From IMG/VR virus record IMGVR_UViG_3300027759_000043: DNA of 64,000 nucleotides. One strand, written 5' to 3'. This DNA comes from a virus. Lineage: Duplodnaviria; Caudoviricetes. Shown here piece after piece: positions 1 through 64,000 of this stretch. Both the position numbers and the translations under genes were made by a program. How positions within the stretch are numbered: position 1 is the first letter of the stretch; every line of letters starts with the position of its first letter. The notes beneath the pieces are model-generated. The model did not search any database. It was given only the letters and a program-made list of their open reading frames with translations, and was not told where the DNA came from.

Positions 1-14
1 AAAGGAATACTCAT

Positions 15-1253
15 ATGAAAAAAATTGGATTTATTGGAATCGGCAAATTGGGTCTTGATTGTGCTGAAGTCATGGCAGAGAAGCATGAAGTCAGGGGATA
101 TGATATTTACCCACGTGCCAGCGACTCGGTAAAAGTTTGTGACATTGACGAATTAGTCAACGAAAGTGAGTGGATCTTTATTGCTGTGCCCACTCCACAT
201 GCAGAAGGTTATGATGGATCAGTTCCATCAAGCCACATGGAGCCACGAGATTTTGGTCACGACGCTGTGATTGATGCTATCCATAAAGTCAATGCTCATG
301 CTAGATCACCCAAGAAGGTGGTGTTGATTTCCACAGTACTACCGGGCACCACACGCCGCAAGTTCTATCCCTTGCTGGACAAGCAACACCAGTTCCTGTA
401 CAACCCATACTTGATTGCCATGGGTTCGGTCAAGTGGGACATGGTCAATCCTGAAATGATCATGATCGGCACAGAAGATGGTGCCTGGAATGGCATCGCT
501 GGCGAACTCAAAGACTTGTATGACACAGTGATGCAAAACAATCCACGTTACGAAATTGGCACCTGGGACGAGTGCGAAAGTGTCAAGATCTTTTATAACA
601 CATTCATCTCTGCAAAAGTTGGCTTGGTCAACATGATCCAGGACTTTGCCTTGCGTATTGGCAACATCGACGTTGATGTGGTTACAAATGCTCTGGCACG
701 TAGCACTATGCGTATCATGGGACCTAAGTACATGACTGCAGGCATGGGAGATGCAGGTGCCTGCCATCCACGTGACAACATTGCTCTGCGTTGGTTGGCC
801 AAAGAATACGACATTGGTTATGACCTGTTTGACACAGTGATGCATGCTAGAGAAATTCAAGCAAAGAACCTTGCATTGTTCCTGGTAGATCAAGCCAAAC
901 AACGCACCATGAGCATAGTGATTCATGGTAAGGCCTACAAACCGGATGTGCCTTACTGTATCGGATCATACTCTACCTTGGTCGGGCACTACATCAAAGA
1001 AGCAGGACATAATGTTAGATATTTAGATCCATTGGCAGATGATCCTACTGAAGTAATTTCAGAATTGGTTGGTCCTGTTGTTATCCTGTGGGCACACAAT
1101 CGCAAGATCACATATGAATACACAGGTGATCAACCTGACACACTGCCGTACTGTGCTATTCCTCGAGGAAGTGTAATTGTTGATCCCTGGCGCAAACTAC
1201 CCAATATTGAAGGACTGACTGTGGTCCACTATGGCAACACCCGCAAAAAATAA
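15..1253 (+). CDS. UDP-glucose/GDP-mannose dehydrogenase family protein
   Basis: N-terminal GxGxxG (GFIGIGKLG), IAVPTP, YNPY, K..N (VKIFYNTF), catalytic Cys region GDAGACHPRD, GKAYKP. Confidence 0.9.
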   Translation: MKKIGFIGIGKLGLDCAEVMAEKHEVRGYDIYPRASDSVKVCDIDELVNESEWIFIAVPTPHAEGYDGSVPSSHMEPRDFGHDAVIDAIHKVNAHARSPKKVVLISTVLPGTTRRKFYPLLDKQHQFLYNPYLIAMGSVKWDMVNPEMIMIGTEDGAWNGIAGELKDLYDTVMQNNPRYEIGTWDECESVKIFYNTFISAKVGLVNMIQDFALRIGNIDVDVVTNALARSTMRIMGPKYMTAGMGDAGACHPRDNIALRWLAKEYDIGYDLFDTVMHAREIQAKNLALFLVDQAKQRTMSIVIHGKAYKPDVPYCIGSYSTLVGHYIKEAGHNVRYLDPLADDPTEVISELVGPVVILWAHNRKITYEYTGDQPDTLPYCAIPRGSVIVDPWRKLPNIEGLTVVHYGNTRKK

Positions 1254-1752
1254 CACTTGGGCTCAAGGACATGCTGAGCCCTGGTGGGGACTGCGCCACC
1301 GCGACCTGGCTTATTTCAATGAAGCATTCAATGATCCTGTGAGTCTCAGTGAATGGCGCGGCCTGGGCTACACCCAGAAAAAATTCACAGGTGACATGTA
1401 TGACATGCGCATGCCCGAACCTGAATGGATGCGCAAGTTTACAGATATTTTTCCGTTTCGAAATCTAAGTTGGAGTGTGTATCGCATGACTCCGGGTTGC
1501 GTGTTGCCCATGCACAGCGATACCTATAACCGATTCAAGGAAATATATGCTGTGCCAGACACTGCCACTGTGGTGCGTGTTATTGTGTACCTAGAAGATT
1601 GGGCCAGTGGCCACTACTGTGAAATGGCTGGTCGGCCCATTACAGGATGGCGTGCCGGAGATTGGGTGAGTTGGCACGATGACTTCCCTCACCTGGCAGC
1701 CAATATGGGCCGAACTGATCGTTATACATTACAACTCACAGGAACCTTATGA
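1231..1752 (+). CDS. 2OG-Fe(II)/cupin-like oxygenase (Asp/Asn beta-hydroxylase-like)
   Basis: HxD motif (PMHSD) and distal His (PHLAAN..R) in a double-stranded beta-helix-like context. Confidence 0.65.
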   Translation: MATPAKNNTWAQGHAEPWWGLRHRDLAYFNEAFNDPVSLSEWRGLGYTQKKFTGDMYDMRMPEPEWMRKFTDIFPFRNLSWSVYRMTPGCVLPMHSDTYNRFKEIYAVPDTATVVRVIVYLEDWASGHYCEMAGRPITGWRAGDWVSWHDDFPHLAANMGRTDRYTLQLTGTL

Positions 1753-2660
1753 TATCAAGCGTCAACGAATGGAGTCCATTAAAGAAGATTGTGGTAGGAA
1801 GTGCCACCGATGCCAACTGGCCTGTTAATGATCCTGTGTTTGCTAAAGAAGGTGAAAAGACTACCTGGAAAGAAACGCCTGTTCCACGTGGACCTGTCTC
1901 ACAGCGTATAATCGAAGAAACCAACGAGGACTTGGATGGTCTGGCATGGACCCTGATGAGCCTGGGTGTGGAAGTAGTACGTCCGGATCCACTCAACTTC
2001 CAGGTCTACGACGGCATGTACAATTATTGTCCACGTGACCGGCTACTGGTGCATGGTTCAACAGTGATCGATACTGCCATGATGTATCCCTGCAGAGACA
2101 TGGAACTGCAATGCTATCACGATATTGTCGAAGATGCTGAAGTGATTCACATGCCACGTGGTCAAGGTCTGGTACTGGATGCGGCTAACGTATGTAGACT
2201 AGGCGATAGTATGCTGTTTTTGGAGTCAGCAAGTGGCAATCGTGCCGCTTATGATTGGCTATGCGAGCAATTTCCTGATGTGACTATCGAACTGTGTAAC
2301 TTTTATGCTGGTGTGCATATTGATTCAACTATTGTGCCGCTACGTGAAGGCTTGGTCATGCTCAATGCTAGCCGTGTTAGTTTTGATACTGTACCCAAGG
2401 TATTTGATGGTTGGCACAAGATTTGGGTCACGGATGTGGTAGCACAGGACTTTTATAAATATCCTTATGCATCAAAATGGATAGCCATGAATATGTTAGT
2501 AGTCGACCCTCACACTGTCATATGCGATCGTAATCAAATTGAATTGATTAAAACTTTAAAAAGTTATCAATTTGAAGTTATTCCTCTTGAACTTAGACAC
2601 AGTCGCACACTAGGTGGTGGCTTTCATTGTGTCACACTAGACCTGCACCGTGAGTCATGA
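1749..2660 (+). CDS. Amidinotransferase (glycine / inosamine-phosphate amidinotransferase family)
   Basis: NEWSPLKKIVVG start, CPRD, HIDST, MNMLVVD, C-terminal GGGFHCVTLD with catalytic Cys. Confidence 0.9.
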   Translation: MISSVNEWSPLKKIVVGSATDANWPVNDPVFAKEGEKTTWKETPVPRGPVSQRIIEETNEDLDGLAWTLMSLGVEVVRPDPLNFQVYDGMYNYCPRDRLLVHGSTVIDTAMMYPCRDMELQCYHDIVEDAEVIHMPRGQGLVLDAANVCRLGDSMLFLESASGNRAAYDWLCEQFPDVTIELCNFYAGVHIDSTIVPLREGLVMLNASRVSFDTVPKVFDGWHKIWVTDVVAQDFYKYPYASKWIAMNMLVVDPHTVICDRNQIELIKTLKSYQFEVIPLELRHSRTLGGGFHCVTLDLHRES

Positions 2661-3211
2661 ACATTGCTTGGTTGTTTGCCGAAAACACCCTGCTACCTCC
2701 TGCCACAGATGTACAGGCCATAAAGAATGTGGCACCCATATGGGGCTCATGGCGCACACAACGTGGCTATCAAACTGACAATGTAATCTGTTGGGATCCT
2801 GAGCAAGCCACGCAACTGGTAGCGCAAGGTTATAATGCTATCTGTAATCTTTTTGTACATCAGTTGGTTTATGACGAACTAGATAAACCAGATGGTGTGC
2901 GGGCGTTCGGCGGAGAGTTTGTGCATGAGGTAGACTCACACGATGATGTTGTGGGCATGCATCTAGTGGCCAGCGCCGCAGATGTTATTCTTATGGTGGG
3001 ATTTGATTTCGCCGAACCAAAAAACCCAACTGAATCCCGAACCAACTATTTGGGTTTAGCCGCACAAGTGGTAAAGGATTACCCAAAACAGCAATGGGTC
3101 TTGATTGATCACTCAACCGAATTGGCCAAACCATTTCATGGCCAGGAAAATATCACTTGCGACAAAATGAAAAATGTGTTACAATTACTGATGTTTAACA
3201 CAACCGAATGA
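2657..3211 (+). CDS. Hypothetical phage protein
   Basis: ORF coupled by ATGA overlap; MVGFD motif; no confident family. Confidence 0.6.
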   Translation: MNIAWLFAENTLLPPATDVQAIKNVAPIWGSWRTQRGYQTDNVICWDPEQATQLVAQGYNAICNLFVHQLVYDELDKPDGVRAFGGEFVHEVDSHDDVVGMHLVASAADVILMVGFDFAEPKNPTESRTNYLGLAAQVVKDYPKQQWVLIDHSTELAKPFHGQENITCDKMKNVLQLLMFNTTE

Positions 3212-3214
3212 CGT

Positions 3215-4234
3215 ATGACTGCTCGAATTGGCTTTTGTTGTAAATGGCTTAATGACCCTAGTGAGTGTGGGGGTATGAAAGTCAATGCTGTGGACCGTGA
3301 CCTAAACGGCAGATCTACCACCATGCGCTGGTTGCGTGAACATCCTGCAGACGCCGATCAGCGTCAGTGGGACATCATGAACCACAATGCGGCAGCCGCA
3401 GTGCGATTGATTGAGCGTGTGGCCACATTACCTGAGGGTCGTAGAATGGTCCGTCTAGGCAGTGAGATGCTACAAGGCTACACTGAGAAAGATTGGATCA
3501 ACTGGTGGCAACGTACTGAAATTCAAGATCACTGTGCTAAAATATTTGCTCCTGTGGGCGATACTGCTCGGAGGCTTGGCGTTCGGCTATCCTTCCATCC
3601 AGGGCAATTTTGTGTGCTGGCAAGTGAAAGTGATGAGATTGTGGAACGATCCATCCTCGAGTTTGAATACCATGCTGACATGGCACGGTGGATGGGCTAC
3701 GGAGAAACCTGGCATGATCATGGATTCAAGATCAACGTACACTTGTCGGGCAAAGGCGGCCCTGCTAAGTTTTTGCAAACACTCAAGCGATTGAGTCCCG
3801 AGGCTCGCAACCTCATAACTATCGAAAATGATGAGATGACAAATGGATTGGACACTACTTTGGCTGTGGCTCAGCATGTGGCTCTTGTGTTGGATGTACA
3901 TCACCACTGGATCAACTCAGGCGAATACATCTCGCCCACGGACGTTCGCACAAGTAGGGTTATTGACTCTTGGCGTGGTGTTCGTCCTGCAATGCATTTT
4001 AGTACTAGTCGCGAGGACGTTTTGGTCGACCATGATCGAACAGTTCGACCAGACCTTGCTGAACTTCTTGCTAGAGGTTATAAAAAGCAGAAACTCCGAG
4101 CGCACAGTGACTTCTGTTGGAATCGGGCTGTGAACGACTGGGTCTTGGGCTTTGCTGACGACTTTGACATACAAGTAGAAGCCAAAGGCAAGAACTTGGC
4201 TAGTCAGCAGTTGTTTGACCAGTCAAATCTGTAA
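3215..4234 (+). CDS. uvsE: UV damage endonuclease
   Basis: RIGFCC start, RLSFHPGQFCVL, IENDE, LDVHHH, HFS, RAHSD, VEAKGK motifs. Confidence 0.9.
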   Translation: MTARIGFCCKWLNDPSECGGMKVNAVDRDLNGRSTTMRWLREHPADADQRQWDIMNHNAAAAVRLIERVATLPEGRRMVRLGSEMLQGYTEKDWINWWQRTEIQDHCAKIFAPVGDTARRLGVRLSFHPGQFCVLASESDEIVERSILEFEYHADMARWMGYGETWHDHGFKINVHLSGKGGPAKFLQTLKRLSPEARNLITIENDEMTNGLDTTLAVAQHVALVLDVHHHWINSGEYISPTDVRTSRVIDSWRGVRPAMHFSTSREDVLVDHDRTVRPDLAELLARGYKKQKLRAHSDFCWNRAVNDWVLGFADDFDIQVEAKGKNLASQQLFDQSNL

Positions 4235-4263
4235 CAAAATTGTAACACAAATTGGCCTAAATA
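4229..4263 (+). promoter_or_regulatory. Pho box plus TAAATA motif upstream of pstS
   Basis: CTGTAAC-AAAA-TTGTAAC (4229-4246, 11-bp period), then 11 nt, then TAAATA. Confidence 0.85.
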
Positions 4264-4286
4264 ATTGTCTAACCAAGGAGACTTTA

Positions 4287-5291
4287 GTGAAACAATTATT
4301 TGCAATCTTACTAGCGTCAATATCAATCTCAGCATCAGCACAGACCATAACAGGTGCTGGTGCAACATTCCCATACCCTATCTATTCCAAGTGGTCAGAA
4401 CTTTATAACAAAGAAACTGGCGTAGCACTCAACTATCAATCAATTGGGTCCAGTGGCGGCATTCGTCAAATTGATGCCCGTACAGTCACATTTGGTGCAA
4501 CTGATGCGCCTGTGCCTGGCGACAAACTAGACAAGAACGGTCAAGTACAGTTTCCCGCTATCATTGGCGGCACAGTTCCTATTGTGAACCTGGATGGATT
4601 CAAGCCCGGCGAGTTGCGTATTACAGGTCCTGTAATGGCAGAAGTGTTCTTGGGTGAAATCTCCAAATGGAATGATCCAAAGTTGGCGGCACTTAATCCA
4701 GGTAAAAAATTGCCTGACTTAGAAATTACTATTGTGCATCGTGCAGACGGTTCAGGTACTACATTTAACTGGACAGACTACTTGACAGTGGTCAGCACCA
4801 AATGGGCCGAAAAAGTAGGCAAAGGCGCCGCAGTTAAATGGCCAGCCGCAACATCAGTGGGCGGCAAAGGCAACGAAGGTGTTGCTGCCAATGTACAACG
4901 TGTTAAGGGCTCCATTGGCTATGTTGAATATGCCTATGTTAAAAAGAACAACTTGACTTTCTTGCAGTTGCAAAACAAGTCAGGCAAGTATGTCAGTCCA
5001 GATGATCTAACATTTGCTGCCGCGGCAGCCGGTGCTGATTGGTTCTCAGTCTCAGGTATGGGCGTGAGCATTGTGGATCAAAAGGGTGATGCTGTTTGGC
5101 CAGTGAGTACAGCCAGTTTTATCATCATGTACAAAGATCCCACAGACAAGAAAGCCAGCCAAGATACGTTGAAGTTCTTTGACTGGGCGTTCAAGAACGG
5201 TAAGAAAGCCGCAGAGGAATTGGACTATGTGGCCTTACCAGATAGCCTAACAAAGCAAATTCGCGAGCGAGTCTGGAGCCAGATTAAATAA
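4287..5291 (+). CDS. pstS: Phosphate ABC transporter substrate-binding protein; start revised to GTG 4287 behind AGGAG
   Basis: Signal peptide, GAGATFPYP, YQSIGSSGG, RADGSGTT, GSIGYVEY. Confidence 0.95.
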   Translation: MKQLFAILLASISISASAQTITGAGATFPYPIYSKWSELYNKETGVALNYQSIGSSGGIRQIDARTVTFGATDAPVPGDKLDKNGQVQFPAIIGGTVPIVNLDGFKPGELRITGPVMAEVFLGEISKWNDPKLAALNPGKKLPDLEITIVHRADGSGTTFNWTDYLTVVSTKWAEKVGKGAAVKWPAATSVGGKGNEGVAANVQRVKGSIGYVEYAYVKKNNLTFLQLQNKSGKYVSPDDLTFAAAAAGADWFSVSGMGVSIVDQKGDAVWPVSTASFIIMYKDPTDKKASQDTLKFFDWAFKNGKKAAEELDYVALPDSLTKQIRERVWSQIK

Positions 5292-5340
5292 ACAAACCGC
5301 ACACAACGATAGAGTGTGACCAGAACTCGTAACTGGTACT

Positions 5341-5364
5341 AAGCACCGCAAGGTGCTTTTTTTT
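5341..5364 (+). terminator. Rho-independent terminator
   Basis: AAGCACC-GCAA-GGTGCTT followed by T-run. Confidence 0.85.
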
Positions 5365-5415
5365 GGGCTAGTTTTAAACTTAGACACGGTAAATACATCA
5401 AAAGGGCTGTTTACT

Positions 5416-7866
5416 GTGTCTATAAAAAAACCTTCCGCTGTTGAGTCAATATACGTTACTACCACTGATATTACTCCTGTTAAAAAACCTTCCGCGGTTA
5501 ATTCGGCATACGTTACTACTGCTAATACCACTGACATTACTCCTGTTACAAAACCTTCCGCGGTTAATGCACCGCAAGTTATCACCGATACTAATCCGGT
5601 TACAAAACCTTCTACGGTTGATTCCCCATATGTTACTCCGGATACTACTCCTACTAGACTTGCTGCCGCACCTGTAGCCGGTGGTGGAATCTCCACTGTA
5701 GTTGCCGCTGTCGCTAATACTGTGTCTGCTGATGCTAATACAGATACTAGCACATCCAGCACAGGATCAAATGTTTCTTATTACGCCTCAGGAATCGAGG
5801 GCATTGCTGGCCTGGTCAACTATGGCCGAGTGTTTGATGGAGCCAATGTGTATGTTACCCTGGAGCAACAGCAATACAATACCTACAATCAAACAATTGG
5901 AATCGGCAACAGTATCAGTGTAACAGGCAATATTACCAGTGGTGGATACTTTATTGGCAATGGTTCACAACTAACAGGATTGGCCGCAACTTATGGCAAC
6001 GCAAATGTAATCACTTTGTTGTCTAGTTTGGGCAGTAATATCATCAGTGGTACAGGTAACATCACAACCACTGCCAACATCAGTGGCGGTTATATCCTAG
6101 GTAACGGCAGTCAATTGAGTGGTATTCCTGCCAGTTATGGCAATGCTAATGTTGTGGCTAACTTGGCGTTGCTAGGTTCAAACCCGGTCAGCACCACAGG
6201 TAATGTGACTGCTGGCTACGTGATTGGTAATGGATCCACATTGACCAGTATTGCTGGCGCCAACGTCACAGGCACTGTGGCCAATGCAACCTATGCGGTG
6301 TCAGCAGGATCAGCAACCAGTGCAACCACATCTAGTACAGTGACAACTGCGGCACAGTCAAATATAACTTCAGTTGGTATATTAAGCAGTTTAAGTTCTA
6401 CAGGTAATGTCACAGGTGGCAACATACTAACTGCTGGTATAATAAGTGCCACAGGTAACATTGCTGGCAACGTATTCATTGGTAATGGTTCACAGTTGAC
6501 TGGTCTACCAGCAACGTATGGCAATGCCAACGTTGTGGCCAATTTAGCAGCCTTGGGTTCAAATCCGGTAAGCACTACAGGCAATGTGACTGGTGGTAAT
6601 TTATTATTTGGACCGGGCATCATTAGTGGCACCGGCAACATAACTGGTGGCAACTTAGATTTATCTTACATGGGCGGCGCGGCAAAAGGTAATCTTACCG
6701 GTGGTAATATATCAGTAACTGGCAACATCACTGGTGGTAACTTGTTAACAGGTGGACTGTTATCAACTGGTGGCAATGTAACTGGTGGAAATATTTTAAC
6801 AGCCGGAGCCGTGAGTGCCTCCAGTACAATTACTGGTGCCAACTTATCAACAGGTGGAACGGTAAGTGCTACCGGTAATGTCGCAGGTGGCAATATCGTA
6901 ACTGGTGGACTGATCTCCGCCACAGGCAATATAACTTCAGCCGGTAACATATTAAATCAAGGCTTTGTATCAAGTACTGGCAATGCCATACACGGCAACA
7001 TCTTAACTGGTGGGCTTGTGAGTGCAACTGGTAATATTACTAGTGGTAATTTGTCAGTAGTAGGAACTATCAATGGTAGCAATATTAATTTAGGATTTAA
7101 CTTATCGGCAACTGGTACAGTGACTGGTTCAAATTTCAATACTACTGGGCTAATAAGTGCAGGCGGTAATGTCACAGTCGGTAACCTACTAACTGCTGGC
7201 ATAATATCAGCAACATCAACAATTACAAGTGCCGCCAACGTAACAGGTGGCAACATCTTAACTGCTGGTGTTGTGACTGCCACAGGCAATATTGTCACAG
7301 CCGGTAACTTTGTGGGCAACGGTGCCGCATTAACCAATGTCACTGTGAGTGTGGCCGGTAACATCATTGGCACACAGTCAAATGTAACCTTGGTAGCCGG
7401 CTCATACAATTGGACATTTAACAACACCGGTAACTTGACTTTGCCCGGCAACACGTTTGCTGTAAACTACGCCAACAACACACAGGTGAATGCGGTCACA
7501 AGATTTGAAGGTGCTTGGACTGTGCCCGTGGGCAACAGCACCCAAAGTTTCACTGTGACACCCAGCGAGACCTACTACATGTGGGTTGATTGCAATATCC
7601 CCAATGGTATCTTGTCCTGGAACGCCACGGCCTCCGTTACCAACACCAACGTACCTGTTGTGGGTGTTCAGTATGCCTGGGTCTACAACGGTGGTGGAAC
7701 ACCTATTGATTTTACCAGCATACCCAATCAGTTTATAGGCACTGCCAACACCATAGTTCGTAGCAATGTGGCTCCTAGTTCAACTACCAATAGATTTGAC
7801 TTTGGAATCAACAACACCAGCGGCGCCAGTCAGACGGTGCGTTACGGTTGGATCGCAATCAGTTGA
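5416..7866 (+). CDS. Tail fibre / virion adhesin-like repeat protein; start uncertain, GTG 5416 preferred because the track start lies inside the terminator
   Basis: TAAATA upstream; Thr/Pro-rich N-terminal repeats then many (S/A)TGN(I/V)TGGN repeats. Confidence 0.75.
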   Translation: MSIKKPSAVESIYVTTTDITPVKKPSAVNSAYVTTANTTDITPVTKPSAVNAPQVITDTNPVTKPSTVDSPYVTPDTTPTRLAAAPVAGGGISTVVAAVANTVSADANTDTSTSSTGSNVSYYASGIEGIAGLVNYGRVFDGANVYVTLEQQQYNTYNQTIGIGNSISVTGNITSGGYFIGNGSQLTGLAATYGNANVITLLSSLGSNIISGTGNITTTANISGGYILGNGSQLSGIPASYGNANVVANLALLGSNPVSTTGNVTAGYVIGNGSTLTSIAGANVTGTVANATYAVSAGSATSATTSSTVTTAAQSNITSVGILSSLSSTGNVTGGNILTAGIISATGNIAGNVFIGNGSQLTGLPATYGNANVVANLAALGSNPVSTTGNVTGGNLLFGPGIISGTGNITGGNLDLSYMGGAAKGNLTGGNISVTGNITGGNLLTGGLLSTGGNVTGGNILTAGAVSASSTITGANLSTGGTVSATGNVAGGNIVTGGLISATGNITSAGNILNQGFVSSTGNAIHGNILTGGLVSATGNITSGNLSVVGTINGSNINLGFNLSATGTVTGSNFNTTGLISAGGNVTVGNLLTAGIISATSTITSAANVTGGNILTAGVVTATGNIVTAGNFVGNGAALTNVTVSVAGNIIGTQSNVTLVAGSYNWTFNNTGNLTLPGNTFAVNYANNTQVNAVTRFEGAWTVPVGNSTQSFTVTPSETYYMWVDCNIPNGILSWNATASVTNTNVPVVGVQYAWVYNGGGTPIDFTSIPNQFIGTANTIVRSNVAPSSTTNRFDFGINNTSGASQTVRYGWIAIS
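5424..5660 (+). repeat. In-frame degenerate tandem repeats encoding KPSAV...T(T/D)ITPV units
   Basis: About four AAAACCTTC(C/T)(G/A)C(T/G)G anchors with spacings that are multiples of 3. Confidence 0.8.
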
Positions 7867-7867
7867 T

Positions 7868-8572
7868 ATGATCATACAAGGTGTAACACTGACTGGCGTT
7901 GCTGTATATGATGGTGTTGTATCCAGTGGGCTACAATTATATCTTGATGCGGCCAGTTCCTCAAGTTATCCAGGTTCGGGCACCACTTGGTTTGATCTAA
8001 GCGGCAACGGCAACGACGTTGCGATGCAGAATTCGGGCAGTATCTCGTACACTGCATCAGGTGGTGGATACTTTACTTTGGCCAGCAATGGCTATTTTAA
8101 CCGAGCCTCAACCACCGGCATTCCCACAGGCACAAGTGCTTATACATTTAGTGTATGGATACAAAAGGGAGCAAGTTGGGGCGGCAACGGCATGATTGGT
8201 GTGGGTAGTTCAACTACTACTAATCAAACCAATCAATTTAGAACTACCAGCACAAATGCGTATGTAAACTATTGGTATGGTAACGATCTAGCCGCAACCA
8301 GCACACTTAGTCCTGCATCACAATGGTTTAATGCTGTGGCACAATGGGATGGGACCACTAGAAAAATCTGGGTCAACGGTACACAACTCAGCAGTGCCGG
8401 GGCCAGTGGACTCAATGTATCCTCAAGTCTACTACAAGTCGGTGCAACCAATGTTGGCGGTAGTGAACCTTTACAAGGCAACATTGGTCAAGCATTGATC
8501 TATAACCGTGCATTAACTTCAACAGAAATTCAACAAAATTACACTGCAACCCGAACAAGGTACGGAGTCTAA
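7868..8572 (+). CDS. Concanavalin A-like / LamG domain virion protein; start revised to ATG 7868
   Basis: LQLYLDA..SYPGSGTTWFDLSGNGN, W..V..WDG...KIWVNG, GNIGQALIYNRALT. Confidence 0.85.
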   Translation: MIIQGVTLTGVAVYDGVVSSGLQLYLDAASSSSYPGSGTTWFDLSGNGNDVAMQNSGSISYTASGGGYFTLASNGYFNRASTTGIPTGTSAYTFSVWIQKGASWGGNGMIGVGSSTTTNQTNQFRTTSTNAYVNYWYGNDLAATSTLSPASQWFNAVAQWDGTTRKIWVNGTQLSSAGASGLNVSSSLLQVGATNVGGSEPLQGNIGQALIYNRALTSTEIQQNYTATRTRYGV

Positions 8573-8600
8573 TAAATACTCCAGCCCAAAGGAATTGCCT

Positions 8601-8765
8601 ATGAGTTGGTTCAGAAGACTCCCACACCGTTATCCGCCTGCAACCCCTGCTCCTGCACCGCATAGAACCAGTCCTGCTAGTGATCTAGCACTAGAACAAG
8701 CCAAAAAAATTGGCCCAAGCAGTCATAAAAATGTCAAAAAATCCCGCCCTATAAATAAGGAATGA
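8601..8765 (+). CDS. Small basic Pro-rich hypothetical protein (54 aa; not in track)
   Basis: TAAATA and AAAGGA upstream; MSWFRRLPHRYPP...; stop overlaps next ATG. Confidence 0.55.
   Translation: MSWFRRLPHRYPPATPAPAPHRTSPASDLALEQAKKIGPSSHKNVKKSRPINKE
8720..8757 (+). promoter_or_regulatory. Probable Pho box plus TATAAATA upstream of the GATase-like gene
   Basis: CAGTCAT-AAAA-ATGTCAA (8720-8737), TATAAATA at 8750-8757. Confidence 0.6.
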
Positions 8766-9409
8766 AACCCACTATAGCCCTGTTCATTTACGATCCCAAG
8801 TGTAGTGTACAAAGCGGCAATGGCATTATTCGAGCATTACAATCACACTACAACTTCAAGATATTCGGCAAGAATGAACTGGAAAAAGTTTTCTTTGACG
8901 ATGTGGACATGATTGCAGTTCCGGGCGGACTGGGTGATGCCAGTAGTTATGAAACTGCATTTAGGTACAATGCTCAGCCAGTACGAGATTTTGTAGCACA
9001 GGGTGGTCGATACCTTGGCATCTGTATGGGTGCTTACTGGGCCGGAAGTCACTATCTTGATATACTGCAAGATGCGGATGCTGAACAATACATTTGTCGC
9101 CCTGGAACAGACACACGTAGGCCACATGCTAAAAATTTAGATGTGCATTGGAATCATGTTCCTCAAAAAATGTTCTTTTATGATGGCTGTGCCTTGGTAG
9201 GCGATACAAACAAATTCCGAACTGTGGCAACCTATGCTAATGGTGATCCCATGGCTATTCAGCAAAACAACATTGGCCTAATAGGATGTCATCCCGAAAG
9301 TGAACAGTTCTGGTTCGACAGTTATTCATGGATGCGGGGTCGATATCACGGCGGAGAGCATCACAGGCTCTTACTTGAATTTGTTGATCAAATGTTTGTC
9401 ACAAAATAG
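8762..9409 (+). CDS. Class I glutamine amidotransferase-like (BPL-N type) protein
   Basis: AVPGGLG, GGRYLGICMGAY (Cys elbow), GCHPE (His-x-Glu). Confidence 0.8.
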   Translation: MKPTIALFIYDPKCSVQSGNGIIRALQSHYNFKIFGKNELEKVFFDDVDMIAVPGGLGDASSYETAFRYNAQPVRDFVAQGGRYLGICMGAYWAGSHYLDILQDADAEQYICRPGTDTRRPHAKNLDVHWNHVPQKMFFYDGCALVGDTNKFRTVATYANGDPMAIQQNNIGLIGCHPESEQFWFDSYSWMRGRYHGGEHHRLLLEFVDQMFVTK

Positions 9410-9430
9410 TAACACAGATCTGCCTAAATA
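9396..9430 (+). promoter_or_regulatory. Pho box plus TAAATA motif upstream of plcP
   Basis: TTGTCAC-AAAA-TAGTAAC (9396-9413), then 11 nt, then TAAATA; shares GCCTAAATA with the pstS site. Confidence 0.8.
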
Positions 9431-9436
9431 CTTGCT

Positions 9437-10231
9437 ATGCTAAAAACATACCGCAGTATTTTTATCAGTGACGTACATCTTGGCACAAGAGACTGCAAGG
9501 CAGAAGAACTAAACAATTTTTTAAAACATAACTCATGTGATACGCTGTATCTAGTGGGAGACATCATCGATGCGTGGAAGATACAACAAAATAAATTGCG
9601 ATGGAAACAAAGCCACACCAATGTGGTACGCAGAGTACTTGGACATGCCAAACGTGGCACTAGGGTGGTATACGTAGCCGGTAATCATGACGAATTCCTG
9701 CGACCCATGATACCATACGCGGCGTCATTTGGCACTGTGGAAATTTGTAACCAATGCGAACATATAGGTGCAGACGGTCGACATTATCTTGTGGTACACG
9801 GCGACTTATTCGATGGCATCACACGATTAGCACCGTGGTTGAGTTTTTTAGGAGACAAGGCATATGATTTTATCTTGGGACTTAATAGTAGATTTAATTG
9901 GATCCGCCATCGTATGGGTTTTGGTTATTGGAGTCTTAGCCAGTTTCTTAAGCATAGGGTCAAAAAAGCCATTGACTTCATGTTCCACTTTGAACGGAAC
10001 CTCGCAACCTACTGTAAGAAAAGAGGATTTGATGGCGTGGTCTGCGGTCACATACACCACGCAGAAATAAAAGAAATTGACGGTGTTACATACATGAACG
10101 ATGGCGACTGGGTTGAGAGTTGTACAGCCTTAGTTGAACATCATGACGGACGTTGGGAAATTGTAACTTGGACAAAAACACATGACGAAAAAGATACTGA
10201 TAATAACGGACAACTTACCGGACCAAATTAA
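9437..10231 (+). CDS. plcP: PlcP-type phospholipase C (LpxH-like calcineurin metallophosphoesterase)
   Basis: FISDVHLG, LVGDIID, GNHDEFLR (His, not the GNRD of LpxH), VHGD.FD, CGHIHH, NDGDWVESCTA; Pho box upstream; GT4 gene downstream. Confidence 0.85.
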   Translation: MLKTYRSIFISDVHLGTRDCKAEELNNFLKHNSCDTLYLVGDIIDAWKIQQNKLRWKQSHTNVVRRVLGHAKRGTRVVYVAGNHDEFLRPMIPYAASFGTVEICNQCEHIGADGRHYLVVHGDLFDGITRLAPWLSFLGDKAYDFILGLNSRFNWIRHRMGFGYWSLSQFLKHRVKKAIDFMFHFERNLATYCKKRGFDGVVCGHIHHAEIKEIDGVTYMNDGDWVESCTALVEHHDGRWEIVTWTKTHDEKDTDNNGQLTGPN

Positions 10232-11192
10232 TGGCGTGGTCACCACTTACAAGAACATCGAGGCTTGTGCGGTACTGGATGGTTATCACGTTGATTATAT
10301 TGATCCCGGGCGGTTCCGCTACATTAATTGCCCTCGCTACCACGAAGTCAAGATTGCCTATCCCCGGAACTTGGGCGCGAAGATTGAGGAGATTGCTCCG
10401 GATTATATCCATATCGCCACAGAGGGTCCTCTTGGTCTGTGGGCTAGAGCATATCTTTCACTGGGCGATATTCGTCACAATACCGCTTATCACACTAAGT
10501 TTCCTGAAGGGCTCAAAAAGTTATTTGGAATACCTGAGTCTATTACCTGGCGTTTTGTACGATGGTTTCATAAACATAGTGGCAAGGTTTTAACAACAAC
10601 CGATTCAATGGTAGCAGAGTTGCAATCGCACGGATTCAATGGCGAGGTAGTTCCTTGGACACGCGGTGTTGACCGTGAAATCTTTACTCCTGCACTTAGA
10701 GAAGATGCGCCAGCAAAATATCTCTTATGTGTTAGTCGTGTGAGTAAAGAAAAGAATCTTGAACAATTCCTCGAACTTGACTATCCTGGATATCAAAAGA
10801 TCATGGTAGGGGATGGACCCATGCTTGACACTTACAAGAAAAAGTATCCTGATGTACACTTTACAGGTTTTAAAACAGGTCGAGATTTAGCACGTTACTA
10901 TGCCAATGCTGACGTATTTGTGTTCCCAAGCCAGTGGGAAACATTTGGTATTGTGATGATTGAAGCCATGGCCTGCGGAACCCCAGTTGCGGCTTACCCT
11001 GTTCAGGGGCCTGAAGATGTCATAGATGAAGGCATTACTGGCTGTATGAATCTTGATCTAAAGCAGGCAGTTACTGATTGTTTATTTTTAAATAGACAGA
11101 AAGTATGGGAAGGTAGTCAACGTTGGAGTTGGGAGAGAGCATGGGCAATATTCCGCGACAATCTTACTCCCAATCACCTGTGGACCAATTAA
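10182..11192 (+). CDS. agt: GT4 glycosyltransferase, Agt-like diacylglycerol (glucosyl/glucuronosyl) transferase
   Basis: QINGVV, HIATEGPLG, YHTKFPE, RGVD, RVSKEKNL, VGDGP, DVFVFPS..ETFG..EAMACGTPV; adjacent to plcP. Confidence 0.8.
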   Translation: MTKKILIITDNLPDQINGVVTTYKNIEACAVLDGYHVDYIDPGRFRYINCPRYHEVKIAYPRNLGAKIEEIAPDYIHIATEGPLGLWARAYLSLGDIRHNTAYHTKFPEGLKKLFGIPESITWRFVRWFHKHSGKVLTTTDSMVAELQSHGFNGEVVPWTRGVDREIFTPALREDAPAKYLLCVSRVSKEKNLEQFLELDYPGYQKIMVGDGPMLDTYKKKYPDVHFTGFKTGRDLARYYANADVFVFPSQWETFGIVMIEAMACGTPVAAYPVQGPEDVIDEGITGCMNLDLKQAVTDCLFLNRQKVWEGSQRWSWERAWAIFRDNLTPNHLWTN

Positions 11193-11209
11193 ACAAACAA
11201 AGGAAAAAT

Positions 11210-11818
11210 ATGAAAGAAATCTTACAAACACTTCGCGAGCAACGCTGGGACGACCATCGTTACTATCATCACAGTAGAATCAATCAATTCTTACACTTAA
11301 TCTCAGCCTCAAGTTTCTTGATTGCTTATGTGTATCTGTTTATTGATCCTGTTGTGAGTGCCTGGATTGCCTGGTTAGTTGCCATGACCACTCGCCAAGC
11401 CGGACACTTCTTCTTTGAACCACACGGCTACGATGAATACAACAAGGCCACATTCGAATACAAAGAAAAAATTAAGATTGGTTTCAATCTAAAACGCAAA
11501 CGAGTATTGTTATCTTGTTGGATAGCAGTTCCTATCTTGGCATTCTTTGATGCTGAGTTGATGAACTTGTTAATACCTGACAATGATCCCATGACATTTG
11601 TAAATCGTGTGGGCATGGGATGGTTATGGTTGGGTGCCGCCGGCGTTGTGTTTAGAATGATTCAACTGACTGCATTACAAAGCCGAAAGGTTGCACTGGT
11701 CTGGTGTCTAAAGATCATAACTGATCCATTCCATGATGTATGGATCTATCGTAAGAGCCCTATATATCTGATGCAGGGTCAGTTAATAGATCCTGACCTA
11801 AGACAAGATTATGCCTGA
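11210..11818 (+). CDS. Multi-pass membrane protein, tentatively Mpo1/DUF962-like; start revised to ATG 11210
   Basis: AAAGGA RBS; RWDDHRYYHHSRINQFLH, RQAGHFFFE; several hydrophobic helices. Confidence 0.65.
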   Translation: MKEILQTLREQRWDDHRYYHHSRINQFLHLISASSFLIAYVYLFIDPVVSAWIAWLVAMTTRQAGHFFFEPHGYDEYNKATFEYKEKIKIGFNLKRKRVLLSCWIAVPILAFFDAELMNLLIPDNDPMTFVNRVGMGWLWLGAAGVVFRMIQLTALQSRKVALVWCLKIITDPFHDVWIYRKSPIYLMQGQLIDPDLRQDYA

Positions 11819-11898
11819 TTGCAAAGACTAGCAAGTCTTGCTTCATTGACAATTTTGTATGTGCTTTAGTTTTAAGCACCGTAGTTTAAATACTTGCT

Positions 11899-12039
11899 AT
11901 GAGCAGTATTTTTGAAGAACTAAACGACTTAATAACAGAGAACCCTGTTGGCAAAGTGCTGGGGATCACTCTGCTGGTTCTTGTTTTCTCTGGAGCCATT
12001 GCTCTTGGGTTTGCCTATTGGATAACTCACAGACATTGA
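11899..12039 (+). CDS. Small single-TM protein (46 aa; not in track)
   Basis: TAAATACTTGCTATG upstream context; hydrophobic C-terminal half. Confidence 0.55.
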   Translation: MSSIFEELNDLITENPVGKVLGITLLVLVFSGAIALGFAYWITHRH

Positions 12040-12819
12040 TCATCTTCCCAAATATTTTTTAGGTTCGGCTTCTAATTGTCGTTGACGTTCTGACTTTGGT
12101 ATGATGCCAGTGCCCAATTGAGGATACTTCTCAATTCTGTCTTGTATCACCAACGCCATCATTAGCCCAACTGAACAGGCAATAACCACAGCCACCACTC
12201 CCCATATGGCATTGGCCCACACAGCGTCTATACGTCTTTTTCTACGGACTGCACGAACATGATCTTCTCGCATTTGTCGGGCAATAAGAATTTTTTGTTG
12301 CTTACCCATCTTCTCCATCATGTCTTCAACTTCTGAGTGCAATGCACCCAGTTCGGGAGGTGATTGATACACCATTATTTCACGCAGTTCTGTACCCATC
12401 TGTTCTAACTGCTTTTTCATCAGCACACGTTGTAAGGCACGTTTGCCTAGACTGGCATCGCCTGAATAAATCTCGTGTTGACTGTGTTTTTCTTCTTCTT
12501 CAAAGATGGCCATGCACTTGTAGTAGTTGTCGTAGTATGCGCCAAGATGCTCGCCCAGTTCGGTGTAGATGCCCGCTGTTTCACCGTCGCGTTTGTTTAA
12601 TTCAATAACACGATTTTTTTCTTTTACAAATTGATTGCGTTGTTCAACAGTAGGTGTTTTGCCTTTTCCTTCGTATGTACCATGGAACTGTTCGTCGAGA
12701 TCCTTGAGTACAGCCTTGACATCGCCAGCGGCACCCTTGATGTCTTTATAAAGTTGGCAACCTTTTTTGACAGCAGCCACAGCACCATTGGCCAGAGCAA
12801 AGAGGGTTATGGGATCCAT
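12040..12819 (-). CDS. Hypothetical coiled-coil protein with C-terminal TM helix
   Basis: 259-aa ORF, MDPITLFALANGAVAAVKKG start, hydrophobic segment near C-terminus. Confidence 0.7.
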   Translation of the reverse strand: MDPITLFALANGAVAAVKKGCQLYKDIKGAAGDVKAVLKDLDEQFHGTYEGKGKTPTVEQRNQFVKEKNRVIELNKRDGETAGIYTELGEHLGAYYDNYYKCMAIFEEEEKHSQHEIYSGDASLGKRALQRVLMKKQLEQMGTELREIMVYQSPPELGALHSEVEDMMEKMGKQQKILIARQMREDHVRAVRRKRRIDAVWANAIWGVVAVVIACSVGLMMALVIQDRIEKYPQLGTGIIPKSERQRQLEAEPKKYLGR

Positions 12820-13073
12820 TACTTGACCTCTTTCTTCAAGCGATACTCGACACAGATCAGTGTTCTGCGGTTGAGGTCACCAATCCAGGCAGTCCTTACA
12901 CATTCAGCAACACCGTGATTGAGTCGGACTTCTCGTTCTCGGGCAGGTAATTCTTGTGCTACACTGGGCCGATTGCCGCCGTACATGGGACTAGATGACA
13001 CAATCGCAGAACCACACAGTATTAACAATAATACCAAGATTACAGTTCTATAGATGGCCCCATATTTTTTCAT
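12819..13073 (-). CDS. Small secreted/membrane hypothetical protein
   Basis: Hydrophobic N-terminus; TAAATA upstream on minus strand; overlaps next start. Confidence 0.6.
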   Translation of the reverse strand: MKKYGAIYRTVILVLLLILCGSAIVSSSPMYGGNRPSVAQELPAREREVRLNHGVAECVRTAWIGDLNRRTLICVEYRLKKEVK

Positions 13074-13161
13074 CGTACTCCGTGCCCTTGTTGATCAGGG
13101 CTTAAAGTATTTAAAGCAATGTTTGCTTTAGATTAAACAGCGGTTAATTATTTCAGCCAAT

Positions 13162-13181
13162 AAAAAAGCCCCTTGCGGGGC
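13162..13181 (-). terminator. Rho-independent terminator
   Basis: GCCCC-GCAA-GGGGC plus T6 on minus strand. Confidence 0.8.
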
Positions 13182-13185
13182 AGTG

Positions 13186-13506
13186 TTATTTTGCAGGAGT
13201 TTTTCGGACTCGGGGTTTCTTGAGCACAACTGGCTTTTCAGCAGGTGCTTTCTTTGCCCGGGTCTTTTTGGGTTTAGCAGGATTGTCTGCGTGTACTGAC
13301 CACTCTTCAGGTGTCAACGAATGTAACCCAACACAGAACCCAGTTTGACTACGTCCGCAACCACATTTGGTTTGAGTGCTCGGCTTGGCATCCACATGTG
13401 CCTTGGGAAACGGCCAATCGCTTGTGGGTGCCTCAACCTTGTAGGGTGCTTCGGGTGCTGACTCTTTTGGTTTGCCCAAAAAGAATTCTTTGATCTTGTT
13501 AAACAT
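13186..13506 (-). CDS. CDGSH-type iron-sulfur domain protein with basic tail; start revised to 13506
   Basis: AAGGAG RBS; CGCGRSQTGFCVGLH resembles CxCxxS...CDGSH. Confidence 0.65.
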   Translation of the reverse strand: MFNKIKEFFLGKPKESAPEAPYKVEAPTSDWPFPKAHVDAKPSTQTKCGCGRSQTGFCVGLHSLTPEEWSVHADNPAKPKKTRAKKAPAEKPVVLKKPRVRKTPAK

Positions 13507-13649
13507 AATGTTCTCCTTGAAGTATTTATATTCTAGTGATCGCTCACTAGTAAAAACCATTGATTTACAATTATGTTATCATATATAATAGCACATAGGA
13601 CGCTGGATAGGCCGGGTCCTATAGTAAACTCGCTTTATAGGAGAATCAT

Positions 13650-13925
13650 ATGTTTACAGCAGACGCACTCATCGATACAGTTCAAACTGGTAAAAAAACT
13701 TTCGTTAACACATTCGTCACAAACGAATCAGTAAAAGACGCAATGATCAAGTTCATTGACGCACAAGCCGATTACACCAAAAAAGCCTCCAAGGTTGGTT
13801 TGGACACAGCAACCACGCTCACAAGCGAAGCAATGAAACAAGTGCAAGAAGTGGTTAAATTTGACTATGTCAAAGCCGGACAAGAATTCTTCAAAGCATT
13901 CCAGCCAGCAACAGCCAAAAAGTAA
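13650..13925 (+). CDS. Small helical protein, possibly phasin-like
   Basis: AGGAG RBS; amphipathic Ala/Lys/Gln-rich sequence. Confidence 0.6.
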   Translation: MFTADALIDTVQTGKKTFVNTFVTNESVKDAMIKFIDAQADYTKKASKVGLDTATTLTSEAMKQVQEVVKFDYVKAGQEFFKAFQPATAKK

Positions 13926-13939
13926 TACATTAGTATTAC
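13922..13939. promoter_or_regulatory. 18-bp palindrome (near-consensus operator)
   Basis: GTAATACA-TT-AGTATTAC, 33 nt upstream of a -35 box. Confidence 0.55.
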
Positions 13940-13946
13940 CATTTAC

Positions 13947-13969
13947 AAGCCCTGTTAGCACAGGGCTTT
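13947..13969 (+). terminator. Probable terminator hairpin
   Basis: AAGCCCTG-TTAGCA-CAGGGCTTT. Confidence 0.65.
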
Positions 13970-13972
13970 GTC

Positions 13973-14001
13973 TTGACCAATAATGGCTATTCTGCTATAC
14001 T
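13973..14001 (+). promoter_or_regulatory. sigma70-type early promoter
   Basis: TTGACC-17 nt-TATACT. Confidence 0.8.
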
Positions 14002-14007
14002 TGCCAC

Positions 14008-14244
14008 ATGAGATACTTAATACCGTTAGTTGTTGTGGTAGCAGGTTGTGCCAATGTGCGGCCACCTGTGGACGTGAGTCTTATTCCCAATGACTGTGCC
14101 AATCAATCCGCCATCATCAACTGGCTGGAAGAACAGAGCCGAATTTCCCCTTCAACCTTTTCAGACAAGGACCAATATGCAAGACATCGTGCCTCGATTC
14201 GCCAGCGTGTATGGAATATGCGTTACACTTGCAATCTTGTGTAG
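14008..14244 (+). CDS. Small lipoprotein
   Basis: MRYLIPLVVVVAGC lipobox. Confidence 0.7.
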   Translation: MRYLIPLVVVVAGCANVRPPVDVSLIPNDCANQSAIINWLEEQSRISPSTFSDKDQYARHRASIRQRVWNMRYTCNLV

Positions 14245-14518
14245 TGCAGGTTGTTCAACTGTGCAACAAACGCCCATGGGCTTTCAAGACCTAGATCACT
14301 TCAAAGTCAATTGCAAGAAAAAAGCAGAACAAATTGCATTCTTACAAAGCATGAGACCCACACGAGATGAAAAATTACTTGCTGGGTTCAGTGTCATGTT
14401 GCAACCCTGGAACTATCTTGTGGAGCCTTATGAACACGACAGCAAACGAGCAGTATCAACAGGAAGATCAGAATGGGTAATAAATCAATTGTTAATGGAA
14501 CTTCGCGACAACTGCTGA
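14177..14518 (+). CDS. Putative lipoprotein; start uncertain
   Basis: AAGGA before ATG 14177; LAILCSAGC lipobox-like. Confidence 0.55.
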   Translation: MQDIVPRFASVYGICVTLAILCSAGCSTVQQTPMGFQDLDHFKVNCKKKAEQIAFLQSMRPTRDEKLLAGFSVMLQPWNYLVEPYEHDSKRAVSTGRSEWVINQLLMELRDNC

Positions 14519-15066
14519 TTGCAAGTTTGTTGGCACCTGTCATGGCCATGGCCCAACAGTGTGTGATGCAGACCAAAACAGTCACGCAAAGTCAAGTTCA
14601 AATTGAAGAGCGCAGTCAGATCACTGCACAGATTGTGCCGGTTCCCGGTGGCGATCAACGATGCATGATCTCCATGCGAGGTCGCGTGGGTGCCACATGG
14701 TACACTGGATTTGGTGACTTTGTGTTTGCACGAACAGGCGTTCCTGAACAGGCCTGTGCTTCGGCTCAGCAACGTGCTGAAGCCAGTATTGTGACACAAG
14801 CAGGTCCAAAACGAGTGGCAACTGATAACACTTTGATTTGTCGAGAAGACCCCACACTGGATACAATACGTAAAACGGATCCAGGTACAGTGGCCAAATT
14901 GGCACAGTACCGCCCACATCCGGATTACCCGCGAGAATTCCACTACAACGGATCACGGTGCCGTTGGTTTTTGGATCCTGCTTGGACCGGACGTGATCTG
15001 CGTACAGGACAGGGCATAATTTGTCACTTACAAGAAAACAATTGGGTTGTGGTTGACAAATTTTGA
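14473..15066 (+). CDS. Secreted Cys-rich hypothetical protein
   Basis: Signal peptide ending AMA-QQ; several Cys. Confidence 0.65.
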   Translation: MGNKSIVNGTSRQLLIASLLAPVMAMAQQCVMQTKTVTQSQVQIEERSQITAQIVPVPGGDQRCMISMRGRVGATWYTGFGDFVFARTGVPEQACASAQQRAEASIVTQAGPKRVATDNTLICREDPTLDTIRKTDPGTVAKLAQYRPHPDYPREFHYNGSRCRWFLDPAWTGRDLRTGQGIICHLQENNWVVVDKF

Positions 15067-15081
15067 CAGATCAGTTATACT
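15053..15081 (+). promoter_or_regulatory. sigma70-type early promoter
   Basis: TTGACA-17 nt-TATACT. Confidence 0.8.
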
Positions 15082-15112
15082 ACAAACATCGTTAATCACC
15101 AAAGAGGTAGAT

Positions 15113-15862
15113 ATGAAACTTTCAGTAATCGCTTTAGCACTTGTTGCAGTCATGGGGACAGCACAAGCACAAACACAACCGCATCCTTATGCAATGAATC
15201 AAGCACCGGTCTCGGCACCGCCTAGTGCTCCTGCATGGTTCACAAGACTGCCCGAAGACACCGCGGACATGATCTTTTCGGCCGCAGTGGGTTCTAGCGT
15301 GGACGAGCAGATGGCCTATGACAAGGCACGTATGCAAGCCGAACGTAAGTTGGTAGAACTCATGAGTTCTAGAGTTCGCTCAAATGTAAAAAGTTACCGC
15401 AATGACCGTGGTGATTCAATGCAAGAAAGCACAGAAGTCACAATCAACAAAACAGCCGATGGCGAGTTGATTGGCGCACAACGTGTGGACAGTCAGGCCA
15501 CATTTGATGGTCGTGTGTATCGTGTTTATGTATTGCTACGTTACCCACTGGCACAGAACAACACCTTGCGTAAAGAGCGTGAAGGTGCGCAGGGCAAGCG
15601 TGAAGCAGACTTGAGAGCCGCAAGGGCACAGCAAGACCTTGAGCGTGAGACTCAACGTCAACGTTCGGAAGCAGAGGCCGCAGATCGTAGATTGAAAGAG
15701 GAAATCGGACCACGCTCTGATGCTCCAGCACCGGCCTCAACAGTCAACACCACTGAAGGTCCTGTGAAGTTACTGGATGTGGACAATGCTGAGTACCGGC
15801 AAAAACGCACAGAAGCACTGGCCAAACCCGGCGCAGTGATTGGACAAACAGTCGTCAGATAA
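15113..15862 (+). CDS. Secreted LPP20-like protein; start revised to 15113
   Basis: GAGG RBS; signal peptide; P.WF...P...IFSAAVG.S....A..KA...A pattern. Confidence 0.65.
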   Translation: MKLSVIALALVAVMGTAQAQTQPHPYAMNQAPVSAPPSAPAWFTRLPEDTADMIFSAAVGSSVDEQMAYDKARMQAERKLVELMSSRVRSNVKSYRNDRGDSMQESTEVTINKTADGELIGAQRVDSQATFDGRVYRVYVLLRYPLAQNNTLRKEREGAQGKREADLRAARAQQDLERETQRQRSEAEAADRRLKEEIGPRSDAPAPASTVNTTEGPVKLLDVDNAEYRQKRTEALAKPGAVIGQTVVR

Positions 15863-15877
15863 TAACCTATAAATAAC

Positions 15878-15905
15878 AGCGGTCTTCGGACCGCTTTCTT
15901 TCTTT
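15878..15905 (+). terminator. Rho-independent terminator directly downstream of TATAAATA (15868-15875)
   Basis: AGCGGTC-TTCG-GACCGCT plus T-rich tract. Confidence 0.8.
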
Positions 15906-16490
15906 ATGACCATGCCCACACAAGAAACTATTCAAACGGAACAAAATCATTCACAGTCCCTGGCCGACAATGGCATGTATGTTTTCATGGGTGACGTGGA
16001 TGACGAAAACATCAAGCCAGTAGTGGAATGGGTTTTGTACGAAAACTATGTGACCAAGAAAAAGAAAAAGGAACTGTTACTAATGATCTGCTCCGGTGGA
16101 GGAGACATGGGCGCGGCCTTTGCCCTGATTGACGTCATGATGAGTTCGCAGATTCCAATTAAAACTGTGGGTCTTGGTACTATTGCATCAGCAGGCTTGC
16201 TGATCTTTATATCCGGCACTCATGGACGCAGAATACTCACACCCAACACCAGTATTCTAAGTCATCAGTTTTCGTGGTACAATGAAGGCAAAGTGCATGA
16301 GTTGTTTGCCACAATGAAAGAGTTTGAACTCACACAGGCTCGAATGTTGGCACACTATGAATTGTGTACTGGTCTGGGTAGAGAAGAGATACGCACGAAC
16401 CTGTTGCCAGCACAGGATGTTTGGCTGAGTGCATCGGAAGCCCTGGCTCTGGGCGTGTGCGATGATATCAGCGTTTTAAATAGGTCTTAA
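15906..16490 (+). CDS. Divergent ClpP-like protease
   Basis: ICSGGGD, GTIASAG (Ser), SHQ (His), WLSASEALALGVCD. Confidence 0.8.
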   Translation: MTMPTQETIQTEQNHSQSLADNGMYVFMGDVDDENIKPVVEWVLYENYVTKKKKKELLLMICSGGGDMGAAFALIDVMMSSQIPIKTVGLGTIASAGLLIFISGTHGRRILTPNTSILSHQFSWYNEGKVHELFATMKEFELTQARMLAHYELCTGLGREEIRTNLLPAQDVWLSASEALALGVCDDISVLNRS

Positions 16491-16663
16491 CCGCCACGTG
16501 CGCTTCGGCGTGTGACATTGGCACCACCGAAGCCTTTGGTGTTTGCTTTGGGACCTTGCTTTTTAGGTGCCTTGCCCAGGCCAGGATGCAGTTCCTGGTT
16601 TTTCTTTTTGGCATCGTTGGCCATGTTGATAAATGGATTGGAACTTTTCTTTGGTTCTGTCAT
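16487..16663 (-). CDS. Small basic protein (58 aa; not in track)
   Basis: AAGGAG RBS; MTEPKKSSNPFINMANDAKKK...RRSARGG. Confidence 0.6.
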   Translation of the reverse strand: MTEPKKSSNPFINMANDAKKKNQELHPGLGKAPKKQGPKANTKGFGGANVTRRSARGG

Positions 16664-16672
16664 AACAACTCC

Positions 16673-18292
16673 TTAGCGTTTTCTTACATTTCGACCCAGC
16701 ACATCCTTGGTCATTCGCGGTGCTTGAGTTTGTCTGGCTGCCTTGGCGCCAGGACCAGTCAAGCGTTTTTTGTCAGTTTCTGCATCCAAGGTGTCGGCAC
16801 TGACTCCAGGTCCCATATAGTCCACAAGTTCCCCGGCGTTGTTATCACCAGGTGCGTCGGTAGTGGCAGTCTTTTCAACGTTGTCTATAGCCCGGGGTTC
16901 TTTGTTGATATTGAATACTAGTTTGCCGCCCGAACTGGCAGTTGAACTGTAACTCTTTTGTGCTTCTAGTGTGACTTGAGTAAACAACTTGCTGGGCCAT
17001 ATGGTTCTAAATCCTTGGATAACAAATTCGCCATCTTTGGTCTTGGAAGCATCGGTGTACATTTGCACAAAGGCCGAGTGGTTAAGGATGTCAGCGGCTG
17101 CCTCAGAGAAGTTGGTTTTCAAGTTGATTTCATTACAAACTTTATACGCAATAGAACTCACCAAGTGATTGAGAGGAACTATCTTGCTGGGATCTTCTGC
17201 ATTGCGATCTTGATACAGTTGTTTGAGATTTTTTGATAACTTGGTTTTTTTGATGTCAAAGTCAGGATCGCCAGCCGATTGTTTGAGACTCATCACTTGA
17301 GATATTTCATCCGGAGTAATAATTTCCAACTGCACAGCCAAGTTTAACGGACCAGAGTTGTGGTCGCCTCGGTCAATTGTGTTAAGGATCTCAACAACTT
17401 CGGGATAATTCTGAGCAAACTCGGGCATGCCAGCGGCTTCAAGTTCACGTAAAGCAACCAACAAGTTCACACTACTGGCCATGGCACCTTTGGCACCCTT
17501 GCTTGACAGTTTGATTTGCTTGCCTTCGGGACTGACCAACAATGAGTCGTATAACTCGCCACTCACATTGGTATTAAAACTAACGGTACAATCTGCAAAC
17601 CCGTTTTGGCCCATGAACAATGCGGCTGCCTCGCCGGCATTGCCTTGAACCTCACCTCCGTTGATTAACACACAGGGCTGGAGCATTTCACAAAAGTAAT
17701 CACGGAAACCTTTGAAGTCCATGCCTTCACCATCTACTGCTACAGGGAATGTGGGCGAGTTCATGATGGTTGCGGCGGCCCGATATTCAGGACTTTCTGT
17801 AGTGAACTTTGCACCAATCTGTGCCAAGATACTCTTGGGGGTTTGTTTCTTGAAATTGGTCAGCACATCGCTGGGTTTGTAACCGGCTTTTTCTTTGCTA
17901 CCGCGAGCATCAGTTTGGCCAAAGCCACCAGGTATGTCTTTGGTCTGGAAAAATGTATTCTGTGTTCTTACAGGTTTGATATCTCGAGTGAACTTTGCTA
18001 GATATCTAGTGCCCACGGCGGTGTCAAATGCCGCGATACCAAATGCTCTCATGCTGGCATTGGGCTGATTGACTTTTTCAATTGGATGACCAGCGGCTTT
18101 TTCCACATCCATCCAAGCATCCATAAAATCATGTGCATTTGCGTAACTGCCAACTTCGGGGTAAAATGTCAAGGATTTAAACACAATTTTATCATCAACT
18201 GTTTCTCCCCGGGAATATATTTCACCGGGTTTACGGGCACTGAGTCCACGGCTTTCCACAATTGAATCTAATAGGTTGATTAAATCTCTCAT
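16673..18292 (-). CDS. Hypothetical 539-aa protein, possible PD-(D/E)xK nuclease fold, capsid-targeting-like N-terminus
   Basis: MRDLINLLDSIVES start; LYDSLLV...IKLSSK motif. Confidence 0.6.
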   Translation of the reverse strand: MRDLINLLDSIVESRGLSARKPGEIYSRGETVDDKIVFKSLTFYPEVGSYANAHDFMDAWMDVEKAAGHPIEKVNQPNASMRAFGIAAFDTAVGTRYLAKFTRDIKPVRTQNTFFQTKDIPGGFGQTDARGSKEKAGYKPSDVLTNFKKQTPKSILAQIGAKFTTESPEYRAAATIMNSPTFPVAVDGEGMDFKGFRDYFCEMLQPCVLINGGEVQGNAGEAAALFMGQNGFADCTVSFNTNVSGELYDSLLVSPEGKQIKLSSKGAKGAMASSVNLLVALRELEAAGMPEFAQNYPEVVEILNTIDRGDHNSGPLNLAVQLEIITPDEISQVMSLKQSAGDPDFDIKKTKLSKNLKQLYQDRNAEDPSKIVPLNHLVSSIAYKVCNEINLKTNFSEAAADILNHSAFVQMYTDASKTKDGEFVIQGFRTIWPSKLFTQVTLEAQKSYSSTASSGGKLVFNINKEPRAIDNVEKTATTDAPGDNNAGELVDYMGPGVSADTLDAETDKKRLTGPGAKAARQTQAPRMTKDVLGRNVRKR

Positions 18293-18324
18293 GCATTACT
18301 TATCTCTGCAATAAGTAAACCACA

Positions 18325-19332
18325 ATGAATGTCACAATACCCATAGAAGTCAGCGGCGATATATGGTACAACGAAATAGAAGTACGACAACAGTTAAGAG
18401 AATTGCCCAGCGACGCCAAAATCACATTAGATTTATGCAGTGAAGGGCCCAGTCTACATCGCCTGGGCATAATGTCTGTAGTAGATGATTGGTTGACCCA
18501 ACACAACTTGCCGCCCAATGCTGTTACAATCACACGATGGAGCAACGGCGGAGAATCTGTTGGTTATAAAAAATCCAGATGTAGTTATCCTAGTCATTTT
18601 TGGCATTATGCAAGAAACTATCAACTGCCACCTGAACAAAATTTCAGCGGAGTAAAGGAATATTTGTTTGGCTTGTTTTTGGGACGAGCCACAGTTCATC
18701 GTAATGTAATTTTATATCAAGTTCAACAACAATGGACCAATCAATTTTTGATCAGTCGACTCACCGCACTTACTCCTGAAGGTACTCCAGTGCCTGAGCC
18801 CTGGAACATACGTAACTTTAAAGGCTGGCGCTTGCTAGAGACACTAGCAGATTGGGCACCAGACAATCAGCAGAATATTATTGATTGGTTTGCCACACAA
18901 AAATTCTTAAGCCTGGATGGTAGAACTGTTCGAGATCAATATGGGGATCCGGGCAATCATTTGGTACATAACCGAAGTATGTTAGAACATTATCATAAGT
19001 TTAATATAGAACTTGTGTGTGAAAGTTATACTCTAGGACAGACATTTTTCCCCACAGAAAAAACAGCAAGGCCTATTGCAGGAACACGGCCTTGGATCAT
19101 CTACGCCGCACCAGGATATATTCAACAATTGAAACGCATGGGCTTTTGCAGTTTTGATTCTATATGGGATGAATCTTACGATCAATTGGAAGGGCCTGCT
19201 AGATGGACAGCAATGAAAACAGTTATTCAGCAACTGATTGAGTTGGATAACAACGCACTAAATTCAGTATTAGAACAAGCACATGCAATTGCTTTGCAAA
19301 ATCGTCTGCATTTTGAAGTTTTATTCCCATGA
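18325..19332 (+). CDS. Glycosyltransferase-like phage protein
   Basis: C-terminal IELVCES...FPTEKTARPI...PWIIY...LKRMGF.SF..IWDESYD pattern. Confidence 0.55.
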   Translation: MNVTIPIEVSGDIWYNEIEVRQQLRELPSDAKITLDLCSEGPSLHRLGIMSVVDDWLTQHNLPPNAVTITRWSNGGESVGYKKSRCSYPSHFWHYARNYQLPPEQNFSGVKEYLFGLFLGRATVHRNVILYQVQQQWTNQFLISRLTALTPEGTPVPEPWNIRNFKGWRLLETLADWAPDNQQNIIDWFATQKFLSLDGRTVRDQYGDPGNHLVHNRSMLEHYHKFNIELVCESYTLGQTFFPTEKTARPIAGTRPWIIYAAPGYIQQLKRMGFCSFDSIWDESYDQLEGPARWTAMKTVIQQLIELDNNALNSVLEQAHAIALQNRLHFEVLFP

Positions 19333-20318
19333 TAATCAAAACATTTGATCAAGGATGGGGACAACAATATCCTCTCAAACAATATGAACAAGAGATTGTT
19401 GCCAGTCTCATAATACCATTTGCAGAGAGCAGCCAACGAATAGTTATGATCAACAGCGTTTGGTACACTAACGAAATGCACGAACAAGTAATCTCCTGGT
19501 TACGCAATAACACCTGGGATCAAATAGTACTTGTGGCTATGTTGGATGCCGCTATTCCCTATCCTGATCGATACGCAGAGTTTGGCCGACCGGTAACAGG
19601 TATTGGTTACTACCCAGGGGCAGGACAAGTGGACTTTTGTGCTTTGTTTGTTGATCATTTTTTACACGCACCTGATCAACCACTACTGCTAGAGGCTGGC
19701 ACAATTGACACAGCCTACATGTGCTTGAATCGAAAACCGCACTGGCACAGAAGACGACTGTTCAATAGACTGGATACCTTGGGAATTGTGAGCAAGGGTA
19801 TTGTGAGCATGGGTGGCGAGGGTCAGGCTGTGGTGACTTTAATACAGGATAGAGAACATGATACTCTTGCACCCAATGCCACACGAAATCACTATGGTGT
19901 TCCCAACGACATTGTGAGTCTTGGACATCTAGGAAACTGGCGCAGACATTTGGTCAACGTGGTTACTGAAACGTTTTATGATATTAATCAAACCGGTTTT
20001 GTGAGTGAAAAAATCTACAAACCCATTGTGGGTTGCAGACCTTTTTTGATTTATGATCCTGATGGCGGCACACGTTGGTTACATGATCGTGGATTTGAAA
20101 CCTACACACAGGACTTTCAAGATATTTCAGATCTGGATCTTGCAGAACCACATAACCTTCCTGAATTTCTAAAGGTACTATGTGGGCAAACTCCTGCATA
20201 CTGGCAAAAGAAATTTGTTGACTTACAGGAAAAAATCCTATACAATAAGGATCATTTTGCTGATTATGTTAGTCAGCAACAATCTATAGTTAAACAAGGA
20301 ATATCATGCCCCATTTAG
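19329..20318 (+). CDS. Glycosyltransferase-like phage protein (paralogue of upstream gene)
   Basis: [10 protein letters not shown]; VNVVTET...VSEKIYKPI...PFLIY....GFETY. Confidence 0.55.
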
Positions 20319-20899
20319 TACCTATTGTGCTTGAACAAACCGCCAAAGGCGAACGCAGTTATGACATCTACAGTCGCCTGTTAAAAGACCGTGTGATCAT
20401 GCTGGACACAGAAGTTAGTGAACACACGGCCAGTTTGTTGGTAGCACAGATGTTGTTCTTGGAATCAGAAAATCCTGACAAAGATATCTCCCTGTACATT
20501 AACTCACCAGGCGGAAGTGTCACAGCAGGCATGGCAATTTATGACACCATGCAGTTTATCCGGTGTGATGTGCAGACCATTGTGATGGGGCAAGCCTGCT
20601 CCATGGGATCACTATTGGCCATGGCCGGTGCCGCAGGCAAGCGCATGATCCTGCCCAATGCTCGACACATGATTCATCAACCCTCGGGTGGCGCACATGG
20701 ACAAGCCACAGACATTCAAATTCAAGCAAGAGAAATCCAAAAAATGAAAGAGTATCTAACTAACATCTATGTCCGGCACAATACCGCAGGAAAAAGTTAC
20801 CAAGAACTAAGCGCAGATATGGAACGTGATTTCTTTATGTCAGCACAAGAGGCTGTGGACTATGGCCTAGCCGACAAGATCATTAACAAAAGGATATAA
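20306..20899 (+). CDS. clpP: ATP-dependent Clp protease proteolytic subunit
   Basis: [42 protein letters not shown]. Confidence 0.95.
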
Positions 20900-20901
20900 T
20901 A

Positions 20902-22017
20902 TTGTTCTTTACTCTATCTCTTGATAAAGATTTAAGATTACCTAATCACGCAATCATTGGCAATTGGTGTTTCAGTTACGATGATGGGTGGGCTAAAACA
21001 AGCAATGGATGGTTTAAAGGTTACAACCAACCCAAAATTAATCATGGCAACTATGTTGAGATCGTAAAAGATAAATCAGATATCAGTATTGTTCATGACC
21101 AGTATCGCTCTTTTCCACTGTGGTGGAATGAATCCACTGTTACACTTACAAATTTACTAGGCAATGGAAAAGTTATATGCGCTGATGACCTGGTGATGTT
21201 GACTCCTGATCACAACATCAAATATGCCAAACAAGATGTCATTGGTGCAATTTCTGAAAATACTATATCTTTAGATCAAGCAGTAGAAAAAATAGAACAA
21301 AATCTTTTAAGTAAAACAATAGATTTAGCCATAAGTTATAGTTCTTTACCAAAAAAATTGTTTGTGTCGGGTGGTGTAGATACCTTGCTGTTGTATGCGT
21401 TGATCAAACAACAAGATTTGCCGGTTGATGTAATTAACTATGAACACATAGAATATGATTGGTTTTTAAACAATAATTTCAAAGAAATTAAATCCCAACA
21501 TTGGACCTACAATCAAATACATCATTGGAAAGACAAGACCATGCTGATAACAGGTTCTTGCGGCGATGAATATTTATTTCGAGGTCCAAACACAATTGCA
21601 TTATGGGCGGCCTGGCACGACATTGACATTGAAAAATACATCAAGAAACACAATTATTATCATACAAATTATTTTTTAAAAGAAAAAAATATCAGTGTGT
21701 TTCAAAAGTTTTACAAAAATAAAAAACAAATACAAGAACAGTTTGTTACAAAGGTTGATCTAGTGCAACAAATACTTGATATTCTCGTCAATGACCATCA
21801 ACACTGGCACATCGGTAATACTCTTACCTGGACTCCGTTTAAAGATTTGGAACTAATTAAAATTGTTTTGCAACTGTCAGTTGATGACTTAATGAAACAA
21901 ATATTAGATGCCAAAATCAATAAAATGATAATGGAAAGGTTGTACCCCCAAAGTTTAATTTATCTTAGCAATTCAAAAAATCATAAACCAAGAGAAAATT
22001 TGCATCTGTTAAAATAA
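20902..22017 (+). CDS. Asparagine synthetase-like (adenylation domain) protein
   Basis: D.YRSFPLWW, FVSGGVDT PP-loop, TGSCGDEYL; no N-terminal Cys. Confidence 0.7.
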   Translation: MFFTLSLDKDLRLPNHAIIGNWCFSYDDGWAKTSNGWFKGYNQPKINHGNYVEIVKDKSDISIVHDQYRSFPLWWNESTVTLTNLLGNGKVICADDLVMLTPDHNIKYAKQDVIGAISENTISLDQAVEKIEQNLLSKTIDLAISYSSLPKKLFVSGGVDTLLLYALIKQQDLPVDVINYEHIEYDWFLNNNFKEIKSQHWTYNQIHHWKDKTMLITGSCGDEYLFRGPNTIALWAAWHDIDIEKYIKKHNYYHTNYFLKEKNISVFQKFYKNKKQIQEQFVTKVDLVQQILDILVNDHQHWHIGNTLTWTPFKDLELIKIVLQLSVDDLMKQILDAKINKMIMERLYPQSLIYLSNSKNHKPRENLHLLK

Positions 22018-22082
22018 GTTAAGGATGTACTTCCCAGCCTTCACGTGCCCAACGAAACAATGTTACGAGAGCGTCGATCATG

Positions 22083-22178
22083 TTAGTACATTCCGTGGCC
22101 GCGACGCTTGGACATCTGGTAGCGATGCTCGCCTACAACTTCAAGAAAATACCAAATTGCGTTTAGAACTTTTTTCAT
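22083..22178 (-). CDS. Small peptide (31 aa; not in track)
   Basis: ATGA overlap with upstream ORF; MKKVLNAIWYFLEVVGEHRYQMSKRRGHGMY. Confidence 0.4.
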   Translation of the reverse strand: MKKVLNAIWYFLEVVGEHRYQMSKRRGHGMY

Positions 22179-22345
22179 ACAAAATTTCTTTCATGATTTT
22201 TATCGTACTGGCGTGACCAGTACTCTACGTCTGATGCACTGGTTATGCATTTGGTGCTTAAATACTGTTCCAAGCGAGATTGGTAATTTTGCTTGGGGAA
22301 CATCTCAGCAAGACGTTCTACTAATTGAATAAACATTTGTGACAT
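22175..22345 (-). CDS. Small protein, DUF3563-like (56 aa; not in track)
   Basis: TAAATA and AAGGAG upstream; RLEQYL.....SASDVEYWSRQYD. Confidence 0.6.
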   Translation of the reverse strand: MSQMFIQLVERLAEMFPKQNYQSRLEQYLSTKCITSASDVEYWSRQYDKNHERNFV

Positions 22346-22408
22346 TTATTTTTCTCCTTCTCAGTATTTACCACAAGTGACTAGTGGTTTCTACTAATAT
22401 AATCAAGA

Positions 22409-22464
22409 TTAGTACTCAAGTACTAATTTTGGGGTTTGACCAAAAAATTCTGATCTGTTAAAAT
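22409..22464 (+). promoter_or_regulatory. Palindrome plus sigma70 promoter
   Basis: TTAGTACT-CA-AGTACTAA (22409-22426), 9 nt, TTGACC-17-TAAAAT. Confidence 0.75.
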
Positions 22465-22495
22465 GCAGTACAAGATTAAACTTTTGGAGAAAATT

Positions 22496-23686
22496 TTGTC
22501 TAAATTTTGGTGTTTATTAATTTGCCTAGCACTTGCGGCCTGCGGCGGAGGTGGAGGAGGGGGCAGTAGCGATTCTTCTAGTACTCCAGCCACCGGTAAT
22601 TCGGTTAATTTTGTTCGTACAGTAACACCTAACGACAATGTGGTCAAGAATTTAGCAGTAGGTGACCTAAACGGTGATGGTTTAGATGATGTGGTCATTG
22701 GCGGCTGGAACGGCACAGGTACTGCTTATCTTTATGTACTAATACAAAATGCCAATGGCACACTAACAGACAAAACTTTGCAACTGTTGAGCAACAATGT
22801 CTATGGGGGTAGTCAGCACATATTCATTGAAGATTTTGATAATGATGGCTACAAAGATATTTTCCTCCCAGGGTTTGATGACTGTTCAAGTTGTCTAACC
22901 AAAAGCATAGTATACTGGGGTTCAGCCGCGGGCACATTTACCAAACAAACATTACCCGATCAGATATCTGCACACGGAGCCTGCGTGGCCGACGTTAACA
23001 ACGACGGCACCTTGGATGTGTTAGTGTCAGGATATCAAACTGGTGGACTCTATGTAAATCAAGGTTCTAGATCTTTTGTGCTCAACAAGACGTTGTTGGT
23101 CAATAACGCATTTAGCACCTGTAGTGTGATCCGCGACGGCACCAGTGGAAATATTGCTGTGCTACTGGGCAACAATAACCAAGTGTTAGGCCATCCTTCC
23201 AATATCAATGTATACGATAGCAATCTAAATCTGCTAAGTCAACAAGGGGTGTCTGGGCAAGATGCCACGGCTTTTGATCTTGTGATGAGTACCACAGCAG
23301 ATGTCAATGGCGATGGCTACAAAGATTTAATATTGGTATTTAATCCATTGGCACCAAGTTCTCCGGGGAGGAAGGAAATATGGTTGAATTCAGGCAACAA
23401 TACTTGGAGTTACAGCACAACAGTTGATTCGATTTATCACAATCAATATGACATAACATACGTGGCCAATGGATCCAATTACTTGTATTATTTTTCCGGC
23501 GCCTGGAATGGGTCCGGTTTGTATCGCTTGGTCAACGGTGCGTTTGAAACATACAAACATACCAGTTTTACATCAATGCTCAACAGTATTGGTGCCAGCA
23601 TTGATATTGGCACCATTTACCAGGGCAACGGAACAGTTTACATGATGCAGATGGTTGGCGGATCCATATATACACGAGCACTTTGA
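22496..23686 (+). CDS. FG-GAP/VCBS-repeat lipoprotein; start revised to TTG 22496 because the track ATG overlaps the -10 box
   Basis: GGAGA RBS; [13 protein letters not shown] lipobox; repeated D.NGDG..D motifs. Confidence 0.8.
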
Positions 23687-23711
23687 CTGTGACACAAACA
23701 TGTGTTATAAT
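23683..23711 (+). promoter_or_regulatory. sigma70-type early promoter
   Basis: TTGACT-17 nt-TATAAT. Confidence 0.8.
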
Positions 23712-23739
23712 GCACTATCGGTTTAACAAAGGAATTGAC

Positions 23740-23964
23740 ATGAACAATTGGGACAAAGGAAATTTAGATTTTATCTTGAACAGTTCGGACGCAGATATGG
23801 AGGACTTTTTATCCTGGGCATCTGATGAAGATCTAAGATATGCACTAGAATTGATTCATGCGGCTAAATCTGAATTGGCTGTGCAAGAAATAGAACTACT
23901 AGAAGCAGATGCTGATGAGGACTTGTCACAAGCGCAGGCAGTGCTAGAACGATTCCGTTTGTGA
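23740..23964 (+). CDS. Small acidic hypothetical protein
   Basis: AAAGGA RBS before ATG 23740. Confidence 0.65.
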   Translation: MNNWDKGNLDFILNSSDADMEDFLSWASDEDLRYALELIHAAKSELAVQEIELLEADADEDLSQAQAVLERFRL

Positions 23965-25034
23965 AAATACGACTGATTGGTAAACGCAACAACTTGGGTA
24001 TTGGTACCCATTTTGCCAATTTTGCAGACGCACTGCGGCGTGTGAGCCATTGGGGTGCCTGTGTTGAAGAGTTTGACTGTGAAGATCCGCAGAGACTAGA
24101 AGCAGAAGCCAAACTTAGCAAGCCAGGTGATATCAACATCTGTTTTGTGAGCATACCCCTACAAGATCATTTCAAAGGCACCAACATTCAATGGGTGGTG
24201 TTTGAAAGTACTAGAGTACCGCCCACAGTAATGAGTACCATGCTCACAGCGGATCAAGTTTGGGTTCCTAGTGAATGGGGCAGATCAGTGCTGGTTGCTA
24301 ATGGCCTGGATCCTGCACGTTGTGAGGTAGTGCCAGAAGGAGTGGACACAGATCAATACCACCCTTATGCACCTCGAGTCGACAATCCAATTCTAACTTA
24401 TTTGATCACTGGCAAGTACGAACTAAGAAAAAGTATCATTGAAACAGTGTATGCCTGGGCACAAGAGTTCGGCAACGATCCCGAGGTTGAACTTGTGGTC
24501 AAAACCAATCACTTTATGAATCAAGAAGACAAGTACAACGAAATCACCAGGTGGCTTGGACAGATGGGTCTGACCAATGTGCGTGTGATGTGGGGATCTA
24601 TCACAGCCAACGACATGGCTGACCTGTACCAACAAAGTCACATATTTGTTTTGCCTTCTAAAGGTGAAGGTTGGGGCCTGCCGCTAATTGAAGCCGCGGC
24701 AGTGGGCTTGCCTATTATCACCACTTGGTACAGTGCTCATACAGAATTTTTACAACACATTCAATCCAGTGTGATCTCAGTGGCGTTTGACATGATTCCG
24801 GTGAACTGTCAAGAATATCAGTTCTTTTATCCTGCACCGGACGGTGACTGGGGCAAATGGGCTCAACCTAGCATTGACAGCCTCAGGCAAGCACTAAGAG
24901 AAGCCCGCAAGAATTATGAGCATCTGCATCAAGAAGCCGTTATAAACAGCCACATTATACGTAAGGATTTTTCCTGGGCACAAAGTGCAGATCGTGCCCT
25001 GCAAATCTTGCAAAAACACGGTTTTCTAAAGTAA
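23961..25034 (+). CDS. GT4-type glycosyltransferase
   Basis: VVPEGVD, RKSI, FVLPSKGEGWGLPLIEAAAVGLPII. Confidence 0.85.
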   Translation: MKIRLIGKRNNLGIGTHFANFADALRRVSHWGACVEEFDCEDPQRLEAEAKLSKPGDINICFVSIPLQDHFKGTNIQWVVFESTRVPPTVMSTMLTADQVWVPSEWGRSVLVANGLDPARCEVVPEGVDTDQYHPYAPRVDNPILTYLITGKYELRKSIIETVYAWAQEFGNDPEVELVVKTNHFMNQEDKYNEITRWLGQMGLTNVRVMWGSITANDMADLYQQSHIFVLPSKGEGWGLPLIEAAAVGLPIITTWYSAHTEFLQHIQSSVISVAFDMIPVNCQEYQFFYPAPDGDWGKWAQPSIDSLRQALREARKNYEHLHQEAVINSHIIRKDFSWAQSADRALQILQKHGFLK

Positions 25035-25116
25035 TACTAGAGTACTACTTTTTGATCGGTTGACCAATAATTGCCCATTTGCTATAATATACGCATAGAC
25101 AGCAAAAAGGAGCCCA
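25031..25116 (+). promoter_or_regulatory. Palindrome plus sigma70 promoter/RBS cassette
   Basis: GTAATACT-AG-AGTACTAC, 11 nt, TTGACC-17-TATAAT...AAGGAG; identical to the 38469-38527 copy from the -35 region onward. Confidence 0.85.
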
Positions 25117-25117
25117 A

Positions 25118-25369
25118 ATGCGACACGTATCAGGTTTTAGTAATAGCACAAAAATTCGCTATATCGTTAACGGTTTTGGCATGTACGGAACTGTAAACGA
25201 CATCTATACAAAAACAGCCACAGTCACGCATGGCAAAGCACTGCGCCTTGCAATACAAAAATTGGCTTACGATCGCAGACACAGTAGTTTCTCAGGTGAA
25301 GGTCGTCCGGTGGGTGTTGGTATCACCTACGAAGGCATTGACGTTCAAATCACATTAATGGCCAACTAA
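25118..25369 (+). CDS. Hypothetical early protein
   Basis: Promoter and RBS directly upstream. Confidence 0.7.
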   Translation: MRHVSGFSNSTKIRYIVNGFGMYGTVNDIYTKTATVTHGKALRLAIQKLAYDRRHSSFSGEGRPVGVGITYEGIDVQITLMAN

Positions 25370-25374
25370 TTTGG

Positions 25375-25403
25375 TTGACCAATATTTCCCAATTTGCTAT
25401 AAT
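25375..25403 (+). promoter_or_regulatory. sigma70-type early promoter
   Basis: TTGACC-17 nt-TATAAT. Confidence 0.8.
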
Positions 25404-25434
25404 ATGCACATAGTTTGAAATAAAGGAGCCCCAG

Positions 25435-25719
25435 ATGAGTCATAGTTATTATGTTGTTAGTAAAGGTTCGGGTGTTATTGTCAACGACGGCCCGAACAAA
25501 AATCGTGCATACAAAACTTTTGGCGCGGCAATGGCTACCCGTACTCGTCTTTGCCGCAAAGGTGGTTGGAACATTAGCGAACTTAGCATTATTGCTACTA
25601 GCCACTACCGACCACGCATGGTCACCCGCACTAACTTAATGACCGGACAAGAATTTGAGGAAGATGTTAACACCCCAAATTGTTGCTCACCCTCATCAGA
25701 AACTTTTTGGAGCATGTGA
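25435..25719 (+). CDS. Hypothetical early protein
   Basis: AAGGAG RBS; C-terminal CCSPSSETFWSM. Confidence 0.7.
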   Translation: MSHSYYVVSKGSGVIVNDGPNKNRAYKTFGAAMATRTRLCRKGGWNISELSIIATSHYRPRMVTRTNLMTGQEFEEDVNTPNCCSPSSETFWSM

Positions 25720-25837
25720 TGAGTGAGCCAGTTTGGATTATTAGTTGGACACAGAATTATCCCAACTGGGAACCTGTTGAATTACCTATTACCAACTTTG
25801 CACAAGCCCGCGAAGTGTTAGCAAGGATCATGTCCTT

Positions 25838-26188
25838 ATGAAATGGTTTGCAGAAACAACTGTATTTGCAGGCGCACTCTCGCCCAATCATGTTTACCTG
25901 CTGGACGACAGCAAGAGTAAAATGTTTGCCTACAAGCCTTTTGGGCAGGGCAAGATTCAAATTTTTAAAAACCCCATACGCATCGACGTTCGCGGACGCA
26001 AGTTCCAAGTCAATGACGTGCAATTTAAAACTTCAGTAGAACCCGAAGTCCCTGAAGGACGTGTGATTGAAGTTAAGGGTAGCAAAGGTGACGTATACAA
26101 AGTAATCGAACTCAATGGCAACTATTCTTGTACTTGCTCAGGATTTAAGTTCCGCGGCGACTGTAAACACATCAAGAGCGTGGCATGA
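25838..26188 (+). CDS. SWIM zinc-finger protein
   Basis: GSKGDVY.V.......CTCSGF..R..CKHI. Confidence 0.8.
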   Translation: MKWFAETTVFAGALSPNHVYLLDDSKSKMFAYKPFGQGKIQIFKNPIRIDVRGRKFQVNDVQFKTSVEPEVPEGRVIEVKGSKGDVYKVIELNGNYSCTCSGFKFRGDCKHIKSVA

Positions 26189-26430
26189 AGTTTCCTTTTA
26201 AGAATTCGCCAGAGTGGTTTACCAACTACGTGACTGAAACTTATGTGGACGAGTTCCACCAAAAAGTAAAAGATGTCAACTGGGACCAAACAGATCGCAT
26301 TGCATTGTTAGATGCGGCTGTGGAGTTCTTTACCGAAAAAGGTTTTAGGGTTTACTGCTACAATAGAGAACTTTGGTTTGACTTGGACGAGACCCAAGAA
26401 ACCACAATGCTGGCCCTACAGTGGTCCTAA
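26185..26430 (+). CDS. Small protein, probable member of the F.F...A..F.L.W family
   Basis: Ends LWFDLDETQETTMLALQWS. Confidence 0.6.
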   Translation: MKFPFKNSPEWFTNYVTETYVDEFHQKVKDVNWDQTDRIALLDAAVEFFTEKGFRVYCYNRELWFDLDETQETTMLALQWS

Positions 26431-26431
26431 C

Positions 26432-26863
26432 TTACTTGTAAATGTAGTTGATGGTATCTGAATTTTCTCTATAGACGCCGGCACCATTCTTTAAATGAAA
26501 GCGTCGAGCCATTTCTGTTTTAGGGCTCAAAGTCACATAGGTTTGAATTTCAGGAAACTCTGACTTGATCGATTTCTGTGTTTCCACAATCAACTCACGC
26601 CCTGCCCCTGCGGTATAACTCCAAATAGTGTAAAATACTGCGGTAGTAGCACTACCCACCAACTCGGCCAGGTCGTCTACTGCGGCTGGAATGGCTTGCA
26701 AGAACTTAACACAGGTCACTGCTTGGGTTTGATCCCCATCCTTCAACATGTAGATTCTGCTGTTCTCGTTTACCCGTTTGGTCATGGGAATTTCGGGACG
26801 TACAGGGTCATCCTTGATCAGGGTTTCTAAGTCTTCAGTAATGGTGGTAATGGTGTGTAACAT
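26432..26863 (-). CDS. GNAT-fold protein resembling the malonyl-CoA decarboxylase catalytic domain
   Basis: TAVFYTIWSY..GAGRELI......EFPEIQTYVTLSP recalls MCD AIFYSIS..G.GN.LI....E.P....F.TLSP. Confidence 0.55.
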   Translation of the reverse strand: MLHTITTITEDLETLIKDDPVRPEIPMTKRVNENSRIYMLKDGDQTQAVTCVKFLQAIPAAVDDLAELVGSATTAVFYTIWSYTAGAGRELIVETQKSIKSEFPEIQTYVTLSPKTEMARRFHLKNGAGVYRENSDTINYIYK

Positions 26864-26892
26864 AATCTACGCCGTTAATGTTTATGCAAAGG

Positions 26893-26927
26893 TATTTATC
26901 ACAACCTTTGTTACACTAAAATTACAG
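26893..26927 (-). promoter_or_regulatory. Pho box plus TAAATA motif (minus strand)
   Basis: Minus strand CTGTAAT-TTTA-GTGTAAC, then 11 nt, then TAAATA. Confidence 0.7.
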
Positions 26928-26931
26928 AAGT

Positions 26932-27264
26932 TTAGGTGTGGAGTTCTCGGTATCGAGCCATGGCTCTTGCTCGAGCCACTGCCAGTCTCACAGTCACGTA
27001 ATCCGAGACCTCGTCATCCACCGGGTCGGTTGGTGGTGTGACCTTGGGCCTGCGTGTGCTACTGCTACACAGAAAATCATCATCCGGTGCATCATAAGGA
27101 TCGGTACCTTGCAACCGAATGGCAGTGAATCTGTGAGGATTACTGCGCAAAAGTTTGATTCTTGGCACTCGCGGACGGGCTGAATGATCGGTGCTCACGT
27201 GAACAGGCACCTGGGCCCAAGCGGTGACGGATACCATGGCGACAATGATCAAGATTTGTTTCAT
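26932..27264 (-). CDS. Secreted hypothetical protein
   Basis: Signal peptide MKQILIIVAMVSVTAWAQ. Confidence 0.6.
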   Translation of the reverse strand: MKQILIIVAMVSVTAWAQVPVHVSTDHSARPRVPRIKLLRSNPHRFTAIRLQGTDPYDAPDDDFLCSSSTRRPKVTPPTDPVDDEVSDYVTVRLAVARARAMARYRELHT

Positions 27265-27299
27265 GTATATATAACGCCTTGACCCTGGTTTACGCTGAC

Positions 27300-27324
27300 A
27301 AAAAAAGGCTCCGAAGAGCCTTTT
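27300..27324. terminator. Bidirectional-type terminator
   Basis: A7-GGCTC-CGAA-GAGCC-T4. Confidence 0.8.
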
Positions 27325-27344
27325 AAGTAAACTTCCTATACCTT

Positions 27345-27878
27345 TTACATTCCTGTATCTGGCGGAAGTTGTTGGGATTTTTTATCCAGATCACCAAAGT
27401 CGTAGTGACCAACACCCCATATTAGAACCGCTGATACAATATAAAACAATGTTGCTAAAATATCATGTCCTGCGGCATTCAACGCATTTCCGATAGTACC
27501 ACCTGTTAGTAAATCTGTAAAACCAACCAATGGGATAATATTAAAAAGACCGGTTAATACCTTAGTCTTTAAACTAGAGCCTGTCCCAAAAAATGTGCCT
27601 GCTTCTTCAGCAACCGGTTGTCCACCTTTTGCAAGTGGTGCTAAATCTTGTTGTGTGATACCAATAGCCGACATAAACTTATTCTTATCACCACCTGATT
27701 GGTCATATGCTTGTTTCAACCCTTGCATTGTTTGTGGGTCTAACTTTCCCATCAATGCATTGGCTGCTTTTTTGATATAAGGATTTAACATATCCATAAT
27801 ACCTTCATCAAGTTGAACTCGGGGTTGTTCTGCTTCCTTGATAATGTCAATATAGTTTCTTAAAAAATCTGTGCTCAT
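27345..27878 (-). CDS. Hypothetical protein with capsid-targeting-like N-terminus and hydrophobic C-terminus
   Basis: MSTDFLRNYIDIIKEAE; TAAATA upstream on minus strand. Confidence 0.65.
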   Translation of the reverse strand: MSTDFLRNYIDIIKEAEQPRVQLDEGIMDMLNPYIKKAANALMGKLDPQTMQGLKQAYDQSGGDKNKFMSAIGITQQDLAPLAKGGQPVAEEAGTFFGTGSSLKTKVLTGLFNIIPLVGFTDLLTGGTIGNALNAAGHDILATLFYIVSAVLIWGVGHYDFGDLDKKSQQLPPDTGM

Positions 27879-27946
27879 AACATCTCCAAATGATTACTTT
27901 TATTTACCTTATGTGCAAGTTTAGGCAAATGTCTTGTCAAAAACGC

Positions 27947-27975
27947 TTGATCTTATCAGCAAGATGCCTTATACT
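27947..27975 (+). promoter_or_regulatory. sigma70-type early promoter
   Basis: TTGATC-17 nt-TATACT. Confidence 0.65.
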
Positions 27976-28022
27976 TGTTGAATGCTGTACGCAACGGCTA
28001 TTTTACATGAAAGGTAATTTAT

Positions 28023-28289
28023 ATGCGTTTTAATCCAGAAACTAAGACTTTTAAAGTTTTCACCGCTTTACACAATGGCGAGACATTGACTCCTGCTGAA
28101 GCCAAGAAGCGTTTTGGCGTGGGCAACTTGAGTGCTGAAGTGTCACGTATCCGTCAAAACGGATTTGCTGTGTATTCTAACACACGCAAGGCCGGCAACG
28201 GTGTTCGCGTAACTGAATACGCAATTGGCAAGCCAAGCCGCAAAATCATTGCAGCCGGCTACAAAGCAATGGCAATGGGCTTGGTCTAA
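28023..28289 (+). CDS. Winged helix-turn-helix DNA-binding protein
   Basis: LHNGETLTPAEAKKRFGVGNLSAEVSRIRQNG. Confidence 0.7.
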   Translation: MRFNPETKTFKVFTALHNGETLTPAEAKKRFGVGNLSAEVSRIRQNGFAVYSNTRKAGNGVRVTEYAIGKPSRKIIAAGYKAMAMGLV

Positions 28290-28327
28290 TTTAGACACGC
28301 TGTCCAATTCAGACTGGACACTTGAAC

Positions 28328-28354
28328 AAAACCCTACCCCCGGTAGGGTTTTTT
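28328..28354 (+). terminator. Rho-independent terminator
   Basis: AAAACCCTACC-CCC-GGTAGGGTTTT(TT). Confidence 0.85.
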
Positions 28355-28355
28355 C

Positions 28356-28384
28356 TTGACCGAAAACTCTAAATCCTGTATAAT
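28356..28384 (+). promoter_or_regulatory. sigma70-type early promoter
   Basis: TTGACC-17 nt-TATAAT. Confidence 0.8.
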
Positions 28385-28390
28385 AATTGT

Positions 28391-28843
28391 ATGCTTAAAA
28401 AACTCTTTGAACGTTTGGGTCGGTATCGTGTAATTATGGACCGTGTGGACAATGAACCTTACTTGGAACGCTACTATGTGTTTCTTCGAGATAGAAACCG
28501 ATTCCCATTCAATATCTTTGTACACAAGTTTTTGAAATCGGATCCGGATGAGGTTCATGATCATCCTTGGCCCTACTTTACCGTGATCTTGCGTGGCGGT
28601 TACTGGGAGTGGGTTCCGCACTTTGATTTACGTGGTCAAAAGATTTGCGAAATACAAAAATGGCGTGGTGCCGGACATTTCCGTTTTAATCGAGCCACCA
28701 GTTACCACCGTATTGAACTAGATCCTGATATCACCTGTTGGACCTTGTTCTGTCCCGGTCCCAAACAACGTGATTGGGGATTTTTAGTTAAGAATAAATG
28801 GGTGCAATGGGAACAATACCTAGCCGCCCGCTCAAGTAAATAA
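28391..28843 (+). CDS. Cupin-like phage protein
   Basis: HKFLKSD..VHDHPW...ILRGGYWE, HRIEL. Confidence 0.7.
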   Translation: MLKKLFERLGRYRVIMDRVDNEPYLERYYVFLRDRNRFPFNIFVHKFLKSDPDEVHDHPWPYFTVILRGGYWEWVPHFDLRGQKICEIQKWRGAGHFRFNRATSYHRIELDPDITCWTLFCPGPKQRDWGFLVKNKWVQWEQYLAARSSK

Positions 28844-28861
28844 ATGCAAGGAAAAGAGATT

Positions 28862-29233
28862 ATGAACTTGGAAACTATCATTACTGCCATGTTTACCGGA
28901 GTAGGATTTGGTGTTATATTATTTTTGCTATTTGTTTGGATAATATCTCGCAGACTCCAGTTTCGAGTTGATTCGGAACTGTCAGGTATCATGGAAAAGT
29001 TGGCCCAGGACCGGCTGATAGCACTCACAGTAGAGGTTGACCAAAACCAATATTTCTGCTATAATGCTATTACTAAAGATTTTGTATGCCAGGGTTACAG
29101 TTTAAAAGAAATTGTAGAACGATTTCGTTTGCGTTATCCCAACAAGGCTGCCGCCATATACGACGGCGACGAAACAGCAGTAAAGACACTTAAATCTCAA
29201 ATGGAAGACTTGGATGAAAATCTCACTTGTTAG
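28862..29233 (+). CDS. Hypothetical protein with N-terminal TM helix
   Basis: Hydrophobic N-terminus; overlaps next gene. Confidence 0.6.
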   Translation: MNLETIITAMFTGVGFGVILFLLFVWIISRRLQFRVDSELSGIMEKLAQDRLIALTVEVDQNQYFCYNAITKDFVCQGYSLKEIVERFRLRYPNKAAAIYDGDETAVKTLKSQMEDLDENLTC

Positions 29234-30068
29234 CGATGTGCATTTAGAATTTGGAGACTTGGACTTTGATAATGATCAAGGTGCTGAAGTCCTGATTCTC
29301 TCTGGCGACATTTGCGTGGCCCATGATATCACACAACGTGATCCATACGGCGTGATGGGCCCAGAATATCGTAGCAATCGCTTTCATGATTTCTTTCAAC
29401 GCTGTCATGCAAGATTCCCACATGTGATTTACATTGTGGGCAATCACGAATACTACCATGGTGACTTTGGCACTGCTCTTGCACATCTAAAGGATGTGCT
29501 GGGCTACTTGCCCAATTTGCACATTCTAGAAAAAGAGTCAATCACTATCGGCGATGTCACATTCTTGTGTGGTACTCTATGGACCGATATGAATCAGGAA
29601 GATCCAGACACCTTGTATCGCATTCGCAGTTACATGAATGACTTTAGAATCATCCGGGACAGTCGCTATCCTGTGCATTACAAGGACAGCGAAGGCAAAC
29701 ACCACACACGTGAGGGCCGATTCAGTCCCGAAATCAGTGTGGAAGAACACCGGGCCATGGTGAAGTTTGTAAAGGAGTCAGTTGACGCTGACCCCACTGC
29801 TCGGTATGTGGTTGTTGGTCATCACTCGCCTAGCAGATCAAGTACTCACCCACAGTATGCAGATCAAACCATGGTGAATGGTGCTTACAGTAGCGACTTG
29901 GATCAGTTTATCCTTGATCGCCCACAAATCAAATTGTGGACACATGGACACACTCATCATGAGTTTGACTACATGATTGGCTCGTGCCGTGTGGTGTGTA
30001 ACCCACGTGGTTATGATGGATATGAACAACAGGCAGAACAATGGCAACTAAAAACAGTGGATATCTAA
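29214..30068 (+). CDS. Calcineurin-like metallophosphoesterase
   Basis: SDVHLE, SGDI, GNHEYY, GHHSP, HGHTH, NPRGY. Confidence 0.9.
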   Translation: MKISLVSDVHLEFGDLDFDNDQGAEVLILSGDICVAHDITQRDPYGVMGPEYRSNRFHDFFQRCHARFPHVIYIVGNHEYYHGDFGTALAHLKDVLGYLPNLHILEKESITIGDVTFLCGTLWTDMNQEDPDTLYRIRSYMNDFRIIRDSRYPVHYKDSEGKHHTREGRFSPEISVEEHRAMVKFVKESVDADPTARYVVVGHHSPSRSSTHPQYADQTMVNGAYSSDLDQFILDRPQIKLWTHGHTHHEFDYMIGSCRVVCNPRGYDGYEQQAEQWQLKTVDI

Positions 30069-30247
30069 AATGGTTGCGTTACAGTGGTGTCAGCATCATT
30101 GTAACGCTTAACCCACTGCATTGGCGCTGGGTGCCACAAGCACGTTGCGAACGCAATACTGAGTGGCCCAGTCCCAATGAGGTCACATACATGGCAAGTT
30201 GGTTGTTTTTGACCATACGTGGTTGGGTTGACAATGGAGATTGGTAG
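30041..30247 (+). CDS. Small hypothetical protein
   Basis: ORF in operon-like run; Trp-rich. Confidence 0.55.
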   Translation: MATKNSGYLKWLRYSGVSIIVTLNPLHWRWVPQARCERNTEWPSPNEVTYMASWLFLTIRGWVDNGDW

Positions 30248-30399
30248 TGCGAGATCTAGTGTCATACATAGTTTATGCCATACTCATGGTATTGCTGTAT
30301 ATCAACACCTCTGTAGTAGGTGAAGATCGTGAACGTGCGGCATTGGATCGGGTACGCAACTCAAGTGGATACTTAATACGATATGAACAAACAGACTAA
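30247..30399 (+). CDS. Small TM protein (50 aa; not in track)
   Basis: GTG overlapping upstream stop; MRDLVSYIVYAILMVLLYINT. Confidence 0.45.
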   Translation: MRDLVSYIVYAILMVLLYINTSVVGEDRERAALDRVRNSSGYLIRYEQTD

Positions 30400-30655
30400 A
30401 CAACTAGCAGAACAGGCAGGATTTGTCCTGGATGAATTACCAGACACGGTTCTACAGCCATTGGAAACATTTGCTGACCTATTGCGAGCCGCTAACACTC
30501 GTGAAGTGATTGCATTGTGTGCCAACACCATTAACCGCAACCTTAACGAACAACAACAAAAAACAAAACGTCGTTGGGATATAGTAGAAGCCGTGGTAAT
30601 CGTAACAGCATTGGTAGCCTGGGGTGCCTGGTGGTACACTCAATTACACACATAA
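30383..30655 (+). CDS. Hypothetical protein with C-terminal TM helix
   Basis: KQLAEQAGF motif shared with 33634..33846. Confidence 0.6.
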   Translation: MNKQTKQLAEQAGFVLDELPDTVLQPLETFADLLRAANTREVIALCANTINRNLNEQQQKTKRRWDIVEAVVIVTALVAWGAWWYTQLHT

Positions 30656-30665
30656 AGGACCGGAT

Positions 30666-31379
30666 ATGAAAATTTATATTGGCAAACCTCGAGATCACTG
30701 GATCTCACCTTACACCATATTGGATTACATGTTCTTTTGGACTGACTGGAGCAAGTGCAGTCGCGACCGCCGCATTCGCACTCTTGAAGAAGAACGCAAT
30801 TACGTGGAACATCCTGAGTGGGTAGAACGCTGGAGTGATCGACTGGAACCTGTCAGCCATGCTATTCGGTGGATCTTGGATCGTGTGCATCCGGCCATCA
30901 ACTATGTAAAGATTGATCGTTGGGATACCTGGAGCATGGATCATACCTTGAGTCCCATCATCTTGCCCATGCTCAAGCAACTGAAAACAACTCAGCACGG
31001 TGCAGGATTTGTTGACGATGAGGACGTTCCTGAAGAACTAAAAAGTACCAGCGCACCCGCCAAAGAAAACGAGTGGGACACTGATGCCAATCACTTTGCT
31101 CGTTGGGAATATGTGCTGGATGAAATGATCTTTGCATTTACTTGCAAAACAGATGACTCCTGGGAAGATGAGTTCCGTTCAGGCGAGATCGACATGCTGT
31201 GGGTACCAGTAGACAAAGATGGCAACGAGGTACCCAAGGGAGAACACAAGTTCTCTGAAATGAGACGTGGTCCCAACGACACATACAAGTGCGATTATGA
31301 AGGCATGCGAGTGGTTGAAGCACGTATACAAAACGGCTTCCGCTTGTTTGGCAAGTATTATCAGAATCTCTGGGACTGA
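30666..31379 (+). CDS. Conserved hypothetical phage protein
   Basis: AAAGGA RBS; VKIDRWDTWSMDHTL..II.PML, GFRLFGKYY..LWD. Confidence 0.7.
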   Translation: MKIYIGKPRDHWISPYTILDYMFFWTDWSKCSRDRRIRTLEEERNYVEHPEWVERWSDRLEPVSHAIRWILDRVHPAINYVKIDRWDTWSMDHTLSPIILPMLKQLKTTQHGAGFVDDEDVPEELKSTSAPAKENEWDTDANHFARWEYVLDEMIFAFTCKTDDSWEDEFRSGEIDMLWVPVDKDGNEVPKGEHKFSEMRRGPNDTYKCDYEGMRVVEARIQNGFRLFGKYYQNLWD

Positions 31380-31852
31380 TGGAAGAATCCAACTCCGCCA
31401 AAGGCCGGGACAGTTTTGATGTTGCAACCGGCAATACCTTGGTGCATTTTTTTAATCGTAATGTAACACCTTACGCCACCAGCACACTAGGACCCAAGTT
31501 TGATCTAATACCTGTTGAAAAACAAAAAGATCTCATGATCAATCATGCCAGGATGTATGCCCAGCAAGAATATGATCGTATCATGGAAATGGTCACAGTT
31601 CTACAACGACAGGCAGATGACATTAGACGCAGACTAGAAGTAACTGACGCAGTATATGCCGCAGAATACAATTTTCAGATTGTCATGGGCAACTGCTATT
31701 GGTTGGTTTGGCACAAGAGGTATGAAAAAACTCTGTTGGTACATAGCGGTCCTGATGACTGGAATACCGGAGTGCCGGAGGATTATGAATACATGACGCA
31801 GGTCAAGTACATGGGTGACCATACTTGGCAAGAAGTTGACTCCAAATTATAA
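31379..31852 (+). CDS. Hypothetical protein (DUF2452-like)
   Basis: PYAT..LGPKF, coiled coil, F..VMG..Y.L, D.TW. Confidence 0.6.
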   Translation: MEESNSAKGRDSFDVATGNTLVHFFNRNVTPYATSTLGPKFDLIPVEKQKDLMINHARMYAQQEYDRIMEMVTVLQRQADDIRRRLEVTDAVYAAEYNFQIVMGNCYWLVWHKRYEKTLLVHSGPDDWNTGVPEDYEYMTQVKYMGDHTWQEVDSKL

Positions 31853-31854
31853 AT

Positions 31855-32049
31855 GTGTTACAATACGATATGACTACTATAACTGTTGAAGGTGCCGATC
31901 GAGCAATTGATGCGGGCATATGGCTTAATGAACAATGTATAGACTATCAAATTGATATGGAGCAAGTTTGGACTAAGACCGAGCCTCGATATCAATTTCA
32001 ATTTTCTAACACTAAAGACGCAACACACTTTGCATTACGATGGCGATAA
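31855..32049 (+). CDS. Small paralogue family member 1
   Basis: Ends FQFSNTKDATHFALRWR. Confidence 0.7.
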   Translation: MLQYDMTTITVEGADRAIDAGIWLNEQCIDYQIDMEQVWTKTEPRYQFQFSNTKDATHFALRWR

Positions 32050-32052
32050 GGT

Positions 32053-32280
32053 ATGTTCGAGCATGAACTACGCATAGAACATGCCAGTCCCGACGACGGC
32101 ATACGTTGGAGCCATGAATTGCAATGGTCCGGATTGATTCAGGGTCAAGACTATGTATGGCAGTACGTGCCGGCCTGGGATGACAACTTTGGATCACACA
32201 CATCGCCTCGAGCCGTGGTGTTTGCATTTAGCAATCCTGCCATGGCCACATTTTACCAATTGAAATGGCAACACACTTGA
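32053..32280 (+). CDS. Small paralogue family member 2
   Basis: Ends FAFSNPAMATFYQLKWQHT. Confidence 0.7.
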   Translation: MFEHELRIEHASPDDGIRWSHELQWSGLIQGQDYVWQYVPAWDDNFGSHTSPRAVVFAFSNPAMATFYQLKWQHT

Positions 32281-32498
32281 TGAAACAACACATGTTACCT
32301 GAAACTGCTAGGATGTTTAGTCTGTGTGTGCATTGTGTGACTCCACGAAAAGATGCATACGGGCCAGACATCATGCGTTGGCTCACTGAAAATATAGCAA
32401 AAACAGAAGCAGGGTTCAGGCCCTGGACTAGAACAGATCGAGAATTCAAATTCATGCACGAGCGTGATGCTATAATGTTTGCACTCCGATGGTCATGA
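32280..32498 (+). CDS. Small paralogue family member 3
   Basis: Ends FKFMHERDAIMFALRWS. Confidence 0.7.
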   Translation: MKQHMLPETARMFSLCVHCVTPRKDAYGPDIMRWLTENIAKTEAGFRPWTRTDREFKFMHERDAIMFALRWS

Positions 32499-32686
32499 CA
32501 CATACAGTAAGAATACCCTGGCGAAAAGGCGACACCATCTCCAAGTGGGACGAAGTATGCATCTGGACCATTGAAGAATTTGGCCTGCCTGGCGAACGCT
32601 ATACCACACACCCCACATCAGACTACATGGATTTTGTTTTCCAGCACAGCCGGGACGCTATATACTTCAAACTCCGATGGCTATAA
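32495..32686 (+). CDS. Small paralogue family member 4
   Basis: Ends FVFQHSRDAIYFKLRWL. Confidence 0.7.
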   Translation: MTHTVRIPWRKGDTISKWDEVCIWTIEEFGLPGERYTTHPTSDYMDFVFQHSRDAIYFKLRWL

Positions 32687-32913
32687 AAACTGCTGAAGAC
32701 ACAATCCGACTGGGTGACAGTTTCAATCATGCCTGTAGAATTCAAAAAAACTATGGCGTGTTGGAAGAAATATTGGCCTGGTCAAAAGAGTCATTGACTG
32801 CAGAATGGCGATGGCAATTGGTCAGTGTGAGTTCAGACGTCCGCCCCGGAGATTACATTTTCTACTTTGATAGCGAGCGTGACTACCTGGCATTTGTAAT
32901 GAAATGGTTATAA
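32677..32913 (+). CDS. Small paralogue family member 5
   Basis: Ends FYFDSERDYLAFVMKWL. Confidence 0.7.
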   Translation: MAIKTAEDTIRLGDSFNHACRIQKNYGVLEEILAWSKESLTAEWRWQLVSVSSDVRPGDYIFYFDSERDYLAFVMKWL

Positions 32914-32921
32914 GTAAAATT

Positions 32922-33209
32922 ATGCGTACACCCCAAGAACGAGACAAGAAAAATCTACGTATTCAACGTGACGAAAATGCTATTCGAAAGCAATCCAAGA
33001 TTGCCCGAGCACATGGTATGGATGTAAAAGAGCCACACAAGTTCGCCAAGCATCATGCCATGGATTGTGGACAACCAGGTTGTGTCTTGTGTGGCAACCC
33101 AAGAAAAACATTCAGCGAGTTGACCGCACAAGAAAAACGCCTGTTCCAAGATGCAGAACAGCCGCGTGACAAACATTCAAACGGCTTGCCCCGGAATCAA
33201 GATGATTGA
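32922..33209 (+). CDS. Basic protein with putative Zn site
   Basis: H..KHHAMDCGQPGCVLCGNPR. Confidence 0.65.
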   Translation: MRTPQERDKKNLRIQRDENAIRKQSKIARAHGMDVKEPHKFAKHHAMDCGQPGCVLCGNPRKTFSELTAQEKRLFQDAEQPRDKHSNGLPRNQDD

Positions 33210-33411
33210 CTTTGACATAACCATGCAAAGAATCAAGAACTTGGGCGAGTTTGAAGTTCAAGTCACTGTGCCTAAAACATTTAGTTTTCGTGGCCAGGTG
33301 CCCTGGGACATGCAGATACTAGGCGATCAGGCTTTTGTCACAGTGATCGCACCCAGCCTTACTGAGGCTCGAAGCAGAGTAGAAGAATATTTTAATTTCA
33401 AGGAAGAATAA
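33202..33411 (+). CDS. Small hypothetical protein
   Basis: ORF in coupled run. Confidence 0.55.
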   Translation: MIDFDITMQRIKNLGEFEVQVTVPKTFSFRGQVPWDMQILGDQAFVTVIAPSLTEARSRVEEYFNFKEE

Positions 33412-33413
33412 AC

Positions 33414-33659
33414 ATGGACATGGATCAAGCGGCTGTATTTTTGGCCGGAAGTATATTGACAGCACTGGGGTTTATTGTGGTATTGGTAGCCATAGTGATT
33501 GCCAACAACATCATACATCGTTGGTGGAAACCCTTGGGCTGGAACTTTGGATGGATCAGCGCACCCACAAGATTTGCCACCCCAGAAGAACTAGAACAAC
33601 CCCCAAAAATAGAACCTGTAATTGACAAGAAAAATGAACCGAAAGCAAAAACTAATTGA
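33414..33659 (+). CDS. Small membrane protein
   Basis: AAGGA RBS; long hydrophobic helix. Confidence 0.6.
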   Translation: MDMDQAAVFLAGSILTALGFIVVLVAIVIANNIIHRWWKPLGWNFGWISAPTRFATPEELEQPPKIEPVIDKKNEPKAKTN

Positions 33660-33846
33660 GCAAGCAGGCTTCAGCCGGACCTTTGAAGCAGATAGATTGA
33701 ATCACTTGATTGATCTCACAGTGAACCAGTGCATTGTTGCCATCACCAATTCTTCGCGAGATCACTGCCCCACCACCTACGATCAGGATCAATGGGCCAG
33801 CACTATTGAACGCTGTGTTCGTAGCATAAAACAACAGTTTCGATAA
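33634..33846 (+). CDS. Small hypothetical protein
   Basis: KLIEQAGF motif as in 30383..30655. Confidence 0.55.
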   Translation: MNRKQKLIEQAGFSRTFEADRLNHLIDLTVNQCIVAITNSSRDHCPTTYDQDQWASTIERCVRSIKQQFR

Positions 33847-33848
33847 GA

Positions 33849-33877
33849 TTGACACACAAATATCCTTGTGTTATACT
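33849..33877 (+). promoter_or_regulatory. sigma70-type early promoter
   Basis: TTGACA-17 nt-TATACT. Confidence 0.8.
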
Positions 33878-33898
33878 AGACTCAAATTGGAGAGTCGC

Positions 33899-34234
33899 AT
33901 GAGTACAAGTACTTTTGTTGTGGTTTGGGATAATTTGGGTTTGGAATATGTGGGCAACGTCACCGAGGACGAACAACGCCGTGTGTGGGGCAAACTCAAC
34001 GGCAAGCCTGTGCCAAGCCAACTGCCTAATGTGAATCATCTGTTGCTTCGTGCTAGATACAACAGCCAACGTCACTATGAAATCTATTTGGTCAACGCCA
34101 CGGATGGAATAACTACAGACGACATACGTGCGATGTTTGAGGCATCACCACAAACTGCCGCAGACACCATACGCACTCTTGGTCATTGCTACTACAGTGA
34201 CCGAGTGAATAAAGATAAAATATTAATCACATGA
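33899..34234 (+). CDS. Conserved hypothetical phage protein
   Basis: GGAG RBS; VVWDNLGLE, LLRARYNSQRHYEIY. Confidence 0.65.
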   Translation: MSTSTFVVVWDNLGLEYVGNVTEDEQRRVWGKLNGKPVPSQLPNVNHLLLRARYNSQRHYEIYLVNATDGITTDDIRAMFEASPQTAADTIRTLGHCYYSDRVNKDKILIT

Positions 34235-34788
34235 ACCAAAATATCATCGACGGCCTCAAAGCCTTTGACTGGCAAACCATTGTTGAATACGGCAACAGCC
34301 TTGACGATCTCAACAGCAGGCAATGGCGTTTTTTAAAAGGACTGGTGTGTGAACTCATCACAGAAAAATGTAGCAATGGTAACCTTGTCTATGTTGGCCA
34401 AGACCACAAAGATTTTGACTGGCCCAGGCACAATATCTCAATCTCAGTTGAATTAAAAAGTCAACTCAGTGCTAGAATGTACACCAAAAAAGGTCGGTTG
34501 AGAAAAAACTATCCCATCAAACTCAACAACAGTCACGGAACAAATGAAAAGAAAAAAATAGATGCCAAGGATGTGGCTGACATAATCATTGTGGTTCGTG
34601 ATGATGGTGCGTTTATGATCGATCAAGCAACTGCAATCAAACATGCCAAACCAGCAGGTGATGGCTTTAATGTCACCGTCACCGGGGACGAAGTTATTGA
34701 GTTATCAGGTCTCGTTGTTCCAGACAAAGTATACACAACAAATCTCAAAGAAAAGATCATGACAGTGATCCGAGATTCTTTACCATAA
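34231..34788 (+). CDS. Hypothetical protein, possible PD-(D/E)xK nuclease fold
   Basis: GLVCELI...KDFD...SVELKS. Confidence 0.5.
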   Translation: MNQNIIDGLKAFDWQTIVEYGNSLDDLNSRQWRFLKGLVCELITEKCSNGNLVYVGQDHKDFDWPRHNISISVELKSQLSARMYTKKGRLRKNYPIKLNNSHGTNEKKKIDAKDVADIIIVVRDDGAFMIDQATAIKHAKPAGDGFNVTVTGDEVIELSGLVVPDKVYTTNLKEKIMTVIRDSLP

Positions 34789-34797
34789 TGTAACAAA

Positions 34798-34865
34798 GTA
34801 GTACTTGAGTATTACTTTTGATTTTGCCATTTAAGGTTGACTTTTAATGGCGCCTATAGTATACT
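34798..34865 (+). promoter_or_regulatory. Palindrome plus sigma70 promoter
   Basis: GTAGTACT-TG-AGTATTAC (34798-34815), 21 nt, TTGACT-17-TATACT. Confidence 0.75.
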
Positions 34866-34927
34866 TTGTTCTGTGTTAGCAATTAACACATTTTTTAACT
34901 TTATCGGCTTAGGCCAGAAAGACTACT

Positions 34928-35200
34928 ATGAGCGATACTTACACCGTTGCCGTTTTCAAAGATGAAACTTCTTATAGCATGACCGTTCGCTGTCTTGCTC
35001 GCAACAAACATTTCAAGTACAATGTTGGTAACCCCAACTGCATTTACGACTCTACACAACCGGATCCCAAGATGTTCACAATCCTGTTTGAGGGTTCTCA
35101 AACAGAAGCAGAGAAATTTGCTCATGTGATTGCGGCCGCTTACTCGTTGGTGGGCGTAAAGCGCGGACTTGTGAAAACTGAAGGAACTGACAATGAATAA
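34928..35200 (+). CDS. Hypothetical early protein
   Basis: ORF downstream of promoter. Confidence 0.6.
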   Translation: MSDTYTVAVFKDETSYSMTVRCLARNKHFKYNVGNPNCIYDSTQPDPKMFTILFEGSQTEAEKFAHVIAAAYSLVGVKRGLVKTEGTDNE

Positions 35201-35963
35201 AACAAACCACCGAGCCCTTGACGTTGAACTACAAAGACAACGTTACGGCGAAAACTCCGAACTACTCAAAGGTTTAGGATTCAACACAGATGTCATGAAC
35301 ATTCGACGTGTGGCCAGGGAATTAGCCACAGTTGATACTTGGCGTTACATGGAAACCAAAGGTCTTGAAGACCTCAAGGATTGTGTAACTGACTACGACT
35401 TGTATGAGTGGGTCACTAACACACAACTTGATCCCGCTTTGTTAAAAACAGGATTAATACTTGAGTTTGGTACTGCAACTGGTCGCACACTGAATCAGTT
35501 TGCATATTGGTTACCCAATCAAACTATCTATGGTTTTGATGGTTGGCAAGGATTGCCAGAAAAGTTTAACGACTTGGCAGAAGGACATTTTGCACAGGAG
35601 TTGCCTGAGGTACTTCCAAACTGTCAACTGGTAAAAGGTTGGTTTGGCAGTAAGCCTGCATGGGATAATTCTGGTATTGCAGAATTTACAGCACAAAAAT
35701 TTGCTAGTGAGTGTTCGTTTCCAATTGCATTGTTGCATCTAGATGCAGATTTGTATGATCCAACTAAGACAGTTTTGGATGTATTTGCAAAACAGATTGT
35801 GCCAGGTACTGTGATTTTGTTTAACGAGTACTGGAATCATCCAACTTGGAAGAAACATGAATACCGGGCCTGGCAAGAGCATTGTAAAATGCATGGCGTT
35901 AAATATGAGTATATTGGCTATGCTAGTGATCATCAAGAGGTAGCGGTAAGAATTCTAAAATAA
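35193..35963 (+). CDS. TylF/MycF-like SAM-dependent methyltransferase
   Basis: LEFGTATGRT, YGFDGWQGLPE, VKGWF, LHLDADLY, PGTVILFNEY. Confidence 0.85.
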   Translation: MNKTNHRALDVELQRQRYGENSELLKGLGFNTDVMNIRRVARELATVDTWRYMETKGLEDLKDCVTDYDLYEWVTNTQLDPALLKTGLILEFGTATGRTLNQFAYWLPNQTIYGFDGWQGLPEKFNDLAEGHFAQELPEVLPNCQLVKGWFGSKPAWDNSGIAEFTAQKFASECSFPIALLHLDADLYDPTKTVLDVFAKQIVPGTVILFNEYWNHPTWKKHEYRAWQEHCKMHGVKYEYIGYASDHQEVAVRILK

Positions 35964-35990
35964 ATACATTTTAGAACAAAGGGTAACGGC

Positions 35991-36572
35991 ATGCAACTAA
36001 ATGAAAGACTAGACCTTCAACAGGTGCAAACAATTGGCATTTTACGAGATGTACAAAATAGAAAAGTCGAACTTGAGTTTGAATCTACTAGAGAAAACTT
36101 TGACAGTAGAGCACGTAAATGCATCAGTGATGCCGCTACCTTAATTAATCTTGCCAAGGCCGGCAAAGATTATAAAAAAAATAGACTGTATTTTTCTAGG
36201 TTCCAACCTTTCATTGACGCCAGAACGACTAAATTTGAAGTAGAATTAATGTCCCTCTATAGGGTTAGCACAGATGGATCTCCAATTTCTACAGAGGTCA
36301 ATCAAACCTCTAACCCTTCACCTGAAGAACTTGCTAAAAAACAACAAGAGTTAACGGATAGGTACAAAGCCGAAGACATGTTTGTTAATTATCTTAAAGA
36401 TCCTAATAATCCAGTAACAATTGCATGGAAAGGCCTTACAAATAAAGCCGATGCTAAAGATCACATCATTGAATTAATTCAATCTGGAAAGTCACCTGAT
36501 GAAATTGCACGTGAACTAGGAAACGATCTGTATGAAAATTTTGTTACCCGATTAAGAAAACTTGTACCGTAA
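35991..36572 (+). CDS. Hypothetical protein
   Basis: TAAATA upstream; 193-aa ORF. Confidence 0.6.
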   Translation: MQLNERLDLQQVQTIGILRDVQNRKVELEFESTRENFDSRARKCISDAATLINLAKAGKDYKKNRLYFSRFQPFIDARTTKFEVELMSLYRVSTDGSPISTEVNQTSNPSPEELAKKQQELTDRYKAEDMFVNYLKDPNNPVTIAWKGLTNKADAKDHIIELIQSGKSPDEIARELGNDLYENFVTRLRKLVP

Positions 36573-36575
36573 ATA

Positions 36576-36604
36576 TTGACACAAAAAGATTTCTAGTGTA
36601 TACT
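36576..36604 (+). promoter_or_regulatory. sigma70-type early promoter
   Basis: TTGACA-17 nt-TATACT. Confidence 0.8.
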
Positions 36605-36698
36605 AGAAACATGGTAGTGAATCCTACCGGCTAACCGATAAACAACGCTGTGACATAGGGTCACAGTATTGTAATGGTTACGAACAAAAGGAAACATC

Positions 36699-37892
36699 AT
36701 GGCAACTGCCACACAAACCTACGCGGCTATAAAGAATGCCCGCTACACAAACTCCTCCTCTAATCTTGTTGACCTAGTGCAACGCTACAACGACACTGTT
36801 GCCGCATTGCCAGTACAAGCACGCCGCAACCATCAAGCCAAACTCACCAAAGCACTAGCAACATTTAAAAAGAACAACCCCGGACTCAAAAGCATTAACG
36901 ATCCCAAGTTTCGTTTGTGCAAGAGCATTTCGGTCAAACTTAAAAGCATTCAAATTGACACCACCATGCAACGAGAACCTAACTTGCAGTGGGTTATCAC
37001 CATTATCGAGAACTTCCGTGCATACCAAGCACAACCTATTCAGGTGTATGCTGTTGGCACCGCTGGTTATGGTGCGTGGGATGGCCAGCACACTAGCCTT
37101 GCACTTTACTTGATTGCCACACATGGTCTGGGCATGAACTTTGACGATGTTGAAGTACCTATCAACATTTACGACATTGTAAGCCGTGGCGAGATTCGTG
37201 GTAACTTTATTAACAACAACACCACAGTGGGCAAGAATGCAGGTAAGAAGCCACTGGACATTATTGATATTTGGGTACAAATGATCTATGGTGTAGAAGT
37301 TGACGGTGTTACTGAACCGGAGTGGGTTATTGCCCATGCCAAGTGGAAAGCAATTGCTGACGCTGGTATGTTTTTGACTGCTGAAAAGTTCAATGACACT
37401 GAAGAACCGGGTGCCATTAGTCGTCTCAATGAGATCGCTGACGAAAGCATTTCAGTTGATACTGTTAAACGATTTGCGGTATATGGCAAATATGTTGTGG
37501 ACCTGCAACAACGACACATTAACACTAAGGAAATTCCTGTTATCATGGAATTGCTTAAATTGTGTCAGCAACAAGACATTGAATGGGATGACGCCACTAT
37601 TGAAGATTTGGCTCAGCATTGTGTGGATTTGTTTGGCGCTAATTTTGACGCCGGGGGACAGTTTTGGAAACAGGCCCATCAGGCCACAATCAATGCTTAC
37701 AACAAAGCCAACAGAGGCAACCCAACGCACTTGTGGCCCACTGCCCCTAAAAATAACAAGAATGTTGCTCAAGGTATTTCGTTTTTGTGGCATCAACTGA
37801 TAACATCGTGGGTGCCTCAGCAAGGCAACGGGTTTAAGTTCCCCAAGCAACCATTCTCGGTGTACACACCTGATGCCAAGGACTTGTTCTAA
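36699..37892 (+). CDS. ParB/Srx-like (DGQH motif) domain protein
   Basis: AAGGA RBS; IQIDTTMQR, PIQV, AWDGQHT. Confidence 0.7.
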   Translation: MATATQTYAAIKNARYTNSSSNLVDLVQRYNDTVAALPVQARRNHQAKLTKALATFKKNNPGLKSINDPKFRLCKSISVKLKSIQIDTTMQREPNLQWVITIIENFRAYQAQPIQVYAVGTAGYGAWDGQHTSLALYLIATHGLGMNFDDVEVPINIYDIVSRGEIRGNFINNNTTVGKNAGKKPLDIIDIWVQMIYGVEVDGVTEPEWVIAHAKWKAIADAGMFLTAEKFNDTEEPGAISRLNEIADESISVDTVKRFAVYGKYVVDLQQRHINTKEIPVIMELLKLCQQQDIEWDDATIEDLAQHCVDLFGANFDAGGQFWKQAHQATINAYNKANRGNPTHLWPTAPKNNKNVAQGISFLWHQLITSWVPQQGNGFKFPKQPFSVYTPDAKDLF

Positions 37893-37893
37893 T

Positions 37894-38445
37894 ATGACTA
37901 CATTAATGGAACGTGTCGGTGGGTTCACGCAAACAAAACTCACACCGGTCAAGCGTGGCGGCGCTAGTTATGATGCAACATATCGATGGGCTGTAACTAA
38001 AATTACTGATGCTGTTGCAAAATACAAAGCACACACTGTTGAAGATCAATATGCACGATTGCTTCGCGACGACATAGAGTTTGCTTTGCGTCGATATCAA
38101 AACTATGCAATTAAAGAAAACATTGGCGCTCACTATTTTGAAAAAGGTCTACGGTCTGGTGTCAAAACAGAGTTTGAGCATGTGATTCCGGCCAGGGTGG
38201 CTCGTGACTTGTTGTTGCGTGACCGTCTCACAATTGGAGAAGCACTTGATATCCCAACTTGTCGCTTGAGTGCCACAAAACACAAGAAGTTGAACTCAAC
38301 CAAGTTGGGTTCAACTACACCGGACATTTATTGGTTTTGGCAACGCTATCAATCCTTGGGTATTAAACTTGAAACATATGATGGCACCCCAGTTGACATG
38401 GCCACATGGAATCTAGACAGTCATTACACGTATTTCAAAGTGTAA
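37894..38445 (+). CDS. Putative HNH-like nuclease
   Basis: EFEHVIP motif followed by C.LS...H..LN. Confidence 0.55.
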   Translation: MTTLMERVGGFTQTKLTPVKRGGASYDATYRWAVTKITDAVAKYKAHTVEDQYARLLRDDIEFALRRYQNYAIKENIGAHYFEKGLRSGVKTEFEHVIPARVARDLLLRDRLTIGEALDIPTCRLSATKHKKLNSTKLGSTTPDIYWFWQRYQSLGIKLETYDGTPVDMATWNLDSHYTYFKV

Positions 38446-38527
38446 TACTCAAGTACTACCATATTTTTGGTTGACCAATAATTGCCCATTTGCTATAATA
38501 TACGCATAGACAGCAAAAAGGAGCCCA
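38442..38527 (+). promoter_or_regulatory. Palindrome plus sigma70 promoter/RBS cassette
   Basis: GTAATACT-CA-AGTACTAC, 11 nt, TTGACC-17-TATAAT; identical to the 25058-25116 copy. Confidence 0.85.
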
Positions 38528-38529
38528 GT

Positions 38530-38760
38530 ATGGGATACAAGGTAATTGCAGATCGTTTTGAAACAGACATGATGCGCCAAAAATATGGCCCCCGCAAAGG
38601 GCTTGAAGGTCCGTTCATGTATGCGTCGGGTCGTGTGCTCTACTATGATCCTCGAGAGGGCCGGTACTGGGATCCACGTACTGACTTTTATGTTAGTAAC
38701 GAAGAAATGGATGCTGAACACGGCATTCTTGTGCAACGTCTTGTAGATTTTCAAAGGTAA
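38530..38760 (+). CDS. Hypothetical early protein
   Basis: AAGGAG RBS; LEGPF..ASGRVLYYDPREG.YWDP.TD. Confidence 0.7.
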   Translation: MGYKVIADRFETDMMRQKYGPRKGLEGPFMYASGRVLYYDPREGRYWDPRTDFYVSNEEMDAEHGILVQRLVDFQR

Positions 38761-38764
38761 TATT

Positions 38765-39181
38765 TTGCTTTATTTTGCTTATGGTATGAACACAAATCGG
38801 ACAGGCATGTCTCAGCGATGCCCCGGCGCCCTTAGCCTTGGCCATGCTCGCTTGATTGACAGGTGCTTTAGATTTGCCAATCACGCAGATGTGATCAAAT
38901 GCAAGGGCGCCTACGTGGATGGCGTGCTATGGGCTATTGACGATTTTCACTTGAAAAGTCTAGACAGTTTAGAGGGTTATCCTTTTTACTACAATCGCAG
39001 AGCCTTGCGTGTGGCACATGAAGATCGTGTTGTGATGGCAGAAACTTATTTTATGCAACCCGGCAATTTGGATGCTTGGCCCAGTCAGCACTATTTTGAC
39101 ATGGTGGTTGAAGGCTATCGGGAACACAATGTGCCCACAGAACAACTGTTTAATAGTGTGTACGAAAGTACTACATTTTAA
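38765..39181 (+). CDS. Gamma-glutamylcyclotransferase (AIG2-like) family protein
   Basis: YFAYGMN, GVLW, LDSLEGYP..Y. Confidence 0.85.
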   Translation: MLYFAYGMNTNRTGMSQRCPGALSLGHARLIDRCFRFANHADVIKCKGAYVDGVLWAIDDFHLKSLDSLEGYPFYYNRRALRVAHEDRVVMAETYFMQPGNLDAWPSQHYFDMVVEGYREHNVPTEQLFNSVYESTTF

Positions 39182-39214
39182 AAGGTTGACCAATAATTGC
39201 CCATTTGCTATAAT
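39167..39214 (+). promoter_or_regulatory. Palindrome half-site plus sigma70 promoter
   Basis: AGTACTAC, 11 nt, TTGACCAATAATTGCCCATTTGCTATAAT (same core as 25060 and 38471). Confidence 0.8.
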
Positions 39215-39246
39215 ATGGACATAGAGTAACAAAACAGGAGCCCCAA

Positions 39247-39558
39247 ATGGAAAAACTTAGCACTATTCAGCAAATCAATTCTGCTATCATGTTTGGCACG
39301 TGGACTGACGTAGAACTTCGTAGCATGGCCGATGCTATCCGTTTCAATCAGATCAGCCTTCGCAAGCAGGTCAAACGTAATCTGGACGTGGGCGTTCGAG
39401 TGCGTTGGGTTAGTTCCAAGAACCCCGCAGGTGCTACAGGCAAGGTAACTAAGATTGCTATTAAATATGTCACAGTCCGCAGTGATCGAGACGGTGGTTT
39501 GTGGAAGATCCCTGCTAACATGCTAGAGATCATTGAAGGTCAAATGGCGACAGTATGA
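39247..39558 (+). CDS. Hypothetical early protein (SH3-like C-terminus)
   Basis: AGGAG RBS; VGVRVRW...GKVTKI..KYVTV....GLWKIP. Confidence 0.65.
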   Translation: MEKLSTIQQINSAIMFGTWTDVELRSMADAIRFNQISLRKQVKRNLDVGVRVRWVSSKNPAGATGKVTKIAIKYVTVRSDRDGGLWKIPANMLEIIEGQMATV

Positions 39559-39615
39559 GTACCGCAACGGTTGTGATCATAATTTTATTAATCGAAACAA
39601 TTAGGAATATTTAAT

Positions 39616-40401
39616 ATGCCAGGATTTGTAGACGTAACAAATATGACAGCAAGAGAAGTTCGCATGATGGATCACGCGGCCGACTATGATGAGCCTGCTG
39701 GTTATCAGCCACGTCGTCAATGGAAGTCTCGTGCCAAGCCCGAGGGTGTGAAACATTCTGTGGACAATGTATGGGCGGCGGCAGTGGCGGCACAACGTAT
39801 CAATGGCTCTTATATTAAAGAGACTGTGTACAAGGTTGACCCAGAAATGTCTAGTAATACTGTGATTGATAAACGTCGCAACCGCGATATCATGGTGGAC
39901 ATCCTTGCTAACCCTGCTGTACTTACTGTGGAAGATATTGCACAGGGTCAGGAGTGCCGCAAGTTCTTGCAAAACGACATTACCTTCCGTGCTCTCAAAA
40001 ACAAACTCACAGAGTTCGATGGCTCTGTCAGTAAAGTGCTGGCAGTTGAAGATGACTTTGATACAGTCAAACACAAATTGGAATTGGCTGTGGTTGCGTG
40101 TCTGCCACAAAGTCATACTCGTACACTAGAGCGTCAAGCAGTTCAAGATCGTGTGCGCCAAACATCCGGCGACCATGTGGGCCAGCCCGGCGACAAGGTT
40201 CAACTGGACGTGGAGATCATCAAGTCAAACTACAGTCAGCAATGGAACACTTGGTACGCCACTGCTATTACTCCAGACAATCATGCTGTGTTTTTTGCAT
40301 ACCGCCAAGAACTGGCCAAGGGTGCAAAACACACTATCCAAGGAACCGTCAAGGCTCACAGAGACGGCTCCACTCAACTCAACCGTGTGAGCATTATCTA
40401 A
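39616..40401 (+). CDS. Hypothetical protein with C-terminal OB-like fold
   Basis: HVGQPGDKV.L.V.I...GTVKAH......TQLNRV. Confidence 0.65.
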   Translation: MPGFVDVTNMTAREVRMMDHAADYDEPAGYQPRRQWKSRAKPEGVKHSVDNVWAAAVAAQRINGSYIKETVYKVDPEMSSNTVIDKRRNRDIMVDILANPAVLTVEDIAQGQECRKFLQNDITFRALKNKLTEFDGSVSKVLAVEDDFDTVKHKLELAVVACLPQSHTRTLERQAVQDRVRQTSGDHVGQPGDKVQLDVEIIKSNYSQQWNTWYATAITPDNHAVFFAYRQELAKGAKHTIQGTVKAHRDGSTQLNRVSII

Positions 40402-40410
40402 GGACGCATC

Positions 40411-40539
40411 ATGAGCAAACTCATAATTGGATTCATTTTAGGTCTAGTAGTCAGTGCCGTTGGCTTTTCGGGTATTGCTCGAATGTTTGACAAGGGTGTA
40501 CAGACTATCCAAACACAAAGCAAGGAACTAGCACAATGA
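40411..40539 (+). CDS. Small membrane peptide (42 aa; not in track)
   Basis: AAGGA RBS; MSKLIIGFILGLVVSAVGFSGIA. Confidence 0.55.
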   Translation: MSKLIIGFILGLVVSAVGFSGIARMFDKGVQTIQTQSKELAQ

Positions 40540-40730
40540 CCGAAACAAAAACACCAAACCGTTTTGATCTGGAACAACAAATTTTAGATTGCTGGAAAAT
40601 AACAGACGATCTACGATTGGTTGCTGAGAAAGGCGAACAAGCAGTTGAAGCAGTGGCCGTCTTGTATGAACACAAGTTTGAACAACTGTGGGAAACTTTT
40701 GAATCCATGGTCCACGAAAGAAAAATGTGA
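40536..40730 (+). CDS. Small hypothetical protein
   Basis: RFDLEQQILDCWKITDDL; coupled overlaps. Confidence 0.65.
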   Translation: MTETKTPNRFDLEQQILDCWKITDDLRLVAEKGEQAVEAVAVLYEHKFEQLWETFESMVHERKM

Positions 40731-40909
40731 GTGACATACAAAAACGCATGGCCGAACTCATGGCACCTGTAGATCAACAGATCATGATGTGCGATGATGG
40801 CCATGAGTTGTTGATGATGGCTTGCGCCATGTTACAACGCACCAGAGAACTATTTGACCAAACTCTGGGCGAACAAGGTCGGAAAGAAATGTTTAAGGAC
40901 TTAATATGA
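40727..40909 (+). CDS. Small hypothetical protein
   Basis: Coupled overlaps at both ends. Confidence 0.6.
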   Translation: MSDIQKRMAELMAPVDQQIMMCDDGHELLMMACAMLQRTRELFDQTLGEQGRKEMFKDLI

Positions 40910-41100
40910 AATTCTATGCATGGTTTGTAAAACACCAAGATGTCATATCTGGCTTTGTGTCAGGTATTGCATTGATGACTGCCGCAGATTACTTCGCAAA
41001 AGGTGATATGACGTATGGTTGTTTGAGCCTGTTTGTTTCGGTGGCAAACCTGTTGCTATCAGGCAAAAAAATCGGCCAACCACTTGAGCCAAAATCTTAA
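40906..41100 (+). CDS. Small membrane protein
   Basis: Two hydrophobic segments. Confidence 0.55.
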   Translation: MKFYAWFVKHQDVISGFVSGIALMTAADYFAKGDMTYGCLSLFVSVANLLLSGKKIGQPLEPKS

Positions 41101-41138
41101 TTTTGGTAAAACTCCCCAATCTTTTGTGGCAGAATTGG

Positions 41139-41167
41139 TTGACTAAAAACATCCATTCTGTTACAAT
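41139..41167 (+). promoter_or_regulatory. sigma70-type early promoter
   Basis: TTGACT-17 nt-TACAAT. Confidence 0.75.
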
Positions 41168-41228
41168 TAGATATGTTGTTAACAGCAACATTTTTTTGAA
41201 ACTTAAAGCACTTTGAAAGGCATTTAAA

Positions 41229-41564
41229 ATGGCATCGGAAAAACTTTTTACAGTGGCGGGCACTGCAACAAACCCGGATGGTACTACCAAGGCTCGTTTT
41301 GCAAACGACTTGGTTGCTCGTGTGAAAATCTTGAGCAAGAACAACTGTACCAATATCAACTTGGTTGAGTTGCCCCAGGCAATGAGCAAGTTGGAAGCCT
41401 TGCAGTATTTGCAAGAGCAAGGTATCACTTCAGGTGATGCAGGCTTTGCAGTGGCCAACAAGTTGGCCGAAAAGACCAAGGTCGCCAAGAAGGGCGAGAT
41501 CATGGTAAAGGCCACCAAGGCCACAGTGTCTACTAAATCAGTAGACGCAAAAGTCACTGCCTAA
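41229..41564 (+). CDS. Hypothetical protein with Lys/Ala-rich tail
   Basis: AAAGG RBS; followed by terminator. Confidence 0.7.
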   Translation: MASEKLFTVAGTATNPDGTTKARFANDLVARVKILSKNNCTNINLVELPQAMSKLEALQYLQEQGITSGDAGFAVANKLAEKTKVAKKGEIMVKATKATVSTKSVDAKVTA

Positions 41565-41583
41565 GCGGATGACTTTCCAAAGC

Positions 41584-41609
41584 AACGGCCCTAGAGGCCG
41601 TTTCTTTTT
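41584..41609 (+). terminator. Rho-independent terminator
   Basis: AACGGCC-CTAGA-GGCCGTT plus T-rich tract. Confidence 0.8.
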
Positions 41610-41669
41610 GACCAAAAATATTGTTTTGGTGTAAATAATAATGAGGTCCACTAACTGCGACCCTACTTA

Positions 41670-41915
41670 ATGGCAAAACATAATCGGAACGAGGGCGAGG
41701 CTCTCTATATCATAGTACTCCACGAGTCACAAGCCGAACAGAGATTACGAGATTGGCAAAAACGAAACCCTACTGCATCAGCATCCATTGCCGGTGGCCG
41801 TATGCGATTGTTTGACCAACGTAGTCTCAGTCTGTTTCAAATCAGTTGGCGTGGTAACTGGGATCAAATAACTATCTGGGATACATGGCAACGTCGCCAT
41901 ATTTCAATAGAATAA
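41670..41915 (+). CDS. Small hypothetical protein
   Basis: TAAATA upstream. Confidence 0.55.
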   Translation: MAKHNRNEGEALYIIVLHESQAEQRLRDWQKRNPTASASIAGGRMRLFDQRSLSLFQISWRGNWDQITIWDTWQRRHISIE

Positions 41916-41917
41916 TC

Positions 41918-41946
41918 TTGACATACCGCGTGTAGGCGTATATAAT
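41918..41946 (+). promoter_or_regulatory. sigma70-type early promoter
   Basis: TTGACA-17 nt-TATAAT (perfect consensus). Confidence 0.85.
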
Positions 41947-41952
41947 AGCACT

Positions 41953-42183
41953 ATGTCTACTACACCAATTGTTGTTACTTGGCACCAGGCCTTGCTGTCT
42001 GCGGGCAGTGCCGAATCGGACTCAGTTTGGCAACAGGATCAACTGTTGACGGAATGGATAGGCAACCGCTCAGTTCGTGTGATTGAACTAAACAATCATG
42101 CGTATGAATCAATTGCCAACATAGAAGATCTACCCCCAGTAGATATTGTCATAATCAAGGAGAAATCAAATGACCAATCATGA
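41953..42183 (+). CDS. Small hypothetical protein
   Basis: Directly after consensus promoter. Confidence 0.5.
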   Translation: MSTTPIVVTWHQALLSAGSAESDSVWQQDQLLTEWIGNRSVRVIELNNHAYESIANIEDLPPVDIVIIKEKSNDQS

Positions 42184-42355
42184 ACAAATCGTAGCCGCCT
42201 ACGAAACTTACCTCGCCGAAAACGAGAAATTCACCTCCAAAGGTGTCAAGGCTGCGGCTGCTCGTGCCCGCAAAGCACTACAAGAAATGACCAAAGGCAT
42301 CAAAGAACGCCGTAAAGAAATCACAGCAGAAAAAGAAGCCCTAGCCGCCAAGTAA
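42170..42355 (+). CDS. Histone H1-like (Hc1-type) small basic protein
   Basis: AAGGAG RBS; KGVKAAAARARKALQE...RRKEI. Confidence 0.7.
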   Translation: MTNHEQIVAAYETYLAENEKFTSKGVKAAAARARKALQEMTKGIKERRKEITAEKEALAAK

Positions 42356-42546
42356 TGACAACAGCACAAGTGGTTGAAGATCCAGACCATCCCGGAGAGT
42401 TACTCTTGGATCTGGGTCTTGAATTGTGTGCCCAACTTGGTTGGCAAGTGGGCGACACAATTGAATGGATAGATCAAAAGGACGGCACATGGCTAATGAC
42501 CAAATCAGTCTCGACGAATACATTGCCCAACTCAACACAAGAGTAG
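42355..42546 (+). CDS. AbrB/MazE-like small protein
   Basis: LLLDL..ELCAQLGWQVGDTIEW. Confidence 0.65.
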   Translation: MTTAQVVEDPDHPGELLLDLGLELCAQLGWQVGDTIEWIDQKDGTWLMTKSVSTNTLPNSTQE

Positions 42547-42998
42547 AAGACTTTAAAGTATCTTCTCCAATTAATTTTGGGCAAATGGGTCTTACACCCA
42601 TTGAGCCTTTGACCTACAGTAGTGGCACCAGCGACCCCTACTACGGTGCTGTGCCTAATGTAAATGTTGGCAGTGGTATTAATGTCAGCAGTCCTGTTTG
42701 GACTACCAATACCACTGCTGGCCAGTATAGTTTTTCTGGACAAAACATACAGCCTGGCGGCAAAGTCGTTATCCAAGGTGAGAACGCTGATCTTGTGATA
42801 GGCGACAAAAGTATGAAAGCCTGGATGGAGCGGGTTGAAGAACGTCTCAACATCCTAACACCCAATCCTGAAATGGAGAAGGAATGGGATCAATTGCGTA
42901 AGTTAGGTGCGAGATATCGTAAGTTAGAGAAAAAATGCAAGGAAAAATCAGACATGTGGAACAAACTAAAGGCTATGCCTAAACCGGAGATCAAATGA
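42489..42998 (+). CDS. Conserved hypothetical phage protein
   Basis: ADLVIGDKSM..WMERVEERL.IL.PN..MEKEW. Confidence 0.65.
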   Translation: MANDQISLDEYIAQLNTRVEDFKVSSPINFGQMGLTPIEPLTYSSGTSDPYYGAVPNVNVGSGINVSSPVWTTNTTAGQYSFSGQNIQPGGKVVIQGENADLVIGDKSMKAWMERVEERLNILTPNPEMEKEWDQLRKLGARYRKLEKKCKEKSDMWNKLKAMPKPEIK

Positions 42999-43768
42999 CG
43001 CCCCGACAAAGAATCAAACACATTACCAAATGGATCAAGACCTATGCCAAGAGTGCCAAAATCAACACTTTGGTAGTGGGAATTTCAGGAGGCATCGACT
43101 CCAGTGTGGTATCCACGCTGTGTGCTGAAACAGGACTCAAGACCATTGTAGTCCAAATGCCCATCCGTCAGAATCGAAAACTAGATAATCGCAGTAGTAT
43201 GCAGGCCGACTGGTTGCTGGAACGCTACAAAAACGTCACCTATGTGAGCATGGATCTAACCCCAGTGTTCACAGCATTTGAAAAGAAACTTGAGCCCATT
43301 TGTCGGGACAGCACGGATATAACTTTGGCATTTGCCAACTCACGTGCTAGATTGCGCATGATGACCCTGTATCAAATTGCTCAAAGTTATGGTGGTATTG
43401 TTGTGGGCACAGGCAACCGGGTAGAAGACTTTGGTGTGGGATTTTTTACCAAATACGGTGACGGTGGTGTAGATATTTCGCCCATTGGCGATTGCATGAA
43501 AACTGCTGTGTGGAGCATGGGTCGTGAGTTTGGCTTACCCCAAGAAATTATTGACGCAGAACCTACTGACGGACTCTGGGACGATGGACGCACCGACGAG
43601 GGACAACTAGGCATGACTTACACAGAACTAGAAACCATGATGCAATTGGACGAGGCTGGGTTTGAGCCTGCGCCCAAAGATCGAGGCAAAATGAAACAGT
43701 ATCGAGCAATTCGTGCTAGAAATCTGCACAAGATGGAACCAATTCCTGTGTGCAAAATCACTGAGTAA
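42995..43768 (+). CDS. nadE: NH3-dependent NAD+ synthetase
   Basis: GISGGIDS, ARLRM, GTGN..E..VGFFTKYGDGG, PTDGLW..TDE.QLG. Confidence 0.92.
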   Translation: MTPRQRIKHITKWIKTYAKSAKINTLVVGISGGIDSSVVSTLCAETGLKTIVVQMPIRQNRKLDNRSSMQADWLLERYKNVTYVSMDLTPVFTAFEKKLEPICRDSTDITLAFANSRARLRMMTLYQIAQSYGGIVVGTGNRVEDFGVGFFTKYGDGGVDISPIGDCMKTAVWSMGREFGLPQEIIDAEPTDGLWDDGRTDEGQLGMTYTELETMMQLDEAGFEPAPKDRGKMKQYRAIRARNLHKMEPIPVCKITE

Positions 43769-43850
43769 ACTACGCCGTTTACCTCAAAACGGCACCATTT
43801 CGACCCGGTCTTGGCCTGGTTCTGCAATCAATTGAGTAAGTAAAACTACC

Positions 43851-44426
43851 ATGAAAGCACAAGTAAATCACATCAGCGATCAACTCGCAACATGGAGTCT
43901 ACGAGCCTTCCGAGTCACAGGACTTTGGATTGTGGCTTTAGCAGTAATTACTGTTAGTAACCACAAACTCAATCAACTCCGTTCGGGCATTGAATCAATG
44001 CCTGCTGGTTACGTTTCGGCCACAGAAAAAATCCGTCAACTAGATTGTCTTACACGTAACATCTACTGGGAAGCCGCAAGTGAGCCTTTCGAAGGCAAAG
44101 TTGCTGTGGCCCAAGTCACAATGAACAGACTGGCATCCGGACGCTTTGGCGATAGTGTCTGCGGAGTAATCTATCAAAAAAACGTATTCTACGAACGAGT
44201 AATCTGCCAGTTCTCGTGGGTATGCGAAAGCACACATAAAACTCGGCCAGTGTATCAACCCTTGTGGGCAGAATCAGAATTAGTGGCTAAAAAAGTTCTA
44301 CTGGAAAACTTTAGACTTCCTGGCTTAAAAGGCGCACTTTATTATCACGCAGATTATGTTAGCCCGGGTTGGCAAAAGCCCCGAATTGATAAAATTGGTC
44401 GTCACATCTTTTACGGAGAACGTTAA
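43851..44426 (+). CDS. Cell wall hydrolase (SleB / Hydrolase_2)
   Basis: N-terminal TM; CLTRNIYWEA..E...G..AVAQV..NR, QFSW, ALYYHADYVSP.W. Confidence 0.88.
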   Translation: MKAQVNHISDQLATWSLRAFRVTGLWIVALAVITVSNHKLNQLRSGIESMPAGYVSATEKIRQLDCLTRNIYWEAASEPFEGKVAVAQVTMNRLASGRFGDSVCGVIYQKNVFYERVICQFSWVCESTHKTRPVYQPLWAESELVAKKVLLENFRLPGLKGALYYHADYVSPGWQKPRIDKIGRHIFYGER

Positions 44427-44740
44427 TGCCCTTCAATTTCCCTGTTGCAATTGTTGCCCTTCGTGACTACATTACCAATAGCCTGGCACGACTTAGTGCA
44501 GACACACTGGGTTGGCTTGCCGCTATTGTATTGCATTGTGCAACCCTGCCCAGTTTTCTAGCATTGATGACCGGGCTATCAGATAAAACTCCAAGTTTAG
44601 ACATCATCTTGTTCCTCTGGAGCGGCCTGGTTCTGCTGTTCATGCGAGCAGTGGTCTTGAAAGACATGCTGAACATCATCACCATTGGGTTTGGATTTAT
44701 ACTACAAGCCGGATTCATGGCCTTGATATTATTCAAATGA
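44426..44740 (+). CDS. Small multi-pass membrane protein
   Basis: Three hydrophobic helices; adjacent to the cell wall hydrolase. Confidence 0.65.
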   Translation: MPFNFPVAIVALRDYITNSLARLSADTLGWLAAIVLHCATLPSFLALMTGLSDKTPSLDIILFLWSGLVLLFMRAVVLKDMLNIITIGFGFILQAGFMALILFK

Positions 44741-45234
44741 CCCCGCAAGAGATTGAACAAAAGTTAACTGACTGGATGGTTAACTTTGTTGAAAAGCCTC
44801 ACCCTGGACTGGGTAACTGGTCACCATGCCCTTATGCCAGGCAGGCCAGACTCGCCAATCGGATTGAAATTGTACACTCTGATCATCAAAGATTAATCAC
44901 CACAGTCGAACAGGTGCTACCACTACTGGAAGAAAAAGAAGTTGTGGTGATTTATTTTGATCATACTAAAATTTCTGCTCAGGACTTGGAAAAACTAATT
45001 AAAGTATACAACCAGCAGGTGCTGATGGCAAGGAACTATGTGATCCTTGAGGACCATCCAGATGCTGTAGAATTGGTTAATGGCGTTCACATGAACTTTG
45101 GGCATTGTGGATTATTGGTAATTCAAAAATTAAATAAACTAACAACAGCAAGTGAACAACTCAAATCAAAAGGTTACTATGACACATGGAATCAGTCTGA
45201 ATTGGATCAAGTGGTAACATGGCGAAGTCAATAA
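44737..45234 (+). CDS. DUF1415-like protein
   Basis: PCPYA, LEDHPD, LLVIQ motifs. Confidence 0.55.
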   Translation: MTPQEIEQKLTDWMVNFVEKPHPGLGNWSPCPYARQARLANRIEIVHSDHQRLITTVEQVLPLLEEKEVVVIYFDHTKISAQDLEKLIKVYNQQVLMARNYVILEDHPDAVELVNGVHMNFGHCGLLVIQKLNKLTTASEQLKSKGYYDTWNQSELDQVVTWRSQ

Positions 45235-45665
45235 AATTCTGCAGAATTGATTTATCAAAAACCAATTACGCACTTTATCCCGGTGCCGAACGATTCTCCT
45301 GGTCCAGTGGCCTAGAGCCTTATGAACAAATCTATCGGGACTACTGTGCCCATAAACAGTTTGCGAGTGTGATGCCTTTATTCTTGCAACAGTTTCAGGA
45401 CTCGCACAACGACACACATGTGTATCGAAACGGCACAGACATTGTGGCCTGGAGTCTATGCCGGCGGTGGGATCAGCGCAATGCAGAAAGTCTTCAGTTT
45501 GCCTGGAACTATCATGAACCTGAACTAGAACTGGGCCGACGTAGTCTTGAACACGAGTGCGCATACTACAAACAACTGGGCTATGAGTATCTATATCTAG
45601 GACAGGAGGCCGAATACAAAACTAGATTTGACGGCTACGAACAATTGGGTAAGTTAAATGTATAA
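45219..45665 (+). CDS. GNAT-fold protein resembling the Arg-tRNA-protein transferase C-terminal domain
   Basis: IVAWS, F.WNY.EP...LG..SL..E....K..G..YLYLG....YKTRF. Confidence 0.6.
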   Translation: MAKSIKFCRIDLSKTNYALYPGAERFSWSSGLEPYEQIYRDYCAHKQFASVMPLFLQQFQDSHNDTHVYRNGTDIVAWSLCRRWDQRNAESLQFAWNYHEPELELGRRSLEHECAYYKQLGYEYLYLGQEAEYKTRFDGYEQLGKLNV

Positions 45666-46683
45666 TGTATATCAGCATTGGGATCCATTGAAGGTCTGTA
45701 TAGTTGGGCGTAGTTATCCTCCAGAATTTTATAACTTTATTGCTGATACAAAAGTTCGCAATGTTATGGAGCGTATAGCCATAGAAACCGAAGAAGATTA
45801 TCAAAAACTAATCAAATTATTAGAATCTTTTAATGTGAAGGTGTTGCGTCCAGAAATTGTTGAGTTTAGTAATTATTTGGTGCCCGACAACTCTAAATAC
45901 ATCACTCCCCCAATGACCCCAAGAGATTATAGTATAATGCTGGGAGAACAATTTTATTTTAAAACTAATAGTTTTTCTGAATGGGAGATGTTGACCTGGG
46001 GCAAAGTCCTGGGAGAAATTCAACAACAAGGTAACAATGTAATTTTTTCAGCAGAGCCCGAATTTGAAAATTTTAATTCTGCTATGGCCACTAGAATTGG
46101 CAAAGACATATACCAAGGATCAGGAACCTATGATGAAGATCTAACAAAAAAAATGCAGGTGTACTCAAAAACATACCCCGAACATCGTTGGCATGCCATC
46201 AATACCGGAGGTCATGCTGATGGTACTTTTTGTCCTGTTGTACCTGGATTAATTATCAGTCTCTATGACATTCCAACTTATGCCAAAACCTTTCCGGACT
46301 GGGAAGTTGTTTATTTGCCCGGACAAAGTTGGCATGCTATACCCGAGTTTGAAAAACTCAAAATCAAGAATGCTGGCAAATGGTGGGTACCAGGGCAAGA
46401 ATTCAATGATGATTTTACTGAATTTGTTGAGTCATGGTTGAGTCATTGGGTAGGATATGTAGAAGAAACTGTGTTTGATGTCAACATGTTGGTAGTAGAT
46501 CAAAAGAATGTGATCTGCAACAACTACAACCAACAGGTATTTGATGCACTAGAAAGACACGGAGTGACTCCACATATTGTGAACTTTAGACACAGATATT
46601 TCTGGGATGGTGGCTTGCATTGCATTACCAGTGATGTACATCGAGAAGGTACTATGCAAGATTATTTTCCAGAAAGAGGTTAA
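45658..46683 (+). CDS. Second amidinotransferase
   Basis: WDPLKVCIVG, TPRD, GHADG, FDVNMLVVD, DGGLHCITSD. Confidence 0.85.
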   Translation: MYNVYQHWDPLKVCIVGRSYPPEFYNFIADTKVRNVMERIAIETEEDYQKLIKLLESFNVKVLRPEIVEFSNYLVPDNSKYITPPMTPRDYSIMLGEQFYFKTNSFSEWEMLTWGKVLGEIQQQGNNVIFSAEPEFENFNSAMATRIGKDIYQGSGTYDEDLTKKMQVYSKTYPEHRWHAINTGGHADGTFCPVVPGLIISLYDIPTYAKTFPDWEVVYLPGQSWHAIPEFEKLKIKNAGKWWVPGQEFNDDFTEFVESWLSHWVGYVEETVFDVNMLVVDQKNVICNNYNQQVFDALERHGVTPHIVNFRHRYFWDGGLHCITSDVHREGTMQDYFPERG

Positions 46684-46684
46684 C

Positions 46685-47017
46685 ATGGATTTATACACAA
46701 TTTGGGCAGACAAACAAGGTGACATAACAGATCTAGAATGGGTCACAGGAATGAAGAGTTTCTTTGATCATTTGATCTCAGAAGGCCGGATGGAAAGTTA
46801 CAGAATCACAAGATGCAAAATGGGATTCCGTAGCATAGCCAACATGCCAGAATGGATGATTATCATGGAGTTCCATGACATGGGTCAGATGGATTCAGCA
46901 TTCAAACGAGTGGCACCACTCGAAGGTGAACTCGAAGTCAAGCACAAAAGTTTCAACCAGTTTGTAGGGGGCAATATACAACATGCCTTGTTTAGAGACT
47001 GGCCTGATCAGTTTTAA
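46685..47017 (+). CDS. Dimeric alpha-beta-barrel-like protein (DUF6614-like)
   Basis: YRITRCKMGF, PEW.I.MEF..M.QMDSAF. Confidence 0.6.
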   Translation: MDLYTIWADKQGDITDLEWVTGMKSFFDHLISEGRMESYRITRCKMGFRSIANMPEWMIIMEFHDMGQMDSAFKRVAPLEGELEVKHKSFNQFVGGNIQHALFRDWPDQF

Positions 47018-47038
47018 TATTACAGAAATTCATATTAT

Positions 47039-48235
47039 ATGAAAAAATACGCTCATATTTCCAAGGCAGATTATGATACAGTGGCTGGCCCAGACTGGCC
47101 ACCGTTCTCTGAATTCCAACACAGTCTAGACGTTCCTGAATTTGTCTACGCCGAATTGGATAGTATGATCAGACCACCTGAAGGATTTTCACATCCTACT
47201 TTTTGTGTTCTTCCTTTCTATGCCATGGAATATCCGCAACAAACACCGTGTTGTTTAATGTCAGCAGAAGAATCTTTGAAAGAAGTTCAACAAAAAATGT
47301 TGGCAAAACAACGACCAATGTCATGCAAAAAATGTTGGCATTTGGAGGACAACGGTTTAAAAAGTGACCGTCAAATAAAAAATGAAACGTTGGACCATTT
47401 CAGCAATATTGATCTTGAACAATTGATAGAACAAAGTCTCCAAGGCAAAAACAAAACTGTTCATTACAAAGTTGATACCAGTAATACTTGTAATGCCGCC
47501 TGCGCATCTTGTAATGGGAATGCCAGTAGTACCTGGAATAAACTGCTGAAAAAAAATAATTTTACAGCATTTAAAGATTGGAAAATTTTACCCGAACAAA
47601 CCTCTAACTGGATTGATTACACAAATGCTGTGTCTTTATCATTTAGAGGAGGCGAGTCGTTTCTTAGCAATACTAATTTTTACATACTTGAGCAACTGAT
47701 TGCACACAACAATACCGACTGTTTTGTAAGTTTTGTGACTAATGGAAGTTTTCGTTTGACAAAAAGTCAGAAAGCCATCTTGTCACAATTTAAAAATTTA
47801 AATTTTTGTTTCAGCATTGACGGCATAGGTTCAACATTTGAATATCTAAGATGGCCATTGAAATGGACAGATATTGAACACAATATCTCATGGTGTAAAA
47901 CAAATCATATAGACATTAGCGTGAGTTATACCTTGAGCAATTTAAATTTATTATATTATCCACAAACTATACAATGGTTCAAAGATAATGACTTAAATTA
48001 TTTGGTTAGTCCAGTTGTTTCACCCAAGCATTTTCGTCCCCAATCACTGTCGGCTGAAGTAAAACAAAAATTTCATAGTCATCCAAATCATGAATATTTT
48101 GCCCCATGGTTGACACACGAGTCAACTGATAATGAGTTATTTGCTGAGTTCGAATTTGAAATAGCCAGGCAAGACAAAATGAAAAATATTTCCATACGCA
48201 ATTATTTGCCCGAACTAGTTGGACTGTTGGACTAG
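47039..48235 (+). CDS. Radical SAM protein with N-terminal twitch/SPASM-like cluster
   Basis: CNAACASC, FRGGESF, TNG, SIDG; N-terminal CVLPF..CC..CKKCW. Confidence 0.88.
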   Translation: MKKYAHISKADYDTVAGPDWPPFSEFQHSLDVPEFVYAELDSMIRPPEGFSHPTFCVLPFYAMEYPQQTPCCLMSAEESLKEVQQKMLAKQRPMSCKKCWHLEDNGLKSDRQIKNETLDHFSNIDLEQLIEQSLQGKNKTVHYKVDTSNTCNAACASCNGNASSTWNKLLKKNNFTAFKDWKILPEQTSNWIDYTNAVSLSFRGGESFLSNTNFYILEQLIAHNNTDCFVSFVTNGSFRLTKSQKAILSQFKNLNFCFSIDGIGSTFEYLRWPLKWTDIEHNISWCKTNHIDISVSYTLSNLNLLYYPQTIQWFKDNDLNYLVSPVVSPKHFRPQSLSAEVKQKFHSHPNHEYFAPWLTHESTDNELFAEFEFEIARQDKMKNISIRNYLPELVGLLD

Positions 48236-48282
48236 TAATACTAGAGTATTACATTGACTCATAATCATGTTTCTGCTATAAT
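48235..48282 (+). promoter_or_regulatory. Perfect palindrome plus sigma70 promoter
   Basis: GTAATACT-AG-AGTATTAC, 1 nt, TTGACT-17-TATAAT. Confidence 0.85.
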
Positions 48283-48288
48283 GTAGAC

Positions 48289-48519
48289 ATGTTTAAGACT
48301 TCTCAGGGTCGATCCTATAAAACTTTGCGTCCAAGTGATGCTGACTTCACGTTCTCGCCCAATGGCATAACACTGGTGCCACGGGCAGAGATTGAAGTCT
48401 CGATCAATTGCCCTGACAACTATTTTCAGATTCTTCAGACTTGCATCAACAAAGGATGGGTCAAGCCCATTGCTCACATGCGCGACACTGAATATACCAT
48501 GGAGTTACTACGCAAATGA
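48289..48519 (+). CDS. Small hypothetical protein
   Basis: Directly after promoter. Confidence 0.65.
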   Translation: MFKTSQGRSYKTLRPSDADFTFSPNGITLVPRAEIEVSINCPDNYFQILQTCINKGWVKPIAHMRDTEYTMELLRK

Positions 48520-48908
48520 CTATGCACTTACATCATCCTAGCCTCAGCCTCAACGGTAAGAAGCGCGGCAAGACGAAATTTCGTAACGCCGAAGAAGCAC
48601 AACGTGCTAGAGAACTTGATGCTAGTTGGAAAGAATTAAAAAAGAAGTGGGAAGTGGACGCAGAAGAAAAGCGTCGCAGTCGTGCCATGAAGGCCGAGCC
48701 CTTGATATACAAATTGTCTGCGCCAGAAGGCCGTATGACCACGCATCATATTCCCAGTGTCAACACAGGTGGCAATGCTACCTTGGCTCCGGCCAAAGTT
48801 TACACAGGTACCAAGGTCAAGGGTATTGCTACCATGCACAAGTCAAATGCGGTGCCTGTGTTTTCAGATGAAGAAGCCGTAGAAATTTCCAGGATGCGAC
48901 GTGGATAA
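48516..48908 (+). CDS. Conserved basic phage protein
   Basis: YTGTKVKGIATMHKSNAVPVF C-terminal motif. Confidence 0.75.
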   Translation: MTMHLHHPSLSLNGKKRGKTKFRNAEEAQRARELDASWKELKKKWEVDAEEKRRSRAMKAEPLIYKLSAPEGRMTTHHIPSVNTGGNATLAPAKVYTGTKVKGIATMHKSNAVPVFSDEEAVEISRMRRG

Positions 48909-49154
48909 ATGACTCGTTGTCGATTTGATTATAAAGACCGTGACCAGGTGTTAAAATGGCTAGAAGAAAACATACAAGAAAATTATCACAAAGACGGCAG
49001 TAGATACAATATGAGCACTATTAGTCAATTTATTGAATGGCGCAGTCAAGATTTAGAAAGTTGGGTTATGAGAGTTGCAGGAACTCCGCCTCAAGGACAT
49101 GTAGAAATCATGGATGAAGGACTTGCGGCCATGTTTGCATTGAGATGGCGATGA
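48909..49154 (+). CDS. Small paralogue family member (dispersed)
   Basis: Ends IMDEGLAAMFALRWR. Confidence 0.65.
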   Translation: MTRCRFDYKDRDQVLKWLEENIQENYHKDGSRYNMSTISQFIEWRSQDLESWVMRVAGTPPQGHVEIMDEGLAAMFALRWR

Positions 49155-49573
49155 TTAAAAAACGTTTATTAACCTACAAAGGAGATTTTGTCATGGGTGG
49201 TATGTGGGAAAAAGATGAGGTGGTACGCTTGCTCAGAAGCCAGCCGGGCACACAATATCAAGAAGCAGATGACGTTGTTAAAGAACAGATCCGTGAATGG
49301 GTCCGTGGTCTTTTACAAAACAGTGAGATCAATGTGACCTTTACCAAGGCAGATGGTACTGACCGTGACATGCTGTGTACGTTAGATCACAGTAGAATTC
49401 CAGTCAGCATAACCAAGCCGGTATCAGTGGACGGCATTGTGCGTGAGAGCCGGAAACCCAAAAAGGAACCCGACCCTCACAGTATTCGAGTATTTGATTT
49501 GGAAAAGCAGGAGTGGCGCAGTTTCCGTTTTGAACGACTCAAAAAGGTCACAGCCACCCTGAATTTTCAATAA
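49151..49573 (+). CDS. WYL/SH3-like phage protein
   Basis: VTFTKADGT.R.M.CTL, VFDLEKQEWRSFR. Confidence 0.75.
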   Translation: MIKKRLLTYKGDFVMGGMWEKDEVVRLLRSQPGTQYQEADDVVKEQIREWVRGLLQNSEINVTFTKADGTDRDMLCTLDHSRIPVSITKPVSVDGIVRESRKPKKEPDPHSIRVFDLEKQEWRSFRFERLKKVTATLNFQ

Positions 49574-49583
49574 GTAATTGCTT

Positions 49584-49802
49584 ATGGCAAAAGAAGATAT
49601 TATAAACATGGAAGGTCGGGTAGAGGAAGTGTTACCGGCCACTATGTTTAGGGTCAAGTTAGACAACATTGATGCACTGGTATTGGGACACTTATCAGGA
49701 CGTATGCGCAAGAACAACATCAAAGTGCTCCTGGGTGATAGAGTCGAAATGGAATTTAGTCCATACGATCTCACCAAAGGACGTATCACTCGCCGCAAAT
49801 AA
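49584..49802 (+). CDS. infA: Translation initiation factor IF-1
   Basis: [44 protein letters not shown]. Confidence 0.95.
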
Positions 49803-49809
49803 ATACAAC

Positions 49810-50352
49810 ATGCGTGAACACATCGATTTATTAGAAGCAACTACCCGTCCATCTAAATTGGAAACAACTCCCTTGCCCTATGGCCGAGATGAACTGAATC
49901 CTGTCATGAGCGGGGACACAATTGACTATCATTTTGAGCATTTGGCCAAGGGCTATGCCAAACGTTATAATGAAGGTGAAGGCGATGCAGATTTTAATCG
50001 TGCTGGCAGTTTTCTGCACAATAAGTTTTTCCCACAATTACAACCCCCAAAAGGAACCAATCGCCCACGTGGCGCAGTATTGGAACTGATCGAGCGCAAG
50101 TTCAAGAGTTACGAAAACTTCCAGGACGAAGTCAAAAAGACAGCAATGAAGATTCAAGGTTCGGGCTGGGTTTATTTAAGCACCGGCGGCGAGATCAAAA
50201 CGATCCGGAACCATGCGGTACGTACAGATATATGTGTACTTATTGATTGGTGGGAACATGCCTGGGCGTTAGACTATCAGTGGGAAAAAGAAAAATATCT
50301 TGACAACATCTGGCGTATCATCAATTGGGACGTCTGTTCTGATAGACTATAA
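49810..50352 (+). CDS. Fe/Mn superoxide dismutase; start revised to 49810
   Basis: PLPY..EL.P, ligands H (IDYH), H (FLHN), DWWEHAW; TAAATA upstream. Confidence 0.88.
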   Translation: MREHIDLLEATTRPSKLETTPLPYGRDELNPVMSGDTIDYHFEHLAKGYAKRYNEGEGDADFNRAGSFLHNKFFPQLQPPKGTNRPRGAVLELIERKFKSYENFQDEVKKTAMKIQGSGWVYLSTGGEIKTIRNHAVRTDICVLIDWWEHAWALDYQWEKEKYLDNIWRIINWDVCSDRL

Positions 50353-50364
50353 AGTAGGTACATT

Positions 50365-50685
50365 ATGAAACTAGAATCTGGCGCAGTTGAAAAACTCCGT
50401 GAACTTGTGGCTGAAGAAGGCAATCCCAATCTCATGCTACGAGTGTTTGTACAGGGCGGCGGCTGTTCGGGTATGAGTTATGGTTTCACGTTTGATGAAG
50501 TTAAAAACGAAGATGACTTTGACTTTGCCTACGAAGAAGTACAAGTTGTAGTTGACAGTATGAGCATGCAGTACCTACAGGGTGCCACAATCAACTACAA
50601 AGACGACATCATGGGAAGTAGTTTTGTAATTGACAATCCCAACGCCATCACCTCCTGCGGTTGTGGGTCAAGTTTCTCAGTATAG
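50365..50685 (+). CDS. erpA: A-type Fe-S carrier (ErpA/IscA/HesB)
   Basis: [32 protein letters not shown]. Confidence 0.9.
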
Positions 50686-50704
50686 CCCCTAGCACATAGA
50701 CCTT

Positions 50705-50727
50705 CTCTGCCGCTAAATACAGCAGAG
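50705..50727 (+). promoter_or_regulatory. Late promoter TAAATA inside a hairpin that occludes the RBS
   Basis: CTCTGC-(CGC TAAATA CA)-GCAGAG; GAGGA RBS overlaps the right arm. Confidence 0.55.
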
Positions 50728-50738
50728 GATACAGATCT

Positions 50739-52466
50739 ATGACTCAAGAAGTAATCGATATAGGGACCGCGCCAAATGACGGCTTGGGCGATCCGCTACG
50801 CACAGCATTTGCCAAAACCAACAATAATTTCAGTCAACTTTTTTCCACAGCAGGCGTGAGTGGTATTGCCAATGGTTCTAGTAACGTAAACATTCCACAG
50901 GCAAACGGAAATGTAGTTATTTCTTCAGCAGGCTTTCCTAATGTTTTGATAGTGGCTGGTAATGCTGTGTATTCTACAGGCACACTAAATTCCACAGGTT
51001 TAGCCACACTTAGCAATCTCAGTGTAACTGGTGCTGTGATCAGTACCGGAACAATTCAAGGTTTAGGTGCCGTGACTGCGGTTACTGTGACAGCATCGGG
51101 CAATTTGTCTGCTAACAATGCTGTGATAACTGGCAACGTCACTGGAGGACTATTTACAGGTAACGGTGCAGGTTTAACTGGGGTAATTGCTACAGGCAAT
51201 GTGGGTGCGGCAACACAATTGACCAATGGCACTACCACAATGAACATTCCGGTTGCCAATGGCAATATGATTGGCAACGTAGGCGGTGTGCTCAATATCT
51301 TTACTTTGAGCACTGGCGGACTAGGGATCACAGGGATTGTCAGTGCATCAGGTAACGTAACTGGTGGTAATATACGAACAGCCGGGCTAGTATCTGCAAC
51401 TGGCAACATTATCGGCAACTATATTTTGGGTAATGGCGCTTGTCTAAGTGGCGTTCTTACCTCGGTTGCCAATATCAACAATGGCACAAGTAATGTTACT
51501 GTAGTAAGTTCGGGTGGTAACATTTCGGTTGGTGTCAGTGGAAATGCAAACGTGACAGTATTTTCCTCTACAGGACAATTTGTTCAAGGTACAATAAGTG
51601 CAAGCGGTAATATTCAAGGTGATACCTTTTTGACCAGTGGAGTTGTTAGTGCCACAGGCAACATTACAGGTGGCAATATATTAACAGGCGGCGTTGTTTC
51701 AGCAACTGCTAATGTAAACGGTGGTAACTTATTGACCGGTGGATTGATCAGTGCCGCTTCAACAATCACTGGTTCTGCCAACATAACTGGTGGTAACTTA
51801 TTGACCGGTGGATTGATCAGTGCCGCTTCAACAATCACTGGTTCTGCCAACATAACTGGTGGTAACATACTAACAGGTGGATTAATATCTGCAACTGCTA
51901 ACGTAACAGGTGGCAACGTATTGACAGGTGGCATTGTGAGTGCCACAGGCAATGTGCTAGGCAACGTGTTTACTGTGAATTTAGGCAACACCACCACTGC
52001 CATTATCAACGGTGGTGGCAATGCTGTGGGCAACATTGGATCAAGTAGCAAGTATTTTAATCAGGTGTTTGCCCAAGCAACAACGGCATTGTATGCTGAC
52101 TTGGCCGAAGTGTATGCCGCTGATGCAGAATACGCTCCAGGTACTGTTGTGAGTTTTGGCGGTGATCAAGAAGTCACAAGATCCGTTGTGGAAGATGATA
52201 ATCGAGTGGCTGGTGTGATATCCGAAAAACCCAGTTACCTAATGAATTCAGGACTTGAAGCAGAACATCGTGCCGCAGTAGCATTAACAGGTCGTGTGCC
52301 AACCTTGGTGATTGGTCCTGTGCGCAAAGGTGACATGATGGTGTCAGCCGGCAACGGTTGGGCACGAGCAAGTGCAACACCGGCCATGGGCACAGTGATT
52401 GGCAAGGCATTGAAAAACTTCGATGGCGATTCGGGCATAATTGAAATTGTTGTAGGAAGAATGTAA
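50739..52466 (+). CDS. Tail fibre / baseplate-associated protein with C-terminal chaperone-like (peptidase G2-type) domain
   Basis: IDIGTAPNDGLGDPLRTAF.KTN.NF start; GNITGGN repeats; ADLAE.Y...VALTGRVP...KGD...GKAL. Confidence 0.8.
   Translation: MTQEVIDIGTAPNDGLGDPLRTAFAKTNNNFSQLFSTAGVSGIANGSSNVNIPQANGNVVISSAGFPNVLIVAGNAVYSTGTLNSTGLATLSNLSVTGAVISTGTIQGLGAVTAVTVTASGNLSANNAVITGNVTGGLFTGNGAGLTGVIATGNVGAATQLTNGTTTMNIPVANGNMIGNVGGVLNIFTLSTGGLGITGIVSASGNVTGGNIRTAGLVSATGNIIGNYILGNGACLSGVLTSVANINNGTSNVTVVSSGGNISVGVSGNANVTVFSSTGQFVQGTISASGNIQGDTFLTSGVVSATGNITGGNILTGGVVSATANVNGGNLLTGGLISAASTITGSANITGGNLLTGGLISAASTITGSANITGGNILTGGLISATANVTGGNVLTGGIVSATGNVLGNVFTVNLGNTTTAIINGGGNAVGNIGSSSKYFNQVFAQATTALYADLAEVYAADAEYAPGTVVSFGGDQEVTRSVVEDDNRVAGVISEKPSYLMNSGLEAEHRAAVALTGRVPTLVIGPVRKGDMMVSAGNGWARASATPAMGTVIGKALKNFDGDSGIIEIVVGRM
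51720..51866 (+). repeat. Exact 69-bp in-frame tandem duplication
   Basis: GGTGGTAACTTATTGACC...AACATAACT repeated at 51720 and 51789; partial third start at 51858. Confidence 0.9.
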
Positions 52467-54763
52467 TGGCACAACCGCAGTGGCAAACAGCCGCAGGCCA
52501 TTTGGGCACCATACCTGAAGGTGTTTTTTACCAAATTCAATTGGTGGCAACGGATCCAGATCATCCTCTTGATCCCACCGCGGTAACCTATAGAGTAATT
52601 GCAGGTGCTTTGCCCTTGGGTATTCAATGTACCACAACCGGAATGCTTGAAGGTGTCCCTTATGTTATTAATGGTATAAACAACGTCGACAGCAGATTTG
52701 TAATAAGAGCAAGTACCAATACTGTCCCACCACGCTTTGCCGACAGAACTTTTGATTTCACAGTACTGTCACAGGTGCCACCAGTGTTTGTAACTCCAGC
52801 CGGTAATGTGGGCACATTCTATGATGGCGCTCCTATCGCTCCCATACAGATTGATATTTCAGATCCCAATCCCGGTGATAATGTTGTGATATCTCTAGTG
52901 GCTGGCAGTCTGCCACCAGGACTGACCTTGAGTGCAACCGGATTGATTTCAGGGTATATCATCCCATTAGTACCAGTTACTCAAACTCCTGGATTTGACA
53001 CAACGCCGTTTGATCAGTACCCATTTGATTTTGGTGTTAATAGTCTCAGTACCAATTATCAATTCACACTGGAAGTCAACGACGGTAGAGAAACCAACAT
53101 ACGCACATTTGAAATCTACGTTTATAGTCGCAGTAGTCTCACAGCCGACACTATAGAATTCACTGCTGACAATACGTTTATTACTGCTGACGAAACCAAC
53201 CTCTACACACCGTTTATTGTTAATTCTGAGCCCAGTAACCTGGGCACTGTGCGCAGTGACAACTTCTGGGCATATCAATTCATTGGTCTGGACTTTGACA
53301 ACGACGTAATGGAATATCAAGAATACCCAATTGACGGATCTACTAGCACGTTGCCACCAGGTACCACTCTTGACCTACAAACAGGATGGTTGTATGGTTA
53401 TCTACCGTACCTGGGTGCCACAGAAAATACATATGACTTTGCTATCACTGTGAGAAAAGCCTATGATGCACAATATCGTAGCGATCCATATTACTTTTCA
53501 CTGACTGTGGTTGGACAAGTCAACACTGACGTCACTTGGTTAACACCTAGTAACCTTGGTACAATCATAAATGGTAGCACAAGTACTTTATACGTGGCAG
53601 CGGTCAATACCTTGGGTGGTCGCGTTCTGCAATATAGATTGGATCCGTTGGCAGTTAATGAAATCCCGCCGGGACTTGAGTTATTGTCATCGGGAGAAAT
53701 TGCCGGGCGTGTGACTTTCAACACTTTTGCTCTGGACCTTGGAACCACTACATTTGATCATGGTACCACCACATTTGATGCCACCTACACATTCACAGTA
53801 AATGCCTACAGCCAAGATGGCCTGGTCAGTGTGTTTAAAACGTTCTCAATAACTGTGTTGCATGTTTACGGTGAGCCATACGAAGATCTCTACATCAAGT
53901 GTATGCCCCCACAAAGTGATAGAGATTTGATCAATCAGTTGATACAGAATCAGGATATCATTCCTGTAGACCTGGTGTATCGTGTGAATGATCCCAACTT
54001 TGGTGTGGCCAAAAATGTTGTGTATCATCATGCATATGGACTCACGGCTGCCACCTATGAGGCTTATGTCAGCAGTTTGGTAATCAATCACTACTGGAAA
54101 AATCTTGTGTTGGGATCAATCAAAACAGCCCAAGCACTAGATGATGCAGGCAATGTACTTTACGAAGTGGTGTATAGTCAAGTGATAGACGACTTGGTAA
54201 ATGATGCAGGCGAAAGTGTGAGCAAGAGTGTTGACTTACCTTACCCTATCAATCAATTTGATTCAACCGAGATCAGCACAGTGTATCCCAACAGCCTGAT
54301 CAACATGCGAGATCAAGTGATTGATGTTGTGGGACAAATTTCAAACATCTTGCCACGCTGGATGTTGAGCAAACAAGTTGACGGCAAAGTGCTAGGATTT
54401 ACCCCAGCCTGGGTGATCGCTTACTGCAAACCCGGTAAGTCTGGACAGGTGGCCTACAACATAGCCCAACAGTTTGGAGAAAAACTGAACTTAATTGATT
54501 TTGAAGTTGATCGTTACGAATTGGATCGACTGTTAACTCACAACTGGAATCCAACAGTGCAAAGATGGGTGGGTACCGTACCAGATACCTACTCCAATAC
54601 TGATTCATATGATCAGTATTTGTTATTTCCACGTAGAAATATTCTTAGTCCAATAATTGTAACACCGAATCCTAATATTCCTGTAAACTGGCTGAACAAT
54701 TCGGCTGAGATTGTAGAATGGAACAATGATTTAGATCAGCCAGTGGGTTGGAAAAATTACTAA
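52466..54763 (+). CDS. Ig-like repeat virion structural protein
   Basis: Repeated LP.GL.L...G.I.G motifs (He_PIG-like). Confidence 0.8.
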   Translation: MAQPQWQTAAGHLGTIPEGVFYQIQLVATDPDHPLDPTAVTYRVIAGALPLGIQCTTTGMLEGVPYVINGINNVDSRFVIRASTNTVPPRFADRTFDFTVLSQVPPVFVTPAGNVGTFYDGAPIAPIQIDISDPNPGDNVVISLVAGSLPPGLTLSATGLISGYIIPLVPVTQTPGFDTTPFDQYPFDFGVNSLSTNYQFTLEVNDGRETNIRTFEIYVYSRSSLTADTIEFTADNTFITADETNLYTPFIVNSEPSNLGTVRSDNFWAYQFIGLDFDNDVMEYQEYPIDGSTSTLPPGTTLDLQTGWLYGYLPYLGATENTYDFAITVRKAYDAQYRSDPYYFSLTVVGQVNTDVTWLTPSNLGTIINGSTSTLYVAAVNTLGGRVLQYRLDPLAVNEIPPGLELLSSGEIAGRVTFNTFALDLGTTTFDHGTTTFDATYTFTVNAYSQDGLVSVFKTFSITVLHVYGEPYEDLYIKCMPPQSDRDLINQLIQNQDIIPVDLVYRVNDPNFGVAKNVVYHHAYGLTAATYEAYVSSLVINHYWKNLVLGSIKTAQALDDAGNVLYEVVYSQVIDDLVNDAGESVSKSVDLPYPINQFDSTEISTVYPNSLINMRDQVIDVVGQISNILPRWMLSKQVDGKVLGFTPAWVIAYCKPGKSGQVAYNIAQQFGEKLNLIDFEVDRYELDRLLTHNWNPTVQRWVGTVPDTYSNTDSYDQYLLFPRRNILSPIIVTPNPNIPVNWLNNSAEIVEWNNDLDQPVGWKNY

Positions 54764-54796
54764 TAAATAGATTAATAACTTAAAAGAGATATCATA

Positions 54797-55918
54797 ATGT
54801 CCGCCGTACCATATACTTTTGCAAACGATACTGGCAATATTGCCCTAAGTCAACTTGACGTCAATTTTGCCAACGTCAAAGCCCAAGCCGATACTGCTGT
54901 TGTGGTAACGGCCTCTGCACAGCCTAATATTAGCAGTGTAGGCACGTTGAGCAGTTTAAGTGTGACTGGCAATATTACTACTGCTAGTTATTTCAAAGGT
55001 AATGGATCAGCACTAACTGGAATTGTGGTGTCTGGTGCCAATGCCGCGCAATTGGTTGGTAGCACATTGAGTTCAAACGTAGTTAATAGCAGTTTGACCT
55101 CTGTGGGTATTTTAACTGGATTGAATGTTGATGGAACAATTTCATCAACTGGGACAATCACTGGTGCCTACATTGTGGGCAGTGGGGTAGGATTAACTGC
55201 AATTCCGGCTGCTAACATCTCTGGAACTGTGGCCAATGCCACTTATGCTACTTCAGCAGGTAGTGCTACATTTGCAACAACCGCCACCAGTGCAACAACT
55301 GCCACTCAAGCCACCTATGCCACCACAGCCAATTCTGTTGCTGGCGCTAATGTTTCAGGCACAGTGGCCAATGCAACTTATGCTATAACTTCAGGGTTTA
55401 CCACTTCCGCTGATAGTTCTGTTACTGCGGCCTTTGTTACATCAAATGCTCAGAGTAATATCACCAGTGTTGGTACATTAACTTCATTGAGTGTTACCGG
55501 CAACATCACTGGTGCATATGTTAGAGGCAACGGTTCTGCACTGACAAACTTAGTTGGTGCCAATGTCACAGGTACTGTGGCCAGCGCAACAACTGCCACA
55601 GTGGCTGGAACTGTGACTACAAATGCTCAGGCCAACATCACCAGTGTTGGCACACTGACTTCATTGACTGTCACTGGCAATGCCACAAGCGGCAATTTGC
55701 TAACTGGTGGGTTAGTAAGTGCCACTGGCAACGTAACTGGCGGAAATATACGCACTGCTGGCGTGGTTAGTGCAACTGGTAATATTATTGGCGGCAATTT
55801 AGTTGTTGGCAGCAATGTTGCCATGCTGAGTAATGTGGCTCGCTACACCTGGGTATCCAATGCGGCACCGTCTGCTGGTCAAGGCAACATCGGCGATATC
55901 TGGTATCAGACTGTCTAA
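54797..55918 (+). CDS. Tail fibre-like protein
   Basis: TAAATA upstream; NITSVGTLTSL repeats; ends GNIGDIWYQTV. Confidence 0.78.
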   Translation: MSAVPYTFANDTGNIALSQLDVNFANVKAQADTAVVVTASAQPNISSVGTLSSLSVTGNITTASYFKGNGSALTGIVVSGANAAQLVGSTLSSNVVNSSLTSVGILTGLNVDGTISSTGTITGAYIVGSGVGLTAIPAANISGTVANATYATSAGSATFATTATSATTATQATYATTANSVAGANVSGTVANATYAITSGFTTSADSSVTAAFVTSNAQSNITSVGTLTSLSVTGNITGAYVRGNGSALTNLVGANVTGTVASATTATVAGTVTTNAQANITSVGTLTSLTVTGNATSGNLLTGGLVSATGNVTGGNIRTAGVVSATGNIIGGNLVVGSNVAMLSNVARYTWVSNAAPSAGQGNIGDIWYQTV

Positions 55919-57558
55919 TGGAAACTAAAGAATATATTGTTGCGTTAAACAAAGGAGTTGACTATGATCAATTCTGGGCCGACATCGAAAATCCCACCAC
56001 TGGACTAGCACATATTCCAGATCGCTCAGTGGGAATTGCAGATAATCTAGATGCACTAGATAGAGTGACTCATTATTTCTTGACTGCAGAAGAAGCAGAA
56101 AAGTTGCGCAATGATCCTAGAGTTCTAGGTGTTGAAATACCAGCAGAGCATAGGGATGATATTGTAATCTCTTTGAATACAGTACAAATTGGAAATTTTA
56201 CAAAAACAAACAGCAGTACAGGAAATATTTTAAACTGGGGATTAATCAGAAATAGTAATCCTACTAACGTGTACGGGTCAAGTACTACAACAACAGAAAA
56301 TTATAACTATGTGCTAAATGGAAACAATGTAGACATAGTTATCATTGATAGTGGCATACAAATAAACCATCCTGAGTTTGGTAATAGAGTAAATGCTTAC
56401 CAGTGGACTAACGCAGTTAACACCACAACATTTTACACAGACTATAATGGTCACGGAACCCACGTTGCTGGCATTGCCGCAGGTAATACTTATGGTTGGG
56501 CTAAAAATTCTAACATATACGCAATAAAGTTTGTTGACCCAGGTGCGACCGATCCTGATAAAGGATTCTCTAATCAAACGTTTGGCTATGTAGCAAATCT
56601 TTTAGTAAGTTGGCAGAATTCAAAACCTGTAAATCCTGTTACTGGTGTAAAAAATCCCACAGTGGTTAATATGAGTTTTGGGTATGGTATTAGTACTAGT
56701 ACATATTATGTTGCAAATGTGACTTACAGGGGTAATACATATTCGAGCCCGGCTGTGCCTAATAGTACATACGGACTGTATTTTTATCAAGGTATATATC
56801 CATATAGAGATCCAACATATGATGTTTATGTAGATCAAATGACAGCCGCCGGTATGACGGTTTGCAAGGCCGCCGGTAACGACGGATTAAAAATTGATGT
56901 ACCAGGAGGCGTTGATTACAATAATACTATCCAATTAAAATATATTGCAAATAATGTGTCTGTTGGATCATATTACTATATGCAAGGTTCATCACCAATG
57001 AGTAATACTGCTATCATAGTCGGAGCATTGGATTCTACTACATATAGTTCTACCCTTGACAAGAAAGCATATTATTCTGATGCTGGTCCAATGGTAGATA
57101 TTTTTGCCGCAGGTTCAAATATACAAAGTGCATGGTCTAGTAATAGTGCCACCGCTGGGTCAACGTATTATGCAAATGCTTCATTTAAACAATACAACCA
57201 ACCAGGTACCTCAATGGCCAGCCCTCAGATTGCAGGCTCTGCGGCATTGTACTTGCAAGCACATCCTACTGCCACTCCTGCACAAGTAAAAACAGCATTA
57301 TTAAATAACGAAACTACTACAATGATAGGAAATATTGCTACCAATCCTTCAGGAAATGATTATGGTAACACAGTATCCCAGTGGGGCGGAAATGCTGGAG
57401 TAGCGTATCAAGCGATACAAGGGCTGACCCAAATTAAAAGCAGTTCCGGAAATTGGCAGTCGTTACAAAATATACAGATAAAAACTGCCGCAAACACTTG
57501 GACCACAGTCGACCGAGTGTGGACTAAAACTGCAAGCGGTTGGCTACAAACGTACTAA
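55918..57558 (+). CDS. Subtilisin-like S8 serine protease with fibre-type C-terminal cap
   Basis: Catalytic triad IIDSGI, NGHGTHVAG, GTSMASP. Confidence 0.92.
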   Translation: METKEYIVALNKGVDYDQFWADIENPTTGLAHIPDRSVGIADNLDALDRVTHYFLTAEEAEKLRNDPRVLGVEIPAEHRDDIVISLNTVQIGNFTKTNSSTGNILNWGLIRNSNPTNVYGSSTTTTENYNYVLNGNNVDIVIIDSGIQINHPEFGNRVNAYQWTNAVNTTTFYTDYNGHGTHVAGIAAGNTYGWAKNSNIYAIKFVDPGATDPDKGFSNQTFGYVANLLVSWQNSKPVNPVTGVKNPTVVNMSFGYGISTSTYYVANVTYRGNTYSSPAVPNSTYGLYFYQGIYPYRDPTYDVYVDQMTAAGMTVCKAAGNDGLKIDVPGGVDYNNTIQLKYIANNVSVGSYYYMQGSSPMSNTAIIVGALDSTTYSSTLDKKAYYSDAGPMVDIFAAGSNIQSAWSSNSATAGSTYYANASFKQYNQPGTSMASPQIAGSAALYLQAHPTATPAQVKTALLNNETTTMIGNIATNPSGNDYGNTVSQWGGNAGVAYQAIQGLTQIKSSSGNWQSLQNIQIKTAANTWTTVDRVWTKTASGWLQTY

Positions 57559-57585
57559 ATACACATATTATTCTAGGATACCAAA

Positions 57586-58476
57586 ATGACCAGCCAAATA
57601 AACCCAAACGATATCGACGGCGCTTACCCAGTTGCTGGGCAAGACAACAACAGCCAAGGATTTCGTGACAATTTTACCAACACCAGCACAAACTTTCAGT
57701 ATGCGGCTGATGAAATTACTGACTTGCAAAACAAAGCAGTACTAAAAGCCGCCCTGACCGGGACCACCCTGGACAACGACATGGACAGCCAGTTGTTGTA
57801 CAATTTCCAGTCTCAGCAAGTTTCTGGTACTCTCAATAATTTTGCCACCACAAGCGGCTCAGTTTCTTTGAACTGGACCCTTGGATCATATGCAACGTTG
57901 ACCACATCAGGTTCTATTGTCCTGGGATTTTCTAACTTCCCTGCTTCAGGCGTGAGCGCATCGATTGTGTTGCAGATCACAGTTGCCAGCACCGCACACA
58001 CATTGCAATTGCCCACTGCGGTCACAATTGGTACTGCCAATCTGCAGGGATATGTGCCCAGCACAAGAACAATCACATTCAACAAGACCGGTACTTACAC
58101 ATTTGAATTCTCGACTGTGGATGGCGGTACTTCGGTTACTGTTATTGATCTAAACCGCAATCAAGATCCAATCTATTTGCCCAGTTCAGAAGACCTGGCT
58201 GCCAGCGCCGGTGCCAATTTGGCTGTGACAACCAGTTACTTTTCTACTTCCTCGGCAGAAACTGCCACCTTGGCCGCTGGCGCAACAGGACAAATCAAAG
58301 TGTTCAGTGCAGTAGATGTCACTGCCGGTGACATGGTTATTACTGTATCAAATGCAGGCTGGAAAGCATCAGGAACCGGATCCATTACATTTAATGCACG
58401 TGGTGAAAGTTGTACTCTACAATATACCAATTCCAAATGGTTCTGTATCGGCAACAATGGTTGTACATTTGCCTGA
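57586..58476 (+). CDS. Virion structural protein
   Basis: TAAATA upstream; YPVAGQDNNSQGFRDNF start; beta-rich C-terminus. Confidence 0.75.
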   Translation: MTSQINPNDIDGAYPVAGQDNNSQGFRDNFTNTSTNFQYAADEITDLQNKAVLKAALTGTTLDNDMDSQLLYNFQSQQVSGTLNNFATTSGSVSLNWTLGSYATLTTSGSIVLGFSNFPASGVSASIVLQITVASTAHTLQLPTAVTIGTANLQGYVPSTRTITFNKTGTYTFEFSTVDGGTSVTVIDLNRNQDPIYLPSSEDLAASAGANLAVTTSYFSTSSAETATLAAGATGQIKVFSAVDVTAGDMVITVSNAGWKASGTGSITFNARGESCTLQYTNSKWFCIGNNGCTFA

Positions 58477-58482
58477 TGGGTA

Positions 58483-58511
58483 TTGACAACGCCTTGTAAT
58501 TCCTGTATACT
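58483..58511 (+). promoter_or_regulatory. sigma70-type early promoter
   Basis: TTGACA-17 nt-TATACT. Confidence 0.8.
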
Positions 58512-58529
58512 CTACACACAAGGAGTAAC

Positions 58530-58766
58530 ATGGAACATCCGTTTATAAATGATCTAGATGGCTTGACCCTGGAACAACTGGGGTCAAAAATTTCCGAACT
58601 CAACAAGAAATTGGGCATTGCCATGCGCTCAGGCAATCCTTATCTTTGCGACCAAATCCGTATGGCCATTGACAGTTACTATAGCAAGCAACAAGAAAAG
58701 ATGGCTGAACTTTACCGACCCAAAGACGGCGAAGATCCTTTTAATTCCAAGATTGATATATCATGA
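58530..58766 (+). CDS. Small hypothetical protein
   Basis: AAGGAG RBS; MEHPFINDL start. Confidence 0.7.
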   Translation: MEHPFINDLDGLTLEQLGSKISELNKKLGIAMRSGNPYLCDQIRMAIDSYYSKQQEKMAELYRPKDGEDPFNSKIDIS

Positions 58767-59368
58767 ATGTAAGATTAGAATATGACATGCACTGGCGAGC
58801 AGCCATTTGGTTTGAGAACTGCCTGCAGGTCAACAGTTACAACATTGAACTGGCCATCACAACCAACACCAATAATTCCGATGACCATGTGGTGAGTTTG
58901 AATAGACTTAATCATTTTGTCTACAACGAAATGGCCAATACAGTGTACATACATCAAAACGATGTCACACAGATTCAGGCACTCACAGCGGCTGGGATCA
59001 AAGTAACCACTCTACCCGAAGAGCCTATTGACCAGATCATAGGTATTGCGTTATACTGCAAACTCAATGCTATCTTGCAGGAAAGAATGTTTGTGAACGG
59101 GGTGACCATACAGAGTGATCTTGGGGACAATGTACGATATCTACACAACGATCATGAAAGTACAGGACCACTTGGCCAAATTGGTTGGTGGCAAGACTCT
59201 ACACCCGTACATTCAGACTTCAAATCCTCTGCCAGTAAAAAACACGTGGTCCGACTCAACAGAACCATGTCATGGCAGGATCTTGAAATGGAATGGTCTG
59301 ATGTGGAACCTACAGACAATACTGGTAACACCGTGGTATTTGCAAAGTTTGGACCTGATGAAAACTGA
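58763..59368 (+). CDS. Conserved hypothetical phage protein
   Basis: Coupled ORF; LP.EP.DQ.IGI.LYCKLNAI. Confidence 0.7.
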   Translation: MNVRLEYDMHWRAAIWFENCLQVNSYNIELAITTNTNNSDDHVVSLNRLNHFVYNEMANTVYIHQNDVTQIQALTAAGIKVTTLPEEPIDQIIGIALYCKLNAILQERMFVNGVTIQSDLGDNVRYLHNDHESTGPLGQIGWWQDSTPVHSDFKSSASKKHVVRLNRTMSWQDLEMEWSDVEPTDNTGNTVVFAKFGPDEN

Positions 59369-59867
59369 TAGTGTGGGGCAAGTTGTACTGGGCGAGCAGG
59401 ACTTGATCAACTTGGTCATGCAAGGGCGTGACCTTGAAAGTGTGGGCGGCACCTTGGTAGACGATTCAGTAGACATAGAAGCCGCAGCCTTTTGGTTGGA
59501 ACATGTGCCCGATTTTACGCACTGGACTGAACCTGATGCTCAAGCAGTATTTGATCACATGCAACAAAGCACATGGCACATGCCTGAAGAATACAAGGAA
59601 CTAGACATTGCTGAACATGTGCTAAAACTTTGTGCCACCGAAGCCCAACTACAACGCTGTGGTTCAGAATTATTGCTGTATCAAGAACGTGGCCTGTTTG
59701 ATTTGTTGCGTTATCTAAAATATCTGGTGGATGTCATGCGTGACAATCATGTGATATGGGGTGTGGGTCGAGGATCCAGTGTGGCCAGTTATGTGTTATA
59801 CCTGTTGGGTGTACATAGAATTGACAGCCTGTACTACGAATTAGATCCTGCAGAGTTCCTGCGTTAA
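59358..59867 (+). CDS. Stand-alone fragment of DNA polymerase III alpha (family C); start revised to 59358
   Basis: RC..EL..Y, LRYLKYLVD..R, WGVGRGSSVASYVLYLLGVHRIDSL..EL...EFL. Confidence 0.8.
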   Translation: MKTDSVGQVVLGEQDLINLVMQGRDLESVGGTLVDDSVDIEAAAFWLEHVPDFTHWTEPDAQAVFDHMQQSTWHMPEEYKELDIAEHVLKLCATEAQLQRCGSELLLYQERGLFDLLRYLKYLVDVMRDNHVIWGVGRGSSVASYVLYLLGVHRIDSLYYELDPAEFLR

Positions 59868-59889
59868 ATAGAGTTCAAGGAGAAAAACA

Positions 59890-60291
59890 ATGACACAAAA
59901 AACTTATCGAACTGCACAAGGCAAAGTTGTTGATCTAGGCGCCATGATGGTGCAAAACGAAACTGTTCGTGCTGTGGGCAACATGAGTGCAAATGCTCGT
60001 GGTGACATAATTGACAATCAAGGTCGTGTGCTGGCCACACGTGGTGAACAAGTAAATCGAAATCTCAACCGCCAGACCAATGCTAATTCAGGACCTATTC
60101 CCACCAGCAATCGTGTGCCCGAAACACCTAAACTAAGCCAAGCAGAACAATTGGAACTGGACCGAAAACAACGACAAGCCAAACGCGAAGCCGTGGCACG
60201 TGGTGAAAAAGTAGAACTCAAGGGCGATGCTCCCACTCAGGGACTTGCGGCTGCCATGGCTCGCGCAGAAAAACTCAAGGATCAAGAATGA
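59890..60291 (+). CDS. Conserved hypothetical phage protein
   Basis: AAGGAG RBS; YRTAQGKVVD.G....NE..RAVGNM..NARGD. Confidence 0.7.
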   Translation: MTQKTYRTAQGKVVDLGAMMVQNETVRAVGNMSANARGDIIDNQGRVLATRGEQVNRNLNRQTNANSGPIPTSNRVPETPKLSQAEQLELDRKQRQAKREAVARGEKVELKGDAPTQGLAAAMARAEKLKDQE

Positions 60292-60689
60292 CAAAATTAG
60301 CATATCAAGCACATCAACTACGAAGAGAACAACTCAAGCCCCTAAACGATTCAGTAATTGTAGGAGAAATGGTATTTGACCAACGCTTTACCACAGGCGG
60401 TATTGTGTTACTCAACGACAACGGCAAGAGTACAGGCATTCGCCCACGTTGGGGTCAAGTGTATGCTGTAGGCCCTGAACAACATGATGTACGGGTAGGC
60501 GAGTGGGTGTGCGTTGCACATGGTCGTTGGACTCGTGGTATTGACATTGAAGACGAAAACGGCAAGCAAACACTACGTCGAGTTGATCCCAAAGACATTC
60601 TAATACAAACCGATGAACAACCCAACGATGAAACTTTTAGCACAGCCATTCACGTGGAAGCCAAACCAGACTGGATGCAACACAACTAA
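60288..60689 (+). CDS. groES: Co-chaperonin GroES-like
   Basis: LKPLNDSVIV, TTGGIVL, GQVYAVGP, VRVGEWV, DIL. Confidence 0.8.
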   Translation: MTKLAYQAHQLRREQLKPLNDSVIVGEMVFDQRFTTGGIVLLNDNGKSTGIRPRWGQVYAVGPEQHDVRVGEWVCVAHGRWTRGIDIEDENGKQTLRRVDPKDILIQTDEQPNDETFSTAIHVEAKPDWMQHN

Positions 60690-60690
60690 C

Positions 60691-62364
60691 ATGACCGTTG
60701 ATCAATGCCTAGACGACCTGCGTAAAAAATTTAACGTACTCGACGTTGTATGGTGCGATCAGTGGAATTCAAATGTTGACGCTTTGTTGCAAATACAGTC
60801 TTTGCACAGAGATGTTTTTGAGAATGATCAGCGAGTGGTTTTTGTTATCACAAAAGACTCTTCTACTTCAACAATTCCTGGGCAAACTTTACAAAACTTG
60901 CAAACCATGATCAATGATGTGGATATAAGCAATTTTTTTATCTGCCTTGTCAGTACTAATCCTGATTTAAACCAACATTATAAAACTGTTTTTGAAAATA
61001 TCAGCCGAGATACAGTGCCATTCCATGTTTATCAATGCCAAGGAAACTATCACACAGTTAAAGATACCTACTTAGAAGTCTTTAACAAATATAACAGTGT
61101 AAAAAACATAGCACACAGTGTCACACACTTGAACAAACAACACAAAGAGTTACTGTTTCATAACAAAACTTTTTGCATGTTGCCATGGACGGGCATCAAT
61201 GTAGAACCCAACAATCGTGTGCGTCCTTGTTGCGCATTTCAACAATCTTTAGGTGATAGTTCTGCTCATTCTCTTGAAACTATATGGAACTCATCTTCAT
61301 GGAAACAGATAAGAACAAAAATGCTGGCAGGCCAGCGTGTGGCAGCCTGCGATAACTGCTATCAAAAAGAAGCCATGGGCAGGGACACCCTAAGACTCAC
61401 AGTCAATCGATTACTAGTCGATCAAATTGGCGTAGTAGATCTTACTAAAGATGACGGACACCTTGACCAATTTCATCTCAATTATTGGGACATCAGATAC
61501 AACAATCTTTGCAATCTTGCCTGTCGTAGTTGCAATCCTGAGGCATCATCATCTTGGCATCGACCTGCGGTAAGTTTAGGAATGATAGATGCTGATCAGC
61601 CGCCGATGCTAGTGGCAGGTCGAGACAACAATGATATATTTCAACAAATCATCCAGCACATAGATCATGTAAAACAGATATACTTTGCCGGCGGCGAACC
61701 CTCGATGATTGATAAATTCTATGACATACTGGAATTGCTAGACGCACACGGTCGTAATGATGTGCGCTTGTGCTACAATATCAATATGTCAAGATTGTCA
61801 CTCAAAAAGAAATCTTTGCTAAATCTCTGGCAACGCTTTCCCAATGTCAGTATTGGTGCTAGCCTTGATGGTGAATATCAACGTGGTGAGTATCTAAGGC
61901 AAGGTTTAGTATGGAATGATGTAGTTGATAATCGCCGCATGATGCAGGATTTATGTCCGCATATTGATTTTTACGTGACTGCCACTGTTAGTATTTTAAA
62001 TGTACTACACCTGCCAGACTTTCACCAATCATGGGTTGAACAAAAACTGATAGGGCCAGAGGATTTTAATATACAAATGTTGTTTAATCCAATGCATCTT
62101 CGAGTAGATCATAGCCCCGATAGTATGAAAGACAAAATTAGGCAAGCATATACCAAACACCTGGACTGGTTGATACCAAAAGATTCATTGGGACGGGCTA
62201 CCTATGGATTTCGTAGTGTGATGCACTATATTGAAAATAATCACGAATTTGACAGTGTTGATTTTTGGCATAAAATTCAGCAACTGGATCAATTTCATAA
62301 CACTGATATGATGCATTGTTTTCCTGAATTGAGTTTTTTACAAGATAATAAGCAACCTATATGA
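60691..62364 (+). CDS. Radical SAM protein with twitch/SPASM-like cluster
   Basis: FCMLPW..CC..CDNCY; NLCNLACRSC; YFAGGEP; ASLDG. Confidence 0.88.
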   Translation: MTVDQCLDDLRKKFNVLDVVWCDQWNSNVDALLQIQSLHRDVFENDQRVVFVITKDSSTSTIPGQTLQNLQTMINDVDISNFFICLVSTNPDLNQHYKTVFENISRDTVPFHVYQCQGNYHTVKDTYLEVFNKYNSVKNIAHSVTHLNKQHKELLFHNKTFCMLPWTGINVEPNNRVRPCCAFQQSLGDSSAHSLETIWNSSSWKQIRTKMLAGQRVAACDNCYQKEAMGRDTLRLTVNRLLVDQIGVVDLTKDDGHLDQFHLNYWDIRYNNLCNLACRSCNPEASSSWHRPAVSLGMIDADQPPMLVAGRDNNDIFQQIIQHIDHVKQIYFAGGEPSMIDKFYDILELLDAHGRNDVRLCYNINMSRLSLKKKSLLNLWQRFPNVSIGASLDGEYQRGEYLRQGLVWNDVVDNRRMMQDLCPHIDFYVTATVSILNVLHLPDFHQSWVEQKLIGPEDFNIQMLFNPMHLRVDHSPDSMKDKIRQAYTKHLDWLIPKDSLGRATYGFRSVMHYIENNHEFDSVDFWHKIQQLDQFHNTDMMHCFPELSFLQDNKQPI

Positions 62365-62594
62365 TAATAGACTGGAACGTTGACAAAGTCGTTGCCGAAT
62401 GCCAAAAGATGTACCGCGGTGCCACGAATCCTTATGTGACGGGTTTTGTCAATTGGCCTTGCAAACAAGACTTGTATCGTGTAAAATTTGCTGTGGACGA
62501 GATGCTCAAGAACACCAGCGGATTTGCTGGTGAAGAGGAGTGGCTTGAACAACAGGAAAAAGACAAAATGTGGAAGGCATTAAATGGAAATTGA
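62361..62594 (+). CDS. Small hypothetical protein
   Basis: Coupled ORF; GFVNWPCKQDLY. Confidence 0.65.
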   Translation: MIIDWNVDKVVAECQKMYRGATNPYVTGFVNWPCKQDLYRVKFAVDEMLKNTSGFAGEEEWLEQQEKDKMWKALNGN

Positions 62595-62757
62595 AGTACA
62601 ACCAAAAGACCCAAGTCGGGGACATTTTTATGTGAGCCTTGCTAAAAGTACATTGCGAATTGTAGCAGGAGTTTTTCTAATTGACGGAAACTTCTATGTA
62701 GCAGGTTCATTACTGATCCTAGCAGAAGGACTGGGCGTTATAGAGGAATTGGTATAA
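62584..62757 (+). CDS. Small membrane protein (57 aa; not in track)
   Basis: MEIEVQPKDPSRGHFYVSLAKS.LRI..G...LAEGLG..EELV. Confidence 0.6.
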   Translation: MEIEVQPKDPSRGHFYVSLAKSTLRIVAGVFLIDGNFYVAGSLLILAEGLGVIEELV

Positions 62758-62758
62758 C

Positions 62759-63232
62759 ATGATTTTTAATCATATCAAACAACTCAAACAGGACGGAAAG
62801 AAAATTGGCATCACTTTCTCAACCTTTGACATGCTCCACGCGGGGCACATTGCCATGCTGAGTGAAGCCAAGAATCACTGTGACTACCTGATCTGTGGGC
62901 TCCAGACAGACCCGACTATTGATAGACCTGAAACTAAAAATCGCCCTATACAAAGTATTGTGGAGCGACAAATACAGTTGGCCGCATGCCGTTATGTTGA
63001 TGAAGTTGTTGTGTATCAAACCGAACAGGATCTTCGTGACCTACTGCTAATCTTACCGGTTGGTGTACGCATCCTGGGCATAGAATATCAAGACAAAGAT
63101 TTCTCAGGTCGAGATGAATGTTATGATCGTGGTATTGAGATTGTGTTCAACGGCAGAGATCATTCATTCTCCAGTTCAAGTTTACGTAAAAGAGTAGTGG
63201 CAGCAGAAACAATAAAGGCATTGCAACAATGA
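62759..63232 (+). CDS. Cytidylyltransferase (TagD/glycerol-3-phosphate type)
   Basis: TFDMLHAGH (HxGH), LQTDP, ERQIQL..C.YVDEV, RDHSFSSS. Confidence 0.88.
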   Translation: MIFNHIKQLKQDGKKIGITFSTFDMLHAGHIAMLSEAKNHCDYLICGLQTDPTIDRPETKNRPIQSIVERQIQLAACRYVDEVVVYQTEQDLRDLLLILPVGVRILGIEYQDKDFSGRDECYDRGIEIVFNGRDHSFSSSSLRKRVVAAETIKALQQ

Positions 63233-64000
63233 AAGAATTATGGGTAGAGAAATATCGTCCCAAGACCGTGGACGGTTATGTGTTTGTAGACGACACACAA
63301 CGTGAACAAGTGCAACAGTGGATTCGGGACGGATCAATTCCGCATTTAATGTTCTCAGGATCAGCAGGCACAGGCAAAACAACCTTGGCCAAGATGTTGA
63401 TCAATGAACTGGGTGTAGATGAGTATGATGTGATGTATGCCAATGGTTCCAAGGAAGCACGTAAAGTTGAGTGGGTAGACAAACTGATCAGTTTCTGTCA
63501 AACCATGCCGTTTGGTACATTTAAGATTGTGCTGATTGACGAAGCAGACTACATGAATCCCAACTCAGTACAACCTGCGCTTCGTAACTTGATGGAAGAC
63601 TACAGTCAAACAGTACGGTTCATTCTTACTTGTAACTATCCCACAAAGATCATTCCACCCCTGCACTCACGCTGTCAAAAATTACAAATCAACAAAACTG
63701 ATCATACAGAGTTCACTGCTCGTGCGGCAACTGTGCTGGTCACTGAGGGAGTGGAGTTTGATCTAGATGTGCTGGACACTTATGTCAAGGCAACGTATCC
63801 AGATCTGCGCAAGTGCCTGAACTTGTTGCAACCCAACAGCCAAACAGGTAGTCTGATCACACCTTCAGCCGCGGACAAGGGCATGGGTGACTGGCGCTTG
63901 GATTGTGTGGATTTGTTCAAACAAGGACGAGTTAGGGAAGCCCGAACACTCTTGTGTCAAAATGCCACACCAGAAGAAGCCAACGAAATATTTACTTGGA
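63229..64000 (+). CDS. Clamp loader AAA+ subunit (RFC / T4 gp44-like), truncated by window end; not in track
   Basis: LWVEKYRP, GSAGTGKTT (Walker A), LIDEAD (Walker B), FILTCNY, LHSRC. Confidence 0.92.
   Translation, partial: MKELWVEKYRPKTVDGYVFVDDTQREQVQQWIRDGSIPHLMFSGSAGTGKTTLAKMLINELGVDEYDVMYANGSKEARKVEWVDKLISFCQTMPFGTFKIVLIDEADYMNPNSVQPALRNLMEDYSQTVRFILTCNYPTKIIPPLHSRCQKLQINKTDHTEFTARAATVLVTEGVEFDLDVLDTYVKATYPDLRKCLNLLQPNSQTGSLITPSAADKGMGDWRLDCVDLFKQGRVREARTLLCQNATPEEANEIFTW

Follow-up and report, generated by a model that had tools for sequence, protein, structure and literature searches.

Does this phage carry its own means of replacing the phospholipids of a phosphate-starved host with phosphorus-free glycolipids? 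The whole stretch of DNA that was analysed, 64,000 nucleotides long and here called the window, contains four plus-strand genes at 8762-11818 that are predicted to encode a glutaminase-fold protein, a PlcP-type phosphoesterase, a GT4 glycosyltransferase, and a DUF962/Mpo1-like membrane protein (Table 1). The window is also rich in other glycan and envelope-related genes. Examples of the bacterial PlcP-Agt pathway are found in Sinorhizobium meliloti (SMc00171), Pelagibacter HTCC7211 (PlcP/GTcp), Phaeobacter MED193, Pseudomonas aeruginosa (PlcP/Agt1/Agt2), Agrobacterium (Atu2297), and Methylosinus OB3b. An earlier note, made from the sequence alone, had read the locus as a PlcP-type gene that overlaps an Agt-like GT4 gene, has a Pho box directly upstream, and is flanked by a GATase-like gene with its own Pho box and by a membrane protein gene. 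This description held for the open reading frames (8762-9409, 9437-10231, 10182-11192, and the membrane protein), for both flanking genes, and for the overlap, which is 50 nt long. For the membrane protein, the most probable start is ATG 11210 and not TTG 11123, and the start of pstS was corrected to GTG 4287 after the start codon was checked. The box upstream of plcP held as a Pho-box-like repeat, with its position refined to within the last codons of the preceding gene (stop at 9407-9409).

Table 1. Coordinates of the module genes, pstS, and the associated repeats in the window
Feature	Position	Strand	Basis or remark
Pho-box-like repeat TGTAACA-AAAT-TGTAACA (4230-4247), 10 nt, TAAATA (4258-4263)	4230..4263	+	upstream of pstS
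pstS, periplasmic phosphate-binding protein, 334 aa	4287..5291	+	phrog_5385 E 4.8e-63; PBP_like_2 E 5e-29
Pho-box-like repeat AGTCATA-AAAA-TGTCAAA (8721-8738), 11 nt, TATAAATA (8750-8757)	8721..8757	+	upstream of the glutaminase-like gene
Predicted class-I glutamine-amidotransferase-fold protein, stand-alone, BPL_N family	8762..9409	+	215 aa
Pho-box-like repeat TGTCACA-AAAT-AGTAACA (9397-9414), 10 nt, TAAATA (9425-9430)	9397..9430	+	upstream of plcP
PlcP-type metallophosphoesterase, 264 aa	9437..10231	+	motifs, identity to bacterial proteins, scores below LpxH cut-offs
GT4, Agt/GTcp (diacylglycerol glycosyltransferase) clade, phage variant FPSxWETFG	10182..11192	+	Pfam, identity, motifs
DUF962/Mpo1-like membrane protein, 202 aa, accessory	11210..11818	+	sub-threshold Pfam match, cluster names

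The DNA carrying plcP-GT4 belongs to a giant freshwater phage with hundreds of relatives. Contigs of close relatives in IMG/VR (143-360 kb) have a terminase and a T4-type capsid gene on board. The closest relative is a 143-kb contig with a terminase. Two further relatives, 343 and 360 kb long and 99-100% complete, each encode a terminase, and the 360-kb one also encodes Gp23. The window and jumbo phages have structural proteins in common. Every junction in the module was bridged by contigs of independent lake metagenomes with 0 mismatches, and 11 studies of lakes and fresh waters yielded metagenomes that contain the stretch. One metatranscriptome contig was identical to plcP at 9474-9609, which is only a weak hint and is silent on induction.

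The plcP product matched Pfam Metallophos at 48 bits and contains GNHD, CGHIHH, and DWVESCTA, the three strings picked out in the earlier note. The six motifs listed for PlcP (DxH, GDxxD, GNHD, HGD, GHIH, and GDW; PMC9239053 Fig. S5) are all present, as DVH, GDIID, GNHD, HGD, GHIH, and GDW, and are essentially invariant among 70 phage sequences. By the criterion of the same figure, the His of the third motif is needed for phospholipase activity and is Arg in LpxH. GNHD was found in 70/70 phage sequences and in every sampled bacterial PlcP-like sequence, and the true LpxH of one bacterial genome (G003) has GNRD. Identity between the phage PlcP and the products of bacterial plcP genes with agt behind them was 53-59%, a range similar to the 51% published for the OB3b and HTCC7211 enzymes. 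In a quick tree search, the 70 phage PlcPs formed one group separate from bacteria (SH-aLRT 83). These results show at the family level that the protein is a PlcP, on indirect evidence only, as characterised enzymes were not aligned directly. It is predicted to be a Mn-dependent phospholipase C that releases diacylglycerol; this activity is inferred and there are no biochemical data.

The gene directly downstream of plcP, in the same order as in bacteria, encodes a 336-aa protein with the Pfam domains Glycos_transf_1 and Glyco_transf_4, the architecture of GT-B fold GT4 enzymes. Over its full length it is 38-43% identical to the GT4 downstream of plcP in Pseudomonadota, where the compared gene stood directly after plcP in 9 of the 12 best loci and on three MAG contigs. 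The bacterial proteins carry GRVAxEKN, FPSxTDTFG, HTxFPE, and W(S/T)RGVD, the published GTcp/Agt signatures (PMC8231724). In the phage GT4 the equivalent of the catalytic His is kept (AYHTKFPE), and the positions that contact diacylglycerol (Thr162, Arg163, and Trp320) are conserved across the phage clade as WTRGVD and RW(S/T)W at the aligned sites. The UDP-sugar motif reads SRVSKEKN rather than GRVAxEKN, with Arg, Glu, Lys, and Asn retained and Gly and Ala changed to Ser. The catalytic dyad His104-Asp256 is not fully met: 46 of 49 phage sequences have FPSxWETFG, with Trp-Glu for Thr-Asp, and TDT(F/Y/L)G was found in 11/11 bacterial GT4 neighbours of plcP. The D256E mutant of GTcp loses more than 90% of its activity (PMC8231724), and the phage enzyme has Glu at that position; the donor or acceptor that it uses could therefore be a different one. 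Membership of the Agt/GTcp clade is shown at the family level, with the diacylglycerol acceptor and the UDP-sugar donor inferred.

Ahead of these genes lies a direct repeat, TGTAAYA-N4-TGTAAYA, with an 11-bp period and followed by TAAATA. The best of the three copies in the window is that ahead of pstS, which served as the reference Pho-regulon gene for this phage; a strong terminator (5341-5358) follows pstS, and the N-terminus of PstS resembles a signal peptide. The geometry is identical at pstS and plcP and one nucleotide longer at the glutaminase-like gene, and the plcP copy ends 6 nt ahead of the ATG. Motif statistics for one window were unremarkable (22 matches vs 11.5 expected at a loose threshold). 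With the enterobacterial (E. coli) consensus CTGTCATA(A/T)A(T/A)CTGTCA(C/T) and 3 mismatches allowed, the window gave 1 match, at 8720-8737, vs 0.5 expected by chance; the phage half-site TGTAAYA agrees with this consensus at 5 of 7 positions and differs at 2. Among related phages, 49 of the 70 distinct regions ahead of plcP, with unrelated flanks, carried a box, which is far beyond chance, and about 20 lacked it. In some relatives the direct repeat has three units. Across 1.12 Mb of related phage DNA, box plus TAAATA preceded 79 ORFs, 68 of which encode PlcP (58), glutaminase-like proteins (6), or PstS (4; loci L004/L005, L062, and L069).

PhoB sites have two or more 7-bp direct repeats with an 11-bp period that lie about 10 bp from the -10 element and replace the -35 element, and PhoB normally acts via region 4 of sigma-70. 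A search upstream for a sigma-70 -35/-10 promoter found none. The -10-like element belongs to the TAAATA(C) class of promoters that this phage uses generally and that is similar to T4 late promoters; this counts against a simple PhoB model, and how PhoB would act there is unclear. We consider that the module is probably controlled by PhoB, a view for which motif architecture and conservation are the sole grounds, without binding or induction data.

The other two genes are less well defined. The glutaminase-like protein matched Pfam BPL_N/GATase (BPL_N 35.7 bits, cut-off 24.2), and its AlphaFold model (pLDDT 91.9) has a PdxT/HisH-type fold (TM ~0.7). It meets the criteria of a flavodoxin-like fold, a nucleophile-elbow Cys, and a His-Glu pair; in 16 homologues C88 of its triad Cys88-His177-Glu179 is invariant and H177 and E179 are near-invariant. 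From sequence and model we infer, at the family level, a class-I glutaminase fold whose substrate is unknown. The membrane protein matched Pfam Mpo1-like (PF06127) at 21.9 bits, under the cut-off of 24, and its language-model neighbours are Atlas clusters named DUF962 or transmembrane protein. This gene is restricted to the closest relatives (L001-L005).

PlcP is encoded on at least 549 IMG/VR contigs, and plcP and the GT4 gene lie side by side in about 58 of the 80 related viral loci. The pair is under strong purifying selection: dN/dS was 0.05 in plcP and 0.13 in the GT4 gene, with synonymous sites near saturation in both; dN/dS for the glutaminase-like gene was 0.07. The pair is a real and widespread phage auxiliary module, likely for lipid remodelling, with the enzyme activities and the phosphorus benefit inferred.

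The module resembles the bacterial PlcP-Agt pathway in having plcP immediately upstream of a GT4 gene for about 335 aa (the order in Pseudomonadota being plcP-agt), in the PlcP motifs including the GNHD His, in the His, TRGVD, and C-terminal Trp positions of the GT4, and in the probable tie to phosphate-starvation control. It differs in being encoded by jumbo phages, in a PlcP that forms its own clade with no more than 59% identity to any sampled bacterium, in the Glu of its GT4 where the bacterial motif has Asp, in its TAAATA-type promoter, and in the added glutaminase-fold gene and, in the closest relatives, the DUF962 gene.

It is likely that the module copies the bacterial phosphate-starvation pathway; PhoB binding, substrates, sugar donor, and fitness benefit are inferred. 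Alongside what is shown (family-level gene identities, phage location, conserved pairing, purifying selection, and the element shared with pstS), the following steps and their benefit are deduced from the sequence and from what is known of the families. When the host is starved of phosphate, phosphorylated PhoB would attach to the repeats at the -35 position and activate the phage's pstS together with the glutaminase-fold gene and plcP-GT4, with the DUF962 gene where present. PlcP would then remove the phosphorylated head group from host phospholipids to give diacylglycerol, and the GT4 would add a sugar from a UDP-sugar, keeping the bilayer intact as phosphorus-free glycolipid. The lipid phosphorus would join the pool needed to replicate a genome of about 350 kb. 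PlcP yields phospho-head groups and not free phosphate, so a phosphatase step would be needed; none was identified.

We considered four other explanations. One is that host lipids are remodelled but that the selected benefit lies in membrane properties, such as superinfection exclusion, stabilisation of the envelope while a jumbo phage completes its long infection, or a shift in the timing of lysis, and not in phosphorus supply; the element could still respond to phosphate. In its favour, lipid composition affects phage adsorption and injection (PMC9804370; PMC12282109), the window has its many other envelope-related genes, and the derived Trp-Glu motif hints at a product possibly unlike the host glycolipid. 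Against it, pstS, whose sole known role is phosphate uptake, is under the same cis element, and a plcP that Pelagibacter phage Mosig gained independently likewise adjoins pstS. These are two independent links to phosphorus, and we regard this explanation as unlikely.

Also improbable, in our judgement, is that the TGTAAYA repeats bind a phage regulator or mark a phage promoter class and that expression is independent of phosphate. The TAAATA(C) promoter type does stand before many unrelated genes, the half-site is TGTAACA vs the enterobacterial TGTCATA, a candidate host MAG has exact copies of the repeat on its phage contigs only, and no consistent match was obtained in the regions ahead of bacterial plcP genes. 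However, among about 1,200 genes in related loci the repeat occurs almost only at plcP, pstS, and the glutaminase-like gene of the module, a set that is the prediction for a phosphate regulon and is poorly explained by a general promoter class, and the repeat length, period, and 10-nt gap to the -10 element are those of PhoB sites.

It is very unlikely that the IMG and GenBank annotation is right, with the phosphoesterase being an LpxH that modifies lipid A or LPS together with the GT4. JGI names the homologues UDP-2,3-diacylglucosamine pyrophosphatase LpxH, GenBank uses this label in phages Mosig and S-SRM01 too, the nearest solved structure is an LpxH, and the two families share the calcineurin-like metallophosphoesterase fold and five of six metal/substrate motifs. 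Yet the protein has GNHD and not GNRD, scores 48.9 and 37.3 bits against NCBIfam equivalog cut-offs of 134 and 190 bits, and matches LpxH entries in the PDB at only E ~1e-5. One bacterial genome holds a true LpxH (290 bits) and a PlcP type (40 bits) as separate genes, LpxH sits on a tree branch of length 9.7, and the partner is an Agt-clade GT4, matching experimentally defined plcP-agt operons.

A bacterial origin of the segment (host island, misassembly, or bacterial contig miscalled viral) is all but excluded: the PlcP-Agt pathway is itself bacterial and two bacterial MAG bins hold near-identical copies, but these are on short contigs (18.5 and 4.5 kb), the larger with phage synteny, 552 sampled genomes held no chromosomal bacterial homologue above 59% identity, the module genes are under the phage's own promoter type, and the terminase and capsid genes of relatives and the junctions spanned in independent samples speak against it.

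The earlier note's interpretation, a phage lipid-remodelling module, is thus supported overall, as none of the refuting outcomes it had named that could be run in silico refuted it. Grouping of the phosphoesterase with LpxH failed on scores, GNHD, paralogy, and tree. A misassembled host fragment failed on the relatives' hallmark genes and the bridged junctions. As to a glycosyltransferase that does not act on diacylglycerol, sequence comparison showed the protein to be a full-length homologue of the GT4 that follows plcP in Pseudomonadota. The note had suggested looking for phage hallmark genes, which were found on relatives' contigs, and surveying phage genomes for the pair, which gave the adjacency counts above. 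Its inference that phosphate stripped from lipids feeds phage DNA synthesis is still an inference and has not been demonstrated. The note knew of no described phage lipid-substitution module, and the literature searched contained none; nor did it give a description of a phage-encoded PlcP.

T4-like cyanophage pstS and phoA are reported to be induced via host PhoR/PhoB (Zeng and Chisholm 2012). The module shares with that system a T4-related phage that sets host-type PhoB-box-like repeats before phosphorus-acquisition genes, including pstS, and, as proposed here, the logic by which host starvation sensing drives phage genes. Unlike in cyanophages, the putative regulon here reaches beyond uptake to phosphorus stored inside the cell in membrane lipids, the inferred host is non-cyanobacterial, and the box has the 7-bp repeats and 11-bp period of the proteobacterial type, not the cyanobacterial PyTTAAPyPy(T/A). 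Cyanophage lipid desaturases (Roitman et al. 2018, cited in PMC12282109) are also phage auxiliary genes that act on host membrane lipids; they change acyl-chain saturation, leave the phosphate head group in place, and lack phosphate regulation. PlcP-type genes are present in two isolated phages, Pelagibacter phage Mosig EXVC030M (Mosig_00120, 47.5% identity to the phage PlcP) and Synechococcus phage S-SRM01 (QPX48289, 36.5%), and the papers searched do not discuss their function. Both were acquired independently, branching with different bacterial groups in the tree, and neither has an adjacent GT4 gene; that of Mosig lies divergently to pstS. Both are annotated as LpxH, the label that databases also give to the phage PlcP described here.

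The four genes of the module are co-directional within window positions 8720-11818 and encode a glutaminase-like protein, a PlcP-type metallophosphoesterase, a GT4 glycosyltransferase, and a DUF962/Mpo1-like membrane protein. Upstream (5') are genes for PstS, a UvdE endonuclease, an 837-aa repeat protein, and a LamG-domain protein. The earlier note had claimed a phage-encoded, Pho-box-controlled plcP-agt lipid remodelling module at this site and had quoted the motifs GNHD, CGHIHH, and DWVESCTA. All three motifs are present and the observation of the module is confirmed. The lipid-remodelling interpretation finds support as far as sequence analysis reaches, with PhoB dependence and the enzyme products remaining inferred.

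Features of the module and of other regions of the window
Feature	Position	Strand	Details
UDP-glucose/GDP-mannose dehydrogenase-family protein	15-1253
pstS box	4230-4247		TGTAACA-AAAT-TGTAACA; 10 nt to TAAATA; 23 nt to start codon, Shine-Dalgarno sequence present
pstS	4287-5291		phosphate-binding protein PstS; upstream of module
837-aa protein	5353-7866		GN(I/V)T-type repeats
LamG-domain protein	7766-8572
Glutaminase-like gene box	8721-8738		AGTCATA-AAAA-TGTCAAA; 11 nt to TATAAATA; 4 nt to ATG
Glutaminase-like gene	8762-9409	+	215 aa; Pfam BPL_N/class-I GATase
plcP box	9397-9414		TGTCACA-AAAT-AGTAACA; 10 nt to TAAATA; 6 nt to ATG
plcP	9437-10231	+	264 aa; Pfam calcineurin-like Metallophos
GT4	10182-11192	+	336 aa; Pfam Glyco_transf_4 and Glycos_transf_1; 50-nt overlap with plcP
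DUF962/Mpo1-like membrane protein	likely start ATG 11210	+	202 aa; weak Pfam match, below cut-off
14-mer AAATACTTGCTATG	9426-9439 and 11888-11901		identical copies
46-aa predicted membrane peptide	11899-12039		just 3' of module
Fourth box-plus-TAAATA element	26892-26926	-	TGTAATT-TTAG-TGTAACA; 10 nt; TAAATACC
143-aa ORF	26863-26432	-	weak malonyl-CoA decarboxylase C-terminal match (30 bits)
Second metallophosphoesterase	29214-30068		phrog_1649; unrelated

Proteins of the window match phage families, including virion structural proteins, a prohead-type protease, and auxiliary genes, and a 765-aa protein has similarity to proteins of the jumbo phages Sinorhizobium phage Phosso and Agrobacterium phage Atu_ph07. 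In an IMG/VR scan, at least 549 viral contigs carried a relative of the 264-aa PlcP, and we kept 80 of these, with PlcPs 80-95% identical, for comparison. Whole-contig searches for hallmark genes covered five of the IMG/VR relatives. A large terminase was found on the closest relative, which has the same gene order (L004; 143 kb, CheckV completeness 41%), on a 343-kb contig (G557; 99% complete), and on a 360-kb contig (G558; 100% complete) that also encodes a T4-type Gp23 capsid. Two independent freshwater studies supplied Logan contigs that show no mismatch to the window and bridge the junctions 8572/8762, 9409/9437, 11192/11210, and 11818/12040, and 11 studies have the stretch in their lake and freshwater metagenomes. 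Because of these hallmark genes, bridged junctions, and recurrence, a host fragment or chimera is excluded for practical purposes.

A second alternative is that the phosphoesterase is LpxH. With the NCBIfam LpxH equivalog models, the 264-aa protein scored 48.9 bits (cut-off 134) and 37.3 bits (cut-off 190), and solved LpxH structures match it only at an E-value of about 1e-5. Six alignment motifs have been used as PlcP criteria, and the His of GNHD is conserved in PlcP, absent from LpxH, and needed for phospholipase activity (PMC9239053, Fig. S5). DVH, GDIID, GNHD, HGD, GHIH, and GDW all occur in the window PlcP, and GNHD is found in 70/70 phage sequences and every sampled bacterial relative. 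GNRD is seen in a true LpxH whose genome encodes a PlcP-type protein as well. This PlcP-type family occurs in 89 of 301 sampled Pseudomonadota (41-59% identity) and 89 of 251 sampled Bacteroidota (mostly 34-52% identity). In a quick maximum-likelihood search the LpxH branch had a length of 9.7, and the 70 freshwater phage PlcPs clustered together on very short internal branches (SH-aLRT 83), separate from a bacterial group (support 99). The sub-cut-off scores, GNHD, the paralogous true LpxH, and the long LpxH branch contradict an LpxH identity. At family level the protein is PlcP-type; its enzyme activity is inferred.

Of the 12 best Pseudomonadota loci, 9 have a full-length homologue of the phage GT4 (38-43% identity) directly after plcP, as do three MAG contigs. 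This arrangement is that of the experimentally described plcP-agt operon (PMC9239053). The signatures of GTcp/Agt are GRVAxEKN, FPSxTDTFG with the catalytic Asp, HTxFPE with the catalytic His, and a diacylglycerol-contacting (S/T)R and Trp (PMC8231724). All of them are present in the bacterial GT4s downstream of plcP. The phage GT4s retain the His, TRGVD, and the Trp; 46 of 49 have SRVSKEKN and FPSxWETFG, with Trp-Glu for Thr-Asp, and three sequences keep (T/A)DTFG. The D256E change in GTcp removes more than 90% of activity, and Glu is native in other GT4 enzymes such as MshA (PMC8231724). The Trp-Glu substitution is fixed and under purifying selection. The phage GT4 belongs to the Agt/GTcp clade but strictly fails one defining feature, the catalytic Asp. 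In our reading it is a derived, putatively functional variant, possibly with a different sugar donor or product.

The plcP and GT4 genes are adjacent in about 58 of the 80 viral loci. About 35 of the 80 have the glutaminase-like gene close by, in varying position and orientation, and the DUF962 gene, whose product resembles proteobacterial DUF962 clusters, is found only in the five closest relatives and is regarded as accessory. Median dN/dS against the window copy was 0.05 (PlcP), 0.13 (GT4), and 0.07 (glutaminase-like gene); synonymous sites were frequently at saturation. From this conservation and these ratios we conclude that the three are long-maintained functional phage genes. In a high-confidence fold model (pLDDT 91.9) the 215-aa protein looks like a PdxT/HisH-type class-I glutaminase subunit (TM about 0.7), the Cys88-His177-Glu179 triad is conserved, and the nearest clusters are mostly viral BPL_N proteins. 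It is predicted to have a class-I glutaminase fold; its substrate and any tie to lipid remodelling are unknown.

The sites ahead of pstS, plcP, and the glutaminase-like gene have a common architecture, a direct repeat followed by a -10-like element. The repeat is not significant in the single window (22 loose matches versus 11.5 expected). Comparison among related phages is decisive: of 70 distinct regions ahead of plcP, 49 have TGTAAYA-N4-TGTAAYA before (G/C)NTAAATA, some with three repeats at 11-bp spacing, and the flanking sequence and even the preceding gene vary among these regions. In 1.12 Mb of related loci the box-plus-TAAATA element lies ahead of 79 ORFs, comprising 58 PlcP, 6 glutaminase-like, 4 PstS, 6 members of an unknown 118-aa family, and otherwise single cases. 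The archetypal Pho-regulon gene is pstS. We read the element as a Pho box mainly on two grounds: it is common to pstS, and it has 7-bp direct repeats, an 11-bp period, and a position replacing the -35. Counting against this, TAAATA(C) is the general promoter type of the phage and precedes many unrelated genes. No conventional sigma-70 promoter was predicted upstream, and PhoB is not known to act other than through sigma-70. A scan 5' of bacterial plcP genes gave no consistent Pho-box motif, with start codons and host consensus sequences uncertain. It is not excluded that a phage-encoded protein, instead of PhoB, binds the repeats.

Other sequences carry the same element. The 118-aa family, without a Pfam match, follows it in six related loci (5619-5975 of L038 and five others) and is possibly a further phosphate-regulated phage gene. 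The 143-aa ORF after the fourth element in the window may be another putative phosphate-regulon member. The 14-mer AAATACTTGCTATG forms the promoter-to-start junction of both plcP and the 46-aa peptide; within 2 mismatches it occurs 4 times versus 0.9 expected.

The family identities, phage location, conserved pairing, selection, and a cis element common to pstS are shown, and the mechanism we propose is a likely reading from sequence alone. With the element read as a Pho box, host PhoB~P would switch the genes on in starved cells, as inferred from promoter architecture without binding data. PlcP would cleave the phospho-head groups off PE, PG, or PC, and GT4 would use a UDP-sugar to convert the resulting diacylglycerol to glycolipid; both activities are inferred from pathway knowledge (PMC9239053, PMC8231724, PMC9804370). 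Lipid phosphorus may then feed phage nucleotide synthesis with the membrane intact until lysis, and a genome of about 350 kb would imply an unusually high phosphorus demand per burst. No candidate was identified for the phosphatase needed to release phosphate from those head groups. The mechanism is least secure at PhoB dependence and at what exactly the variant GT4 produces.

A bolder reading has two parts, and we judge them only jointly: one or both holding is unlikely, though the data leave room for it. In the first, host PhoB would activate the -35-less, late-type TAAATA promoter of the phage, wiring phosphate sensing directly into T4-like late transcription machinery. To our knowledge PhoB activation of such a promoter has no precedent. 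In the second, the Trp-Glu GT4 would make a glycolipid unlike host surrogate lipids, giving infected cells a virus-specific membrane lipid that could serve as an infection marker in lakes.

None of the retrieved datasets with the whole module is recorded as RNA, and two runs flagged as possible RNA are probably DNA. A 136-nt identical piece of plcP in one metatranscriptome is too weak as expression evidence. The window has no tRNA genes. A Haliscomenobacter MAG (G004; C110, C31, C15) has two different phage contigs with phage-type plcP (93% and 86% identity) and its own PlcP-like gene (42% identity). The phage contigs could be bin contamination or a host hint; exact box copies in this MAG are only on these two contigs, a pattern that gives no support to its being the host.

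It is known that phages use pstS and phoA to increase phosphate uptake, and membrane phospholipids are a sizeable cellular phosphorus store. Drawing on this store in the host would, if true, add a new class to viral metabolic reprogramming. A 2025 study describes lipid remodelling in infected cells as poorly understood (PMC12282109). The open-access literature we searched, which excludes subscription journals, held no report of a phage-encoded PlcP or a viral phospholipid-to-glycolipid module. Module DNA had no blastn match in GenBank phages, and the plcP-Agt pair was in none of 50,697 GenBank phage records. In protein searches of GenBank phages, PlcP-like genes were limited to Mosig, S-SRM01, and three metagenomic records, and no Agt-clade GT4 exceeded 30% identity. 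Compared with the bacterial plcP-agt system, the module is a phage-borne new variant that is found widely among freshwater jumbo phages and has consistently been given the wrong annotation. In viral data the gene appears as lpxH under LPS biosynthesis (PMC9611531). The genes are abundant in lake viromes, with thousands of proteins at >80% identity besides the contigs counted in IMG/VR, and cataloguing them as an LPS gene means that viral lipid-phosphorus turnover and glycolipid production would be overlooked in phosphorus-limited lakes. The module, with two small genes, is directly testable, and its conserved Pho-box-like element offers a handle on how a jumbo phage reads host nutrient status.

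The isolated SAR11 myophage Mosig (MT647606, 93031-94866, L086) has a PlcP-type gene (47.5% identity) that divergently adjoins pstS, with no GT4 nearby. In the quick tree this Pelagibacter phage PlcP nests with two Pseudomonadota, and the Synechococcus phage S-SRM01 PlcP is joined by long branches to a Bacteroidota-type sequence. This topology suggests that phages acquired plcP at least three times, with the placement of the two long-branch rows unsure. The Mosig acquisition looks independent, and its position beside pstS makes it a second, independent phage link between plcP and phosphate. The plcP-type genes of Mosig and S-SRM01 are both labelled UDP-2,3-diacylglucosamine hydrolase in GenBank, which for Mosig is likely wrong. 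A 2.6-kb contig of a Competibacteraceae MAG (L083, 130-2658) has the order pstS, plcP, agt; its PlcP is the nearest relative outside the phage clade (56% identity) and its PstS is 50% identical to the phage PstS. This contig could be bacterial or a further piece of phage DNA.

Two further genes of the window have no demonstrated link to the module. The dehydrogenase-family protein is a possible source of UDP-glucuronic acid, one Agt donor in bacteria; the other is the second metallophosphoesterase. Between pstS and the module, the 837-aa repeat protein and the LamG-domain protein are predicted to resemble fibre or receptor-binding proteins. Inside 6000-7300 the metagenome contigs have numerous skips and rearrangements, suggesting a repeat region that is hypervariable among strains.
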